Shown: positions 1-64,000 of the stretch, in pieces
How the letters are laid out: each line of letters starts with the position of its first letter
Position numbering within the stretch: the stretch's first letter is position 1
Origin: Chloroflexota bacterium
Lineage (GTDB): Bacteria > Chloroflexota > UBA11872 > VXOZ01
NCBI GenBank assembly: GCA_964291655.2
Contig: OZ219802.1
Span: forward strand, 2,304,001-2,368,000
DNA length: 64,000 nt
Direction of reading: 5' to 3'
Translations under genes and position numbers: made by a program
The notes under the pieces: model-generated
Told to the model about the DNA's origin: nothing
The model's input: only the letters and a program-made list of their open reading frames with translations
The model's database searches: none

Positions 1-1607
1 AAGGGGTAGGCATAGACGTAGAACGGCACGTGGATGAAGTGCGGAATATACGCCCACCAATGGCGGTAGTTTTCCGTCATCACCACCGAATCGCCGAACA
101 TGGCTGACTGCTGTTCCAGCCAGATCTCCCCGATGGTTTCCGTCGTAAGTTCGCCTTCGCTGCGGCGGCGCGTGTGCAGCCCATACTCGAACTGGTGCAT
201 CGCCGCCTGGCGAAAGACCGTGGCAAACGAATCCTCGATCTTCTGCGCCAGCAGCGTCAAGCGGACGCGAGGATCCTCGGTGCGCTCCATGAGCGCGTGG
301 AACGTGAGCATCTCCCCGAACGTACTCGCGAGCTCCGCTATAACCAGAGACGTATCGAATTCAAGATACGACTGTTGGCGGGAGAGGCGAGCATGGATGC
401 CGTGGCCGAGTTCGTGGGCCAGGGTCATCACGTCGCGCTGGTTGCCTGTGTAGTTCAGGAAGACGTACGGGTGCAGGCTGGGCAGGCAGGGCTGGCAGTA
501 AGCGCCACCCCGTTTGTTGGGCAAAACGGCGGCATCGATCCACTGCTTCTCGAAGAATTCTCCGGCCAATTTGCCCACCTCAGGGGAGAAGGCGTGGTAG
601 GCATCCAGCACCAGCGACTTGGCCTCGGCGAAGTCGACGCCGCCGTCCGGCGGGGGGAATACCGGCGCGTAGCGATCGTAGTCGTAGAGTTTGCGGTAGC
701 CGAGCATGCGGCGCTTGAGGGTGTAGTAGTCTGCGACGATGTCGTAGCGTTGCGTCACCGCGTCAAGCATGGCGTGGGCGGTGGCATCGTCAACCTCGTT
801 CGCTAGATTGCGCGACGACATCGGATCAGGGAATTCCCGCAGGCGGTCCTCGATGGCTTTCTCTTGCGCCGCCACGTTGAAGATGAAGGTCAGGATGTGG
901 GCGTCGCCTTGGAGCGCCTTCGTCATGGCAACCTGAGCGCGCCGCCGCACATTGCGGTCACCATGGTAGAGCAGCGCCAGCAGTTCGGTCTCGTTCATCT
1001 CTTTGCGCTCGCCGTCCAGCGTTATCGTCTGGCGCAAGCGGCTGGTGCGTTCGTCGAAGAGCCGTTGGAATGCGCTGATGCCGGTGAGCCGCTTCTCGGC
1101 ATCGAGCTTCTCCTCGGCTTCCGTGAGTGTATGTGGCGCAAAGACCCGCTCGTGTGCCAGCGAGTGCGCGTAGCGCGCGAGCGGCGGATGCGCCAGAATA
1201 CGTTCGGCAAAGCCATCGTCCGCCTGCCGCCACTCCACGTCGAAGAAGAGCAGCGTGTTCTGCACCGCGGTGACCTGTTCCTCCGTGCGCTGCAGCAAGG
1301 CCCCGTGCGCCGGGTCGGCCGTATCCACCGAGAAGACCAGATGCGCGAACATTGTGGCCTTGTGGCCGCCCATGAATATCCGCTCGATCTCTTCAACCGC
1401 CGCCAAGAACTCGTCCGGCGCAATGTCTCCTGAGGCAATGCGACCTTTGAAGCGTGCCTGGAACGCCTCAGCCTGCGCCAACGCCGCTTTGAAATCCGAC
1501 TCTATCGCGGGATCATCCGGCGCGGCGTAGAGGTCCGCCAGATCCCAACGCACAGACTCCGCGCCGGATTCATGTGACTCAGACGTCACCGATTGTGTTT
1601 CAGCCAC
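1..1607 (-). CDS. pepF: M3B family oligoendopeptidase F (3' end outside window)
   Basis: Not in ORF track. Manual translation from GTG 1607 gives MAETQSV..VRWDLADLY, the zinc motif TLAHELGH and WWAYIPHFIHVPFYVYAYP at the window edge, with the start and the edge motif in the same frame. Confidence 0.9.
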   Translation of the reverse strand, partial: MAETQSVTSESHESGAESVRWDLADLYAAPDDPAIESDFKAALAQAEAFQARFKGRIASGDIAPDEFLAAVEEIERIFMGGHKATMFAHLVFSVDTADPAHGALLQRTEEQVTAVQNTLLFFDVEWRQADDGFAERILAHPPLARYAHSLAHERVFAPHTLTEAEEKLDAEKRLTGISAFQRLFDERTSRLRQTITLDGERKEMNETELLALLYHGDRNVRRRAQVAMTKALQGDAHILTFIFNVAAQEKAIEDRLREFPDPMSSRNLANEVDDATAHAMLDAVTQRYDIVADYYTLKRRMLGYRKLYDYDRYAPVFPPPDGGVDFAEAKSLVLDAYHAFSPEVGKLAGEFFEKQWIDAAVLPNKRGGAYCQPCLPSLHPYVFLNYTGNQRDVMTLAHELGHGIHARLSRQQSYLEFDTSLVIAELASTFGEMLTFHALMERTEDPRVRLTLLAQKIEDSFATVFRQAAMHQFEYGLHTRRRSEGELTTETIGEIWLEQQSAMFGDSVVMTENYRHWWAYIPHFIHVPFYVYAYP

Positions 1608-1660
1608 TCTTAAATTGCTCCTATTGAATTGGATTTCACATTGCCACTAGTCAAACGACT

Positions 1661-3451
1661 CTACACCTTCAGCAGCGCCAGGAACGCCTCTTGCGGTATC
1701 TCCACCTGGCCGACCCGTTTCATGCGCTTCTTGCCCTCTTTCTGTCTTTCCAGCAGTTTGCGCTTGCGCGTGACGTCGCCGCCGTAGCACTTAGCGAGCA
1801 CGTTCTTGCGCAGCGCCGGAATCGTCTCCCGGCTGATGATGCGGCCGCTGATGGCGGCCTGCAAGGGCACCTCGAAGAGCTGGCGCGGGATTTGCCGGCG
1901 CAGTTCCATTACCAGTGCCCGTCCCACCTGTTGCGAGCGTTCGCGGGGGATGATGCTCGAGAGCGCGTCCACGGGCTGGCCGTTCACGAGGATTTCCAGC
2001 TTCACCAGGTCGCCGGGCCGCATGCCGGTTACGGTGTAGTCCATGCTGGCGTAGCCCTGGGTGCGGGTCTTCAGTTGGTCGTAGAAGTCGGTGAGAATTT
2101 CCGCGAACGGCACCTCGTAGCGCAGGATCGCGCGCCGTTCGTCCAGGTACTCAAGCTCCTTGAAGGCGCCGCGACGGTTCTCGCACAGTTCCATGATGGC
2201 GCCGATGTAACCGGCGGGCGTGATGAGACTGAGCTCAACCCAGGGCTCCTCGATGCGGTCGAGTTCCGATGGTTCGGGTAGCCGCGCCGGGGTATCCACC
2301 TCCACACTCTTACCGGCAGTCGTGACCGCCCGGTATTCGGTATTGGGCAGCGTGGTGAGGATTTCCAGGCCGTATTCGCGCTCCAGCCGCTGTTGCACGA
2401 TGTCCAAGTGCAGCAACCCTAAACAGCCGCAGCGAAAGCCGAAACCCAGCGCCGGGCTGGTCTCCGGCACAAACGTCAGCGCCGCGTCATTGAGCTTGAG
2501 CTTTTCCAACGCATTGCGCAGTGGCTCGTAGTCCTCGCTTTCCACCGGATAGAATCCCGCGAATACCATCGGCTTTGCCGGTTGATAGCCGGGGAGCGGC
2601 TGTGCCGCGGCCGCAGACGCCGCCGTGATTGTATCGCCAACCTGGCACTCCCGCAGCGTCTTGAGGCCGCTCGCAACGTAGCCCACCTCGCCGGTGGCAA
2701 GGCGCGTCTCCTTGACGAGCTGCGGCCGAAAGGTGCCGATCTCCATGGCTTCGGAGCGCGCCCCGGACTGCATCAGCAGTATCTCCTGGCCTGCCTCCAC
2801 GGCGCCTTCCACCACGCGCACGTAAGCGACAACCCCTTTGTGCAGATCATAGTGAGAGTCGAAAATCAGCGCGCGGGTAGCCGCCTCCTCAGCACCGGAC
2901 GGCGGCCCGATGCGCTCCACGATTGCTGCGAGCACTTCGTCGGTGCCCAGACCGGTCTTGGCGGACGCATAGATCATCTCTTCCCGCGTGAAGCCGAGAT
3001 TCTCCAATTCTGCCGCCACCATCTCGGGCTGGGCGCTGGGGAGATCGATCTTATTGATCACCGGGACGATGGCGAGGTCGTGATTGAGCGCTTGGTATAG
3101 ATTCGTTAGTGTTTGCGCCTCAATGCCCTGTGAGGCGTCGACAACGAGCAGCGCGCCTTCGCACGCCACCAGCGCCCGCGACACCTCGTAGGCAAAGTCC
3201 ACGTGCCCCGGCGTGTCGATCAGGTTGAGTTCGTACGTGGGGCTATTTTCTTCCGCATAGAGCATGCGCACGGCTTTGGCCTTGATCGTAATACCGCGCT
3301 CGCGCTCCAGCTCCATGGAGTCGAGCGCCTGCTCCACCACCTTGCGTGTGTCGATAGCACCGGTCTTCTCCAAGAGCCGGTCCGCCAGGGTGGACTTGCC
3401 ATGGTCGATGTGCGCGATGATGCAGAAGTTGCGTATGTACTGCTGATTCAC
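1661..3451 (-). CDS. lepA: Elongation factor 4 (LepA)
   Basis: IRNFCIIAHIDHGKSTLAD, DTPGHVDF, C-terminal KCYGGDVTRKRKLL. Confidence 0.98.
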   Translation of the reverse strand: MNQQYIRNFCIIAHIDHGKSTLADRLLEKTGAIDTRKVVEQALDSMELERERGITIKAKAVRMLYAEENSPTYELNLIDTPGHVDFAYEVSRALVACEGALLVVDASQGIEAQTLTNLYQALNHDLAIVPVINKIDLPSAQPEMVAAELENLGFTREEMIYASAKTGLGTDEVLAAIVERIGPPSGAEEAATRALIFDSHYDLHKGVVAYVRVVEGAVEAGQEILLMQSGARSEAMEIGTFRPQLVKETRLATGEVGYVASGLKTLRECQVGDTITAASAAAAQPLPGYQPAKPMVFAGFYPVESEDYEPLRNALEKLKLNDAALTFVPETSPALGFGFRCGCLGLLHLDIVQQRLEREYGLEILTTLPNTEYRAVTTAGKSVEVDTPARLPEPSELDRIEEPWVELSLITPAGYIGAIMELCENRRGAFKELEYLDERRAILRYEVPFAEILTDFYDQLKTRTQGYASMDYTVTGMRPGDLVKLEILVNGQPVDALSSIIPRERSQQVGRALVMELRRQIPRQLFEVPLQAAISGRIISRETIPALRKNVLAKCYGGDVTRKRKLLERQKEGKKRMKRVGQVEIPQEAFLALLKV

Positions 3452-3783
3452 TAAATGCGTGCTCGTCGTTATGCCATATACGGTTGGATTTCGGTTACAA
3501 ACGGGGCCCCAAGAGCCTGGTCTCCGCCGGTTCAGTGCTGCTTGAACGCGTGAGACCGCTCAGGTGCCATCGTTCATTGTATCAAATGACGAATTGAGAC
3601 CATCAAGCGATCCCGCCGCGGTGGCTGCCCGCCTGGTATCCGATCGCTATTGCCACGATGTGCGAAATGTTGCTCTCTTACCTGGGGCGCAAAAGTAATA
3701 TGGGCATATTTAGAACGTGCGCCGTGCAAGAGCGTATCGGGGGGCTTTGTGCCCACTGGGAGGCTGTAGGCGATAAGGCAGCG

Positions 3784-4851
3784 CTATCCTACGCTCCTGC
3801 TTGCCGTCGGTACCGCTGCACCATGCAGCAGATCGCGCTGGATGAGCAATTCGGCTGTGCGCACCGCATTGGTGGCTGCACCGCAACGGAGGTTATCGGC
3901 CACTATCCACATGGCCACGCCGTTCTCGTGGGAAACGTCGCTGCGGATGCGGCCAACGAGTACGTCGTCAGTGCCGGCTGCGTCGGTGGCAACCGGGTAA
4001 AGCCCTTGGCTAGGATCATCCACCACGCGCACGTCCGGTGTCCCTGACAGCACGTCGCGTACCTCAGCGGCCGTCATGGGTCGGGTGAGCTCCAGGTGCA
4101 CTGCCTCAGAGTGGCTGACCGCCACCGGAACGCGAACCGCGGTGCACGTAATCTTCATCTCCGGTTCGTGCATGATCCTGCGGGTCTCGTGCATGACCTT
4201 CCACTCTTCCTTGGTATAGCCGTCGTCGAGAAATGAATCGACTTCAGGCAGCACGTTACCCAGAATGTCGTGGCGGAAGATTTCCCGCGGCAGACTATCG
4301 CCATTGCCGGCGGCCTTGGCCTTGATTTGCTCATCCAACTCCACCACGGCATCACGGCCCCAGCCGGATACGGCCTGATAGGTATCGACCACCATGCGCC
4401 GGATGGGATTTACCTGATGAATAGGGTTGATGGCAATGACAAGCTGCATGGTGGTGCAGTTCGGCCCGGCGACAATGCCGTTGTGCCATGCCAGGTCGTC
4501 GTCGTTCACGCCCGCGATGACCAAAGGCACGTCGGGGTCCATGCGAAACGCGGAGGAATCGTCGATCACGGTTACGCCTGCGCGGGCAGCGATTGGCGAA
4601 AAGTGCCGGTTCGCGCCGGTGGCGGCGGAGGCGAAGAGGATATCCAGGTCGTCAAAAGAGTCCTCTGTGGTCTCTACTACGCCGATCTCCTTGCCGGCAA
4701 AGGCAACTGTCTTGCCTTTCGAGTTCGCCGAGGCGAGCGGGCGCAACTCCTTCACAGGGAATGCCCGCTCTTCAAGAATGTCGAGCAAGAGACGCCCCAC
4801 CACACCGGTGGCGCCAAGAACACCTACGTTGTAACCGTCGCTGTTTGCCAT
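3784..4851 (-). CDS. asd: Aspartate-semialdehyde dehydrogenase
   Basis: GATGVVG, PNCTT, YQAVSG, DNLRCGAATNAV. Confidence 0.97.
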   Translation of the reverse strand: MANSDGYNVGVLGATGVVGRLLLDILEERAFPVKELRPLASANSKGKTVAFAGKEIGVVETTEDSFDDLDILFASAATGANRHFSPIAARAGVTVIDDSSAFRMDPDVPLVIAGVNDDDLAWHNGIVAGPNCTTMQLVIAINPIHQVNPIRRMVVDTYQAVSGWGRDAVVELDEQIKAKAAGNGDSLPREIFRHDILGNVLPEVDSFLDDGYTKEEWKVMHETRRIMHEPEMKITCTAVRVPVAVSHSEAVHLELTRPMTAAEVRDVLSGTPDVRVVDDPSQGLYPVATDAAGTDDVLVGRIRSDVSHENGVAMWIVADNLRCGAATNAVRTAELLIQRDLLHGAAVPTASRSVG

Positions 4852-5094
4852 GCCTTTGTCCTACGTCCTACTAACCGTTACTCGTTTCTGCCCAATTGGA
4901 TGACCCTCTTTCCATGATACCAATAGAGGGTAGAATTCGCGCGGCTTTCGGTTTGAACATGGTGAACTTGCCCAAGTCGCTGGCCCGTGAGGACGCGAAT
5001 GTGCAATTCGATTCTTATGGACGCTGCGCCGGGGTTTGCGCACAAGGAGATGCTTCCGCACACGAGATCACACGGTGAAGGCCAGCATCGACTG

Positions 5095-5709
5095 TTAGCC
5101 GCGATCTGGCGTTCGGAGCACGTCCTTGACTGCAAAGGAGCAGTCGGGGAACTGTATGGGATGAACGATATCCTGTGCTGAGTGATGCAGGCGCTGTCGG
5201 TAGTACGCCGCGCCCTCTACCGGAATCGTCGGCTCACGGTATATTTCGATCTGGTCTTCAACCAGATTTACAATCCAAAACTCAACAATTCCAGCCGCTG
5301 CATAGAGTGGTATCTTTAGCCGTCGATCTTCTTCAAGACTGGTAGCAGCAACCTCTATCACGAGGAAAACCTCAGATGGCACTGGGTGACGTTCAGAGTA
5401 CGTGTCCTCCCGCTTTTCAGCAAGGGCGAGATCGGGTTCCGGTTCGGAGTTGCTATCAGGCAACCGGAGAGGATGCTGTGCACGCACCTGCGTGTGGCTG
5501 CCAAGCGCACCGAAAAACAACCCAAGCAGGCGATCGATGACCGCCACGTGACGCGGCCCCTCAGGACTCATACTGTGAAGCACTCCTTGAACAAGCTCGA
5601 CGTGCTCATCTTCGGCAAAGAATCCCTGCTCAATCAGCCAGTGGTATTCGTCTAAGCTCAAGGGTCTTACCGTCATCTGGCTGACGGTTGGTTCAACAAG
5701 CGTCGCCAC
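5095..5709 (-). CDS. Uma2 family PD-(D/E)xK endonuclease
   Basis: VELVQG, EPEPDL, LVIEVA..S..DR..K..LYA.AGI.EFWIVN. Confidence 0.9.
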   Translation of the reverse strand: MATLVEPTVSQMTVRPLSLDEYHWLIEQGFFAEDEHVELVQGVLHSMSPEGPRHVAVIDRLLGLFFGALGSHTQVRAQHPLRLPDSNSEPEPDLALAEKREDTYSERHPVPSEVFLVIEVAATSLEEDRRLKIPLYAAAGIVEFWIVNLVEDQIEIYREPTIPVEGAAYYRQRLHHSAQDIVHPIQFPDCSFAVKDVLRTPDRG

Positions 5710-5860
5710 GTGTTCTCTCCTTACGATCCCCAGTTAGCGCCAACCTCTCACCTCAGCAGCAGACTACCTAAGCGGGCCTAGAGTCAGCGCCGGCTCTTGC
5801 ACATTCAAACGCAATTGCGGCTGAGGGAGGCCCAGGAAACATCCTGCTGTCAATGCAAGA

Positions 5861-5887
5861 GTAGCACAGGTTTACTACCTGTGCTAC
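5861..5887. repeat. GTAG-type REP hairpin, possibly terminator after dapB
   Basis: GTAGCACAGG-TTTACTA-CCTGTGCTAC perfect 10-bp stem. Confidence 0.7.
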
Positions 5888-5910
5888 GAAGAACGCATCC
5901 TGAGGTTTCC

Positions 5911-6723
5911 TTACGTCAGTCCCAGCAACGCGTCCAATCCGTGGGTAAGGCCTTTCAACTCCGGCACCGCGCGCACGGCCATGAGTACACCTGGCACAAA
6001 TGATTCGGTGCTCGTCGAGTCCTGGCGGATGGTGAGGGTCTGCCCCAGACCGCCGAACACGATCTGTTGATGCGCTACCATCCCCGGCAGCCGCACGGCA
6101 TGGACGTTTATGCCGCCGTGCACGCCGCCGCGTGTGCCAATGAGAGTCTCTTTCTCAGTCGGCACGGAGATGAAATCGCTGCCTCGCGCCTCCCGGATGT
6201 CAATGGCACTTTGCAGGGCCGTGCCGGAAGGGGCATCGATTTTGTGCTCGTGGTGATACTCCACGATGTCGCAGTAGTCCATGTGCTTGCCGATGAGCTT
6301 GCTGACATGCATCATGAGCACGGCGCTGAGGGCAAAGTTCGGCGCCACGACAAGCCCAACGTGGTTGGCTGCTGCCAACTCACCCAACTTCTCAATCTCG
6401 GAGATCTCCATGCCGGTGGTGCCGACCACGGCGTTGACACCGTGCTCGAGCGCCGTGCGCACGTTTACCCGCGCGGCATCCGCGCGGGTAAAATCTACAA
6501 TTACTTCAGGCTTAGCTCGCGCCAACATGGCCGGCATGTCCGTGTCGGTAGCGATAGTCTGACCGGAAGCGGTGGTAAGACCGTCATCCGCGGCGATGAC
6601 GTCCACGCCACCGACCAACGCAAGGTCGTCCTCGCGGGACACCGCGTTTGCAACGGTTGTCCCCACACGCCCGAAGATGCCGCACACGGCAACTCTTTGG
6701 GGCTCAGGACTCTTGGCTGCCAT
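5911..6723 (-). CDS. dapB: 4-hydroxy-tetrahydrodipicolinate reductase
   Basis: VDFT, VVGTTG, APNF, EYHHEHKIDAPSGTA. Confidence 0.97.
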   Translation of the reverse strand: MAAKSPEPQRVAVCGIFGRVGTTVANAVSREDDLALVGGVDVIAADDGLTTASGQTIATDTDMPAMLARAKPEVIVDFTRADAARVNVRTALEHGVNAVVGTTGMEISEIEKLGELAAANHVGLVVAPNFALSAVLMMHVSKLIGKHMDYCDIVEYHHEHKIDAPSGTALQSAIDIREARGSDFISVPTEKETLIGTRGGVHGGINVHAVRLPGMVAHQQIVFGGLGQTLTIRQDSTSTESFVPGVLMAVRAVPELKGLTHGLDALLGLT

Positions 6724-6729
6724 GACTCT

Positions 6730-9075
6730 CTACCACTTTCTCCCCGAGCTTCCCGATGAACCGTCGTTGCCCTCGTTTTGGGACGTATCGGGTTCACCGC
6801 CGCGGTCACGATCTCGCTCGGCTCCCGCGGGCGCGCGGTCTCGGTCTGCACCTGCAGTCGGGCGCTCGCGGTCAAAGCGTCGCGGGCCTCGGCCGCCGCG
6901 AGGCGGGCCGCGCCGATCGGATGATTGACCTCGTCCTCTATCTCCGCCGCCCCGTTCGCCACGGCTTGAAGGCGGGCGATCGGAGGGATGGCTTCCTTCC
7001 AACACCGCGCGGCGCGAAAGGTTCACGCGGCCCTGGTAATCAATCTCAACCACCATCACCATGACTTCGTCGCCGATGTCGGCAATGTCTTCGGCGCGTT
7101 CCACGTAGTCCTCAGCCAGTTCGCTCATGCGCACCAGGCCTTCGCGCCGGCCGTCGGGTAGCTTCACAAAAACGCCGGCATTCATGATGCGCGATACCGT
7201 GCCGGTAAAGATTGCGCCGACCTCGAGTTCGGTGGTCATATTGCGGATGGTCTCTACCGCCTTTTCGACACCATCCTTGGACTCGCCGGTCACGACGATG
7301 GTGCCGTCATCGGCAATGTCTATCTTCGACTCGGTCTCTTCTTGGATCTTTCGGATTATCTTGCCGCCGGGGCCGATTACGTCGCCAATCTTTTCCGGAT
7401 TAATTTTCAGCGACTCGAGCCGCGGCGCATAATCGGAGAGCTCGGTACGAGGTTCCGGCAGAGCTTCCGTCATCACGTTGAGCACCTCTAGGCGAGCGTC
7501 GCGCGCCTGCCCCAATGCCTGCTCCATGATGGCGAAAGTGATGCCCGTCACCTTGATATCCATCTGCAGCGCGGTGACACCCTTCGCGGTGCCCGCCACT
7601 TTGAAGTCCATGTCGCCGAGGGCATCCTCGATGCCCTGGATATCGGTGAGAATTGCGTATTCTCCTTCATCCCCCAATACCAGACCCATCGCGATGCCGC
7701 CTACCGGTGCTGAAATGGGAACCCCGGCATCCATCAGCGCCAGCGAACTGCCGCAGGTAGAAGCCATGCTGGTTGAACCGTTCGACGAAAGCACTTCGGA
7801 GACTACGCGAATGGTATAAGGAAACTCCTCCTGCGAGGGCAGCACCTGTGCGATCGCACGCTCGGCGAGCCGGCCGTGGCCGATCTCACGCCTGCGCGGC
7901 GATCCCAAACGTCCGGTTTCACCGGTGCTGAAGGGCGGAAAGTTGTAGTGGTGCATGAACGGCCTGGAATCTGCGATTTCGAGACCGTAGAGCGGCTGGG
8001 CGTCGCCAATCGAGCCGAGCGTTGTAATGCTCAGCGCTTGGGTCTGACCGCGCTGGAAAAGTCCGGTGCCATGGGTGCGGGGCAGCACGCCAACCTCGGC
8101 GGACAGCGGCCGGATCTCCGCCGGGCCGCGTCCGTCGGGACGCTTGCCCTCATGCAAGATTTCGTTGCGTACGTGCTTCTTGACGGCAGACTGCACCGCG
8201 TCGGCCACGTGCTCTTGGCCGTGCTCCTCGCCCAGGGCTGCCACGGTGTCGGCGGTGATTGCCGAAAGCTGCTCCTCGCGCTCCGCCTTGTCCGGTCGCC
8301 CAAATGCCGCGGCGATCTTGTCCGCTACCTGCGCCTGCACCTGCGCGACGAGTTCGTCCGATGGGCCGTGAGGAACATACTCGTGCTTGGCCTTGCTGAT
8401 CTTGCTGATGAGCTCTTCCTGCATGGCGATGGTCTCTTGTAACGCCTCATGCCCGCGCTCCAACGCCGCGAGCATCTCGGTCTCGGGCAACTGGCCGGCC
8501 TCGGCTTCCACCATCATCACGGCGTCGCGGGTGCCCGCGATGACGAGATCGAGGTCGCTTTCTTCAAATTGGGACATCAGCGGATTGATGACGAATTCAC
8601 CATTGATGCGACCCACGCGTACCGCGCCTATTGGTCCGCCAAAGGGGATATCCGAAATGCAGAGCGCCGCGGACGCGCCGACAATGCCCATGACGTCCGT
8701 GGCATTTTCCTGGTCCGCGCTGAGGATGGTGATAATCACCTGCACCTCGTTGCGGTAGTCCTTCGGGAAAAGGGGCCGCAACGGGCGGTCGCACAGTCGC
8801 GCCGCCAGCACGCAATCGTCGCTGGGGCGCCCCTCACGCCGCAAGTACCCGCCGGGAATCCTGCCTACGGCGTAGTATTTCTCTTCCACATCTACGGAGA
8901 GAGGAAAGAAATCGATCCCCTCGCGGGGCTTAGAGCCCGTGACCGTGACCAGAAGTATCGTGTCGCCGCAACGGATAGTGACGCTGCCGCTCGCCTGCTC
9001 GGCAAACCGCCCGGTCTCGATGCTAAGCTCACGACCGGCGTGGTCTGCCTCTACCTTGTGAATCATACGATTCAA
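6730..9075 (-). CDS. pnp: Polyribonucleotide nucleotidyltransferase with R/G-rich C-terminal tail
   Basis: RREIGHG, SNGSTSMAS, GDMDFKVAG, KH and S1 domains. Confidence 0.98.
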   Translation of the reverse strand: MNRMIHKVEADHAGRELSIETGRFAEQASGSVTIRCGDTILLVTVTGSKPREGIDFFPLSVDVEEKYYAVGRIPGGYLRREGRPSDDCVLAARLCDRPLRPLFPKDYRNEVQVIITILSADQENATDVMGIVGASAALCISDIPFGGPIGAVRVGRINGEFVINPLMSQFEESDLDLVIAGTRDAVMMVEAEAGQLPETEMLAALERGHEALQETIAMQEELISKISKAKHEYVPHGPSDELVAQVQAQVADKIAAAFGRPDKAEREEQLSAITADTVAALGEEHGQEHVADAVQSAVKKHVRNEILHEGKRPDGRGPAEIRPLSAEVGVLPRTHGTGLFQRGQTQALSITTLGSIGDAQPLYGLEIADSRPFMHHYNFPPFSTGETGRLGSPRRREIGHGRLAERAIAQVLPSQEEFPYTIRVVSEVLSSNGSTSMASTCGSSLALMDAGVPISAPVGGIAMGLVLGDEGEYAILTDIQGIEDALGDMDFKVAGTAKGVTALQMDIKVTGITFAIMEQALGQARDARLEVLNVMTEALPEPRTELSDYAPRLESLKINPEKIGDVIGPGGKIIRKIQEETESKIDIADDGTIVVTGESKDGVEKAVETIRNMTTELEVGAIFTGTVSRIMNAGVFVKLPDGRREGLVRMSELAEDYVERAEDIADIGDEVMVMVVEIDYQGRVNLSRRAVLEGSHPSDRPPSSRGERGGGDRGRGQSSDRRGPPRGGRGPRRFDRERPTAGADRDRAPAGAERDRDRGGEPDTSQNEGNDGSSGSSGRKW

Positions 9076-9116
9076 AAAACCCTTCCCGTGCCCCGCCTCA
9101 GCCCCAGATGTGGTTA

Positions 9117-9284
9117 GTGACTAGCAGATGCTGCTTCGCAAAGCTGCTGCTTCGCAAAGTCGCTGCTTCCTTGAAACGAAGCCGTTGTTGCGCACAGCCG
9201 CCGTTTCTCCAAGTCTCCGCTACGTTGCGTGCGGACTTTGTCTTGCAAAAACGCCGTTTCCCTGAAGCAGCATGTGCTAGTCAC
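9117..9284 (-). promoter_or_regulatory. Long stem in pnp 5' leader (candidate RNase III processing site)
   Basis: 21-bp inverted repeat 9117-9137 / 9264-9284 with 1 mismatch. Confidence 0.6.
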
Positions 9285-9393
9285 CAAATACTAACCCTGT
9301 CCCGCACGTGTCATTTGGACAAGCTGGTGGCCGGTGTTTGGCACGTAACTGAGAAAAATGTATTGGAGAAGATCACGTTTTCTTCCATTCTTC

Positions 9394-9423
9394 ACTATAG
9401 CGGAGCGCGGGATGCCATTTCAA
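9394..9423 (-). promoter_or_regulatory. Putative sigma70 promoter of pnp
   Basis: TTGAAA-N18-TATAGT on minus strand. Confidence 0.5.
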
Positions 9424-9579
9424 GGATGTGGTTCAAGTGAGGAGCCTACCTAGGACTCGGTGCAGGCCACGGGCACTTGCAGACAGAATGGTGGTATTGG
9501 CGCCAAGCCAAGGGTCACGCGCTACAAATCACCGTTCTCAAACCGGACGATCGGCGCAGGCTAACCACCACAGCAAGCC

Positions 9580-9601
9580 GCAGGTTACAAACCTGCGCTA
9601 C
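9580..9601 (-). repeat. REP family A (GTAGCGCAGGTTTGTAACCTGC)
   Basis: Identical copies at 12251-12272 (+) and 60402-60423 (+). Confidence 0.85.
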
Positions 9602-9954
9602 CGGCCGCGGGAGGAGCAACGTGCCTCGCGCTCGCCTCAGCAGTAGCGTGGAGATTTGGTTCCGGCAGAATTGAGTAGTGACAAACCAGAGACTTCCACA
9701 TGGTTCGGCTCGCAAAGTCGGCCCACGCTGCGGCAAGGGGTCCGCACAGCCCTCAGCAGCAACAGGTTTTCACCGCCTCCGTGCGCCCCCGTATTGTTTA
9801 CTGGGCAGGACCTGAGCTTGTCGAATAGTCAAAGCACACCCGGTTTTGTAGATTAAGACGTATACTGTTGGTGTAGATTCCTGCCTACTGTTGTGTCTCA
9901 ATGTGTAGGCTTCCTCCAATGGTGAACCAGGAGAAGGGAGTACTTTGACCTATC

Positions 9955-12156
9955 ATGCCACCGGAATATGATGCAGCGACATTACGTGAGTACTGCGGGA
10001 CGGTCGCGTTGGAGCCGACCGCCGATGTGGTGGCCGGGTCGTGGGGCACGTGGACGTTCACCTTCACCGTGGGCACGTACGGTATGGACGACCGCTCCAA
10101 CCTGCGTTTGGTGATGCGGGGCGTCTGTGACTGGGGCGCGCCGGACTTCGACGATCCCACCGCGCCGAATTACTGCCGCATCCATACCGACGGCAACGCC
10201 AAACTGCAGGTGCACTTCGACCGCGAGAACCACGTGCGCCCCTGGCGGCGCACCATCCACGTGCACGTGCACGACGGCACGCTGGCGGCGGGAGAAAAAA
10301 TCTGGATCGTGCTTGGCGACCCCACGGGGGGCAGTCCCGGCAGCCAGGCGCAGACATTCGTGGAGAGCACGTTCGAGTTCAAGTTCTTTGCCGACAACTT
10401 CGGCACCCTGCAGTTCCGCGAACTGCCGGACGCGCCGGTGGTGCGCATCGTGGCGGGCCCGACGGCGAGTTTGGTGGCGCAAGCGCCGAGCATGGTGGCC
10501 GCGGGCGAGGAAGTCGACGTGCTCGTGCGCGCCGACGATGCCTGGGGCAATACGGCGAGCAGTTTTTGCGGTGAGGTCGGCCTGTACTGGCCGCACCAAG
10601 CCGAGCCGCTGGCGAGCCACTCCTTCAGCCAAGACGATGGTGGGATTTATTGCTTCACCGGCCTAGAGCTTAGCGAGACCGGGATTGCACGCTTGGAGGC
10701 CCGCAGTGAAAGTCCGGCGTTCTCTGTCCTCAGCAATCCCATCCACGTGCAGAACGATCCACCCGACCTCCGCCTCTACTGGGGCGATATGCACGCGCAG
10801 ACCGAAGAGACCGTAGGCACGGGCAGCCCCGACGAATACTTCACCTACGCCCGCGACCACGCGGGAGTCGACTTCCTGGGCATCCAGGGCAACGACTTTC
10901 AGATTACGGCTGAGTTCTGGTATGAGCTGCAAGAGATCGTGATGCGCTACAACGAGCCCGGACGCTTTCTCACGCTGCTCGGCTACGAGTGGTCAGGCAA
11001 CCATCCGGCAGGCGGCGACCACAACGTGCACTTTCTCGGCGATGAAGGCCCGCTGCATCGTTCGTCCCACTGGCAGGTGCCGGGCGACCCCGGGCCGTGG
11101 GAGGACAAGTGCCCGGTCTCGACGCTCGTGGACCTTTACCGCGGCCTGGACGATGTCTTCATGATTCCCCACATCGGCGGACGGCGCGCGAACCTTGACT
11201 ATTTTGATTCGGAAGTCATGCCCTTGATCGAGATCGCCTCGGCCCACGGCTGGTTCGAGTGGGTCTGGCAGGAGGCGCTGGAGCGCGGCTACATCACTGG
11301 TTTTGCCGCCGGCAGCGACGACCACACCGGACGTCCCGGCACCAGCCGTCCCACCAACGGCGGCATGTTCGGCGTGCGCGGCGGACTGCTCGGCGCCTAT
11401 GCGCCCGATCTGCTACGCCGCTCGATTTGGGACGCCATCCGCGCTCGGCATACCTTTGCCTCAACCGGCGCGCGCATGATCGTCCACATGACCGCCGACG
11501 GGCACCTGCAGGGTGATATTTTTGAATCAACTAATCCGCCCTCGCTGCAGGTCAGGGTGGCCGGCTCCGCTCCCTTGGAGAAAGTGGAGGTGCTGCGCGG
11601 CACAGAGCCGGTCTACTCCCATTCCCTGGTGGAGCCGGAGAGCGGTATCCCCCGAAGAGTCCGCGTCGGCTGGCGCGGCTCCCGCGTGAAAGACCGCACC
11701 CGCCGCCTGCGCTGGGACGGCAGCCTGCGCGTGGGAAAAGGCCGCATTGCCGCGGCCAAGGGCTGGGCCTTTGACGATCCGACGGAAGGCGTTGTGGATT
11801 GGAACGAAGAAAGCGTGCGCTGGGTCTCGCAGACCTCCGGCGACTGGGACGGCGTGGCACTGGAACTCGTGGGCGATGCCGATACGACGCTGCAGTTCAC
11901 CTCTGCGCCGGCCACGTTTTCGGTGCGACTTGATGAACTGGCCAATTGCAGCGAAATCGTACGACCCGGAAACACCGGCGTGGGCAGCGAGGTGCGCATC
12001 AGCCGCGACGATGAGGAGCGCGCACCCCTAGATGCGGCTTTCACCTTCCAGGACCCGGAACCGCTGCAGCAAGACCTTACGCCCTATTTCGTCCGCGTCA
12101 CCCAATACGACGGCGAAATGGCCTGGTGCAGTCCGGTATTCGTGCAAAAGGCGTGA
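9955..12156 (+). CDS. DUF3604-like PHP-fold metallohydrolase
   Basis: YWGDMHAQT, LGYEWS, IPHIGG, GSDDHTGRPG, C-terminal YFVRVTQ..G.MAWCSP. Confidence 0.8.
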   Translation: MPPEYDAATLREYCGTVALEPTADVVAGSWGTWTFTFTVGTYGMDDRSNLRLVMRGVCDWGAPDFDDPTAPNYCRIHTDGNAKLQVHFDRENHVRPWRRTIHVHVHDGTLAAGEKIWIVLGDPTGGSPGSQAQTFVESTFEFKFFADNFGTLQFRELPDAPVVRIVAGPTASLVAQAPSMVAAGEEVDVLVRADDAWGNTASSFCGEVGLYWPHQAEPLASHSFSQDDGGIYCFTGLELSETGIARLEARSESPAFSVLSNPIHVQNDPPDLRLYWGDMHAQTEETVGTGSPDEYFTYARDHAGVDFLGIQGNDFQITAEFWYELQEIVMRYNEPGRFLTLLGYEWSGNHPAGGDHNVHFLGDEGPLHRSSHWQVPGDPGPWEDKCPVSTLVDLYRGLDDVFMIPHIGGRRANLDYFDSEVMPLIEIASAHGWFEWVWQEALERGYITGFAAGSDDHTGRPGTSRPTNGGMFGVRGGLLGAYAPDLLRRSIWDAIRARHTFASTGARMIVHMTADGHLQGDIFESTNPPSLQVRVAGSAPLEKVEVLRGTEPVYSHSLVEPESGIPRRVRVGWRGSRVKDRTRRLRWDGSLRVGKGRIAAAKGWAFDDPTEGVVDWNEESVRWVSQTSGDWDGVALELVGDADTTLQFTSAPATFSVRLDELANCSEIVRPGNTGVGSEVRISRDDEERAPLDAAFTFQDPEPLQQDLTPYFVRVTQYDGEMAWCSPVFVQKA

Positions 12157-12250
12157 TCCTGCAATGCATCCTTGCCAGCATGTGTGATTTCTTGCCTCGC
12201 CTGCGGGTGTCGGCAGGGGGCAAGCCCTCGCGATACGTCAAACCTCCCTG

Positions 12251-12431
12251 GTAGCGCAGGTTTGTAACCTGCGTCCTGTTGCGCCAACTGGATTAGACTG
12301 TGAGGAACCCCTGGAATCCGAGGCATTGAGGGGGGCCACAGTTCCTCGCGGTAGCAACGCTCCTCATGTGAGACCGCCGCAGGACGTGCGCAATGCCGTG
12401 TACCCAAGCGGGGGACAAGCCCCCGCGCTAC
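12251..12431. repeat. REP cluster (family A at 12251-12272; family B GTAGCGCGGGGGCTTGTCCCCCGC on minus strand at 12408-12431)
   Basis: Family B recurs at 29628-29652, 55836-55859 and 56004-56027. Confidence 0.8.
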
Positions 12432-12454
12432 GTAATCAGGACTTTGACAGATAG

Positions 12455-13249
12455 TTGAAACTCATGCCGTATCCAAATTTCCCTAATAAGCACCGCGAGG
12501 AGGCGTTTATTACGCCGGAAGCCTCGTTGGAATACTTTCACAGCCATAGGAGCGAGTCAGCGTTGCCGCCACCGGAATCGGTTATTCTCTGTTACCAGAG
12601 TTCCTTATTGGCGCACATCCTCGAACAGCACGAGACCACGAGCACCGAGCGAGGTGCGATGGTGAGCCTGCATTCGCTGAACGAGACGGAGAACCGGGTT
12701 GCCGTCAAAGGCGGCTTCGGCATCGGCGCTCCGGCGGCGATTGTGGTTCTGGAAGAGCTCATTGTTCAGGGCATACGGCGCTTTCTCTCAATCGGCACCG
12801 CCGGCAGTCTGCAGCGGCACGTAGCCATTGGCGACATTGTCGTTTGCGACCGCGCGATTCGGGATGAAGGCACGTCACACCACTACCTGCCGCCGGAGAC
12901 GTACGCCCATGCCTCTCCCGCCATGACCAGTCGGCTGGTAGCGGCGCTACAGGCCACAGACATTGCGCATAGCGTCGGCACAAGTTGGACTGTAGACGCG
13001 CCATACCGCGAGACCGTTGCGGAGGTACAGCACAACCAAGCTGAAGGCGTGCTCACGGTAGAGATGGAGGCTGCGGCGCTCTTTGCCGTGGCGGCGTACC
13101 GGGGCGTCGAGATGGGCTCGCTGTTGACGATTAGCGATTCTCTTGCCGATCTGACCTGGGACCCGCACTTCCGCTCCGACACCACGCGGGTGGGTCTGGA
13201 AACGCTCTATCAAGTGGCGCTGGAGGCGTTGCAGGCTAATTCCGACTAG
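12455..13249 (+). CDS. Nucleoside phosphorylase (PNP/UDP family)
   Basis: GIGAP, IGTAGSL, RDEGTS.HY, WTVDAPYRET, VEMEAA. Start may be 12464. Confidence 0.9.
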   Translation: MKLMPYPNFPNKHREEAFITPEASLEYFHSHRSESALPPPESVILCYQSSLLAHILEQHETTSTERGAMVSLHSLNETENRVAVKGGFGIGAPAAIVVLEELIVQGIRRFLSIGTAGSLQRHVAIGDIVVCDRAIRDEGTSHHYLPPETYAHASPAMTSRLVAALQATDIAHSVGTSWTVDAPYRETVAEVQHNQAEGVLTVEMEAAALFAVAAYRGVEMGSLLTISDSLADLTWDPHFRSDTTRVGLETLYQVALEALQANSD

Positions 13250-13263
13250 GGCTGGGGCGGCGG

Positions 13264-14754
13264 TCACGTTACCGCCCACGCACGGGCGCGTTCCACCGCG
13301 CGTTGCCAGGTGGCATAGCGGGATTCGCGCTCGTCGGCGCTGATTTGGGGCTCGTAGCGTCGCGCGACTCGCCACTGCGCTGCCACGGCTACGGTATCCG
13401 GCCAGAAGCCCACGCCCAGTCCCGCCAAGTACGCCGCGCCCAGCGCCGTGGTCTCCGTCACCGCAGGCACGACCACGGGGATGCCGAGCAGATCGGCTTG
13501 GGTCTGCATCAGGAGCGTGTTCGCCACTGCGCCGCCGTCGGCCCGGAGTTCCTGCAGCGCAACGCCCGATTCCTGCTGCATCGTTGCCACTACGTCGCGG
13601 GTCTGAAACGCGATGGCATCCAAAGTGGCGCGGACAACATGCGCCTTGGTAGAGCCGAGGGTGAGGCCGAGGATGGTCCCCCGTGCCTCGGGGTCCCAAT
13701 ATGGCGTACCGAGACCGGTGAATGCGGGCACTACGACCACGCCGCCGGAGTCCGGTACTTGCCGCGCCAGACCCTCGCTCTCTCCCGCCGTGGCAATGAC
13801 GCCTAGCTTGTCACGCAGCCACTGAATTGCGGCTCCGGCCACGAAAACCGACCCTTCCAGCGCATAGGCAGGGGCGTCCGCAGAGGCTGCCACCGTCGTA
13901 AGCAGTCCGGTTTCCGAAGGCGTGGCCTCGTTGCCGGTGTGCGAGAGCAGAAAGCAGCCGGTGCCGTACGTGTTCTTAGCGTGGCCGGGTTGCCAGCAGG
14001 TCTGACCGAAAAGCGCCGCCTGCTGATCGCCCGCAATGCCGGCAATCGGAGTGGCAGCGCCAAACACCGCCGGATCTGTGTGCCCCACTACGCCCGATGA
14101 AGGTACCACCTGCGGCATGGCTTCGCGCGAAATGCCAAAGAGCGCCAGCAAACCGGCATCCCAGTCACGGGCGCGGATGTCGTAGAGCATGGTGCGGGAG
14201 GCGTTGGTGGGATCGGTCACGTGCTGGGCGTGACCCGTCAGGTTTGCAATGAGCCAAGAGTCCACCGTGCCCAGGCAGAGGTCGTTCTGCGCCGCCAGTT
14301 CGCTGGCGCGGGGCACGTTACGCAGGATCCACTCGAACTTGGGGCCCGAAAAGTAGGCATCGAGCACCAGGCCGGTCTTCTGCCGAACAGCGCTGGCCAG
14401 GCCCTGCGCCTCCAGCTCCTGGCAGCGCCCCGCCGTGCGACGGCATTGCCAGACGATCGCGTTGCCCAGCGGCTCACCCGTGGACCGTTGCCAGGCGAGG
14501 CTCGTCTCCCGCTGGTTGGTGATGCCGACGGCCGCAATCCGCTCGGGCGCGACAGCCGTCACTTTCAGTACGGCTTGGATGCACGCATACTGCGATTGCC
14601 AGATGGCGCTAGGGTCGTGCTCCACCCAGCCTGTCTGCGGGTAGACTTGCGGCAGCTCTTGGCCTGCGCTGGCGACGATCTGCCCTTCGACATCAAATAG
14701 GATGGCGCGGGAGGAGGTGGTGCCTTGGTCAAGGGCGAGTATGTAGTCGTTCAC
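13264..14754 (-). CDS. glpK: Glycerol kinase
   Basis: LALDQGTTSSRA, TNQRET, GDQQAALFGQ, KNTYGTGCF, ETTALGAA. Confidence 0.96.
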   Translation of the reverse strand: MNDYILALDQGTTSSRAILFDVEGQIVASAGQELPQVYPQTGWVEHDPSAIWQSQYACIQAVLKVTAVAPERIAAVGITNQRETSLAWQRSTGEPLGNAIVWQCRRTAGRCQELEAQGLASAVRQKTGLVLDAYFSGPKFEWILRNVPRASELAAQNDLCLGTVDSWLIANLTGHAQHVTDPTNASRTMLYDIRARDWDAGLLALFGISREAMPQVVPSSGVVGHTDPAVFGAATPIAGIAGDQQAALFGQTCWQPGHAKNTYGTGCFLLSHTGNEATPSETGLLTTVAASADAPAYALEGSVFVAGAAIQWLRDKLGVIATAGESEGLARQVPDSGGVVVVPAFTGLGTPYWDPEARGTILGLTLGSTKAHVVRATLDAIAFQTRDVVATMQQESGVALQELRADGGAVANTLLMQTQADLLGIPVVVPAVTETTALGAAYLAGLGVGFWPDTVAVAAQWRVARRYEPQISADERESRYATWQRAVERARAWAVT

Positions 14755-14796
14755 GCTAGTGCCACTTCTCGTTCAGATTCTGGGGCGCCAGTCGCC

Positions 14797-14823
14797 GTCA
14801 CTCCGGCGCAAGCCGGAGTCCAG
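14797..14823 (+). repeat. REP family (GTCACTCCGGCGCAAGCCGGAGTCCAG)
   Basis: Related copies at 58929-58955 (+) and 36269-36295 (-). Confidence 0.8.
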
Positions 14824-14872
14824 GGGGTCTGTGAGGCCGAAGTTCGCAAGTCAATTGAAGAATCACGAGTGC

Positions 14873-15883
14873 TCACACGGCAGCCGGGCGCTCAATCCGT
14901 AGTTGCTGGCCGTCGAGCACAGGCAACGTAAACCGAATACGGCCTGCTGCTATCGCCGTTACGTCGTTCACCGATTCGCCATTGCTCGTAATCAGCGCAC
15001 TCTGCCAGGCAGGAGGCACCTCCGCTGTGAGAGTGAGTTCCCTATTCTGCACGCGCTCCGGTATTCTGGGCGCTTCCATGTAGAAATTGATTGCGTCGTC
15101 AGCGGCGCAGTACCCGCGCGGATGGGCGGTACGGCGTAGCAAGATGTAGTCAATTACCTCGTCCGGCGTCGCCCGCCACACGTCCCCGACTTCCGCAACT
15201 TTCGCAAAGCGTTCGCCAAGCAAAGCGGGCGTAATGTCGCGTTCAGGGTCAGCCGGATCATCGGCTACAAACTGGGCGCTATCCACCAGCCAGCCCTCCG
15301 TATCCCGTGCCTGGTGCAGCCGCCAGTAGGGATCGTAGGTCCGCGCGGGCAGCGGGAGACCCTCTACCGTGTAGAGCGCTGACCGGCCCAGCGCATACAG
15401 GTCCTCGTCGACGTGGTTGTAGTTCAGGCGGTCTTCCAGCGTTAGAACTGCCTGGTAGCCGGCGGCTTGCACCTCTGCCGGCAGAATCCCATGGTGATGG
15501 TCTATAGTCGATACCACGAGCATCGTAACCGGCGCATCCACAAGTTTCTCGAGAGCTTCCCGCGATTCCCGCGTAGGGGCGTCCCTTGTGGGCGCCCATT
15601 CTCCTTGTTGCTTTCGTGTCGAGCCGCTGCCGGCAACGCTCCAGCCCTCCCGCTGGAGTTCCCGCAAGTCGTCATTGCTCAGAGCAGGTACATGTTTCCG
15701 GCTGCCCGATTCACTCTGGCCGCTGCCGCTTGATAGTCCCTCCGCGTCGAGGGCTATGGTCCCGGGTATCGCATGCCGGCGGTGCAACGGTAGGGCCGAC
15801 TCCAATAGGGAGTGCACTGCTGCGTCGTACGTGATGGAATACACCCAGCGCCAACCGTGCTTCCAAGTTTCTACGCGCAGCAT
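14873..15883 (-). CDS. NodB/polysaccharide-deacetylase-like protein, catalytic motifs degenerate
   Basis: YSITYD.., L.ELQREGW.V, VW.ATPDEV.DY pattern. Lacks the DD and HxxxH motifs and contains an in-frame REP. Confidence 0.6.
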   Translation of the reverse strand: MLRVETWKHGWRWVYSITYDAAVHSLLESALPLHRRHAIPGTIALDAEGLSSGSGQSESGSRKHVPALSNDDLRELQREGWSVAGSGSTRKQQGEWAPTRDAPTRESREALEKLVDAPVTMLVVSTIDHHHGILPAEVQAAGYQAVLTLEDRLNYNHVDEDLYALGRSALYTVEGLPLPARTYDPYWRLHQARDTEGWLVDSAQFVADDPADPERDITPALLGERFAKVAEVGDVWRATPDEVIDYILLRRTAHPRGYCAADDAINFYMEAPRIPERVQNRELTLTAEVPPAWQSALITSNGESVNDVTAIAAGRIRFTLPVLDGQQLRIERPAAV

Positions 15884-16131
15884 GCGGCTTCTCCTAAGCG
15901 ACTAATGGCGCAATCTTGCCACAAGACCAAACAGAATTTTAGTCCGTAATTCCCAAGAAAGCTGAAAGGCATCTCTTGCGTGATTCGTGGACACCCGCCT
16001 TCGCGGCAGTGACCGGTGAGACCACACGTCTCACTTCAGCGTTGACCTTAACTATAAAGGAATGTCCTGCTTTTTTCGCACCACCTAGAATAGAGGAGTG
16101 ATGCGTTCCTCAAGACTGAAGGAGACCCTGG

Positions 16132-16938
16132 ATGCCGAACCTGGAATTGCGTACCCGCTTCCTCATCCACGAACCGCGCACTATCGACTTGCCCTACCGG
16201 GAAGAGCACTTTGGCTTCAAGCACGCCTCCGTGAGTATTCCGCCATCCCAGGCTGCCATCGTGCTGGTGGACTGCTGGGACGAGCCGACCATCGAGAGCC
16301 ACGGCGAGCGCTCCGCTCAGATTTGCCAAGACCTCATCCGGCCGCTGCTTGATGCGTGCCGCGCGTTGGGAGTTGCTGTGGTGCACGCGCCGTCGCCGCC
16401 GGTGGCACGGAAGTTCCCGCAGTGGTTGCGCTACGCGGGCGATAGCGAACTCAATCCGCCGCCAAAGGCCGTCGCCGACTGGCCGCCGCCGGACTTCGCG
16501 CTACGGCAAGGCGCGTGGGCAAACCTGGAAGCGCACTACGGCGAGGAGTGGCAGCCTTTGCGCCGTCAACATGAGGAAGCTCGGTCCATTGATCAAGCCG
16601 TGTGGCCCACGGCAGAAGACTTCGTAATCGCCACCGGCGAGCAACTGCACCGCCTGTGCCGGGACAAGCAGATCCGCTATCTCTTCTACGCAGGCTTTGC
16701 CGCCAACTACTGTGTGCCCCACCGCGACTATGGCGTCTTCGCCATGCGCGAGCGTGGCTACTGCATAATCCTACTGCGGGACTGCACGACGAGCATCGGC
16801 ACACCCGGCCTGCCGCACAGTCTCTGTACGGAAGAGGTGTTTCATCACCTTGAATCGCGCAGTCTTGCCGGGTCGATTACGGCGAAGGAGTTCACGGCAG
16901 CGGCGGAATCCGTGACGGCAGCAACCATGGCTGACTAG
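16132..16938 (+). CDS. Isochorismatase/cysteine hydrolase family protein
   Basis: AIVLVDCW, YAGFAANYCV, LLRDCT. Confidence 0.8.
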   Translation: MPNLELRTRFLIHEPRTIDLPYREEHFGFKHASVSIPPSQAAIVLVDCWDEPTIESHGERSAQICQDLIRPLLDACRALGVAVVHAPSPPVARKFPQWLRYAGDSELNPPPKAVADWPPPDFALRQGAWANLEAHYGEEWQPLRRQHEEARSIDQAVWPTAEDFVIATGEQLHRLCRDKQIRYLFYAGFAANYCVPHRDYGVFAMRERGYCIILLRDCTTSIGTPGLPHSLCTEEVFHHLESRSLAGSITAKEFTAAAESVTAATMAD

Positions 16939-16943
16939 AGAAA

Positions 16944-17355
16944 AGAAGAGGGAGGCAACGCCCCCGTGCCTCCCTCTTCGGAAGAATTCTAGCCTACGTG
17001 TGTTCCCAGGTAACCGTCCACGCGTAGGGGCGGTTCGCGAACCGCCCCTACAGCCCGCACAGTCGGAATCCTCTCTGCGCTCGGAATGACATTTCGGAAG
17101 AATTTTAGCTAACGTGTCCTCTCGTAACAGTTTCCGCATTGGGGCGGTTCGCGAACCGCACTTACTTCGCGGCAGCGGCGCGGCAGGTCGCAGGTGCAAC
17201 GAAGGCGGGATGACGCGAAGAAGGGAGGCCACGCCCCGTGCCTCCCTTCTCAGTGGATGTATTGCCTACGGGTCTGAATGTTACAGGTCATACGTAGGGG
17301 CGGTTCACGAACCGCCCCTACTGCTAGATTCCTCGCTATGCTCGGAATGACATTC
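16944..17355. repeat. BIME-like mosaic of REPs
   Basis: GTAGGGGCGGTTCGCGAACCGCCCCTAC at 17024-17051, 17294-17321 and a partial copy at 17141. Two GGGAGGC..GCCTCCC hairpins and two GCTCGGAATGACATT units. Confidence 0.85.
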
Positions 17356-17418
17356 GCGTTCGGATTGACACTTGCGCTCGGAAGAATAGCGACTGTCAAC
17401 TGAAACCGGCTTGAGAAC

Positions 17419-18789
17419 CTAAGCGTTCTCCTTCTTCCAGTCCTCGATGGCCTGCTCGAGCGCCGCGAAGGAGTTATCGACCGCCTCTTCCGACGTCAGA
17501 TTGTCTTCCTCGCGGAAGTGGGGCCGCAGGTGCGTATTGAGGGCACCGGTGAAGCTCCGGTACGCTGGGTGAGGCCAGAACGGCGTGGCATAGCCCGCGC
17601 TGCGAGCGAATGACAACTGGTTGGCCGGGTGCGGGTTGTCTTCCGGCGGGCCGAAGGCATGTTGCGAAGGGATGTGCACGGGAATGGCGTGACCCCGCTG
17701 CCCCATCCACTCTTGATGGGAGGATTTGACAAACCAGACCACAAGCGTCTCCGCATCCGGATTCGTGCTGCTGTCTAGGACAAAGTGCTCTTCCTGACCC
17801 ATGAACGCGCCGCGGGTGCGTCCGCCGCCAATTTCGAGGTAGGGCGGCTCGATGGAATCGAATCCGAATTGGGCTTGCTCGCGTGTGGGCGTGATGCCCC
17901 ACGTGCCGAAGATCACCTGGCTGAGCTGCTGGTTGTTGAAGGCGTTGATAGCAAAGCCGCTCAAATCGATGTCTTCGTTGTTCGGGCCTGGGGCCGCGCC
18001 GCGCCTGGTCCACGCATCCTTGATCATGCGCACCATGTGCAGTGCGATTTCGCGGTCGGCGGCCAACTCGCCGTCTTCGTCGAGCATGCCCGCATAGACG
18101 AACGGCAAATACTGGGGGATATAGGAACTGGTGCTAATGCCCCAAGCGGTCGTCTTCTCCTGCCCCTGGTTGAGGTGTGCTGTCAGGTCTTCGGCATCGC
18201 TTAGCACTTGCTCCCACGTGGTGTCGTCAGTCGGTGGATTGAGGCCGGCGGCAGCGAATTGATCTTTGTTGTAGAAGATGCTCGTGGTGTTCAAGCCGTA
18301 CGGCACGCCGAGCAGTTTGCCCTGCCAGGTATTGCCCTTGATCACCGGTTCGACGATATCGTCGATATTTACGCCGTGTGCCGCCAGCATCGGGCGGTGG
18401 TCCCGGACGATGTCGGCCACCTGATGCGGCGCCACGCCCCACCAGCACACGTCCGGCGGTGAACCGGCTGCCAAGAGCGCCGGCAGTTCTCCCGGCGGAT
18501 AGCCCAGCTTCCAGGCAATGTCGACTTCGGGATGTTCCGTATCGAAGAGCTCCAACGTGGCCGCCGTCTTGGCGATCGTGTCCTCACGCTGGCTGATGAG
18601 CAACGCGACGACGGGTGCGTGCTCCATCATCTGCGGCTGCTCTGCCTCTTCCTGCGGGGCATCTGCCGCCTGCTCCATGGGCTCACCCGTCATCTGCACC
18701 TGGCCGCAGGCAGCCAAGACGAGTCCGGCGGAGCCGATAGTCGACGCGCCGAGTAAACTGCGCCGTGAAAGTCTTTGGGCATCTCTCAT
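17419..18789 (-). CDS. Extracellular solute-binding lipoprotein (ABC family 1), Tat signal
   Basis: SRRSLL..LAACG, IFYNKDQF..AG, TTW. ATG 18789 follows AGGAG. Confidence 0.9.
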   Translation of the reverse strand: MRDAQRLSRRSLLGASTIGSAGLVLAACGQVQMTGEPMEQAADAPQEEAEQPQMMEHAPVVALLISQREDTIAKTAATLELFDTEHPEVDIAWKLGYPPGELPALLAAGSPPDVCWWGVAPHQVADIVRDHRPMLAAHGVNIDDIVEPVIKGNTWQGKLLGVPYGLNTTSIFYNKDQFAAAGLNPPTDDTTWEQVLSDAEDLTAHLNQGQEKTTAWGISTSSYIPQYLPFVYAGMLDEDGELAADREIALHMVRMIKDAWTRRGAAPGPNNEDIDLSGFAINAFNNQQLSQVIFGTWGITPTREQAQFGFDSIEPPYLEIGGGRTRGAFMGQEEHFVLDSSTNPDAETLVVWFVKSSHQEWMGQRGHAIPVHIPSQHAFGPPEDNPHPANQLSFARSAGYATPFWPHPAYRSFTGALNTHLRPHFREEDNLTSEEAVDNSFAALEQAIEDWKKENA

Positions 18790-18868
18790 CGTTGCTCTCC
18801 TTTGTACCACTGCTCACTCTGCGGGAACGGCTTTGGGTGTTTCCCTGCCACTACCCGTTGTGGCAGGA

Positions 18869-18898
18869 AGTGTACCCCTGGATAACATACACTGTCAA
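18869..18898 (-). promoter_or_regulatory. Putative sigma70 promoter
   Basis: TTGACA-N18-TACACT upstream of the SBP gene. Confidence 0.55.
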
Positions 18899-19330
18899 GG
18901 CAGTACTGGAGTTCAGGCACGGCCTCGCAACTCTTTCCGCCATGAGCTTCCCGCATTTCCCGCGGCAAGAGCATGAAGCAAAAACCTGCAAGTTTGAGGA
19001 TTAAACAGACCTAATGAACTGAATGTCGAGCCCCGCCGATAAGGGACCTTGCCTGTCATTTCGAGCGAAGCGAGAATTCTAGAGTCCTGAAATTGCTCGT
19101 TTTCTCGTCGCGGGGTTTCTCCCTGAGCCTTTCGGCAGGCTCAAGACGGGCTTGGCGACGGGCTCACTTGAACGACAGGCTAACGAAAAGGGCTGCGCAT
19201 TGCATAGCAAATCCGCCCGGTATCTTGGCCGCGACTGAGTCTAGGGCCGCTCGTAGGCGTGCTATGGGCTGTGTCGGCGCGCCACACACAACGTCGGAGC
19301 AGGGCGACGTGGATTGCGGAAGTCCTCAGG

Positions 19331-20104
19331 CTAGGCCTTGCGCATTGCCAGAATGCGCGCCATGTTGCCGCCCATGATGAGGGCGCGCTGTTCCTCTGTC
19401 AGGGGCGCCGCCCGCAGCTTGCCGATCCCGGCGGTGAACGAGGTATCGCACCCAAAGAGCACACGCTCTGCGCCAACGACCCGCACGGCCGTCTGCACCA
19501 TGTCGCTATCGAAGACGCTGCCACTTGTATCGAGGTAGATGTTTGGTGTAGCGCGGGCTGCCTTGATCGTCCACTCCCAGTCGCCGCCGCCTCCGATGTG
19601 GGCGCAGATCAGCACGGCCTCGGGGTAACGTGCGGCCAATGCGGCGAGGTCCCCGCTATCGGAGATGTTGGGCTGGCTGGGTATCGGGCGGTGCGGATGC
19701 CCGGCGTGATGCAGAATTGGCACGCCGAGTTCTATTGTCAGTTCAACAATGGGAAAGAGGATGGGATCGGTGCACTTGTATTCGTTGTAGAGCTTGACGC
19801 CCATGAAGTCGTGCTCTTCCACGTAGTGCCGGATCTCCCACAACGCCTCTCGCGTAAAGCCGGGGTTCACGTAGCAGTAGCCGCGCACCTTGCCGGGGAA
19901 TTGGCGAGCCGCGGCGGCCATTTGCCGGTTGCACTCCTGGAAGTCCGCCAGCGGGGCGGGCATAGCCGTGGTCAGAATTGAGGCGCAGCTCAAGTCGATG
20001 CCCACGCGGTCGGCGGCAGCAAGCAGCGCGGCGTCACTGGAGCCCCAAATGCGCGTGATGCCGGTGTGGTCCCCGCTCAGATGCGCATGACAGTCAATGA
20101 CCAT
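19331..20104 (-). CDS. Amidohydrolase_2 family protein
   Basis: IDCHAH, GVKL, PILHH, AHIGGG, YLDTSGS, VLFGCD. Confidence 0.9.
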   Translation of the reverse strand: MVIDCHAHLSGDHTGITRIWGSSDAALLAAADRVGIDLSCASILTTAMPAPLADFQECNRQMAAAARQFPGKVRGYCYVNPGFTREALWEIRHYVEEHDFMGVKLYNEYKCTDPILFPIVELTIELGVPILHHAGHPHRPIPSQPNISDSGDLAALAARYPEAVLICAHIGGGGDWEWTIKAARATPNIYLDTSGSVFDSDMVQTAVRVVGAERVLFGCDTSFTAGIGKLRAAPLTEEQRALIMGGNMARILAMRKA

Positions 20105-20394
20105 GATGAATTCCTTGGCGCTGTGGCGGCTGCAGATCCTTCATCCGTTGGGAGCGCGACCTAATCTAGTTTCTTGAACAGGAAGGCTACGTCAAGAACG
20201 ACCGGTCTCTGTTGTCGTAATCGTCGCATGCACCTCCATTGTCACCTCTCCGCGAGTGGGTGTCCAGGCACAGCAAGGACAAGCAGCTTGGTTTGCCGGC
20301 AAACGAGGCGCGGCGCAGCCACAAGGCGCAATAATAGCATGGGTTTCAACACTCTAGTCTACAAATCCGCAAGTCCACAGTATACTCAGGGTGG

Positions 20395-20970
20395 ATGCCA
20401 AACTTCGCTCAGAGGATTCCCTTGGCGGAACGTCCTCCCGGTGCCATTCACAAGGACGCGCTTTTGAATGCTTTGAAGGACTCAACTGAAGATAACTCAA
20501 GAAGCGGCGCGCCAGGCGATTCCGCGAACGCGCACGATGACATGCTGGAAGTGTCGCTGCGGATTGCAGCCTCACCGCAGCGCGTATTTGCACTGCTGAC
20601 CGATCCCAATGCCATCAGCCTTTGGTTTGCGCAGGTATCCGGCATCGAGCCGCATCCGGGTGGCGCGGTGGAGTTCGTGTTTTTCAACGAGAACGGCTCG
20701 GTTAGCGTATTCTCAGGGGAGGTCACGGCGTTTGAAGCTAACGCCCGCTTTGGATTCACGTGGCATAACCGGCAATGGACGTTTCCGCCGCTCCACGTGC
20801 TCTTTACCCTGGAACGCGTCGGCAGTGATACGGCATTGCGCTTGCAACAGACCGGTTTCGCGCAGGCGCCGCCTCTCGAACGCGACATTCATGACGAAGG
20901 CTGGGCGCGCTATTTGGAACGGCTGGCGGCGGTTGCCGACGGTTCGCGACCGGAAGGATGGCAGGCATGA
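20395..20970 (+). CDS. SRPBCC/AHSA1 domain protein
   Basis: IAASPQRVF.LLTDP..I..W, GW..YLERL. True start may be downstream, about 20542. Confidence 0.8.
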   Translation: MPNFAQRIPLAERPPGAIHKDALLNALKDSTEDNSRSGAPGDSANAHDDMLEVSLRIAASPQRVFALLTDPNAISLWFAQVSGIEPHPGGAVEFVFFNENGSVSVFSGEVTAFEANARFGFTWHNRQWTFPPLHVLFTLERVGSDTALRLQQTGFAQAPPLERDIHDEGWARYLERLAAVADGSRPEGWQA

Positions 20971-21413
20971 CGGATAAGTGGGGCAAGCTGGTTGAGGAAC
21001 GACTGCAGGCGGCCTTTGCAGAGGGCAAGTTTGCAGACTTGCCCGGCAAGGGCAAGCCCCTGAACTTGGAGGAAGACCCGCTGGCGGATCCTGCGTTGTG
21101 GATGGCTCGTCACATTTTGCGCAACAGCGGCATGAGCCTACCGTGGGTTGAAGATCGCCGGCGGATTGAAAAGCTCTGCGCTGAGGCCGCTGCAGAGTTG
21201 GCGCGGGCATGGTCTATGCACGGTGCCTGCGAGAAAGCAGAACACCGAGGCTCTGCGGCAAAATCACGCTGGCAGGAAGCAATGGCGGAATATCGCGAGC
21301 GAGTTTCCGCGCTCAACAAGCGCATTCGCACCTACAACCTTTCCGTCCCTCACGTGCGCTTTCAACGCAGCCTCATCGAGGCGGAGCGCGAGATTGCGCG
21401 GGTGCGTCGATAA
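20967..21413 (+). CDS. DUF1992 (DnaJ C28-like) protein
   Basis: VEERLQAA..EG.F.DLPGKGKPL, ILRNSG..LPWVE. ATGA overlap with upstream gene. Confidence 0.85.
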   Translation: MTDKWGKLVEERLQAAFAEGKFADLPGKGKPLNLEEDPLADPALWMARHILRNSGMSLPWVEDRRRIEKLCAEAAAELARAWSMHGACEKAEHRGSAAKSRWQEAMAEYRERVSALNKRIRTYNLSVPHVRFQRSLIEAEREIARVRR

Positions 21414-21519
21414 ACATCGTACAACGTGTAATCATTTATGTACTACTTAACTAAGTTATGATACAATATAAAGTGCATTCATGGTGTAATTGGACAGGAT
21501 TAGTGCTAGGGGGCTCGGT

Positions 21520-21900
21520 TTGGCTAGGCAAGTCAACGGCAGAAATCGCAATGTGGAAGTATACGTGCGAATCAGCCGTCAATTCATGCGCCAAGCGGAT
21601 GAGGAATTCGCCAAGGGCGATAGACTTCAAGCCTCAGAGAAGGCCTGGGGCGCGGCGGCGCATGCGGTAAAGGCCGTAGCTCAAAAACGAGGCTGGCGGC
21701 ACGACGGTCATCGCTATCTCTTTGAAGCAGTTGACAGCATTTACCGTGAAACGGGCGACCCCGAGTTGCGAGGCCTATTCGGCAGGGCCAATTCCTTGCA
21801 CATGAATTTCTACGAGGACTGGCAATCCGATGAATTCGTGCAAGATGGAATCGAGCGGGTGAAGGTTCTGCTAGAGAAACTGGAGCCGCTGGTAGCGTGA
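21520..21900 (+). CDS. PaREP1 family (HEPN-like) protein, copy 1
   Basis: GDRLQASEKAWGAAAHAVKA, ANSLH.NFYE. TTG start aligned to copies 2 and 3. Confidence 0.85.
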   Translation: MARQVNGRNRNVEVYVRISRQFMRQADEEFAKGDRLQASEKAWGAAAHAVKAVAQKRGWRHDGHRYLFEAVDSIYRETGDPELRGLFGRANSLHMNFYEDWQSDEFVQDGIERVKVLLEKLEPLVA

Positions 21901-21984
21901 CATGCTGAAGGCGATAGGCGTGCTGTAGTGCAACGCGTAGCTATTCACGACGAAAAGAACAGCAGTCAGAACACGGGGTACATA

Positions 21985-22365
21985 GTGGCGAGAGAAGTCA
22001 ATTACAGAGATCCCAAGGTAGAAGAGCACCTGCGCATCAGCCGCCAATTCCTGCGCCAAGCGGAAGAAGAATTCGCCACAGGCGACCGGCTCCAAGCCTC
22101 AGAGAAGGCCTGGGGCGCGGCTGCGCACGCGGTGAAAGCCGTGGCTCAGCACCGTGGCTGGCAGCACGACGGGCATCGCTTTCTCTTCGAGGCAATCGAC
22201 AAGATCTATTGCGAGACGAGGGACTCGGAATATCTTGCTCTTTTTGGATTGGCCAATTCGTTGCACACGAACTTCTATGAGAATTGGCAAACGGACAATC
22301 AAGTCCAAGACGGGATCAAGCGTGTAGAGGTGCTGTTGGAGAAGCTGGAGCCACTGGTAACGTGA
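21985..22365 (+). CDS. PaREP1 family protein, copy 2
   Basis: Same motifs, 381 nt from GTG. Confidence 0.85.
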   Translation: MAREVNYRDPKVEEHLRISRQFLRQAEEEFATGDRLQASEKAWGAAAHAVKAVAQHRGWQHDGHRFLFEAIDKIYCETRDSEYLALFGLANSLHTNFYENWQTDNQVQDGIKRVEVLLEKLEPLVT

Positions 22366-22447
22366 AACCATCCAAGGGCGTGCTGTAGTGCCACGTGTAG
22401 CTAGTCACGACGAATAGAAGAGCAGCAGCCAGAATACGGAGAACATG

Positions 22448-22828
22448 GTGGCGAGAGAAGTCAATTACAGAGATTGCAAGGTAGAAGAACACCTGCGCAT
22501 CAGCCGCCAATTCCTGTGCCAAGCTGAGGGAGAGTTTGCGCAAGGCGACAGGCTTCAGGCCTCGGAGAAGGCCTGGGGCGCCGCCGCACATGCGGTGAAA
22601 GCCGTGGCTCAGCACCGTGGCTGGCAGCACGACGGACACCGGTATCTCTTTGATGCGGTCGATAGAATATACCGCGAGACGGAAGACGCTGAGCTTCGTG
22701 ACCTATTCAGAATTGCCAATTCGCTGCATACGAACTTCTACGAGAATTGGCAATCGGAAGACTTAGTCCAGGACGGGATCAAGCGCGTAGAGGTACTGCT
22801 GAAAAGGCTGGAGCCGCTGGTAGCTTGA
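22448..22828 (+). CDS. PaREP1 family protein, copy 3
   Basis: Same motifs, 381 nt from GTG (or ATG 22445). Confidence 0.85.
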   Translation: MAREVNYRDCKVEEHLRISRQFLCQAEGEFAQGDRLQASEKAWGAAAHAVKAVAQHRGWQHDGHRYLFDAVDRIYRETEDAELRDLFRIANSLHTNFYENWQSEDLVQDGIKRVEVLLKRLEPLVA

Positions 22829-22913
22829 ACTTGCGCAAACTATTCGTGGGGCAGATTGACTTCCCGCCCTCACGGCTCGCCGGCTGTCGACGAGCCCTCA
22901 TCGAGTATGCGCA

Positions 22914-24284
22914 CTACATTAGCACCCCCGGCAAGGCGTTGGCGACGGCGCGGGTGGCGCGTTCGGTAGCGGCGGCGACGTCGAGTTCATCGGTGTAGAG
23001 CGGCTCGATGAGGTTTCTGGTGAGCAGCGTGCCTACCTCCGTCCAGGGCAACGTCGTCGTACCCAGCCCATTGCGCAGCGCCTCCAAGACCACCGGCACG
23101 CGATCTTCGACCATCGCGAGCTCCGGCCGTTCGCCGGAGGGGTTTTCAACGTGTTTAAGGGCGGGAATCCAAGCCGGCACCATCGAGCGCAACGCCACGT
23201 AGGGCGCGAGCGCCTTGATGGCCTCGTAGGCCAACTCGGTTTGCACCGACTTGCCGTGAATGCCCATGACGTCCATCACGTAGAGCGAGCTGTTAGCGTT
23301 GCCGGCAAAGGACGGCGAGTGCTGCACTTTCCAGCCGCCGCCGATATTTTCGCCGGAATAGACCATGGCGTGATGTAATGCTGCCCGCTTGCGCGGCGCC
23401 AAGCGCGTCATGTCAAAGAAGGACATGTCCGCGCCCGTCGGCATAATGCGGTGCGTGTAGGCTAGATCCCGCCACCACTGGAGCGCCGCACGGGTCTTAT
23501 CGGAATTGAGGCTCAGCCGACCCTCCTCCATGTTCAGCACGCCCCCGCCGGACTGGGCCATGAGGTGCGCCCACAGTGCCGAGTGAAGGCCCTCGCCAAT
23601 GGCCCACCAGTCGTCCTTGTTGCGCGCACGCGCCGCGGTCATGAAATCTTGTCCCAGCGCTACGAGGTCATTCCAGGTCCATTTCTCGGGAGGTGGCGGC
23701 AGGTCGGTATCGTCAAACCGGTCCGGCCTCCAGGCCATCACGCCGGCGCCCAACACCGTTGGCACCGCTTGGATGCGCCCCCCGAATGTCGTGGCGTCCA
23801 CGGCTGGGGGCACAAACTCGTTAAGAAAGCCCGGGTCGCGCTGTATATAATCGTTGAGCGGTGCAAAGAACGGGCTGGCAATGCCGGGCAGTGTGAAGAT
23901 GCCGCCGGTGAGCATGGCAACGTCCGCCGGACGTCCGGCAGCGGCCTCGGCGTCTATGCCGCGGCGAAAATACGTCCACGTCGGCGGGCTGCCACTGGCC
24001 GTGACGCCGCCGTCTTCGCGTACCTTAACTATCTGCAAAGAGATGCGAAATCGCTCACTAGGGCCGGCAGGATCGATTTCGCCGCCGTTCCAGGCCTGGA
24101 TGGCACGGATGAGGTTGGTGGCAGAGATGAGGGTAATATTCGGCGCGACCACGTGTACCGTCGGCACGTTGGCCTCGCCGCCAGGTCGGATGGAATCCGG
24201 CAGACTGTTGCCACATGCCGCCAGCAGCGGTACTGCCGGCAGCGATATTACCGCCTTCAGAAACCTCCGACGTGATACGTTCAT
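22914..24284 (-). CDS. Extracellular solute-binding lipoprotein, Tat signal
   Basis: SRRRFLK..LLAACG, APLNDYI, PP..WTWNDL. Confidence 0.8.
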   Translation of the reverse strand: MNVSRRRFLKAVISLPAVPLLAACGNSLPDSIRPGGEANVPTVHVVAPNITLISATNLIRAIQAWNGGEIDPAGPSERFRISLQIVKVREDGGVTASGSPPTWTYFRRGIDAEAAAGRPADVAMLTGGIFTLPGIASPFFAPLNDYIQRDPGFLNEFVPPAVDATTFGGRIQAVPTVLGAGVMAWRPDRFDDTDLPPPPEKWTWNDLVALGQDFMTAARARNKDDWWAIGEGLHSALWAHLMAQSGGGVLNMEEGRLSLNSDKTRAALQWWRDLAYTHRIMPTGADMSFFDMTRLAPRKRAALHHAMVYSGENIGGGWKVQHSPSFAGNANSSLYVMDVMGIHGKSVQTELAYEAIKALAPYVALRSMVPAWIPALKHVENPSGERPELAMVEDRVPVVLEALRNGLGTTTLPWTEVGTLLTRNLIEPLYTDELDVAAATERATRAVANALPGVLM

Positions 24285-24369
24285 CGCGTTTCAACCAGCA
24301 CTATGTTGGCACTCCCCACTCATCTCTATTCTAAACCTTACTAAGGCACTAAGAAACACGCCTCTTCCA

Positions 24370-24570
24370 ACCCGTTGCTCCCGGCGAACGGAGCAGGATG
24401 CGTGCGCCATCGTACAGTAGATCACCGGGTCTGTGCCGTTGAAGATGGCGGTGATGTGCGGCAGGTAACCCATAGCTGAAAAAATGCCCGCGCGTTGGAT
24501 CACGAGCGACAGTTTGACCGCCGGATTCCTCAAGGTGGCGTCCAGGTTGTAGCCCGGGGAGCTTGCATCC
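24370..24570 (-). pseudogene. Probable gene remnant of unknown family
   Basis: Coding-like GC3-rich stretch PGYNLDATLRNP..GYLPHITAIFNGTDPVIY with no good start, abutting a REP cluster. Confidence 0.3.
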
Positions 24571-24574
24571 TTCT

Positions 24575-24895
24575 CACCCTAAAGAGACCCTTGCCGCCAA
24601 CCGATTAGACCCACTCTCCCTGGGGAGACCCTTGCATAGCCCTTACCGAGGCGAGAAATTCACCTCCCGGCGCAAGAGGGTAAGGGCCTGCCCCGTACTC
24701 GATACGGGGGTGAGGGGACTCCCCGCAATCCGGGCTAATTTCACTGATCGTACACACAAACATATAGGTATTTGAGCCTTAAAGGACAGGATAGGCAGGA
24801 ATCCCCTCACCCCAGCCCACTCCCCAAGGCGAGGGGGTAGTTCTAGCGCCGCTGGCCGAGGTTCGGCAAAGTTCTCCTGGGAGAGAGGGGAATTT
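24575..24895. repeat. Cluster of CCCTCACCCC..CTCTCC-type palindromes and IS-end-like motifs
   Basis: Same family at 32566-32601, 36310-36340, 39180-39266, 39357-39381, 39720-39747 and 58889-58906. Confidence 0.7.
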
Positions 24896-24958
24896 GTGCC
24901 GAGAACCAGATTAAGCAATTGTTCACTTGGTGAAACACTGCGTGCTTTAACGGAACGG

Positions 24959-25783
24959 CTACATTTGCACGACCAAGCCATCGTACGCGGGCTCGATGCC
25001 GTGCGGCGCAAAGAACTCCACACACTCCAGATAGGGTGGCGTGCGGTTGTGGGAGAAGTGCGTGGCGAAACGGCGTGCCCCGGGACGCAGCAAGCCCTCA
25101 TCTTCCAGCCTTTGATGGTGTTCGGCGCACTGCTGCATAGAGAGATGGTGCGTGCCCGGCGGTCCGATGCCCATAGTCGATTCGATGACTGCGCAGTCGA
25201 AACGGAATGCTTGGAGTTGCCGCCAAGTTTCATCGGGGAAAGGGCCGGTGTCAGATGCGTAGAGTAGCGTGCGGTCACCCTCTTCGATGGCAAAGAACAC
25301 CGGTATGAGTTCCTCTGCGTGTGCCGCCGGAAAAGCCGTGACCCGGTAGCGCCCGGTCTGCCAGGAATCACCGGGTTGGATGGTGTTGAGCCGCAGGTGA
25401 AACTCCTCTTCGGAGAGATTGCGCGCTGAGGCCTCAGCTTTCGTCGCTTCCGTCGTGGGAAGAGTGCCAAAGACTTCCATCTGCGCGGGTGTCGTAGCAC
25501 AGAAGTTGCTCCGACGCATGTAGAGATTGGGCAGGTGAAAGTGGTCGCCGTGGGCATGGGTGATGAGCAAGGTGGCAACGCGGCCGAAGTTCGCGCCGGT
25601 AGCGTGCATACCGGCCAAGAAATCGGGGCCGATATCTATCAGGAGGTCGTCATTCACCATAAGCGCCGAGCGCCGCCGCAGGTTACGTCCGCCGCGCGCC
25701 CGCGCGGCAGTACAATGCGCGCATTCGCAAAAAAGCGCCGGATAGCCTTCAGCAGCTCCTGTACCGAGGAAGAGTATGCGCAT
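24959..25783 (-). CDS. MBL-fold hydrolase (PhnP-like)
   Basis: LGTGAAEG.P..FCECAHC, THAHGDH, YASDTG, THFSH. Confidence 0.9.
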   Translation of the reverse strand: MRILFLGTGAAEGYPALFCECAHCTAARARGGRNLRRRSALMVNDDLLIDIGPDFLAGMHATGANFGRVATLLITHAHGDHFHLPNLYMRRSNFCATTPAQMEVFGTLPTTEATKAEASARNLSEEEFHLRLNTIQPGDSWQTGRYRVTAFPAAHAEELIPVFFAIEEGDRTLLYASDTGPFPDETWRQLQAFRFDCAVIESTMGIGPPGTHHLSMQQCAEHHQRLEDEGLLRPGARRFATHFSHNRTPPYLECVEFFAPHGIEPAYDGLVVQM

Positions 25784-25792
25784 TTGGTTGCC

Positions 25793-26596
25793 TCACCGGT
25801 TCATTTCACGGAGAATGTGCGCCAGTTCGGGAATGAGTATCTCGTTCAGCGCCAGACGCACGGCGCCGGACGAGCCGGGACAGCAGACGACGAATTTGTT
25901 GCCGATACGGCCGGCAGTGGCACGGCTGAGAATGGTCGCGGCGCCGATTTCCTCGTAACTCAAGATGCGGAAGAGCTCGCCGAAGCCGGTGAGTTCCTTC
26001 TCCAGCAGCGACTGCACGGTCTCGACCGTGATATCCCGCGTGCCCGGACCTGTGCCGCCGGTGAGCATCACGAAGCGCGCCCGGCTTGCCAGCATGTGGG
26101 TGAGCGCCTGCGTAATCTGCTGGGCATTATTCTTGACCAACCGGTAACCGACAATCTCGTGGCCGGCCTCCTGCAGCATGGATTGGATGATCGCGCCGGA
26201 CTTGTCGTCGAGCTCCGTGCGCGTGTCGCTGACCGTGATTACCGCGCACTCTATGGTGGGAAACTGCTGCGCGCCGGCCTGGCGATGCTCATCGGGGGAC
26301 GACGTTGCAGCGGCCGCGCCGTGTTCGTGGGCGTCATGGGCGTGCTCTTCTGCTTTAGCCCCATGCTGGCGCTCGTCGTGGGCGTGGGCCTCGCCTTCTC
26401 CGGCATGGCCGTGGTCGTCGGCATGGCCACCCTCACCCGTTTGGGCGTGTGCCTCATCTTGCAGGCGTGCCGCTGCTTCCGCCTCATTGTCATCGGCCTC
26501 GCACGGCGGCGGTCGATGCGGCTGCCGGGAGATTATCGAGCGCCCCTGATGATGCTCGTGGTCATGGTCGTGTTCGTGAGTCTGCTCATTGTTCAT
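25793..26596 (-). CDS. moaB: MogA/MoaB molybdopterin adenylyltransferase with His-rich N-terminal extension
   Basis: VITVSD, DKSG, TGGTG..RDITVE, SRATAG, PGS. MogA versus MoaB not resolved. Confidence 0.88.
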   Translation of the reverse strand: MNNEQTHEHDHDHEHHQGRSIISRQPHRPPPCEADDNEAEAAARLQDEAHAQTGEGGHADDHGHAGEGEAHAHDERQHGAKAEEHAHDAHEHGAAAATSSPDEHRQAGAQQFPTIECAVITVSDTRTELDDKSGAIIQSMLQEAGHEIVGYRLVKNNAQQITQALTHMLASRARFVMLTGGTGPGTRDITVETVQSLLEKELTGFGELFRILSYEEIGAATILSRATAGRIGNKFVVCCPGSSGAVRLALNEILIPELAHILREMNR

Positions 26597-26846
26597 GTTG
26601 CTAGACCTCCAATTTCCCCGGTGGTGCCGTGATCACTCTTCGTCGGTGCGCGGGAGTTTGCGCCAATTCATTGAACGTGCAGCCTGCCCAACATTAGTGA
26701 GGGGGCGACTGTCTCAAAGATTGGCCTTCAACCTGTGAATTTGCTTTTCGCCAGCACATACTATTGTACCGCGAATACCGTGCCTTGCAGGAGTGCTTGG
26801 AAGCGTTCCCCGCATGAAGTTCAGAAGCTCGTATGGCAATGCTTGA

Positions 26847-27066
26847 CCGTTCGTGCTGAGCTTGTCGAAGTACGAACGGTCAAGCTCCTCACTGGTTCTG
26901 ATGGTTGTTCTAATGTCTTCAATCGGCGCAGTAATAGTCGTCAAACGTAGTATAGCCAGGTGCCGCAAGAAGCATTCCGCATAGAACCCAGATTCAACCA
27001 AGTCTTCCGCTCAGCCTTCGACAAGCTCAGGCCGAACGGAATTCGACAAGCTCAGGCCGAACGGAA
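26847..27066. repeat. CTTCGACAAGCTCAG-type palindromic repeats including a tandem pair
   Basis: TTCGACAAGCTCAGGCCGAACGGAA twice at about 27017-27066, inverse copy at about 26847-26879, related copy near 29190. Confidence 0.7.
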
Positions 27067-27163
27067 AGAGTGCCAATCTTACGGACGGACGAGTGTGCGC
27101 ACCGTGCGGGCAAGGAAAACCCACATTGATCCGCCTGCCCGTGCAGCCTCTGCCTGGAAAAGT

Positions 27164-27760
27164 CTACCCCACAAACCCCTGTAGGAAGGGATTGCCGGCA
27201 CGCTCTGCGCCGACGGTTGTGGGGTCGCCGTGGCCGGGGAGTACGCGGGTCGCGTCCGGCAGCGGCAGGATCTTTTCTGCAATGACCTTTAGCAGCAGTT
27301 CACCGTCGCTATCCTCGAAGTCGCTCCTGCCTACCGAGCCGGCAAACAGCGTATCGCCCGCAAATAGGTGGTCCTCCACCAGGAAGCACATCCCGCCTGC
27401 GGAATGGCCGGGCGTGTGCAGTGTCCGGATGGTAAGGCCGCCCAACGCCAATTCCTCGCCGCCCTGCAGCAGCACGTCAGGTTCAATCCCTAGCTGGTCT
27501 TTGAGCAGGGCCGCGTCGGCCTGGTGCAATACGATGGGCGCGCCGGTCTGCTCACGGTAGAATTCATCGCTATCGACGTGGTCGAAGTGGCGATGAGTGT
27601 TGAGAACATAGCGCAGGTTTAGTTGCAGGTCCTGGATGTTCTGTAGCAGATCGTCGCTCTGGATGCCGGGATTGATGATTGCCGCTTCGTTGCTGTGCTC
27701 GTCCCAGAGGAGGTAGACGTTGTTTAGCAGCGGACCCCGGACGAAAGTCTCCACCCTCAT
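27164..27760 (-). CDS. MBL-fold hydrolase (glyoxalase II-like)
   Basis: THRHFDH, HTPGHS, AGDTLF.GS.GR, PGHG. ATGA overlap with tatB. Confidence 0.9.
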   Translation of the reverse strand: MRVETFVRGPLLNNVYLLWDEHSNEAAIINPGIQSDDLLQNIQDLQLNLRYVLNTHRHFDHVDSDEFYREQTGAPIVLHQADAALLKDQLGIEPDVLLQGGEELALGGLTIRTLHTPGHSAGGMCFLVEDHLFAGDTLFAGSVGRSDFEDSDGELLLKVIAEKILPLPDATRVLPGHGDPTTVGAERAGNPFLQGFVG

Positions 27761-29043
27761 TGGGCGGCCTCATTCTTGCCGGAGTCGGCTCTGCCGGGGG
27801 TCTCGGTAGGGGAATCTGCATCGGCATCCACCGACGTTTCAGCAGCCACTGGATCCACCGCGGACGCCTGCTCACTATCGTCGTTCTGGACCGCTAGCTT
27901 GGCCTCATCAACCGCTGCCGCGTCCGGAGCGTCTGTAGCAGCGGGCTCCGGGGAATCCGCATCCTCTGCAGTGGTGCGAAATGCCTGTGCCAAAGTGCTG
28001 AATTCCGATCCTGCAGAGACAGGGTCGACTGCGCTCGCCGCCGCAGCCTGCGGCTCGACGGTCTGCGTAGCGTCTTCGGTAGCAACCACAGCATCCCCGT
28101 TGACCGTGGCGGTGGGTTCTTCTTCCGGCGCCTCTTCAGTGGGCTCCGGCTTGGGCGGTGGCGGTGGTTTGGCAAACACCAACTCGCACCAGGGATCGCC
28201 TGCCGTCAGGTGCGACTCCCACTTCACCTCAGCCGTGCGTTCCTCCAGATATGCCAGGTCATACGCGCCGCACGACCGGCACAGTTCCACGTCATCAGAT
28301 TCAGTAAAGCTAAAGGGACATTGGCGCATGCGCACGCGATAGTCTCTGCCGGTCTCAATAATCTGCAAGCTGCCCTCCGGCAGCGAGTTGCGGTGCATGT
28401 CCGCCCACGTGCGCACCAGCGCCGCAACGTCCTGTTCCTTTTCTGCGTTCCTTTCGGCGGCGCGCGTGCCGAGATCACGGTAGATCGCTGCCTGTTCCAC
28501 CAGCCAGTCTTCGCCAAGCCGCGCCTTAAGGCTGCGCATCAATCCCGCAAAGAGGTCTTGCTGCAGCGGCGAACCGCCGCCGGACTGGCTTCCCTGGGGC
28601 GTCCAGGCAGCGCCGCGTTCGCTCAGGTTGGGGCGTGAGGAGGTCTCGGTGGGAACAGCCGCTGGCGGCGCATTGGCTTCGGCGCCGACCTGGTCCGGTC
28701 GCGTCGCGGCAGCCTCCTTCGCCGTTTCATCGAGATCGCGCTTTATATCGGCACCGGCAGTCTTGACCTCACTCTCAACTTCCTTTACGTCTTTCTCCAC
28801 GTCCTCCGCGGTAGAGCGCACTTCACCTTGAATAGAGGAGATTTCACCACGGATGGCGTCAATGTCTTCCTGCACGTCGCCGAGCTGGTCCTTGAAAGTA
28901 GCGATTGCTTCGCCATAGCTCGAGCGCAGCATGCGGACAACCCCCGAAATTTGACGAATTACCCCCGGCAGGCGGTCCGGTCCCAGGAGGACCAGGCCCA
29001 GCAGGAGGATGATCATAAGTTCCGGCAGGCCGATGTCAAACAT
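27757..29043 (-). CDS. tatB: TatA/B-family translocase subunit fused to a Cys4 V4R/SufR-like domain and an acidic tail
   Basis: MFDIGLPEL..LLGPDRLP N-terminus followed by an amphipathic helix. Internal CPF-x10-C-x2-C-x27-C. Confidence 0.8.
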   Translation of the reverse strand: MFDIGLPELMIILLLGLVLLGPDRLPGVIRQISGVVRMLRSSYGEAIATFKDQLGDVQEDIDAIRGEISSIQGEVRSTAEDVEKDVKEVESEVKTAGADIKRDLDETAKEAAATRPDQVGAEANAPPAAVPTETSSRPNLSERGAAWTPQGSQSGGGSPLQQDLFAGLMRSLKARLGEDWLVEQAAIYRDLGTRAAERNAEKEQDVAALVRTWADMHRNSLPEGSLQIIETGRDYRVRMRQCPFSFTESDDVELCRSCGAYDLAYLEERTAEVKWESHLTAGDPWCELVFAKPPPPPKPEPTEEAPEEEPTATVNGDAVVATEDATQTVEPQAAAASAVDPVSAGSEFSTLAQAFRTTAEDADSPEPAATDAPDAAAVDEAKLAVQNDDSEQASAVDPVAAETSVDADADSPTETPGRADSGKNEAAQ

Positions 29044-29319
29044 ATTTGCTCATTTTCTGCGGCGATTGCTTGTGAATCTGCACAGGGCGCGCACTGCATA
29101 GCGCAGGCCGCGCACCGCTGCTTTGCTTTATTCTATCCCGCACAGCGTGCAGGAGCAAAAGCTGTGCGTAATCCGGCGGTGTGTTCCCTTCGACAGGCTC
29201 AGCACAGGCCTGCCGAAGTGCTCAGGACACGTTTGCTAGCTGCGCCTGGCAGAGGCTGTACGTGCAAACTGTCACACAGTATCATGTGCATTGAGTATAA
29301 AACCAAGGGAGCGTGAACG

Positions 29320-29610
29320 ATGGCAGTGCGACAGAGAATATGGCAACCTGAGTTGTCATGGCGCGTGTTTCGCAAGGAACTGCCCAATGATTGGTGCCTG
29401 CGCATCAACGAGCGGTACACGGTGCCGTTCGCGAACGGGTACGTCCTCCAGATCACACGCGCCGAGCATAACGACGATGGCTGGGAATGCGCGCTCGAAC
29501 GGCGCGGCCGCTTTGCAAAGCACGCCGACTTTCCCCACGGACCGCAGTTGATCATGGAAGAAGCCGCGGTGGACGCGCTGGTGGAGAAGGTGGCCGGCTA
29601 TCCCGGCTAG
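29320..29610 (+). CDS. Hypothetical protein (96 aa)
   Basis: GGGAG RBS, coding-like codon usage. Confidence 0.6.
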   Translation: MAVRQRIWQPELSWRVFRKELPNDWCLRINERYTVPFANGYVLQITRAEHNDDGWECALERRGRFAKHADFPHGPQLIMEEAAVDALVEKVAGYPG

Positions 29611-29790
29611 TAAAGATAAGCTGCAGCGTGGCGCGGGGGGCTTGTCCCCCGCTTGAGAAGGCGTTGCCCGCAACGACACTTGGCAAGGCAATCTATTTCC
29701 CATCCTCATAGAATCGCCGTTTAACTCGAATGTATCCCAACGGTAGTACCTGCTCAGATACGACGTGTGTTGTGCCCAAAGGAGCCGTTC

Positions 29791-30852
29791 GTGCCGACCA
29801 TCACCGCTGACGCCCTGCGCCGCATCGGCCAAGCATTCTTCATCGCACTCGGCTGTCGTCCCGATGATGCGCAGATTGTGGCCGACCACCTGGTGCAATC
29901 GAGCCTCTACGGCCATGACTCCCATGGCATTTTGCGCATGTATGAGTATGCGCGCGCCGTGGACGAAGGGCGCGTCCAACCCCAGGGAACGCCCAAAATC
30001 GTGAGTGAACGCGCCTGCACGGCAGTGATTGACGCCAACGACGGGTTTGGGCAGGTCGGCGCGACTCTTGCCACAAAGTTGGCCATAGAGAAGGCGCGGC
30101 AGTACGGCCTGGCGAGTGTCGCACTGCGCAGAGCGAGCCACATCGGCAGAGCGGGAGCCTACCCCATCATGATTGCCCAGGCCGGCCTCATTGGCGTGGC
30201 CTACGTCAATTACGGTCGTTTAGGCATCCAAGTTGCGCCGTTCGGCGGCATAGACGGCCGTCTGGCGACGAATCCATTGGCTTTTGCCGCGCCGCGCCGT
30301 TCCCAGCCGCCCATCATGGTGGACATGACAACGAGCACGGTCGCCGACGGCAAGATTCGCCTGGCTACCAATCTCGGCAAGCCGCTGCCGGAAGGGTGGA
30401 TCATCGATGGAGAAGGCAATCCGAGCACCGATCCGCAGGACTATTGGGACGAACCGCGGGGCGCAATCTTGCCGCTGGGCGGTCCACTCGGCCACAAAGG
30501 CTATGCGCTGGCCATGATGATGGAACTTTGCGCCGGAGGCCTGAGCGGTCAGGGCATGGCCTCCGGGGACAGACGTTCGTCCGCAAACGCCTTCCTGCTT
30601 ACTGCCTACGACATCGGACACTTCACCGACATGGACTTCTTCTACGACGAGGTGGAAGCCCTGGTGAGCCACGTCACGTCGAGCCGCACCGCTCCCGGCG
30701 TCGCGGAGATTTTGATTCCCGGCGAACCCGAATTCCGCAGCGAGCGCGAGCGGGAACGAACGGGCATCCCCATCGACGACACTACCTGGGAAAGAGTCTG
30801 CGCCTCAGCGCGTGACATCGGCCTCGATCCAACCGCCTGGGAGCTTAAGTGA
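29791..30852 (+). CDS. Ldh_2 family oxidoreductase, copy 1
   Basis: GHDSHG, HIGR, TNPLAFA.P, GHKG, PGEPE. GTG start after AGGAG. Confidence 0.92.
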   Translation: MPTITADALRRIGQAFFIALGCRPDDAQIVADHLVQSSLYGHDSHGILRMYEYARAVDEGRVQPQGTPKIVSERACTAVIDANDGFGQVGATLATKLAIEKARQYGLASVALRRASHIGRAGAYPIMIAQAGLIGVAYVNYGRLGIQVAPFGGIDGRLATNPLAFAAPRRSQPPIMVDMTTSTVADGKIRLATNLGKPLPEGWIIDGEGNPSTDPQDYWDEPRGAILPLGGPLGHKGYALAMMMELCAGGLSGQGMASGDRRSSANAFLLTAYDIGHFTDMDFFYDEVEALVSHVTSSRTAPGVAEILIPGEPEFRSERERERTGIPIDDTTWERVCASARDIGLDPTAWELK

Positions 30853-30870
30853 TGACATTAGGAGCCCTTT

Positions 30871-31953
30871 GTGCCAACCGTTTCTGCTGAGGCTCTGCGC
30901 CGCATTGGATACGACTTTTTCGCCGCCGTGGGTTGCCGTCCCGCTGACGGCCAGACTGTAACCGATCACCTGGTGCAGTCCAACCTCTTCGGCCATGATT
31001 CCCACGGCGTGGTGCACATGGAAAGGTATGGGCGCGCCGTCTGGGAGGAACAACGTGTTGACCCGCGAGCGGTACCGGAAATCGTGCGTGAATATCCCTG
31101 CACCGCGGTGGTGGATGCCAATGGTGGGTTCGGTCAGGTGGGTGCGACCTTCGCCACCAAACTCTTGATACAAAAGGCGCAACAGCACGGCGTGGCCAGT
31201 GTCTCACTGCGCAATACGAGCCACATTGGCAGGTTGAGCGCGTATCCACTCATGGTGGCGCAGGCCGGCATGATCGGCCTGGTCTTCGTCAATGCCGGTC
31301 GGATGGGCTTTCAGGTGGCGCCCTTTGGGGGCATTGACGGTCGCCTGGGCACGAATCCGCTGGCTTTTGCGGCGCCCCGGCGCGCCGAGGCACCGCTTTT
31401 TGTGGACATGAGCACCTCCACGGTCGCCGACGGCAAGATTTACATCGCCGCCAACCAGGGAAAGCCGGTGCCTGAGGGATGGTTTGTCGATGCGGAGGGC
31501 AACCCCAGCACGAACCCGCATGACTATTTCGATGAACCGCGCGGGGCTGTGCTTCCGCTGGGCGGTCCCCTGGGGCACAAGGGCTTTGCCCTCAGCTTGA
31601 TGATGGAGATTTGCGGGGGAGGACTAAGCGGTCAGGGCATGTCCCAAGGCGACATGCGCTTTAGTAGTAACGGCGTTCTCATTACGGCCTACGACATCGC
31701 GCAGTTCACCAATCTGGAGGAATTCTACGCTGAGGTGGAAGCACTGGTCAGCCACGTCAAGTCGAGCCGCACCGCGCCCGGCGTGGATGAGATTCTGGTA
31801 CCCGGCGAACCGGAATTCCGCACGGAGCGCGAACGCGGGCAGACGGGAATCCCCATCGACGACACCACCTGGGAAAAGCTCTGCGCCGCGGCCCGAGAAA
31901 TGGGCTTGGAACCAGACACTTGGGAACTCACCTCGCGTGACGCCGCAGACTGA
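30871..31953 (+). CDS. Ldh_2 family oxidoreductase, copy 2
   Basis: Same motifs. Confidence 0.92.
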   Translation: MPTVSAEALRRIGYDFFAAVGCRPADGQTVTDHLVQSNLFGHDSHGVVHMERYGRAVWEEQRVDPRAVPEIVREYPCTAVVDANGGFGQVGATFATKLLIQKAQQHGVASVSLRNTSHIGRLSAYPLMVAQAGMIGLVFVNAGRMGFQVAPFGGIDGRLGTNPLAFAAPRRAEAPLFVDMSTSTVADGKIYIAANQGKPVPEGWFVDAEGNPSTNPHDYFDEPRGAVLPLGGPLGHKGFALSLMMEICGGGLSGQGMSQGDMRFSSNGVLITAYDIAQFTNLEEFYAEVEALVSHVKSSRTAPGVDEILVPGEPEFRTERERGQTGIPIDDTTWEKLCAAAREMGLEPDTWELTSRDAAD

Positions 31954-32409
31954 ACGCGGCAACACTTCGGACGGCTGCAGCACTCCACGTGTGACAGTCT
32001 CGACACTATGGCAGGATAGATGCAGCGTTCAGCGCTTGTAAATGTCAGGTAGTTCATTGACAGACTTGAGAACAAAAGCAGCTGAACGCAGTACTCTACA
32101 TGAACAGTACATATGTCATTCCGAACGAAGCGCAGCGAAGAGTCGCTCTTAGCGCGGGATCTAGTGTGCTGAAGCCGTTTAGGTGCGTTGAGCAGTGACC
32201 CTAGATTCCGCGAACAGGGTTCGACGCTCCGCTCGGAATGACATGCACCGTCAACTCCTCAGAGTGGAAAGCGGTTTTTGTCAACAATTTACTTAACACA
32301 TACAAGCGCTGCCCTGCGGTGAGTTCCCACCCGGCGATCCCCGCATAAAGGGGCAGGGTAGGGGCGGGCTTCCAGTCCAATGCGTAACTTGGGACAGTGG
32401 CTTTGCGAA

Positions 32410-32601
32410 ACTTCCTCTCCCTGAGGAGACTCTTGAAAAACCCGAGCCGTCAGGCGAGAGGACTCCCTTTCCATGGGGAGACTCTTGAACAACCCGAGCC
32501 GGCTAGCGAGGAAACTCCCTCTCCTTGAGGAGACTATTGAACAACTCGAGCCGTCAGGCGAGGAGACTCCCTCTCCATGGGGAGAGGGCCGGGGTGAGGG
32601 G
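32410..32601. repeat. 52-bp tandem repeat, three units plus a terminal full palindrome
   Basis: Units start at 32410, 32462, 32514 and 32566. Confidence 0.85.
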
Positions 32602-32734
32602 AATCTTCACCGTACCAACCTGAACCGGCGTATTTGACATAAGTACACAGAGCCTGCACTGTAACCCAATACGTGGAGCTTCACGAGCAAGAACCTAACC
32701 TTCAAGACTCACGCGATGCCGAAAGGAGCCGTTT

Positions 32735-33799
32735 GTGCCTACCGTTACCGCCGACGCTTTGCGCAGCATTGGCTACGAATTCTTCACCGCTCTGGGCTGC
32801 CGCCGGGAAGATGCCCGCATAGTTACTGATCACCTCGTGCAGTCCAACCTCTACGGCCATGACTCTCACGGCGTCGTACGCATGGAACAGTATTGGAGCG
32901 CAGTAACGGAACAGCAGGTTGTCGACCCGCAAGCTGTACCGGAGATTGTGCGCGAACATCCCTGCACAGCGGTGGTGGACGCCAACAACGGGTTTGGTCA
33001 GGTGGGCGCAGTCTTTGCCACCAGGATCTTGATAGAGAAGGCACAACAGTACGGCATAGCCAGTGTCTCGCTGCGCAATACGAGCCACATCGGCAGAGTC
33101 GGGGAGTATCCGCACATGGTGGCACAGGCCGGCATGATTGGCCTGATCTTCGTCAACGCCGGGAGACTGGGCTTTCAGGTAGCGCCGTTCGGTGGCATCG
33201 ACGGCCGCCTCGGGACGAATCCGCTGGCCTTTGCGGCGCCACGGCGCGCCGACCCGCCATTCTTTGTGGACTTGACCACCTCCACCGTCGCCGACGGCAA
33301 GATCAAAGTGGCTGCCAACCAGGGGAAGCCGCTGCCTGAGGGCTGGATCGTGGATGCGGCAGGCAACCCCAGCACCGATCCCAGCGACTACTGGGACGAA
33401 CCGCCCGGCGCTGTGCTTCCGTTGGGCGGTCCCCTAGGGCACAAAGGCACTGCGCTGAGCATGATGAATGAGATCTGCGGCGGCGGGCTGAGCGGTCAGG
33501 GCATGTCCGCCGGCGACATGCGCGTGGATAGCAACGGTGTGCACATGACAGCCTATGACATCGCCCAGTTTGTGGAACCTGAGTTCTTCTATGATGAGAT
33601 CGATACGCTCATCAGTCACGTAAAGACGAGCCGCCCGGCAGCCGGTATCGATGAGGTTTTGGTTGCCAGCGAACCGGAATACCGTGCGCAGCGCGAACGC
33701 GAGCAATCGGGAATCCCCATCGACGAAACTACGTGGGGGAAGCTCTGCGCCGCCGCCCGCGACGTGGGCCTGGACCCAAACACCTGGCAACTCATCTAG
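32735..33799 (+). CDS. Ldh_2 family oxidoreductase, copy 3
   Basis: Same motifs. Confidence 0.92.
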   Translation: MPTVTADALRSIGYEFFTALGCRREDARIVTDHLVQSNLYGHDSHGVVRMEQYWSAVTEQQVVDPQAVPEIVREHPCTAVVDANNGFGQVGAVFATRILIEKAQQYGIASVSLRNTSHIGRVGEYPHMVAQAGMIGLIFVNAGRLGFQVAPFGGIDGRLGTNPLAFAAPRRADPPFFVDLTTSTVADGKIKVAANQGKPLPEGWIVDAAGNPSTDPSDYWDEPPGAVLPLGGPLGHKGTALSMMNEICGGGLSGQGMSAGDMRVDSNGVHMTAYDIAQFVEPEFFYDEIDTLISHVKTSRPAAGIDEVLVASEPEYRAQREREQSGIPIDETTWGKLCAAARDVGLDPNTWQLI

Positions 33800-34459
33800 C
33801 GTAACGTAGCACTGCCAGTGGGTATAGCCCTAATGGGGCTGCAATGAACTGCCTCACCAGCAGGACTCATAGGTTGCCGGACTTGTGAGAGAGAAGTGCC
33901 GCAGTCTTTGTTCACTTGAGTGGAGGCCTGCGAAAGATCTGGCATAGGCGATAGAGTTCTGCTGCCGTTGGAATCCCTTGCACAACGCATGCCGTTTGCC
34001 AAAGATCACCTCTCGGAAGAGGGAATGAGTGTAACTCTTTGTCGACACAGCCAAGTCTCGTTGGCTCTGTCAACACTCGCCAAAGCCCCCCTGGAGGACA
34101 AGGGGGCGGCTTACACTGTCAGTCTGAGAAGGCGTTGGCTGAGACTATAGCGGTACTGAGAATTTCTCTTGCTTGCGCGAATGCTTGGCAGGCAGAGAAG
34201 CACCCTCTTTATGACGAACGTGAGGGTATGGCGTACGACGCAGATACCATTCGATTGCAGGTCCGCGCTGAGGCATTCGCCATGCTGTCTCCAGCAGTTG
34301 GGGCGGATTGCAGACTTGTACCTTGAAGAAGAGGGGGCGTTCGCGGCATCTCATGACAGTTAATGGCAGCTAGTGCTACGGCCACAAGGTTAGTGGGTGC
34401 CCAAACATCAATCGAATAGTTGGTTGCCTCTGCCTGCCAAGCGCCCAAGGGCACGCCGA

Positions 34460-35227
34460 CTAGAGGCCGAATAGTCTCGCGGCATTTTCCTGCTCGATCA
34501 TCCGCCGTGCGTCGGCGGTTATATTGGCATGCGCAATCGCCAGCGTGGCGGCTTCGGGCACGTGCAGCGGCAGGTTGGTTCCGAGGAACACGCGGTCGGC
34601 GCCCATTGTTTTGCAGAGCTTCTCGATGTCTCCCACCGGCCCTTGCACGCGGGAAATCTCGAAATGCAGGTTTTCCGTGTGGGTGGCCTCCGACCAGACG
34701 GCGTTAATGCCCGTGAATTTCTCGGCGGCGACAAGAAACCGCACGTCGGGAAACGCTGAAACGGCCGCCGCTACCTGCGCGCTGGGCACGTCGGGCACCT
34801 TAACGAGCGGGTGGTGATGGCGCGTATCTTCCAATCCAGTTGTTAGAATCACAACAAAGTTGTGCGCCCGGGCTGCTTCCAGAACCGCCGCGCCCTCCGC
34901 TGAGTCCAGCGCGAACTGGTGGTAGTTCGGATGCAGCCGCATGACCCGCATGCCGAGTTCCCGCACGCAGATGGCGAGGTCTTCTTCCCAACCGGGAAAC
35001 ATCGGGTTGATGGTAAAAGCGGGTAGGAGCCGGTCGGCAGGGTGGTGCACTTCGGAATGCAAGTGGCGGTTGCCGGCAAGCTGGTCTTTATAGAAGACGT
35101 TTTCGAGCGACGACACGACGGCCTTCTCAATGCCGAGCGCGTCCATCTTGTCGAGTAACGCGATATGTGTCGTGTAGCGTAGTTGCCGAAACGGCCAATT
35201 GCCAATATACGCGTTGGCATCGATCAT
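34460..35227 (-). CDS. Amidohydrolase_2-like protein with degenerate HxH
   Basis: IDANAYIG.WPF, RLHPNYH, FLGTNLP. Overlaps upstream partner by 4 nt. Confidence 0.8.
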   Translation of the reverse strand: MIDANAYIGNWPFRQLRYTTHIALLDKMDALGIEKAVVSSLENVFYKDQLAGNRHLHSEVHHPADRLLPAFTINPMFPGWEEDLAICVRELGMRVMRLHPNYHQFALDSAEGAAVLEAARAHNFVVILTTGLEDTRHHHPLVKVPDVPSAQVAAAVSAFPDVRFLVAAEKFTGINAVWSEATHTENLHFEISRVQGPVGDIEKLCKTMGADRVFLGTNLPLHVPEAATLAIAHANITADARRMIEQENAARLFGL

Positions 35228-36012
35228 GACGTTGCTCCGTTGGCGGGTTTCTGTTGGTCGAACAGGGCTTGGGCGTTGCGGAAGAGAATTTTATCCTGCT
35301 CTTCCTCGCTCAAGTCTGCGCCGTACACCTTGGCAAGCTGGGACACCAATGAGCGCCCCGGCGCGTCGCTGCCGAAGACGATGTGGTCGGCGGTCTCGTG
35401 CTCCACCAGCAATTCGACATAGCCGTTCATCGCTTCGCCGCCGCCCAGGTCCATGTAGACGTTGGGTAATCCGCGGGCGCACTTGGCGCCGTACTCGTAA
35501 TCGCCGCCGCAGTGCCCCCAGAAGAAGCTCACGTCGGGATGCCGCAGCGCCAGCTCGCGGAGGTCCATCGGTGTGGACTCACCGGGCAGGTTACCCGTGA
35601 CCTTGAACCACGTGTGCTGCAGCACCGGCAGTTTGTGTTTCACGCAGAGGCGCATGATGGGATCCAGGCGCGGATCGTTGCAGCGCACCGCTACCCAGAG
35701 TTTCACGCCTTGCTGGCCGGGGTAAGCGGCCACACGCTCTTCAAGCTCTCGGCAGGCAAAGTCGCCGTGGGCGGGATTGAGGTACCACATGGGGATGATG
35801 CGCTCCGGGTGCGCGGCGGCCAGTTCGGCCGTCCAATCGTTGCAGCCCTTGATCTCATCTTCTGTCGGACTTTCGGGCATACCGGTGCCGCCTTTCGGGC
35901 TCAGACTGTTCACGCAAAGCGTCACGTCGAGAGCCTCGGCCTGGTCCAGCAGGTACTGGAAACCCTCTGGGTCCGGCCCCAGACGCGAATGGACGTGGAT
36001 GTCGATGATCAT
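35224..36012 (-). CDS. Amidohydrolase_2 family protein
   Basis: IDIHVH, GVKL, PVLQH, GHCGGD, VFGSD. Confidence 0.88.
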   Translation of the reverse strand: MIIDIHVHSRLGPDPEGFQYLLDQAEALDVTLCVNSLSPKGGTGMPESPTEDEIKGCNDWTAELAAAHPERIIPMWYLNPAHGDFACRELEERVAAYPGQQGVKLWVAVRCNDPRLDPIMRLCVKHKLPVLQHTWFKVTGNLPGESTPMDLRELALRHPDVSFFWGHCGGDYEYGAKCARGLPNVYMDLGGGEAMNGYVELLVEHETADHIVFGSDAPGRSLVSQLAKVYGADLSEEEQDKILFRNAQALFDQQKPANGATS

Positions 36013-36391
36013 TGTATGGGTGCTGCCTTGATGTCTTTTCTTGCTCTTTGCACCTGATTATAGCCTAGACTCACGACTGGCTTCTCACGACCCGCAAGAG
36101 CTGCCTGATCGCGACGATGTGCATTGTCCCCTGGGACCTTCGCCTCTCAAGAATTCCCTTTTCCCACTGGAATCTATTGCAAAGCCCTTTCCCCTTGATG
36201 GGGAAGTCCGGGTGGTGAGGGGAGAGATTTGGCTTCATAGCTAGAATTCGCAAGCTATCCCCATCCTTCTGGATTCCGGCTTTCGCCGGAATGACGGAGT
36301 TGTTGAGAGCTCTCCGCTGGGAGAGGGTTGGGGTGAGGGTCTTCTCTTGTAACAAGGTTTGGACAATCGCTGCGGCAGCGGTGAAACTCCG

Positions 36392-37636
36392 TCAACCTGC
36401 CGTAGCAGTTTCGCTATCAGGCGCGCGATGATAGCCCCGCGCCACCAACATGGCCAAAAGGAACATAGGAATCGTAACCCCTATGCAGACGATAAATGGC
36501 AGTCGCAGGAACACGGACACCAGCGCGCCCGAAATGAGCGTGCCCGCCAAGATGCCCACCGCCCAGAAGAACTCCGTGATGGCGATGAGGCGGCCCTGTT
36601 CTTCCGCCGAGCCGGCCTCCGCCACGAGTTTCGGATAGAGACCGGAGAACCACCACGCGCCCATGTTTGCTAACAAGCCGCTGGCGGCAAGCCACCAAAC
36701 ATCATTGATGAGGAGCGTGATGAGCACCGCGCCACTCAACACAAAGACGGCCGCCAATCGCACCGGCCCGCTCCGACCGTACTTATCGGCAGCCCAGCCA
36801 ATAATGAGCTGGGTCGGACCGATGATGAAGAGAATGGCGCTGCCGTAAAGCCCCACGAACGTGACCGAATCCGTGAGCCGGAAAAGCTGCAACACCAGCA
36901 GCAGGTTCATAGTGCCGTAGAAGTAGGTAGCGCAAAAGCGCAGTCCGCACAGGGAGAGAATTCTTGGGTCGCGCAGAAGCCCAAGGTAGTCCGAAAACGC
37001 GGCCTTCCGCTGTTCGGCACTCTCATCAGAGTCCGGTTCTTCGCTATCGGATTCGACTGAAGGCAGCAACCATGCCGTGAGCGGCACGAGCACCAGTCCG
37101 GCGATGATGGCAATTAAGCCCAGCGTGGCAAAGCCGGCCGTATCGGCTATTCTGCCGCCTATGGCGCTGCCTACTGCCATGGAAATTGTGAGGCACAGGA
37201 AGTAATAGGCGCCGCCAATGCCCATCTGCACCAAGGGCAGGGCGCGCGCGAGATACGTGCGGCTGCCGGTGGTCATGAACGAAAAAAGCAGGCCGTACAC
37301 CGGCGCAATGACAAGCAGCAGCCAGATAGTATTCATTTGCAGCATGAGACCCACCGCAATGGCCCCGCAGAACCCCAGCACCAGCGTCCACTTCGCGCCC
37401 AGCCGGTCGGCCAGCACGCCACCGACCAGCAGCATGACGCCATAAACGGCCGTATGCATCGAAACGACGATCGCCGTGAAGAACGGCGGCTGTTCCAACT
37501 CTTTCTCAACGAAAACCGGTATCAGGCCCTGTGCCGGACTCATAAACACGAGATTCACGAACAGGAGCCCGAACATGATCACGACTGACCGCCATGAGGC
37601 GAACCGGCCCATGCGCGCGCGCAAGCCTGCAACCAT
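36392..37636 (-). CDS. MFS transporter
   Basis: About 12 hydrophobic segments, GVLADRLG and GWAADKYGR motif A. Confidence 0.9.
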   Translation of the reverse strand: MVAGLRARMGRFASWRSVVIMFGLLFVNLVFMSPAQGLIPVFVEKELEQPPFFTAIVVSMHTAVYGVMLLVGGVLADRLGAKWTLVLGFCGAIAVGLMLQMNTIWLLLVIAPVYGLLFSFMTTGSRTYLARALPLVQMGIGGAYYFLCLTISMAVGSAIGGRIADTAGFATLGLIAIIAGLVLVPLTAWLLPSVESDSEEPDSDESAEQRKAAFSDYLGLLRDPRILSLCGLRFCATYFYGTMNLLLVLQLFRLTDSVTFVGLYGSAILFIIGPTQLIIGWAADKYGRSGPVRLAAVFVLSGAVLITLLINDVWWLAASGLLANMGAWWFSGLYPKLVAEAGSAEEQGRLIAITEFFWAVGILAGTLISGALVSVFLRLPFIVCIGVTIPMFLLAMLVARGYHRAPDSETATAG

Positions 37637-37670
37637 TCGCTGTACCTTTCTCCTGCTGGTATTGCGTTTT

Positions 37671-38903
37671 CTAGCCGGTTTCGAGTGCCGCCACGGGCTT
37701 TTCGGTCACCAGCCGGTGTCCGCCGTTCGCCACGAGCATGGCAACGAAAAGCGTGGGAATATTCAGCCACGCCGCCACCAGGAACGGCGCGCTGAGGTGA
37801 ACGGTTAAGAGCGCTCCCGCTCCCAAAGCGCCCACCACCGCGCCAATGTTCCAAGCCATCTCCGTGACGGCGACGAGGCGGCCTTGTTCATCGTGCGCGC
37901 CGCTTTCGGCTACCAGGAGCGGGAAGAGACCGGAAAGCCACCACGCGCCCAAGTGCCCAACGAAAGCCCCACCGACAAGTCCCCAGACGTCGTTTACGAA
38001 TATGGCCGCCAATACCGCCCCGATGATTACGAGCACCGTAGACGCGAGAACCGGCATGCCGCTGCCCCACCGGTCGGCGGCCCAGCCTACCGGCATCATG
38101 GTGGTGCCGATTGCCAGCAGGCTCACCGCATAGAAGAGCGCCGGCGCCACGGGGGACCCCGTCAAGCGCAGGAGTTGGATGCCAATCACCAGTTGCCCCG
38201 TGGCCCAATAGATCGTCGGCAGACCGCGCAGCAGAAGCAAGAGTTGCACTGAGCGGCGCTGCACCATCTGCCAATAGCTCCCCAGAGTAATGGGCTCGGC
38301 GCTCTCAAACTTTGGCGTAACCGACGGCAGCCAAAGCTGCGCGCCAAGGGCGGTGAGGAAGCCCAAGGCTACGATGACAATGCCGGCGAGTGGAAAGCCC
38401 GACCTCGCGGCGATTATGCCAACGGCGGCGTTGCCAAGAGCCGCGCCTAACGTGAATCCAAGTTCATAGAGGTTGCCGAGCAGTCCCATGCGCTTGAGCG
38501 GCACCGCCAGCACGAGATAGGCGCGGCTGCCGGCCGCGTGCAGCGCAAAGAAGGTGCCCGTGAGCGCCGCCACAAGCACGAGTTGCCAGACCTCCTGCGC
38601 GATCAACAGGAATCCGGCAACCGCAGGGGTGAGCAACCCGATGACAAACGTTCGCTTGGGACGGAAACGGTCGGCGAGAAAACCGCCAACCAAGAGCATC
38701 GCCGCAAATACGACGTGAAACGTCGACTGAACGATCGAGGTGACAATCGGCGCACCTGCCAGCGCGCTCTCAACGTAGACTGGCAGTTGCGCGCGCGGCG
38801 GATTGGCAGCGCCGACATTGAAAAAGAGGATGACGAAGAAGGCGGACATCGCAATCCACGAGAGGGTAAATAAGCTCGCGGACGACGGTGCCGTAGTTGC
38901 CAT
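37671..38903 (-). CDS. MFS transporter (paralogue of neighbour)
   Basis: GGFLADRF, GWAADRWG, shared GAWW.SGL.P.LVAE..EQGRL. Confidence 0.9.
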   Translation of the reverse strand: MATTAPSSASLFTLSWIAMSAFFVILFFNVGAANPPRAQLPVYVESALAGAPIVTSIVQSTFHVVFAAMLLVGGFLADRFRPKRTFVIGLLTPAVAGFLLIAQEVWQLVLVAALTGTFFALHAAGSRAYLVLAVPLKRMGLLGNLYELGFTLGAALGNAAVGIIAARSGFPLAGIVIVALGFLTALGAQLWLPSVTPKFESAEPITLGSYWQMVQRRSVQLLLLLRGLPTIYWATGQLVIGIQLLRLTGSPVAPALFYAVSLLAIGTTMMPVGWAADRWGSGMPVLASTVLVIIGAVLAAIFVNDVWGLVGGAFVGHLGAWWLSGLFPLLVAESGAHDEQGRLVAVTEMAWNIGAVVGALGAGALLTVHLSAPFLVAAWLNIPTLFVAMLVANGGHRLVTEKPVAALETG

Positions 38904-39381
38904 GGGCTGCGCTTGTTCGGACGGTGAAGGATGACTTCGTCAGGGACGCTGCATTGAGCGCAAGTGTACCCCGCTTGTCCGCTGTGAGCAAGTTAGAGTT
39001 AACGGCACGAAAACCGCCCAAAAAAGGAAGCAAGCCGAGGCTCGAATGCTGTTCGACCTCACGCAATGAAACTTGCGCGCAACACCGTACACAAGCAGGA
39101 TGGCTGCCTCCCTCTTGAGACCCTCGATTCCGGGAGTGCGGCGGGAGCCGCATAGCTCTGGCCGGAGGCGTACCGTCTCCCCCCTCTCCCTGGGGAGACC
39201 TTTGCATAACCCCACTTTCAAGCAGGGGCACTCCCTCTCCTGGGCGAGAGGGTTGAGGTGAGGGGGTCTTTTGTTACAATGGCCCTTTACGCTGTGCAGT
39301 GTCAAGATGTGTCAGGGCAGACTCGGTGTGCATATGGAGAGACTTCAGAAAATTCACCCTCACCCTAGCCCTCTCCCGTCG

Positions 39382-39669
39382 TGTATAGACCGGGGACATG
39401 GGTAACAGTTGTTCGGGCTCATAGGTAACACCATAGAACGAGGGGGTTTTCGTAGTATGCGATGTCCTTGCCTTGAAAGTTAGATCCACTCAATATCCTT
39501 ATGCACACTGTTTGTTTCTCTGGCACAAGCTGACAGGCGGAAAGTGAGTGCACTGTGTCGCCAGTCTCTTATCAAACCCGGACCAACCCAATGCTCTCGT
39601 AGGTGTCAATCAGTAAAATGTGTTACCCATGTCCCCGAACAACTGTTACCTATGTCCCCGGTCTGTACA
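39382..39669. mobile_element. 288-bp MITE with IS481-type ends
   Basis: 50-bp terminal inverted repeats (TGT..ACA, 45/50 identical), 5-bp target duplication CGTCG at 39377-39381 and 39670-39674, no transposase. Confidence 0.88.
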
Positions 39670-40304
39670 CGTCGAGGGAGAGGGAACGTTCTCGCTTCCG
39701 CTTGGGTTTCGCAAAGGACTCCTGGGGGAGAGGGCCGGGGTGAGGGGAGGCTTGCGCATCCGACTTGCACAGTCTGTCGTGCAGATGCTCAGTTTTGCCA
39801 GACCACAGAATTTGCCGAGTCTACGAAGACTCTATGCCAAAGCTATGGGCCTTGTGTCAGTAGCCAGTGGTGTTTCCACACTCAAAGAGCATTGTGAACC
39901 GAGTATTGCAGGCGAGGACAGTGCGCATCTTGCCTGAGCTGGACCAAAGTCGACGCAATGCGCAAGGATAAAGTGAATCCGGCGTGCCGACGATCTGCTA
40001 ACCATCACTTCTGCAAACGCGGGAATCTGTATGGCGAGACGGCAAGAAGTACCAACGTATAGCAAAACCGGGGAAAGAGTTTCGCGCCGAAAAGAAGCTG
40101 AAATTCGGCCTGTGCGGGGCTGACATGCATACCATGGTGCCAGCCGTCAGACCGCCGCCAGGTAGTTCAACCCTTGCCGCCAGCCAGGCAATGAAGATGT
40201 CCTACTGCCCGGTAAGCGTACCACCCAAGCGAAGGACAAGCGCCGGGCCACGCATTGACCACATCTTGAGGAGCTAAGTGTTTCGAACTGCGCAAGTCCT
40301 CAAA

Positions 40305-42722
40305 TCAGTTATCTCGTTGGGGACGGTCGGTGCGCACGTCCCGCTGCACACTGACTACGCCGCCGACGCGTTCGATTTTGGCCATGAGGTCGGCCAGTCC
40401 GCCCACGCCGGTTACCTCGACCGTGAAGGTAATGGTGGCCGTGCCGCCGTCGGTGTGAACATTGGCGGCATTGATGTTGAATTTCTCTTCGGTCACGACG
40501 GTGCTAATGTCGCGCAGGAGCCCCGGTCTATCCATGCACTCGGCGCGCAGGGCTACCGGATAGAGAGTCTGTTGCTTGCTCGCGCGGGACCAGGATACAT
40601 CGGCGAGAGTACCCGGCGGGCCATTCTGACGCACGCGGCGGCAGTCGCTGCGATGGACCTCCACACCGCCATCGACAATGTAGCCCTTGATCTTGTCATT
40701 TTCCTGGGGGCCGCAGCACTGCGCCAGGTGAAGCGGCAGATTGCGCGCGTCATGACATAATACTTGGTCACCCCAATCCACCGGTACCAAGCGTTCTTTG
40801 TCCTTTACGCTGTGCACGTTGCGGCAGTCCCGGCGGTGTACGGTTACGCCCCGCCCGCGCGTAATGTAGCCGACAATGTGATCGCCGGGTAACGGCTTGC
40901 AGCAGGTTGCGAGACGGGTAAGCATGTTGCCCTCGCCCATCACCTGCACCGTACCCGTCGTCCTATCCGTCCGCGGTTCCGCAGGTAGAAAACTCGGCTC
41001 TACAGGAGCGGGTCCCGCTTGCTCGCTAGAACGACTCAGGTTCGTGACCACTTGCTGGGTGGAAATGGCGCCGTAGCCGATGGCCGCAAAGAGGTCCTCC
41101 GCCGTGTTGAAGGTGAAAGACTTGCACAACGTGCGAACGCGCGCCTCATCCACGCTGTTCAGGTCGCCCTGCCCCAAGCGCTGGATCTCTTTGTCCAGCA
41201 TGTCTTTGCCCCGCGCGACGTTCTCCGCGCGTTCTTGTTTCTTGAACCACTGGCGAATACGCTCGCGGGTGTGGCTGCTCTTGACGACGTTGATCCAGTC
41301 GCGGCTGGGGCCTTTCGGCGCCTTGCTCGTCTGAATGGCAACGACGTCGCCATTCTGTAGCTCCGTATAGAGCGGCTTGATTTGGCCGTTGATCTTGGCG
41401 CCGATGCACCGGTGTCCCACGTCGGTATGAATGCGATAGGCAAAGTCGATGGGCGTGGAACCGGCGGGCAGATCTTTCACATCTCCACGCGGGGTGAACA
41501 CAAAGACCTGGTCCTCGAAGATGTCGGCCTTGACGGTCTCAACGAAATCTCGCGCGCTCGAAAGCTCTTCTTGCCAGGTCAGCAACTGGCGTAGCCAGGC
41601 CAGACGTTCTTCCACGTTGCCACCCCGCGCTCCCTCTTTGTAGCGCCAATGGGCGGCGACGCCCAGTTCAGCTTCCTGGTGCATGTGCTGGGTACGGAGC
41701 TGCACTTCCACCGGCTGGCCGCGCGGCCCCATGACGGCAGTGTGCAATGAACGATAGTTATTCGACTTTGGTACCGAGATGTAGTCGTCGAACTGGCCGG
41801 GTATCGGCTTCCACAGGGTGTGCACTAAACCGAGCGTGGCATAGCACTGTTGCACGGTGCTGACAATGACGCGCAGGCCAATGAGGTCGTAGATTTCCTG
41901 GATGCCCACGCCCTTCCGCTGCATCTTGAACCACGTACTCGTAATGTGCTTCGGCCTGCCGCTCACCTCTCCCTGAATGCCGGCGCGCTTGAGTTCGTGC
42001 GTGAGGGTTTGCAGCGCTTCTTGCAGGACTGTGTCCTGCGCCGAGGATCTCTCCGCTAAGGTGGCCTCAATCTGCCGATAGACATCCGGATGGAGCACGG
42101 CGAAGGCCGCGTCCTCCAACTGCCACTTCCAGTGACCCATACCGAGTTGATTGGCGAGGGGCGCGTAAATCTCCAGGGTTTCGTGGGCTTTGCGGCGCTG
42201 CCGTTCCGGCTCAACATAGGCCAGCGTGCGCATATTGTGCAGGCGGTCCGCGAGCTTGACGATCACCACCCGGATGTCCCGTGCCATCGCCAGAAACATC
42301 TTACGGAGGTTCTCGGCCTGGGTATCTTCCAGATTCAAGAAGTCGAGCTGGGTGAGTTTGGTAACGCCGTCCACAAGCAATGCCACGTCGTCGCCAAATT
42401 GAGTCCTCACGTCATCCAGCGTTACGTCGGTGTCTTCCACGCAGTCATGGAGCAATCCGGCGCAAATGGTGCTGGTATCCATGCGGATTTCGGCGAGCAG
42501 GAGCGCGGTGCAGAGGGGGTGCTGCGCAAAGGGTTCGCCGGACTTGCGTACCTGCCCTTCGTGGGCGCGGTCGGCGAAGGCAAAGGCCTGTCGAATGCGG
42601 TTGAGTTCCTGCTTGCGCGCGTCGGGCTCTCCGCTCACATACGCGGCTACAGACGCGAGCAGTTCGTCGACCGTGCGTAATTGGGTCTCGTCGGGTGACG
42701 TGGCCGAGTGTGCCAGTGCCAT
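40305..42722 (-). CDS. rel: Long RelA/SpoT homologue (HD-SYNTH-TGS-ZFD-ZFD-ACT)
   Basis: RKSGEP..HP, LHD, KLADRLHNMRTL, GRPKH, YRSLHT, AAHWRYKE, FVFTP.G, DRPGLL. Confidence 0.96.
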   Translation of the reverse strand: MALAHSATSPDETQLRTVDELLASVAAYVSGEPDARKQELNRIRQAFAFADRAHEGQVRKSGEPFAQHPLCTALLLAEIRMDTSTICAGLLHDCVEDTDVTLDDVRTQFGDDVALLVDGVTKLTQLDFLNLEDTQAENLRKMFLAMARDIRVVIVKLADRLHNMRTLAYVEPERQRRKAHETLEIYAPLANQLGMGHWKWQLEDAAFAVLHPDVYRQIEATLAERSSAQDTVLQEALQTLTHELKRAGIQGEVSGRPKHITSTWFKMQRKGVGIQEIYDLIGLRVIVSTVQQCYATLGLVHTLWKPIPGQFDDYISVPKSNNYRSLHTAVMGPRGQPVEVQLRTQHMHQEAELGVAAHWRYKEGARGGNVEERLAWLRQLLTWQEELSSARDFVETVKADIFEDQVFVFTPRGDVKDLPAGSTPIDFAYRIHTDVGHRCIGAKINGQIKPLYTELQNGDVVAIQTSKAPKGPSRDWINVVKSSHTRERIRQWFKKQERAENVARGKDMLDKEIQRLGQGDLNSVDEARVRTLCKSFTFNTAEDLFAAIGYGAISTQQVVTNLSRSSEQAGPAPVEPSFLPAEPRTDRTTGTVQVMGEGNMLTRLATCCKPLPGDHIVGYITRGRGVTVHRRDCRNVHSVKDKERLVPVDWGDQVLCHDARNLPLHLAQCCGPQENDKIKGYIVDGGVEVHRSDCRRVRQNGPPGTLADVSWSRASKQQTLYPVALRAECMDRPGLLRDISTVVTEEKFNINAANVHTDGGTATITFTVEVTGVGGLADLMAKIERVGGVVSVQRDVRTDRPQRDN

Positions 42723-42741
42723 CGGATAGCCCTATATTGTG

Positions 42742-44472
42742 TCACTCGCCATTCGAACTTTGGTCAGCGTTAGCTGCCTGCAAGTCTTGCAGGACAAACT
42801 CGAGACGAGAAAAGCCGCCCCACGTATTCTCTTGCAACGAATATACCACATCAAGGGTCTGCCCCTGGCTCAGCCCCCGGGCGCGGTCTGCCATGTGAAA
42901 GCCGATACCCGTAATGGACGTGCCATTTAGCGCAAAAGTTGTGCGGAGGTGGTTGGTGCCGACAACTCGCGTACCACTCAATGCGAGGTTCCGGCTGAGA
43001 AAGCGCGGTTCCGGATTACTCGCTCCAAAGGGGGAGAGGACGTTGATTTCGTCAAGAAGGTTGAGGTCCATCTTGTGGGCCCCTAACTGACAGTCAATAT
43101 CTAGCCGCGGCTGCAAGTCGGTGGGTTCAAGCAACCGGCGCGCGTCAGCCTGCAGCGCATCTCGCAGGGCGGCACGCCGTTCATTTACAACCGCAAACCC
43201 GGCAGCCTGGGGGTGGCCGCCGTGGCGTCGCATGAGGTCTCCCCGTGCGGCAAGCGCAGCGGCGATGTCGTAACCCTGAATGCTGCGACAAGAGCCAACC
43301 GCTTCGGTGTCGCCTACGGCAACGGCGAGCGTCGGCTTGCCAAATTCCTCGGAGAGCTTGCCGGCCACCAGGCCGATTATTCCGGTCGGCCAGTCTTCGC
43401 CCTCGACCCAGAGCAAGGCCTCGTCTTGCTGGGTCGGTTCAACTTGACTTTGCGCGTCGGCGATGAGACGTTTCGTCTCTTGCTGTCGAAGCTGGTTGAG
43501 CTGCTGCAACTCTGCGGCCAAGACCTGGGCGCGTGCGTGGTCCTTTGTCGTCAATAGGTCGTAGGCAAGGCGGGGATGGGCCATCCGTCCGGCCGCGTTG
43601 AGGCGCGGGGCCAGCGCAAAGCCAATACTGCGGCTATTGATTGTCGCCGGATCCACACCGGCAACCTGCATGAGCGCGCGCAAGCCGGCATGCTCGGTAT
43701 CCCGCAACGCCGCGAGGCCCGCCGTAACGATTGCTCTATTCTCACTGCGTAAAGGCACCACGTCCGCGACGGTTGCAAGGGCGGCAAATGCGCGGAGTTC
43801 GGTAAGTGTGGCGGATACCGCATCGCCGACCAATCCCACCGCGGTTAGGAGCGCGCAGGCCAGCTTGTATGCCAGACCGGCCCCGCAGAGTTCCGGAAAT
43901 GGGTACTGGCAGTCGTGCAGCCAGGGATTAATGATGGCGTGTGCTGCGGGGAGCTCCGGTGGAGGCTGGTGGTGATCCGTCACAATCACGTCCATACCTC
44001 GTTGCTTCGCCAGAGCCACCGGGCCGACGGCACTGATGCCGCAATCGACTGTTACGAGCAGCCCAACCCCCTCCGCCTCAAGCGCTTCGATCGACTGGTC
44101 CGTAATCCCGTAGCCATCCGTGACGCGGTGCGGCAAGCGGACGACGACCTTTGCGCCGAGATGGTCCAGCGCCTCGCGGAGAATGGCGGCGGCGCTGATG
44201 CCGTCCGCGTCGTAATCCCCAAACACCCCAATACACTCACGGTTGCGCACTGCCTCGAGAATGCGGGCGACCGCTGTGTCCATACCCTTGAGGAGAAACG
44301 GATCGTTCTCCCGCACATCTTCGCCCTGGAGAAAGCCCTGGATGTTTTCGCGTGTTCTGTAACCGCGATTGAAGAGCAGTTGCACTACCAGTCGATTGCA
44401 CGTCGGCAAGGAATTAAAGAGCGTCACCGGAGCGAGAGGCGCTACCTGCCAGCGGTAGCGAGGTGAGAGCAT
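42742..44472 (-). CDS. recJ: Single-stranded DNA exonuclease RecJ
   Basis: GDYDADG, TVDCG, TDHH, APRLNAAGR, GGHPQAAG. Confidence 0.96.
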   Translation of the reverse strand: MLSPRYRWQVAPLAPVTLFNSLPTCNRLVVQLLFNRGYRTRENIQGFLQGEDVRENDPFLLKGMDTAVARILEAVRNRECIGVFGDYDADGISAAAILREALDHLGAKVVVRLPHRVTDGYGITDQSIEALEAEGVGLLVTVDCGISAVGPVALAKQRGMDVIVTDHHQPPPELPAAHAIINPWLHDCQYPFPELCGAGLAYKLACALLTAVGLVGDAVSATLTELRAFAALATVADVVPLRSENRAIVTAGLAALRDTEHAGLRALMQVAGVDPATINSRSIGFALAPRLNAAGRMAHPRLAYDLLTTKDHARAQVLAAELQQLNQLRQQETKRLIADAQSQVEPTQQDEALLWVEGEDWPTGIIGLVAGKLSEEFGKPTLAVAVGDTEAVGSCRSIQGYDIAAALAARGDLMRRHGGHPQAAGFAVVNERRAALRDALQADARRLLEPTDLQPRLDIDCQLGAHKMDLNLLDEINVLSPFGASNPEPRFLSRNLALSGTRVVGTNHLRTTFALNGTSITGIGFHMADRARGLSQGQTLDVVYSLQENTWGGFSRLEFVLQDLQAANADQSSNGE

Positions 44473-44887
44473 GTGTTTGCCTTATGGAGTGTCAATCAGT
44501 TAGCTTATTGCCTGTATTATACCATGCGCCTCTGCAGGGACATGCTGAGCGCAGACTTTGGGACTAACGAACTTGACTTGAATCTGTATGACAAGTCAAA
44601 TCCCGCGCTGTAGTGGTGGGTGGCAGCGGGGAGTCTTTGGGAAGTAGTAGATGGGAAGCGGCGAGGTTAGTTTAGGGATCGTCCGACTTGTCAATCGTTG
44701 AAGTCGAATCGTGCGAAACACGCCAAATGTGCACTCAAAAAGCGCAAGAGCTTACACAAATGCTGCGCAAACCCCACACTAACCCCAAACTTTACGACTC
44801 ATGGAAACCCCTTACGCCGCTTTGAAGTTATGGTATGCTAGTGTAAGCGGAACGGACATAAAGGAGTAAACGTGAAAGGATAGGATC

Positions 44888-45160
44888 GTGGCTGCCGCTG
44901 CACATCCTGCTGCTTCTTTGGAGGAGAACATCGCTGCGTACAATGAAATGCGTAAGGAGCTAGAGGATAATCACTTCGGAGAATGGGTGGTGTTCCATGA
45001 CCGGCGACTGGTTGGCTTCTACGCCACTTACTCCGATGCCGCCGACGGAGCGATAGAAGCCTATGGCGATGACCCCTATTTGATTCGGAGAATCAGAAAC
45101 TACCCGGAGCACCTTCCGGTTTCCGCCTTGATAGGGGGAGGCAAAGTTGCTCACCGCTGA
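44888..45160 (+). CDS. DUF5678-like small protein
   Basis: N..AY..M..EL...H.GEWVV.HD..LVG pattern. Confidence 0.7.
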   Translation: MAAAAHPAASLEENIAAYNEMRKELEDNHFGEWVVFHDRRLVGFYATYSDAADGAIEAYGDDPYLIRRIRNYPEHLPVSALIGGGKVAHR

Positions 45161-45572
45161 CATTGGGCCTATGGACAAAGACCTCCTAGTCCAAGATGGC
45201 CCACAGATCGAAGTAATGATTGGTTTTGACACCAAACTCATGAACGCTTGTCCAATGCCAGCACTTCTGGACACCGGCGCAACTTACAGCTGTATTGACC
45301 TAGAACTTGCAAAGCGCCTACACCTCAAGCAAACAGACTCTCGGCAGCTTGTTGGGGCGCATGAGAGAAGAGTTACGCCTTTCTATATGGCAGACATTTA
45401 CATACCACAGTTGGAGTGTGCTTGGCGTGATGAGTTCGGTGGATTGCCCCTTGAAGAAAACGGGTTCAGCTGCAAGGTCCTCATAGGAAGAAACCTGCTA
45501 AGCAACTTGCACCTGCGTTACGAGGGGTACACTGGAAAAGTGCTGATAGAATTCCCCAAACCAGGTTCTTAG
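45147..45572 (+). CDS. Retropepsin-like aspartyl protease
   Basis: ALLDTGA.YSCI, VLIGRNLL. Overlaps upstream ORF. Confidence 0.85.
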   Translation: MLTADIGPMDKDLLVQDGPQIEVMIGFDTKLMNACPMPALLDTGATYSCIDLELAKRLHLKQTDSRQLVGAHERRVTPFYMADIYIPQLECAWRDEFGGLPLEENGFSCKVLIGRNLLSNLHLRYEGYTGKVLIEFPKPGS

Positions 45573-45604
45573 CTAAGCCCCTCTCCCCCGGACAAGCCTT
45601 GGAT

Positions 45605-45630
45605 TGAAAGACCCCGCCTTCCGGCGGGGC
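45605..45630 (-). terminator. GC hairpin with U-rich tail on minus strand
   Basis: CCCCGCC-GGAA-GGCGGGG-TCTTTC on minus strand. Confidence 0.45.
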
Positions 45631-46067
45631 GTGCCAATTGCCGTCCCAAGAATCAAGTCAAGTTCGTTATTTCCTAGTCTTTCCAGGTAGTAAGATCTCG
45701 CGGGCCCGCTCTCCTGCCGGCAAGTGACCATCATGGTTCGACGAGTGTTTGCAGGGCGTCTGCGTGGGTCGTAGGCAGACGCGCCCGTATGGCAGATCGG
45801 CAAAGCGAACGTGCCGCGATCACCGGTGTTGCGGTCTCCGGACCGATGGGCGAGGCACCCATACCAGGGCCCACGGCCCAATTCGCTCCCAGCACACGCA
45901 GGTGCGAGAATGGCAGCGCGCACGCCTCTCATGCCACGAATCCACCCCGCAAACGGATGCGTGGTAGTAGGCATAGTTTGGCAATCTATGCTATTGTCGC
46001 CGTATTGAACATGCTCTTGTCGTAGCAACAGCGTTCGGAGCGCCTCGTCGGAATTGAAAGGCAAGCG

Positions 46068-46961
46068 ATGCAACGAATTGCACGTGAAAACTATACGTAC
46101 AGTTTCGATAAGGACGTGCCAGCGATAGCTGAAATAGCATCCGGCGACCGGCTCACGCTTGAGACCCATGATTCCTCTACCGGACGGATCAAGCGTCGTG
46201 AAGACCTGGACTACTATCTCTCCGTGCGTAAGACCCGTGAGTCGAATCCGGCGTGCGGACCGGTCACCGTGCGCGGAGCGATGCCTGGGGACGGACTCAA
46301 CGTTCGCATTGAAGAGATTGCGCTGGTACCTCCCGGTATCCTGCGCTTTACGCCGGGGTTCGGCATTCTGGCCGACGCGGCAGAATCGCCGGCGATTGTC
46401 ATTGTAGACGTGCAAGGCGACACCCTCGTTCTCGATAACGGCATTTGCCTGCCTGCACGCCCGATGGTCGGCGTCGTCGGCACCGCGTTACCAGATCGCG
46501 TGGTCTACACAGCCGATCCCGACATCAACGGGAGCAATATGGACTGCAACAGCATTGCCGAGGGCACGGTGGTGCACCTGCCGGTGTGGGTGCCGGGCGC
46601 GCAATTCGGTCTGGGCGACGTGCACGCGTCTATGGGTGATGCGGAGTCGACCGGCGGCGCAATTGAGATTTCAGCCGACGTGACGGTGCAGATTGACGTG
46701 GTGAAGAATGCCGGCTGGGAGAAAGTGTGGTGGGAGACCGATCAGTCCTGGATCACGTACGGGCACGGCGAGACGTTGGAAATTGCCACACGTGAAGCGG
46801 TGGCGGACATGTCAGGGTTGCTCTCGCGGCAACTGAATGTGCCGTACCATGAGGGCTTCATGCTGATTAGCGCTTATGGCGACGTGCGGATCGGTCAAGC
46901 CGCCAACTGCGGCCTGGACGTGACATCTTGGGTAGAATTTCCTAAAGTAGCAAGAGAGTGA
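46068..46961 (+). CDS. Acetamidase/formamidase family protein
   Basis: NPACGPV.V.GA.PGD, GSNMD, GDVHA.MGD.E. Confidence 0.92.
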   Translation: MQRIARENYTYSFDKDVPAIAEIASGDRLTLETHDSSTGRIKRREDLDYYLSVRKTRESNPACGPVTVRGAMPGDGLNVRIEEIALVPPGILRFTPGFGILADAAESPAIVIVDVQGDTLVLDNGICLPARPMVGVVGTALPDRVVYTADPDINGSNMDCNSIAEGTVVHLPVWVPGAQFGLGDVHASMGDAESTGGAIEISADVTVQIDVVKNAGWEKVWWETDQSWITYGHGETLEIATREAVADMSGLLSRQLNVPYHEGFMLISAYGDVRIGQAANCGLDVTSWVEFPKVARE

Positions 46962-47000
46962 TACCGGCGCAGTTCCTATCACGATGACGTGGAGGATGCC

Positions 47001-48254
47001 ATGAGCGAGCAGATTCCCCCGGACGAAAACGAAGATGACGTACGGCCCGCGCGCGGCCCGCAAGACGCCGACGATCCGGAGTTGCGGCGAAAAACCCAGC
47101 GCGAGCGCACCCTCGGCATCATCGTTGTTGGCATAATCGTAGTCGTCGCGCTCTTTGCCTTTGTCATCTATCCCCGTTTCCTGCAGCCCGTCCAACAGCA
47201 GACGGTTGCGAACATGCGCGGCGGTACGGAAGTGGCGGCGCAGGAGCATTTCACGCGCGCAATCGAGTTCATCAACGAATACGACTTCAACGGCGCCATG
47301 CGGGAATTGGATAGCGCCGTAGAGCTGGACGGCGAGAATCCGCAATTCCGTTTGGTTCGGGCCATCGTTGCCGTGCAACTCGATCGCTATAGCAAGGCGT
47401 TGGAAGACCTCGACACGGTTATCGCAGCGGATCCCGGCATGGCCGACGCCTATGGTATGCGCGCGAACGTCTATTTGCTGCAGGAAGACTACGAATCGGC
47501 GCTGGATGACGCCGACTACGCAATTTCGCTGGATTCTGAAACCGCCCACCGCTACTTGACCCGCGCCAAGGTGTACCAGGCCATGGGCGAATACGAAAAG
47601 GCGCTGGAGGATGCTGACGATGCGATACTCCTCGATCCGGGAAACCCCGAGGCCTACCGCGTGCGCGCGTATCTGGGCATCAAGGTAGGCGCCTGCATGA
47701 ACGCCCTGGCGGATGCCAATATCGTCACGGAGATGGTGCCAAATTACTCAGGGGCGTATCTGGCGCGCATTGCCGTCTACCTCGCACTGGAGCAATACGA
47801 GAACGCCATCGCCGATGCCACCCGGGAGATTGGTATGGCGCCGGAGGGCAGTTTCGGCTACAACGCCCGCGCCTGGGCCTACGCCAAGGCCGGCCAGTAT
47901 GAAAGAGCCCTTGAAGACGCCAACAGGTCAATTGAACTCGATGACGAATGCGCCGAGTGCTACGATACCCGCTCGCTGGTGAAGCTTGGTCTCGGCGATC
48001 TCAACGCGGCGGAGTCCGACGCGGATAGAGCCCTGCAATTGAGCGATCACGCGAGTTGGGCCTACGTAGGACGCGCCAAGGTCTTCTTGGCTAAGAATCG
48101 ACTTGATGCGGCGCTGGCCGACGCCAATTCTGCGGCGGAAGCCGGCCCCAATGAACGCGACGTCTTCAGCATCCGCGCCCAAATCTACCGCGCCATGGGC
48201 CGCACCAGCGAGGCCAACCGCGACGAGGCCCGGAAAGAGGCGCTTTCCTGTTGA
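47001..48254 (+). CDS. Membrane-anchored TPR protein
   Basis: One TM segment then about 9 TPR-like repeats (RA..Y...G.YE.AL.D). Confidence 0.9.
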   Translation: MSEQIPPDENEDDVRPARGPQDADDPELRRKTQRERTLGIIVVGIIVVVALFAFVIYPRFLQPVQQQTVANMRGGTEVAAQEHFTRAIEFINEYDFNGAMRELDSAVELDGENPQFRLVRAIVAVQLDRYSKALEDLDTVIAADPGMADAYGMRANVYLLQEDYESALDDADYAISLDSETAHRYLTRAKVYQAMGEYEKALEDADDAILLDPGNPEAYRVRAYLGIKVGACMNALADANIVTEMVPNYSGAYLARIAVYLALEQYENAIADATREIGMAPEGSFGYNARAWAYAKAGQYERALEDANRSIELDDECAECYDTRSLVKLGLGDLNAAESDADRALQLSDHASWAYVGRAKVFLAKNRLDAALADANSAAEAGPNERDVFSIRAQIYRAMGRTSEANRDEARKEALSC

Positions 48255-48469
48255 ACGGTGCGTAGGTTGGTGAAGTCTTCCCGGACTGCTCCAACAGTTG
48301 TCGTGTGCTGAGGGCGTGGCGCGGCACTGGCAATTGATACTGAGAGAACTCCCCATCCCAGTAGGCAGTGTCTGATTCGCGATCGTGAACTACCGAGACT
48401 TCACGGATTCTGAAGAGTCAGACTCTCAGTCGACCAGGACTCGCAAGACTTGTGCCAGCCGACTAGAAA

Positions 48470-49555
<1,086 letters not shown>

Positions 49556-49654
49556 GCGGCGAGAGTTTGACTCCTTCGGAACGAAATCCGGCTAAGGTAG
49601 GTGTGCGGCAGAATCGCGCAGACCTGCCACTGGTTTGCTCTGATACTCTTTGCG

Positions 49655-50974
49655 CTATGTTCGCACCGGCTCACCCAAGTCCACAATGCGAAGAAAGCCG
49701 GCAACTCTCTTCACCACTTCCAGGGCCGCAATGTCTTGCACGGCAGCCTGCATGGCCCGCTCATAGGCATCGTGGGTAGTAAAAACGAGTTCAGCCGTTT
49801 GATTGACCGGGTCGGCTTCTTTTTGGATCACGGAAGCAATGCTTATGCGATGTTCTCCGCAGATAGCCGCAATTTTGGCCAGCACTCCCGGTTGATCGGC
49901 GACCCACAGCCGAAAGTAAAATCGGGTTTCGATCTCGTCAATCGGTTTTAGCGACTTCGTGGCATCAATGGCATACGGAATACGGTTGGTTACACCGCTA
50001 ATTATGTTGTGGGCCACGTCAATGGCGTCGGCGACTATGGCGCTGGCCGTCGGCTCCGAGCCCGCGCCGCGACCGTAGAACATCACGTTTCCCACCAGAT
50101 CGCCCACGACGTACACTGCATTATACACACCCTCTACGCTGGCGAGCGGCGCGGCTTGAGGAATTAGGGCCGGGTGGACCGCCGCTTCATACCGGCCGTT
50201 GTCTTGGCGGGCAAGCGCAAGCAGTTTAATCACGTAGCCAAGGTCCTCCGCGTAGCGAAAGTCTGCAGGCTCAAGCTGCATGATGCCTTCATGGTAAATG
50301 GCTGCGGGGTCAACTTGGGTGCGAAAGGCCAGGGACGTCAGGATTGCCAGTTTGTAGGCGGCGTCGATGCCCTCCACGTCATTCGTCGGGTCGGCCTCGG
50401 CAAAGCCCAATTTCTGCGCTTCCGACAGCATATCCGCCAGAGCGGCGCCTTCTCGGGACATGCGGGTCAGGATATAGTTCGTCGTGCCGTTGATAATGGC
50501 GTAGATTTCATGAATCTCATTGGCGACCAGGTCTGAACGGAAGGGGCCGATCAGCGGAATGCCGCCGCCGACACTCGCTTCGTAGTAGATGTCGACGTTT
50601 TGCTGATTGGCTAGGCGCAGGAGTTCGGGCCCGTGGTTTGCCATCACGTCCTTATTGCCCGTAACCAGATGTTTGCCGGCCTGTATAGCACGCTTTGCGT
50701 ACGTGTACGCCGGTTCCACGCCGCCGATTAGTTCAATCACGATGTGTATCGATGGGTCTTCCAGAATTTCGGCGGGATCGGTTGTCAATAGCGCCGGCTC
50801 GACGCTGATCTCCCGGGCTTTCGCCATGTCTCGTACCAGAATCTTCTTGACGCGCAGATCGCGGCCCGTTTCCATAGCAAGCACGCGGGCTTTCTCACGG
50901 ACGATGCGCATAACGCCGCTACCGACGACGCCCAGGCCCAGCAACCCAATATTTATGGTCTTATCGTCATTCAC
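49655..50974 (-). CDS. hom: Homoserine dehydrogenase with ACT domain
   Basis: GLGVVGSG, YEASVGGGIP, INGTTNYIL, EADP..DVEG.D, DQPGVLA. Confidence 0.96.
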   Translation of the reverse strand: MNDDKTINIGLLGLGVVGSGVMRIVREKARVLAMETGRDLRVKKILVRDMAKAREISVEPALLTTDPAEILEDPSIHIVIELIGGVEPAYTYAKRAIQAGKHLVTGNKDVMANHGPELLRLANQQNVDIYYEASVGGGIPLIGPFRSDLVANEIHEIYAIINGTTNYILTRMSREGAALADMLSEAQKLGFAEADPTNDVEGIDAAYKLAILTSLAFRTQVDPAAIYHEGIMQLEPADFRYAEDLGYVIKLLALARQDNGRYEAAVHPALIPQAAPLASVEGVYNAVYVVGDLVGNVMFYGRGAGSEPTASAIVADAIDVAHNIISGVTNRIPYAIDATKSLKPIDEIETRFYFRLWVADQPGVLAKIAAICGEHRISIASVIQKEADPVNQTAELVFTTHDAYERAMQAAVQDIAALEVVKRVAGFLRIVDLGEPVRT

Positions 50975-51096
50975 CTCGCACCTTGCTCCTTAGCCGCGGC
51001 TACCTTATCGGGACACGTTTCTAGTTCTGGTTTTTCCAGACCCACCTGAGTGCTCTTCTACTGGGAGCCACTCTGAATCAGTACCCGCTTTTGCTC

Positions 51097-51633
51097 CTAG
51101 GTGAGTCCCAGTCGATAATCGAAGAATAGTGCCACATCCTGGGTGGGGTAGTACCGGTCATTGTATCCGCTGTACACAAATCCATTCTTGTTTAAGAACT
51201 GTATGGCGGGATAGTTTCGCGATTGGACGTCCATGCACAGTCCCTGCAGTTGGTTGTGCTTTGCCCAATTCAGACTCGTGCGCAGCAGGGCTGAACCCAC
51301 TCCCCGCCGACGCAGATCGGGCCGGACAACGATGCATTGCAAGAGACCGGTGCCGAGCCGCCGGGGCGAAAGCATGTCCAAGTATCCCACGATCACTTGT
51401 TCTACTTCTGCCACCAAGAAGAGGTCGCCGTTCCTCCAGTCCGCATGCAAGTCGTCGGGGTCTAGCGGCGGCTGCAGCGTTAAGACACGTGGCAGACGGC
51501 GTACGTTAAAGCCGGAAAGCTTCCGCTTGCCTTCCCAGCGCGTCTCCATAGCCCATACTGTTTGTGTTTGGTAAGAAGAATCGAGCCGTATGCAAGCGTC
51601 GATGTCTCTGCGCTCGGCGCGGCGTACACGCAT
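51097..51633 (-). CDS. GNAT N-acetyltransferase
   Basis: V.PDLRRRGVGSALL, NYPAI.F..K.GF. Confidence 0.9.
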   Translation of the reverse strand: MRVRRAERRDIDACIRLDSSYQTQTVWAMETRWEGKRKLSGFNVRRLPRVLTLQPPLDPDDLHADWRNGDLFLVAEVEQVIVGYLDMLSPRRLGTGLLQCIVVRPDLRRRGVGSALLRTSLNWAKHNQLQGLCMDVQSRNYPAIQFLNKNGFVYSGYNDRYYPTQDVALFFDYRLGLT

Positions 51634-51642
51634 GCGGGAGGC

Positions 51643-52773
51643 CTAGGTAGTTAGCTTCACGTAGAGGTAGTTAAGCACAATGCGGAGAATGGCCGCAGTT
51701 GGGATGGCGAGCAACATGCCGGAGATGCCAAAGAGCGCGCCTCCGGCTAAGATTGCAAAAATTGTCAATACCGGATTAAGCTGCACGTACCGGCCCACGA
51801 CGTTCGGGATGATGAGATAGTCTTCCAGATGCCGCAATACGGTGTACACGAGGGCAACTACAATCGCGTTCACTACCGGCGACCAACCGAACGGGCTTGG
51901 ATAAACCAACGCAAGCAAGACGGCCGGCGTTGCCGCCATGACAGGGCCGATAAAGGGGATCAGCTCCAGGAAGCCCGCTACGGGGGCAAGCACCAATGCA
52001 TAGGGAACGCCTAAGAGACGCAAGGAGATGTAGGTCGCTACCGACATGATTATTACCAGCATCAATTCGCCGCGAATGAAGCGGCCGAGCATGCGATCGA
52101 CCTGACCGCCCAACGTTGCCATTTCTTGCCGGTAAGGCGCCGGTACGATGCGCCGCGCCCACGTCCCAAAACGATTCGACTCTAGTAACAAATAGAACGT
52201 GGCAAAGAGACAGAGCAGGAATTTCAGCATGAGTTCCACTACGTGAATCGCAATGTCTAGTGCGGCATCGACCATGGTGGAAGTAGCAGAATCCAGCGCC
52301 CCTGCCAACAGCTCGCCGGATGTGCCGATTACGGTTTCTAACCCAAAGAGATCAATCTGCGCGTACGAGGCGAGAGTATTATCGAGATTCTCGACAATAC
52401 TTGGCAGGCTGCCGCGAAGGCCTTCAAGTTCACGACTCAACGGCGGGTAGCCGAAGGTAAAGAGCAGCACAATGCCGCCAACGAAGAAGCCCATGAGAAT
52501 CAAGGTCACCCAGAAGCGATGCAGACGCGTATGTCTACAGACCCAGGAGACGAGAGGCGCCAACAGGTATGCTAAGACCGCCGCCCAAATGAACGGCCAG
52601 ATAATGGCCCGCACGCCGTAAACAAAAAAGACCGCAACGACGAGGAGCAGCAAGACCACCATGACCTTGGTGCGTTGCGAGAAGCGGATACCCTGAGGCT
52701 GCGGCAACGGTGGATTCTCCGGTGCTTCCTCAGAGACGTCCTCGACCTCGGAAGGCTCTGCGATGCTGCTCAT
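51643..52773 (-). CDS. AI-2E family transporter
   Basis: LAYLL.PLV, LIPFIGP, LNPV, G.SGMLLAIP. Confidence 0.92.
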   Translation of the reverse strand: MSSIAEPSEVEDVSEEAPENPPLPQPQGIRFSQRTKVMVVLLLLVVAVFFVYGVRAIIWPFIWAAVLAYLLAPLVSWVCRHTRLHRFWVTLILMGFFVGGIVLLFTFGYPPLSRELEGLRGSLPSIVENLDNTLASYAQIDLFGLETVIGTSGELLAGALDSATSTMVDAALDIAIHVVELMLKFLLCLFATFYLLLESNRFGTWARRIVPAPYRQEMATLGGQVDRMLGRFIRGELMLVIIMSVATYISLRLLGVPYALVLAPVAGFLELIPFIGPVMAATPAVLLALVYPSPFGWSPVVNAIVVALVYTVLRHLEDYLIIPNVVGRYVQLNPVLTIFAILAGGALFGISGMLLAIPTAAILRIVLNYLYVKLTT

Positions 52774-52911
52774 AGACTCACTTTACCAATTCAATTCGTA
52801 AGCAAGGCACACATATTAACTATGACACAGGCAGCACGGAAACGCATCTCTCCCCAAGGGAAGAGGCCTTCTGTGGGATCAAAATACGAGCGCAAATCGC
52901 GCAAGAAACTG

Positions 52912-52944
52912 TTGACGAATGCTTAATTTTCGCTTAGAATTAAG
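52912..52944 (+). promoter_or_regulatory. Sigma70 promoter with overlapping palindrome
   Basis: TTGACG-N17-TAGAAT. CTTAATT (52922-52928) / AATTAAG (52938-52944). Confidence 0.7.
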
Positions 52945-52993
52945 GGCGTACGCTATTCACATAAGTTCAACTGTCTGGGTCAGGAGGCAATAG

Positions 52994-53401
52994 ATGGCGA
53001 GTAGTACCGACGTTGATGCAGTCCTTCGAATTTACACCTCCTATCTTGCAAATCAAAGGCGGCTTTCACGAACGGAGACGGGTAAGCGGATACGATGGCT
53101 GAGAGAATTTGGTCTCTCTATGTGCAATCGGAAGACAATCTACGAAATATCGGTACGTGACGTCGTCATCTACTTTGCAGAGTGGTCTGAGAAATTTGAA
53201 AATCCGGCTGAATGGTATGACCGTTATAAGGTCCTTGAAAGATTTTTCGACGATCTTGTAGACATGCAAGTTCTTGAAACAAATCAAATCAAAGGCATTT
53301 ACGACGATACCGATATCGAGCCCGATCTCGCGGAAGATACGGAACCGGCAGAATCACTCGCGCCGGTAAACTGGTTGCGACAGGACCATCCTCTGTATTA
53401 G
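52994..53401 (+). CDS. Stand-alone tyrosine-recombinase core-binding (SAM-like) domain protein
   Basis: Y.SYL...RRLS, EIS..DV..YF, L.RFF..LV...V.E.N resemble XerC/D N-terminus. GGAGG RBS, lower GC. Confidence 0.55.
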   Translation: MASSTDVDAVLRIYTSYLANQRRLSRTETGKRIRWLREFGLSMCNRKTIYEISVRDVVIYFAEWSEKFENPAEWYDRYKVLERFFDDLVDMQVLETNQIKGIYDDTDIEPDLAEDTEPAESLAPVNWLRQDHPLY

Positions 53402-53838
53402 GCGTTGCACTTTTATTAGGTGGGTCCGTCTGGCGAATAAAACAGTAGATGGAAGTCCACTGTAGTGGTTTCCTGGCTGACAATAAACCAACCAGGTGCT
53501 GCCGCTCCCGTTGCGCAGGCTCTCCTTCACGCTTCAACGTACCGATCAATACATTGGCGGAGCGCACCGCCAATGACATAACGGAGAGACAGACTTCTCG
53601 GGTACGCTCTGTGCCAGGACGGCAGGCAACGCGGCATTCTGACGCACATGCCAACGCGAGTTAATCGTTTGCGACCCCTTCTATGGCGGCCTGCTCGCCG
53701 CTCGTGCTGAACCCCCCCCTTCTGCTCGGCGACCACATCTCCACAGTTTCTGCTTTTGCACCGTCGGTGTAGCCAAATGGTGCCAAGCTGAGTTCCAGTG
53801 ACTTTCGCGACCAAGCAACATGGTCAAAAGGACGACGA

Positions 53839-54591
53839 ATGGGAACGCTCTGTTTCGGACTTGACGAGAAAATCGTATTTGCCGGCGATAGCATTACTGA
53901 CTGTGGAAGGCGCACGGAGCAGGACGGTCCCTATGGGAGGGGTTACGTAAGTCTTGTGCGAGCCCTCCTCCACGCGCGCTATCCCGAGTATGGCCTGTCG
54001 GTGGTCAACCGAGGCATTGGCGGCAACACGGTGCGCGACCTGGCGGCGCGTTGGGACGCAGACGTACTTGCCGAGGAAGCGGACTGGCTCTCGGTCAAGA
54101 TCGGCATCAACGACGTAGGGCGGCTCATTGTTGGCAACATGGTAGATCACGTTCCGCTCGCCGAATATGAGGCGACGTATCGTTCACTTCTCCAACAGAC
54201 AAAGGCGGCTGCCAACGGCAGGCTCATTCTGATGGAGCCCTATGTGATTGCGCCGCCGTTGCAAGGCGATGCGGAAGTGGTGTCAGGCCTAAGTCTGACA
54301 GATGTGCAGGCGCAATTCGGCAACTTGCGCGCGAGCGGCGTGCAAGAAGATCCGCTCTTGACGGCCGGCTGGATGCATTTCCGTGCCCATATTGATGCTT
54401 ACATTGAGGTTGTACACCGTCTCGCCGGGGAATTTGACGCCATTCTTGTCCGCACCCAAGCCGCCTTCGATGTAGCGCTGGAAGCGCAGCCTCCGGCAGA
54501 GTGGGCTGCGGACCGCATTCATCCCGATTTGCCCGGCCATGCCGTGATTGCCCGCGCTTTCTTGGCAGCGGTAGGATATGGTGATATCTAA
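53839..54591 (+). CDS. SGNH/GDSL hydrolase
   Basis: FAGDSIT, NRGIGG, IGINDV, DRIHP. Confidence 0.92.
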   Translation: MGTLCFGLDEKIVFAGDSITDCGRRTEQDGPYGRGYVSLVRALLHARYPEYGLSVVNRGIGGNTVRDLAARWDADVLAEEADWLSVKIGINDVGRLIVGNMVDHVPLAEYEATYRSLLQQTKAAANGRLILMEPYVIAPPLQGDAEVVSGLSLTDVQAQFGNLRASGVQEDPLLTAGWMHFRAHIDAYIEVVHRLAGEFDAILVRTQAAFDVALEAQPPAEWAADRIHPDLPGHAVIARAFLAAVGYGDI

Positions 54592-54721
54592 GACCTCGCA
54601 TTCCAGTTATCCGGGCGGCGCGGGGATGTTTGGAAAAACTGTGCACTGAAAGCTGAAAGTCGCATCACAGCGCACGGGCGCTGGCTAAGAAGTGGTCTAC
54701 CAGGCGCAAAAGGAGATTCGT

Positions 54722-55720
54722 GTGAGTACCAAGCTTCGGGTCGGCATCGTCGGACTTGGCGGCAATGGCGGACGGTTCTTGGAGGCGTACACTACCAACC
54801 CCCGCGTTGAGGTTGCAGCCCTCTGCGACGTGCGGGACGATCACCGCCAGGCGCTGCAAGAGAAGTACGGCGTGCCGCATGGCTATGCCGACTTCGCAAG
54901 GTTCTTGGACCACGACGGCATAGATCTGGTTTCCATCCACGCGCCGGATAGGCTCCACGCGCAATTTGCGCTCGCCGCGCTCGACGCCGCCAAGCACGTG
55001 TTCGTGGAAAAGCCGATGGCGACGAGCATCGAAGACTGCTTGCGCCTTGTGGAACGCGCGGACTGCGCCGCGACGCGGGTGGCGGTTGGGCACGTGCTGC
55101 GCACGCGGCCTTTCTTCCGGATGCTCAAGGGGATGGTGGATGCCGGAGAGCTTGGTTCGCTCTATGCGATGCGTACGCACTACCTTACGAACGCAATGCA
55201 GAGGGGCGAAAGCTTCCTCAAGACTGCGAACAGCAGCTATTCTCCGCCGATGCTCACCATGGGCGTGCATCCGGTGGACTTGATGCGTTGGTACGCGGGC
55301 GACGTGGTGGAAGTGCAGGCCATGGAAAATCAAGGCCTGGCGATGCCCGGGAATCCAATCGACGAGTCGGTGACGGCGGTGTACCGCTTTGCCTCCGGCA
55401 CCACGGGCAGCGTTACGGTGTGTTGGGCGTCGAATTATGTCTTCGACTCTTTCTACGGCCTCGAACTCCACGGTAGCGAGGCGAGTGTGGTCTGGGACAA
55501 GATTCATCGTAGAGAGGCGAACAAGGCAGTGCCGCTGCCCACGCCCCCGCAACCAACGCGCGCCGGCTATGCTGCGGAGGTTGACACCGTTGTAGATAGC
55601 CTCCTCGACGATACCCCGCTCTTCTGCGACGTTCGCGAGGGCGCCCGCAGCGCTATCGCGTGCCTAACGGCCATAGAAGCCGCAAAGTCCGGTGAGACGC
55701 TGCAGGTGTTGAATCCCTAA
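54722..55720 (+). CDS. Gfo/Idh/MocA oxidoreductase
   Basis: VGIVGLG, HVFVEKPMA, VHPVD. Confidence 0.92.
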   Translation: MSTKLRVGIVGLGGNGGRFLEAYTTNPRVEVAALCDVRDDHRQALQEKYGVPHGYADFARFLDHDGIDLVSIHAPDRLHAQFALAALDAAKHVFVEKPMATSIEDCLRLVERADCAATRVAVGHVLRTRPFFRMLKGMVDAGELGSLYAMRTHYLTNAMQRGESFLKTANSSYSPPMLTMGVHPVDLMRWYAGDVVEVQAMENQGLAMPGNPIDESVTAVYRFASGTTGSVTVCWASNYVFDSFYGLELHGSEASVVWDKIHRREANKAVPLPTPPQPTRAGYAAEVDTVVDSLLDDTPLFCDVREGARSAIACLTAIEAAKSGETLQVLNP

Positions 55721-55782
55721 CGGATGCAAAGAGCAGAAGTAGCCGGCCTCCGGCCGATTTGTGCTTCGACCCGTCGACGGGA

Positions 55783-56030
55783 TCAGGACAGGCAAGCCCA
55801 GCCCGAACGTACGGAATTTAGGCAAGTCCCGAGGAGTAGCGCGGGGGCTAGTCCCCCGCTCTTAATCCGAGGTCTTGGTAGAATTGCGGACGTATAACCT
55901 CCGGCGGAAGGGCCAGGCGATCACGCTCATGTTTCAATTCTTCGCCGAGTTCAGGACAGGCAAGCCCAGCCCGAACGTACGGAATTGAAGCAAGTCCCGA
56001 GGAGTAGCGCGGGGGCTAGTCCCCCGCTCT
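55783..56030. repeat. 80-bp direct repeat ending in REP family B
   Basis: 55783-55862 and 55951-56030, 78/80 identical. Confidence 0.9.
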
Positions 56031-56094
56031 CAAGTATTGGCAGACCATGCAGTCCTGCCAGAGTCTGAATTGCTCCCGCCATCCCGCGCACATT

Positions 56095-56133
56095 AGAGAA
56101 AGCCCGGAGAGTTGAACACTCTCCGGGCTCTTT
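56095..56133. terminator. Probable bidirectional intrinsic terminator
   Basis: AGCCCGGAGAG-N7-CTCTCCGGGCT between convergent genes, pyrimidine tails on both sides. Confidence 0.7.
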
Positions 56134-56179
56134 CGTCTCTCGACTCTTTTCGTGCGAGACGAGGCGTGGAACCGTTAGC

Positions 56180-57568
56180 CTACAGGTTGGCGGCGTTCCA
56201 GTCGTCCACGATGACCTGGCAGTCTTCCTCTGCCTTCTCAAGGGCCTGCTTGGCGGTGGTTGCTTCTTCGTTCCACCACGGGGTCATGGCTTCGCCGTAA
56301 GCGCCCCGCAATTCACCGTATTGGGGATGCGGGAAGTACGGCTTGGCGTAGTCCGCGGCGCGGGCAAAAGCCAGCAGGTTGGCGGGATCCGGGCTATCAG
56401 CCGAGGGCACGAAGACCTCCTCGGCAATCGAGTTGATCGCCGGGATGATGTTGCCCTGTCCGCCGGTCCAGCTCAGGTGTTCCTCTCCAACGAGGAACGA
56501 AAGGAACTCGGCAGCGGCGTCCAGCTTCTTGGTAGTTGCCACCGTGAAGATTTCCTCGATGCCGAAGAACGCGCCCTTGCCTTCTTGACCATCGCCCATC
56601 GCTGTCGGCTGCTCGACGATGTCGAAGTTCACGCCGGCCTCATGGCGCCGGATCGGCTCTAAGCCCCATGTGCCGTAGACGGCCATGGCGACCTTACCAT
56701 TGGCAAACGAGTTGAAGAACTGCGCGTCCTCTTGGCGGTTGTAGTCTTCAGCGCGCGGGCCGACTTCATACTTCGCCCAGTTGTCGCGCCACCATTGGAC
56801 CGACTCCAGTGCCAAAGGTCCATCCACCACCACATTGGCGCCGGAATCATCCATGAAGCCCTGATACATGCCCGCGATCCAGTAGGCGACGTAGTGTATG
56901 GTCGCCACGCCCCAGATCTTCTCATCGGACGTGCTCAGGCTGGCGGATACCTTCTGCGCCGCATCCAGCCGGTCTTCAAACGTGTCGCTATCCTGGGGAT
57001 AGGGCACGCCGGCCTTGTCGAAGAGGTCCTTGTTGTAGAACCATGCCGTGGTGTTGATGCCGATGGGCGCCGCAATCAATTTGCCCTGCCAGGTAAGACC
57101 ATTCACCAGCGTCTGATTGAGCTGGCTCATGTCGTACTTAAGGCCCTTCAACAGTTCGTTGGCGTCGTACAAGATACCGGAAAAGGGATGCAGCCCCACA
57201 CCAAACCAGCCCATGTCCGGCGCCGCGCCGCCCGCCACCGTGGCGAGGAGCTTCGACCTGGGATTGCCGCCAAAACTGCCGGCAACGTCCAGGGTGTTCA
57301 CATGGACACCGGTCTCCTTGGCGTTGTAGGTCTCCAGGATCCACTCCAGCCAGCGGGTCTTGCCGGCGGAATAATGGGGCCACAGGAAGGTGATTTCCGT
57401 CGCCTCCATCATCGCGGGCTTTTCGGCCTCAGCGGCCATCTCGCCGCCATCTGCCGGGGCCATGGTCGCACCGGTTTGGGCGCAGGCAGCCAGCAACGCC
57501 GTGCCGCCAACCAACGCGGCACCGCCGCGCAGGAACTGGCTTCTTGAAATGCGCTTCTCACTAAGCAT
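56180..57568 (-). CDS. Extracellular solute-binding lipoprotein
   Basis: SRSQFL..LLAAC, FYNKDLFDKAG. Clear paralogue of the 17419-18789 protein. Confidence 0.92.
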   Translation of the reverse strand: MLSEKRISRSQFLRGGAALVGGTALLAACAQTGATMAPADGGEMAAEAEKPAMMEATEITFLWPHYSAGKTRWLEWILETYNAKETGVHVNTLDVAGSFGGNPRSKLLATVAGGAAPDMGWFGVGLHPFSGILYDANELLKGLKYDMSQLNQTLVNGLTWQGKLIAAPIGINTTAWFYNKDLFDKAGVPYPQDSDTFEDRLDAAQKVSASLSTSDEKIWGVATIHYVAYWIAGMYQGFMDDSGANVVVDGPLALESVQWWRDNWAKYEVGPRAEDYNRQEDAQFFNSFANGKVAMAVYGTWGLEPIRRHEAGVNFDIVEQPTAMGDGQEGKGAFFGIEEIFTVATTKKLDAAAEFLSFLVGEEHLSWTGGQGNIIPAINSIAEEVFVPSADSPDPANLLAFARAADYAKPYFPHPQYGELRGAYGEAMTPWWNEEATTAKQALEKAEEDCQVIVDDWNAANL

Positions 57569-57707
57569 GCAAGACCTCCTCTAAGGGTCTAAAGTAAACT
57601 TGCGTATCCCTGTTCCGATTGAACAGACTACCGATTCCGTAGCCTTACTACTATAGCACAGCCCTTGCTGATTCGTTCCGCAACGTCGATTTGTTGAACG
57701 CTTACTC

Positions 57708-58688
57708 TTAGAGCGGAAGCGTAATGTCCCCGCCTTGCTCAGCCGACATGAAGGTGGCCAGGCACACTTCCAAGGCGCGGCGGCCGTCGTGACCGTCCGG
57801 CATGGGGGGCGTGCCGTTGCGTGCGCTGTCGTAGAAGGCAGCGAGCTGGTTCGTCATGCCCACGCTGCTCGGTTCGGACTCGATCTCCTCGCGCTTGCCG
57901 TCGTGGGTCACCAAAGTCGGCCCGGAGTGCCGGTTGATGTGAATGGCGCCCTTGGTACCGGCAATGCCGAAGTTCGACGCGCCCGCCGGGTAGATCTGGC
58001 TGCTGTGCAGCGAACCGATGGCGCCGTTTTCATAGTTCAACGTCGAGATAAAGGTATCCTCTACGTCGGTATTGGCAAACGTGCCGAACGTGGCGTTGCC
58101 GTGCACGGAAGCAACGGGACCTCCCATCCAGAGGAGCAGGTCAAGTTCGTGCACCGACGACGACCAGGTGCCGCCCACCGTCTCGCGCTTTAGCCGCCAC
58201 TCGCCCACGCCAAACGGGGGCCGCCCGCTCAGGCGTGTCGACCACGCCAGCTTGAGATCGCCGATATCGCCGTTTTGCAACCGCTTGTGCACCTCGACGT
58301 AGGTCGGCCAGTACCGCATCACGAAACCCAGCATCAACGGTACGCCAGCCTTGTCGGCGGCGGCGATCATGGCATCGCAGTCATCGAGCTGCAGCGCCAT
58401 GGGCTTCTCGCAGAAGATGGCGATGCCGGCTTCTGCCGCGTCGACGCAGATTTCCCGGTGCGTCCAGGTGGGCGTTACCACCAAGACCGCATCAAGCCCT
58501 TCAGCGATGAGGTCGCGGTGGTCGGTGAACGCCTTGACACCAAGCTCATCCGCGACCGCTTGAGCGGACTCCTTGTGCACATCCACCACACCGACTAATT
58601 CGATGTCTTCCATCTCATGCGAGATCTTCGCTTCGCTCGGCCCCAGACCTCCACACCCGATGACACCGGTTCGCAACGAATTTGCCAT
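57708..58688 (-). CDS. Gfo/Idh/MocA oxidoreductase
   Basis: GVIGCG, FCEKPMA, VHELD. Confidence 0.92.
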   Translation of the reverse strand: MANSLRTGVIGCGGLGPSEAKISHEMEDIELVGVVDVHKESAQAVADELGVKAFTDHRDLIAEGLDAVLVVTPTWTHREICVDAAEAGIAIFCEKPMALQLDDCDAMIAAADKAGVPLMLGFVMRYWPTYVEVHKRLQNGDIGDLKLAWSTRLSGRPPFGVGEWRLKRETVGGTWSSSVHELDLLLWMGGPVASVHGNATFGTFANTDVEDTFISTLNYENGAIGSLHSSQIYPAGASNFGIAGTKGAIHINRHSGPTLVTHDGKREEIESEPSSVGMTNQLAAFYDSARNGTPPMPDGHDGRRALEVCLATFMSAEQGGDITLPL

Positions 58689-59168
58689 GATCGGACCCTC
58701 CTCTTAGCTCACATGAACAAGGTAGAGACATTTGCCCCACGCAGATTTGGAAATCATGATAGCAGCTACCATGCCAGTTGGAAACTTTGAGGCTGCGAGA
58801 TACGCAGTAGCTACTTTTCTCTTGCAGTGTAGAGATTTGCCTACCGCCGGAGAGCACGGGGAGTGAGTTGGAACAGGGACCGTACCCACTCACCCCGGCC
58901 CTCTCCAAGAAGACCTTTGCAAAACTCCGTCACTCCGGCGCAAGCCGGAATCCAGAGGGATGTGAGTAGTTTGGGTTTGCAAGCCGTGAAGCTGTTCTAC
59001 ACCGACATGACTTCCTTCTCTCAATGAGGCGAAAGGGGATCTGCAACGCCACTCCAGGGAGGGGTAGCTTATCGCGTGCGAGCCAGGGCCTCGTAAGGGT
59101 CTCCTTCGGCGAGAGAAACTCTGTACAATGGAGCCACGAGTTTCATGGCAATCGCGTAGGAGTTCACT

Positions 59169-60212
59169 ATGGCGGGCAAGTATCGCGTAGGCATTATCGG
59201 TTGCGGGTGGATGGGCAAGTCGCACGCGCAGGCGTATGCCGAATTGGAAAACGTAACCATGGCGGCGGCAGCGGACATCCATCCAAAGTCACTGGCAGAG
59301 TTACAGGAAGAGCACGGCATTCCCAGCGGCTACGACGACTATCACGAGATGCTGGCAAGTGAAGACCTGGATATTGTCAGCGTCTGCTCGTGGCCGGGTC
59401 CGCATGCGCCTATGACGATCGCCGCCGCTGAAGCCAAAGTGCCGGGCATCATCTGCGAAAAGCCCATGGCGCGCACGTTGGCTGAAGCAGACGCCATGAT
59501 AGCCGCCGCCGAGGAGCACGGCTCCAAGCTCGTGATCGGCCACCAAGGCCGCTTTCGCACGCAGACCAACGCGATACGCAGTCTTATCCAGGACGGCGCA
59601 ATCGGCCGTGTGGAGTTTCTCTACATCCAGCAGAACGGCGGTCTGTCGAATAGCTCCATTCACAACGTGGACTACGCGCGCTACATTCTGGGAGACCCCA
59701 AGGTTGAGTGGGTGATGGGCTCAGTAGAGCGGCGCACCGATCGCTACGAACGCGCCGAACGCATCGAGGACCGCGCCCAAGCCCTTATCGGCTTTGCCGG
59801 CGGCGTGCGGGGGGTATTGGAGTCGGATATCGGTGACGACCGGCGCGTGCAGCCCTGTATCGTCTACGGCTCCCACGGCAGCATCTTTCCTGTCAGCAAT
59901 GGCATTCGGCTCCTGGATTCCAATGGTGTCAGAGAGACATCTTTCAAGGAACCCAACGCACAGGCCCTACAAGCCAAGGAACTGATTGAGTGGATTGAGG
60001 GACGGCGCGAGCATCGCGGGCACGCGCAGAACGGCCGCCAGGCGCTCGAAGTGCTGCTGGCGATTTCCGCATCCACCTACACGCGCGGGATCGTCAACTT
60101 TCCGCTGGAAATCACGGAATATCCGCTTGGGTTGGCCGTTGACGAAGGTGTCCTGCCGGTGGAGCAGCCCGGCGCGTACGACATCCGCGGCTATCTGGTA
60201 CGGAAGGACTGA
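59169..60212 (+). CDS. Gfo/Idh/MocA oxidoreductase
   Basis: VGIIGCG, ICEKPMA, IHNVD. Confidence 0.92.
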   Translation: MAGKYRVGIIGCGWMGKSHAQAYAELENVTMAAAADIHPKSLAELQEEHGIPSGYDDYHEMLASEDLDIVSVCSWPGPHAPMTIAAAEAKVPGIICEKPMARTLAEADAMIAAAEEHGSKLVIGHQGRFRTQTNAIRSLIQDGAIGRVEFLYIQQNGGLSNSSIHNVDYARYILGDPKVEWVMGSVERRTDRYERAERIEDRAQALIGFAGGVRGVLESDIGDDRRVQPCIVYGSHGSIFPVSNGIRLLDSNGVRETSFKEPNAQALQAKELIEWIEGRREHRGHAQNGRQALEVLLAISASTYTRGIVNFPLEITEYPLGLAVDEGVLPVEQPGAYDIRGYLVRKD

Positions 60213-60300
60213 GCGGAGTACACTGAGACGGAGACAGAGGTACATGTCCTGAATCTCCCACGAATTGCAACCCAACGCAGCCTTGCGTTGGGATGTCGGC

Positions 60301-60423
60301 GGACGGATAGCGCAGAGATGGAATGGTAACGCAGGGGCGGATGGGTATCGCAGGGATGGCTGGGTAGTGCAGGAACGGCTGGGTAGTGCAGGAACGGATG
60401 GGTAGCGCAGGTTTGTAACCTGC
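60301..60423 (+). repeat. 19-bp tandem array, six units, ending in REP family A
   Basis: Units start at 60301, 60320, 60339, 60358, 60377 and 60396. Confidence 0.85.
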
Positions 60424-60519
60424 GGCTTTGCCAGCTCTCTCAGGAGGGATTTGGCCCACATGCCTAGGCGCAACTGCCTGGGGTTCATGACATTGAAAAC
60501 AGCAAAGGAGGCACCCGAC

Positions 60520-61566
60520 ATGGCCGTACAGAGCGCACAGATCCTGTCACAAGACGAGTTGGCAGCGAAACTGGCAGAACAGCCGCGCGTCGAGCTCGGC
60601 ACATTCCCCACGCCCTTAGACGCTTGCCCCCGGCTTTCAGAGGCCGTGGGCGGGCCGCCGATCTACATCAAGCGCGACGACCTCACGGGCCTCGCCCTCG
60701 GAGGTAACAAGACCCGCAACCTGGAGTTTCAGTTAGGTTCGGCGCTAGCTCAGGGCTGCGATAGCGTGGTAGCCGGGGCTGATACCCAGTCGAACCAGTG
60801 CCGCCAGGCCTCCGCGGCCTGTGCCAAAGTGGGGCTGGAGTGCTTCCTCGTCCTGGCCGGCGGTCTCCACAACGAGGTGCAGGGCAACCTGCTGCTCGAT
60901 CACATCTTTGGCGCAAGCGTCACGGTGTTGGAAGACGTGAATATCGACGGCCTGCAAGCGCGCATCGATCCCATAGAGGCGGAGTTGCGCGCACAGGGCA
61001 GGAAGCCGTACCGCATCACGAGCATGTACCCCGAACCGGCGCTGCGGGCCATGTGTGGCTACTTGAGTTGCGCGCTGGAGCTTTCTACCCAGCTAGATTC
61101 TCTTCCCAATCCGCCAAGCACAATCTTCATCACTTCCGGCTCCGGCACGACCCACGCGGGTTTTGCGGCCGGAATCAAAGTGCTGGGACTGCCAATTAAA
61201 GTGGTTGGCATCACGATCAAAGAACCCGCGGACGAGCAGCGTGAGACCGTGGCAGCGCGATCCCAGCGGCTGGCGGAACAGCTTGACATTCCGTGCGGCC
61301 TTTCCGCGGATGAGGTCCACGTCTCGGATGACTATCTCGGCGCAGGCTACGGCGCGGTAACTGACGAAGGCATGGAAGCCATCCGGCTCACGGCCCAGCT
61401 CGAGGGTATATTGCTCGAACCCGTCTACACGGGCAAGACGATGTCCGGCGTCATCAACATGGCCCGCAACGGCGACCTGCCCCCCGATCAGCCGGTGATC
61501 ATGGTGCACACCGGCGGCATTCCAGCGCTCTTCGCGTACCACGAAGAGATGATGGCTGCACTCTAG
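60520..61566 (+). CDS. D-cysteine desulfhydrase family PLP enzyme
   Basis: KRDDLTG.A.GGNK.R.L, QSN, EPVYTGK, HTGG. ATG after GGAGG. Confidence 0.9.
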   Translation: MAVQSAQILSQDELAAKLAEQPRVELGTFPTPLDACPRLSEAVGGPPIYIKRDDLTGLALGGNKTRNLEFQLGSALAQGCDSVVAGADTQSNQCRQASAACAKVGLECFLVLAGGLHNEVQGNLLLDHIFGASVTVLEDVNIDGLQARIDPIEAELRAQGRKPYRITSMYPEPALRAMCGYLSCALELSTQLDSLPNPPSTIFITSGSGTTHAGFAAGIKVLGLPIKVVGITIKEPADEQRETVAARSQRLAEQLDIPCGLSADEVHVSDDYLGAGYGAVTDEGMEAIRLTAQLEGILLEPVYTGKTMSGVINMARNGDLPPDQPVIMVHTGGIPALFAYHEEMMAAL

Positions 61567-61648
61567 TAGGTGCAAGAGAGCGACATGACAATCTGCGGAC
61601 CGGCGATTGTGACGGCGGAAAGAGCCTCGAGTCTGAGGTAAGCAACCC

Positions 61649-62122
61649 ATGGGTACTATGAAACGGCTGGCGGCCATGGCGGGGTGTTGGCAAGGGTCCA
61701 ACCGCCTGCACGATCCCTTCTCGGGCAAGCCCGAAGATTCCACGTCCTCGATGGAACTGACCCCGCTCCTGGGGGGCCGGTTCATCCGTTTGGACTACGA
61801 CTGGAGCTACCGGGGCGCACGGCAGGAAGGCTCCCTTCTCATAGGCTGCCAACCAGACCACGGCAGGATGTCGGTTCACTGGATCGATTCGTGGCACATG
61901 TCGCACGACGTGCTGGCCTGCACCGGCGCCGTCGAGGAGAGCGGCGACGTCGACGTGCGCGGCAGCTACGCCGCGCCGCCGGGCCCGGACTGGGGCTGGC
62001 GCATCGTCATTCGGCCGGCAGAACCGGCTGCGCTGCACGTTGTCATGCACAACGTGACCCCCGGCGGCGAAGGGGAAGTGGCCGTCGAGGCGACTTTCAC
62101 GCGGGCGGAAGTCACCGACTGA
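61649..62122 (+). CDS. DUF1579-like beta-barrel protein
   Basis: L....G.W.G, LGGRF, WIDSWH, WGWR. Confidence 0.7.
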   Translation: MGTMKRLAAMAGCWQGSNRLHDPFSGKPEDSTSSMELTPLLGGRFIRLDYDWSYRGARQEGSLLIGCQPDHGRMSVHWIDSWHMSHDVLACTGAVEESGDVDVRGSYAAPPGPDWGWRIVIRPAEPAALHVVMHNVTPGGEGEVAVEATFTRAEVTD

Positions 62123-62157
62123 GTTGGAGGTTCCAGTGACGTCCTGGTGCTCGGACG

Positions 62158-62550
62158 TTAGCCTGCGGTCCCGTCCTTGCGGCTGTGGAGAAGAATCAGG
62201 TTGCCGTCGGGGTCAGCGATTCCTGCCGCGTAACAGGTAGTCTGCTCGCCGGGCTCGAGCACCACGTCCACCCCCTGCTCACGAAGTTCGTCAATGGCTT
62301 GGTGCACGTCATCGACTGCTATTGCAATTGCGGCGCTGCTGGCCTCTCCTTTCGCGGCATGGTCCTCGCGAGAGGACCGCAGCGCGAGCACCGTTGGCGT
62401 GTCACCGATCGCAAACTCCACCCACCCCGGATCGATCCACGCAAAGAGCGTTAGGCCCAGCGTGTTCTCGTAGAATTCTGCGCTGCGGCGAATGTCACTG
62501 ACGGTGTAACAGAAGAAATCGATGCCTCTCGGTTTCATTATTCTCTCCAC
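62158..62550 (-). CDS. VOC/glyoxalase family protein
   Basis: VSDI.RS..FY...LGL, VDDV, DPDGN. Confidence 0.9.
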   Translation of the reverse strand: MERIMKPRGIDFFCYTVSDIRRSAEFYENTLGLTLFAWIDPGWVEFAIGDTPTVLALRSSREDHAAKGEASSAAIAIAVDDVHQAIDELREQGVDVVLEPGEQTTCYAAGIADPDGNLILLHSRKDGTAG

Positions 62551-62777
62551 AGTCGATCAACATCACTGTGTTGATGTTCCGGCGTAGGTTAGGTTTACCC
62601 TGAGTGATGCGAGTGCAAGGTAGTCTGTCTCGATAGTAGCAGAAGCATGAAGCGATTCCAGCGATCTCAATTCATACTGCAGCTTTCTTTGGGAAAGCAG
62701 GGCGGCTCGGCTCCATTCAATGTGTCATTAATCTCCGCTCAGTGGCGCACCCTCTCGATGGTTGCGGTGCGACAGTC

Positions 62778-62806
62778 TTGACGAGCAACTCAAAGTCGTA
62801 TAGAAC
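62778..62806 (+). promoter_or_regulatory. Putative sigma70 promoter
   Basis: TTGACG-N17-TAGAAC, followed by two leader hairpins and GGAGG. Confidence 0.5.
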
Positions 62807-62900
62807 TATAGGAGAGGTAAGGCATTGCCACGCTAAGGAGATCGTTGCAATCGCGGTCGCTCCTTAGTTAGAGGCACAACTCTAATGGAGGTTTTCCGTA

Positions 62901-64000
62901 ATGGGTATTGTGCGTTCTATGAAAGTCACCCGGCGTACGGCACTCGCGAGCGCGGGAGCAAGCGCGCTCGGCGTGATGATAGCCGCAGCGTGCGGTCAGG
63001 CGACCGTGACAGCGCCCGAGGAAGCTCCCAAAGAGGAGATGAAGGAGGAGGCGCCCAAGGCTGAGGCGACGGCAATGCCGGAGGTCGAAACCGCAACAAT
63101 CGCCATGATCTCGGCGGAGAAACCCACTACGCGGCCGGTCTTGGAGCCAATCCTCGCCGATTTCACCGAGCAGATGCCGCACATCGCGGTTGACCTGGTG
63201 CCGTCCGGCGGTTGGGGCGAGGTGAGAACGAAGTTCTATGCGGCGCAGGCGGCCGGCGATCCGATTAACATCATGGAGAACGGCTGGAGCGCGGTTCTGA
63301 CGACATTTGAAACCGGTGTGACGATCGACCTCGCGCCGTTCTTTACGCGGGACAAGATTGATCCCGCCGCCACTTTTGCCGCCCCGGCCATAAACATGTG
63401 GACCGTGGAAGGCAGAATTCTCGGTATGCCCATCACCATGTCGGTAGACTCAATGGCCTACAACGTGGAGATCTTCGAGGCGGCCGGCATCAATCCCCTG
63501 CCCGTAGACCTTAACGACACCGACTGGAACATGGAAACACTCCTGGACTTGTCTACGCAGCTTACCAATGAAGACCGCACGCAGTTCGGCCACGGCGGCG
63601 GCATAACCTGCTCCAATGGCGGCGGCATCGGTACCGGCACCTTCTGGGGCGTGGGTCCGTGGGACTCCGAGGAGGGACGGGCAACGATAGACACGCCGGA
63701 GTTTATCGACGCGCTGGACTGGTGGCGCGATTTCGGCGACAAGCACCGCGTGACACCGAACGCTGATGAGCGTGAGGCGGCCATGGGTGGGCAGAGCGGC
63801 AACGTCTTCATGTCCGGTAAAGTGGCAATGCAGCTTACGTGCACGTCGTTCCGCGACGCGCCATTCACGTGGGCGCTGGCGACCATGCCGTATTCCGGCG
63901 AGGGGCCGAGCCAATCAGGCCGCACGTGGACGCACCCATTGCAGATGGCAGACGACGGCACCGACCAGAACGACTTGTCATGGGAGCTCTTCAAGTGGCT
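62901..64000 (+). CDS. Extracellular solute-binding lipoprotein (runs off window)
   Basis: Not in ORF track. Manual translation MGIVRSMKVTRRTAL..AAACGQ, later AYNVEIFEAAG and DWNME. Confidence 0.88.
   Translation, partial: MGIVRSMKVTRRTALASAGASALGVMIAAACGQATVTAPEEAPKEEMKEEAPKAEATAMPEVETATIAMISAEKPTTRPVLEPILADFTEQMPHIAVDLVPSGGWGEVRTKFYAAQAAGDPINIMENGWSAVLTTFETGVTIDLAPFFTRDKIDPAATFAAPAINMWTVEGRILGMPITMSVDSMAYNVEIFEAAGINPLPVDLNDTDWNMETLLDLSTQLTNEDRTQFGHGGGITCSNGGGIGTGTFWGVGPWDSEEGRATIDTPEFIDALDWWRDFGDKHRVTPNADEREAAMGGQSGNVFMSGKVAMQLTCTSFRDAPFTWALATMPYSGEGPSQSGRTWTHPLQMADDGTDQNDLSWELFKW

Follow-up and report, generated by a model that had tools for sequence, protein, structure and literature searches.

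A TatB-type protein of Chloroflexota with a cysteine domain related to the sensor domain of SufR

Does the Tat export machinery of some Chloroflexota include a TatB subunit that carries a SufR-sensor-like cysteine domain, and what might such a domain do there? The question is raised by a TatB-type protein of 428 aa with a C-terminal cysteine domain, encoded on the minus strand at 27757..29043 of the window, the 64,000-nucleotide stretch of Chloroflexota DNA that was analysed here. Tat substrate proofreading has been described as poorly understood (PMC9436932). A sequence-only reading of the window had proposed that the protein is a fusion of TatB to a cofactor-sensing domain, and knew of no description of such a fusion. 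In agreement with this, our literature search, which did not extend to the supplements of papers, found no description of a TatB joined to a SufR-sensor-like domain. To our knowledge, no Tat component is known to have a cofactor-binding or sensor domain. The protein is a real, undescribed TatB variant, the function of which we infer.

A TatB-type gene with an added domain

The frame begins with ATG and ends with a stop codon at 27757-27759; it was taken from the list of open reading frames, and its assignment is supported by the tatB model (E 5.3e-14) and by 38 close relatives with the same architecture. All of its parts are given here on the minus strand. Residues 1-40 (28924..29043) comprise a transmembrane helix with Glu8, a Gly-Pro hinge (residues 21-22) and an amphipathic helix, and were recognized by PF02416 and TIGR01410. 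This part contains the sole Kyte-Doolittle peak; when the whole protein was scanned, a single hydrophobic segment was seen at residues ~1-30, with none further along. An acidic helical region with weak matches to coiled-coil families follows at residues 41-115 (28699..28923), and then a Pro/Ala-rich linker at residues 116-157 (28573..28698), which is far longer in other families of the class. Residues 158-292 (28168..28572) form a globular domain of 135 aa, which hhalign, BLASTP and a dN/dS of 0.095 mark as a domain of the SufR-sensor, ATC_hydrolase and V4R kind.

The protein has four cysteines in total, all within the globular domain. They form a cluster at 28186..28320, made up of Cys242 (28318-28320), Cys255 (28279-28281), Cys258 (28270-28272) and Cys286 (28186-28188), with the spacing C-x12-C-x2-C-x27-C. 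The pattern CP-x11-C-x2-C-x20-35-C was found in 3 of the 5751 open frames of at least 150 aa in the genome, and on inspection the remaining two appear to be non-coding.

The claim that the N-terminus is TatB-like was borne out. TIGR01410 (tatB) matched residues 2-73 with E 5.3e-14 and 52.5 bits, and the same frame reached 54.6 bits in a whole-genome scan, the curated cut-off being 56.5. PF02416 scored 18.7 bits against the protein and 21.6 bits in the whole-genome scan (cut-off 21). Across the class, the curated tatB cut-off was exceeded in 78 of 98 genomes; in the window's genus it was exceeded in 16 of 17. The genome encodes one TatC (211.6 bits, 274 aa) and one TatA (62.4 bits, 89 aa), and besides TatA the window gene is its sole member of the TatA/B family. 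In every genome of families f1, f3 and f4, the best tatB match was the same frame of 350-500 aa that holds the domain. The lineage has no TatB-type gene besides the one in the window.

Like TatB as defined by TIGR01410, including the 171-aa protein of E. coli, the window protein starts with a transmembrane helix whose residue 8 is acidic; a Gly-Pro hinge and an amphipathic helix come next, and then more acidic helices. It is accompanied by one TatA and one TatC. The familiar TatB layout of the first 115 residues predicts a place next to TatC in the Tat receptor. E. coli TatB, however, is reported to end in an unstructured tail (PMC9436932), whereas the window protein goes on to a long linker, the cysteine domain and an acidic tail.

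A word-indexed search returned 38 proteins with identities of 62-100%, and PF02416 matched 37 of them; those with names came from Chloroflexota metagenome-assembled genomes (MAGs). Among 16 aligned orthologues (64-93% identity), mean identity was 89% in the transmembrane and amphipathic helices, 86% in the helical part, 73% in the linker, 85% in the domain and 42% in the tail. The dN/dS values of the same regions, calculated by NG86 from 16 sequences, were 0.096, 0.074, 0.23, 0.095 and 0.33, respectively, which places the domain on par with the TatB core. All four cysteines were invariant in 16 of 16 orthologues. The globular region that had been noticed in the single sequence is a real domain under purifying selection.

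A profile of the domain (A3) found one copy each in 73 of the 98 class genomes, in three of the six families: f1 (16/16), f3 (38/38) and f4 (18/19), with none in f2 (0/1), f5 (0/9) or f6 (0/14). The copy always lay inside a TatB frame of 350-500 aa. In the sister families f5 and f6, TatB carries another small domain, UPF0175, at this position. When the domain alone was compared with 1.84 billion representative sequences, 8 matches were obtained, three of which (~26-33% identical) again consisted of a TatB N-terminus and the domain. One match (P0042) was a repeat protein by inspection and was dropped as spurious. No stand-alone domain was found among the 1.84 billion representatives or among proteins of 74-244 aa; among the nine short matches in that size range are fragments, frame-shifted calls and chimeras, as judged from the four that were inspected. 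Rfam had no match within 22000-31000, and a promoter scan gave one promoter-like site, inside the start of the frame, with counts not above those of shuffled sequences.

These observations bear on two other accounts of the gene. That the fusion arose by faulty assembly or gene calling has next to no probability: it is a general possibility, and inspection suggests that the databases contain a few fragmentary or chimeric entries, but the frame runs uninterrupted in 73 genomes, many of which consist of a single-contig chromosome, and the same architecture recurs at 24 loci of named MAGs, which excludes mis-assembly. It is also quite improbable that the TatB-like N-terminus is a mere membrane anchor for a sensor or an ATC-hydrolase-like enzyme, with TatA and TatC carrying out export alone. 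Minimal TatAC systems do occur in some bacteria. The dispersal of tatA, tatB and tatC in the genome would suit such an arrangement, as would the closest profile match of the domain, a family whose name comes from a hydrolase of C-S bonds. Against it, the N-terminal 115 residues are constrained like the domain (dN/dS 0.07-0.10), and they match the TatB model, beyond the general TatA/B model, with the cut-off passed in all but one of the 17 genus genomes. Moreover, the best TatB match was a gene of this type in every examined class genome that had TatB matches.

Relatives of the cysteine domain

No Pfam model matched the domain at E values up to 10, and neither PF14196 (ATC_hydrolase) nor PF02830 (V4R) had a match anywhere in the genome at E up to 1. 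PDB sequences searched with the domain and with its profile gave no match, and a PDB search with the ATC_hydrolase profile yielded nothing useful. Relationships were therefore assessed by profile-profile comparison with hhalign, using sets of sequences gathered from Chloroflexota genomes. Members of ATC_hydrolase aligned with the domain at 94.5%, 94.3% and 89.7% over 124-128 columns, and V4R proteins at 72.7% over 79 columns in the C-terminal half. For SufR-like sets the values were 53% (11 sequences), 89.6% (13 sequences) and 92.8% (the two closest). Reversed controls gave 0.1-0.3%, and as yardsticks among known families, ATC_hydrolase aligned with V4R at 93.6% and with SufR at 88.9%.

Outside families f1, f3 and f4, the A3 profile was run against 268 further Chloroflexota genomes, where it matched solely the C-terminal regions of two SufR-like proteins of ~215 aa, each with SufR as its best NCBIfam match. 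By BLASTP, the window domain and one SufR-like protein shared 32% identity over 57 aa (E 6e-8) with Cys242, Cys255 and Cys286 aligned; the cysteines also align in hhalign. Language-model neighbours of a homologue were ATC_hydrolase, TRAPP and MetOD1 (0.87-0.89), which we take as a lead only. The hhalign, A3 and BLASTP results uphold the earlier assignment of the cysteine pattern to the SufR-sensor, V4R and ATC-hydrolase group and, as far as sequence comparison can tell, the domain is homologous to the SufR-like sensor domain and to the ATC_hydrolase and V4R domains. Taken jointly, its homology to the SufR sensor domain and the identity of the gene as the sole TatB appear very probable.

Published comparisons connect the members of this group. 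MetOD1, HNOB, V4R and ATC hydrolase are described as similar, with three conserved cysteines in common (PMC5847659), V4R as homologous to Bet3 (PMC2253512), and the sensor domain of SufR as resembling TRAPPC3 and MopR (preprint 10.64898/2025.12.26.696629). ATC_hydrolase (PF14196) and MetOD1 (PF18546) gave the strongest profile-profile similarity, which spans the domain in full, and have the three-cysteine cluster (PMC5847659); unlike the window domain, they are stand-alone proteins or outputs of response regulators, with no fusion to TatB. The V4R domains (PF02830) of MopR/PoxR and MsvR belong to the same superfamily according to PMC5847659. MopR is reported to bind zinc through C155, C181 and C189 at a site regarded as structural (PMC9556785), and in MsvR the conserved C206, C232 and C240 are reported to act in redox control (PMC3729527). 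The V4R triad, C-x25-C-x7-C, differs from the window pattern and has two positions in common with it, as judged from spacing and the hhalign consensus rather than from a direct MopR alignment. The domain extends the SufR-sensor, ATC-hydrolase and V4R group to a membrane transport machine.

Cysteine positions and a probable metal centre

SufR is reported to bind [4Fe-4S] through C179, C192, E195 and C220, that is, with the pattern C-x12-C-x2-E-x24-C (preprint 10.64898/2025.12.26.696629). The corresponding pattern in the window protein is C-x12-C-x2-C-x27-C, and the SufR-type ligand spacing noticed in the sequence-only reading was thereby confirmed against the reported SufR ligands. The domain has three cysteines spaced as in SufR and SufR-like proteins (COG2345) and, again as in these, a residue able to bind metal three positions beyond the second cysteine, where Cys258 stands in place of the SufR glutamate. 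This fourth position differs among the proteins compared, being Glu in SufR, Cys in the window's genus and Ser elsewhere. The winged-helix DNA-binding and dimerisation domains of SufR are absent, and the sensor-like domain is instead carried by a membrane protein. As the similarity is confined to the sensor part, the protein is not a member of the SufR family but only a relative of the SufR sensor domain. The TIGR02702 model found no SufR-like gene in the genome or in any of the 17 from the genus; sufB and sufD are present.

The variation of the cysteines was then followed across the class. Of 84 distinct sequences, three of them fragments, 76 retained Cys242, Cys255 and Cys286. Position 258 was Cys in 42 of those 76, a type that is the window's own and includes every locus of its genus, and Ser in the other 34; outside the genus, all 34 full sequences had Ser. 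In genera g7 and g11, five sequences (L046 and L050-L053) had Asp, Ala and Thr at the three cysteine positions and retained the domain. The cysteines had been expected to be conserved in orthologues: this held for the 16 close ones, but Cys258 proved to be specific to the genus and the five sequences just mentioned lack the cysteines. Pro243 and Tyr261 were invariant in an alignment of 31 sequences that included the cysteine-less forms. Because g7 and g11 retain the domain without the ligand cysteines, its core role in those genera would be independent of metal.

In the window's genus, the ligand positions suggest that the domain probably holds a metal centre, bound via Cys242, Cys255, Cys258 and Cys286. 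On the pattern of residues, iron-sulfur and zinc are about equally likely for such a centre, and we lean very slightly towards iron-sulfur.

Gene neighbourhood and possible role in Tat export

The gene for an MBL-fold hydrolase (27164..27760, minus strand; PF00753, E 6.8e-22) lies directly downstream, and the stop of the TatB-type gene overlaps its start, as had been noted earlier, in an ATGA junction. The His-rich gene farther downstream, at 25793..26596 and 567 bp past the MBL gene, had been read as a Moco enzyme; it encodes instead a MoaB-type protein of Moco biosynthesis (PF00994, E 3.3e-31). In close loci the MBL gene was directly downstream in 15 of 15 and the MoaB gene was present in 14 of 15, and neither occurred in 9 distant loci. 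Both are specific to the window's genus, so we treat the MBL gene as context only and dropped the pair as a functional clue, and the argument for sensing that had been built on them is weakened accordingly. No universal partner gene was identified, as no neighbour was common to f1, f3 and f4. A Lon-like protease gene was upstream in all 20 f4 loci examined, and a convergent FtsH-like gene was found in part of f3.

A crude screen of the genome for RR signals returned 88 frames, 59 of which belong to one family, the SBP_bac_1/8 lipoproteins; three Oxidored_molyb proteins and one rhodanese were also present. The suggestion that export of cofactor-loaded proteins supports a sensing role lost ground here, as the 59 candidate Tat substrates are solute-binding lipoproteins that need no cofactor. 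Counts of Tat signals by PF10518 were noisy (f1 8-16, f3 0-5, f4 0-4, f5 0-3), and nothing was drawn from their relation to the presence of the domain.

How, then, might the domain act? The N-terminal part of TatB would lie beside TatC in the Tat receptor, with the domain on a flexible tether beneath the receptor. The state of the metal centre (cluster present, lost or oxidised) could alter the role of the TatB cytoplasmic part in substrate handling and quality control. In E. coli, the membrane-extrinsic part of TatB is reported to affect folding quality control and the first ~50 residues to suffice for export (PMC9436932). The latter makes the tail an accessory, and it is from the reported quality-control role that we infer regulation. 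A TatB with a metal-centre domain that modulates substrate handling is the best explanation as a whole, and we put it forward tentatively; it might couple export to redox or metal status. That the domain regulates Tat, as argued by analogy with E. coli, is possible but on the doubtful side.

The strongest form of this proposal is a Tat receptor with a built-in [4Fe-4S] or redox sensor, in which loss or oxidation of the cluster would change how TatBC accepts, holds or rejects folded substrates. We regard it as unlikely. Sensing is opposed by the cysteine-less forms of g7 and g11, by the restriction of Cys258 to one genus, by the related zinc site of MopR, which is held to be structural (PMC9556785), and by candidate substrates that are mostly cofactor-free. 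If it were nevertheless true, this TatB would be the first subunit of a protein translocase to come under the control of its own cofactor and, the genus being without a SufR-like regulator, the cell's only sensor of the SufR type.

The main competitor of modulation by a metal centre is a constitutive binding module without sensing, in which the zinc held by the cysteines has a structural role alone or, in some genera, no metal is bound. The domain would then enlarge the chaperone-like cytoplasmic surface of TatB, or dock a partner or hydrophobic ligand. This is a real possibility, though a somewhat improbable one. The three-cysteine zinc site of the V4R-type domain of MopR is credited with structural integrity (PMC9556785), and in two genera the domain persists with all of the cysteines gone. 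The presence of UPF0175 at this site of TatB in f5 and f6 counts in the same direction, since it suggests that the TatB tail is a platform for swappable modules, as do the AAA+ protease genes that adjoin the locus (Lon-like in f4, FtsH-like in part of f3). On the other hand, the ligand positions agree with the reported iron-sulfur site of SufR and not with the C-x25-C-x7-C of V4R, MopR and MsvR, which has a cysteine eight residues before the last (from spacing and the hhalign consensus). In addition, the fourth cysteine gained in the window's genus stands exactly at the position of the fourth SufR ligand. If the metal is merely structural, the TatB tails of this class would carry exchangeable small domains, either the SufR-sensor-like domain or UPF0175. 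For modulation by a metal centre, the class offers a natural series of TatB proteins with four cysteines, with three cysteines and a serine, and with none, which would allow a direct test of whether the cytoplasmic part can be regulated.

The remainder of the protein, residues 293-428 (27760..28167), is Pro-rich and then acidic, with one short conserved motif at ~345-353. In the 16 aligned orthologues, S346 and L351 of this motif were invariant and E347, F348 and A352 nearly so.

Twin-arginine lipoproteins as candidate Tat substrates

The organism's own genome was found to encode about 59 paralogous solute-binding lipoproteins of the SBP_bac_1/8 type, each roughly 460 aa in length. In these proteins a lipobox comes after the twin-arginine signal, as exemplified in the window by two genes on the minus strand (17419-18810 and 22914-24284). 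Judged from these signals, Tat looks like a main route of binding-protein export in this organism.

Domains and short motifs on TatB

TatB of sister families f5 and f6, which is without the cysteine domain, has a UPF0175 (PF03683) domain at its C-terminal end instead. Representative TatB genes of these families were located at 472-1989 (minus strand) of locus L090, 277-1098 (plus strand) of L092 and 443-1225 (minus strand) of L093. Two of the three f5/f6 proteins tested exceeded the cut-off of the UPF0175 model (31.0 and 33.0 bits vs 27.9), and the f5 TatB frames were 456-544 aa long. Small exchangeable domains seem to be borne on TatB tails in this class.

Within the window's genus, the acidic tail of TatB is variable except for a short motif that is kept at residues 345-353 (window about 28005-28031). 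Other families have a conserved short motif instead in the linker preceding the cysteine domain (linkers of TatB sequences L040-L055), which reads Asp-Pro-x-Asp-Ala-Met-x-x-Ala-Ile-x-x-Thr-Phe. Both the tail and the linker motif could serve as docking helices.

Neighbouring genes and SufR-like regulators

A Lon-like protease gene lies immediately upstream of TatB, on the same strand, in all 20 f4 loci examined (for example L020 3644-5266, L022 3404-5134 and L026 3597-5189). The encoded protein of about 540 aa has Lon_C and AAA lid domains, and the gene is also present in the f4 genera from which the TatB cysteines have been lost. In genera g4 and g5 of family f3, the TatB gene is convergent with an FtsH-like gene. 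Neither type of protease gene was observed near TatB in the window's genus.

SufR-like genes (TIGR02702, E up to 0.001) were absent from all 17 genomes of the window's genus and were found in f3 (4/5) and f4 (3/3). Both sufB and sufD were found in the window's genome.

Three tandem Ldh_2 paralogues (malate/L-lactate dehydrogenase 2) of 354-361 aa each occupy 29767-33799 (plus strand) of the window, and six of the nine distant loci, outside the window's genus, likewise have an Ldh_2 gene downstream of TatB. In the MoaB-type protein encoded at 25793-26596 (minus strand), the MoCF_biosynth domain begins at residue 118 and is preceded by a His-, Asp- and Glu-rich N-terminal extension about 110 residues long.
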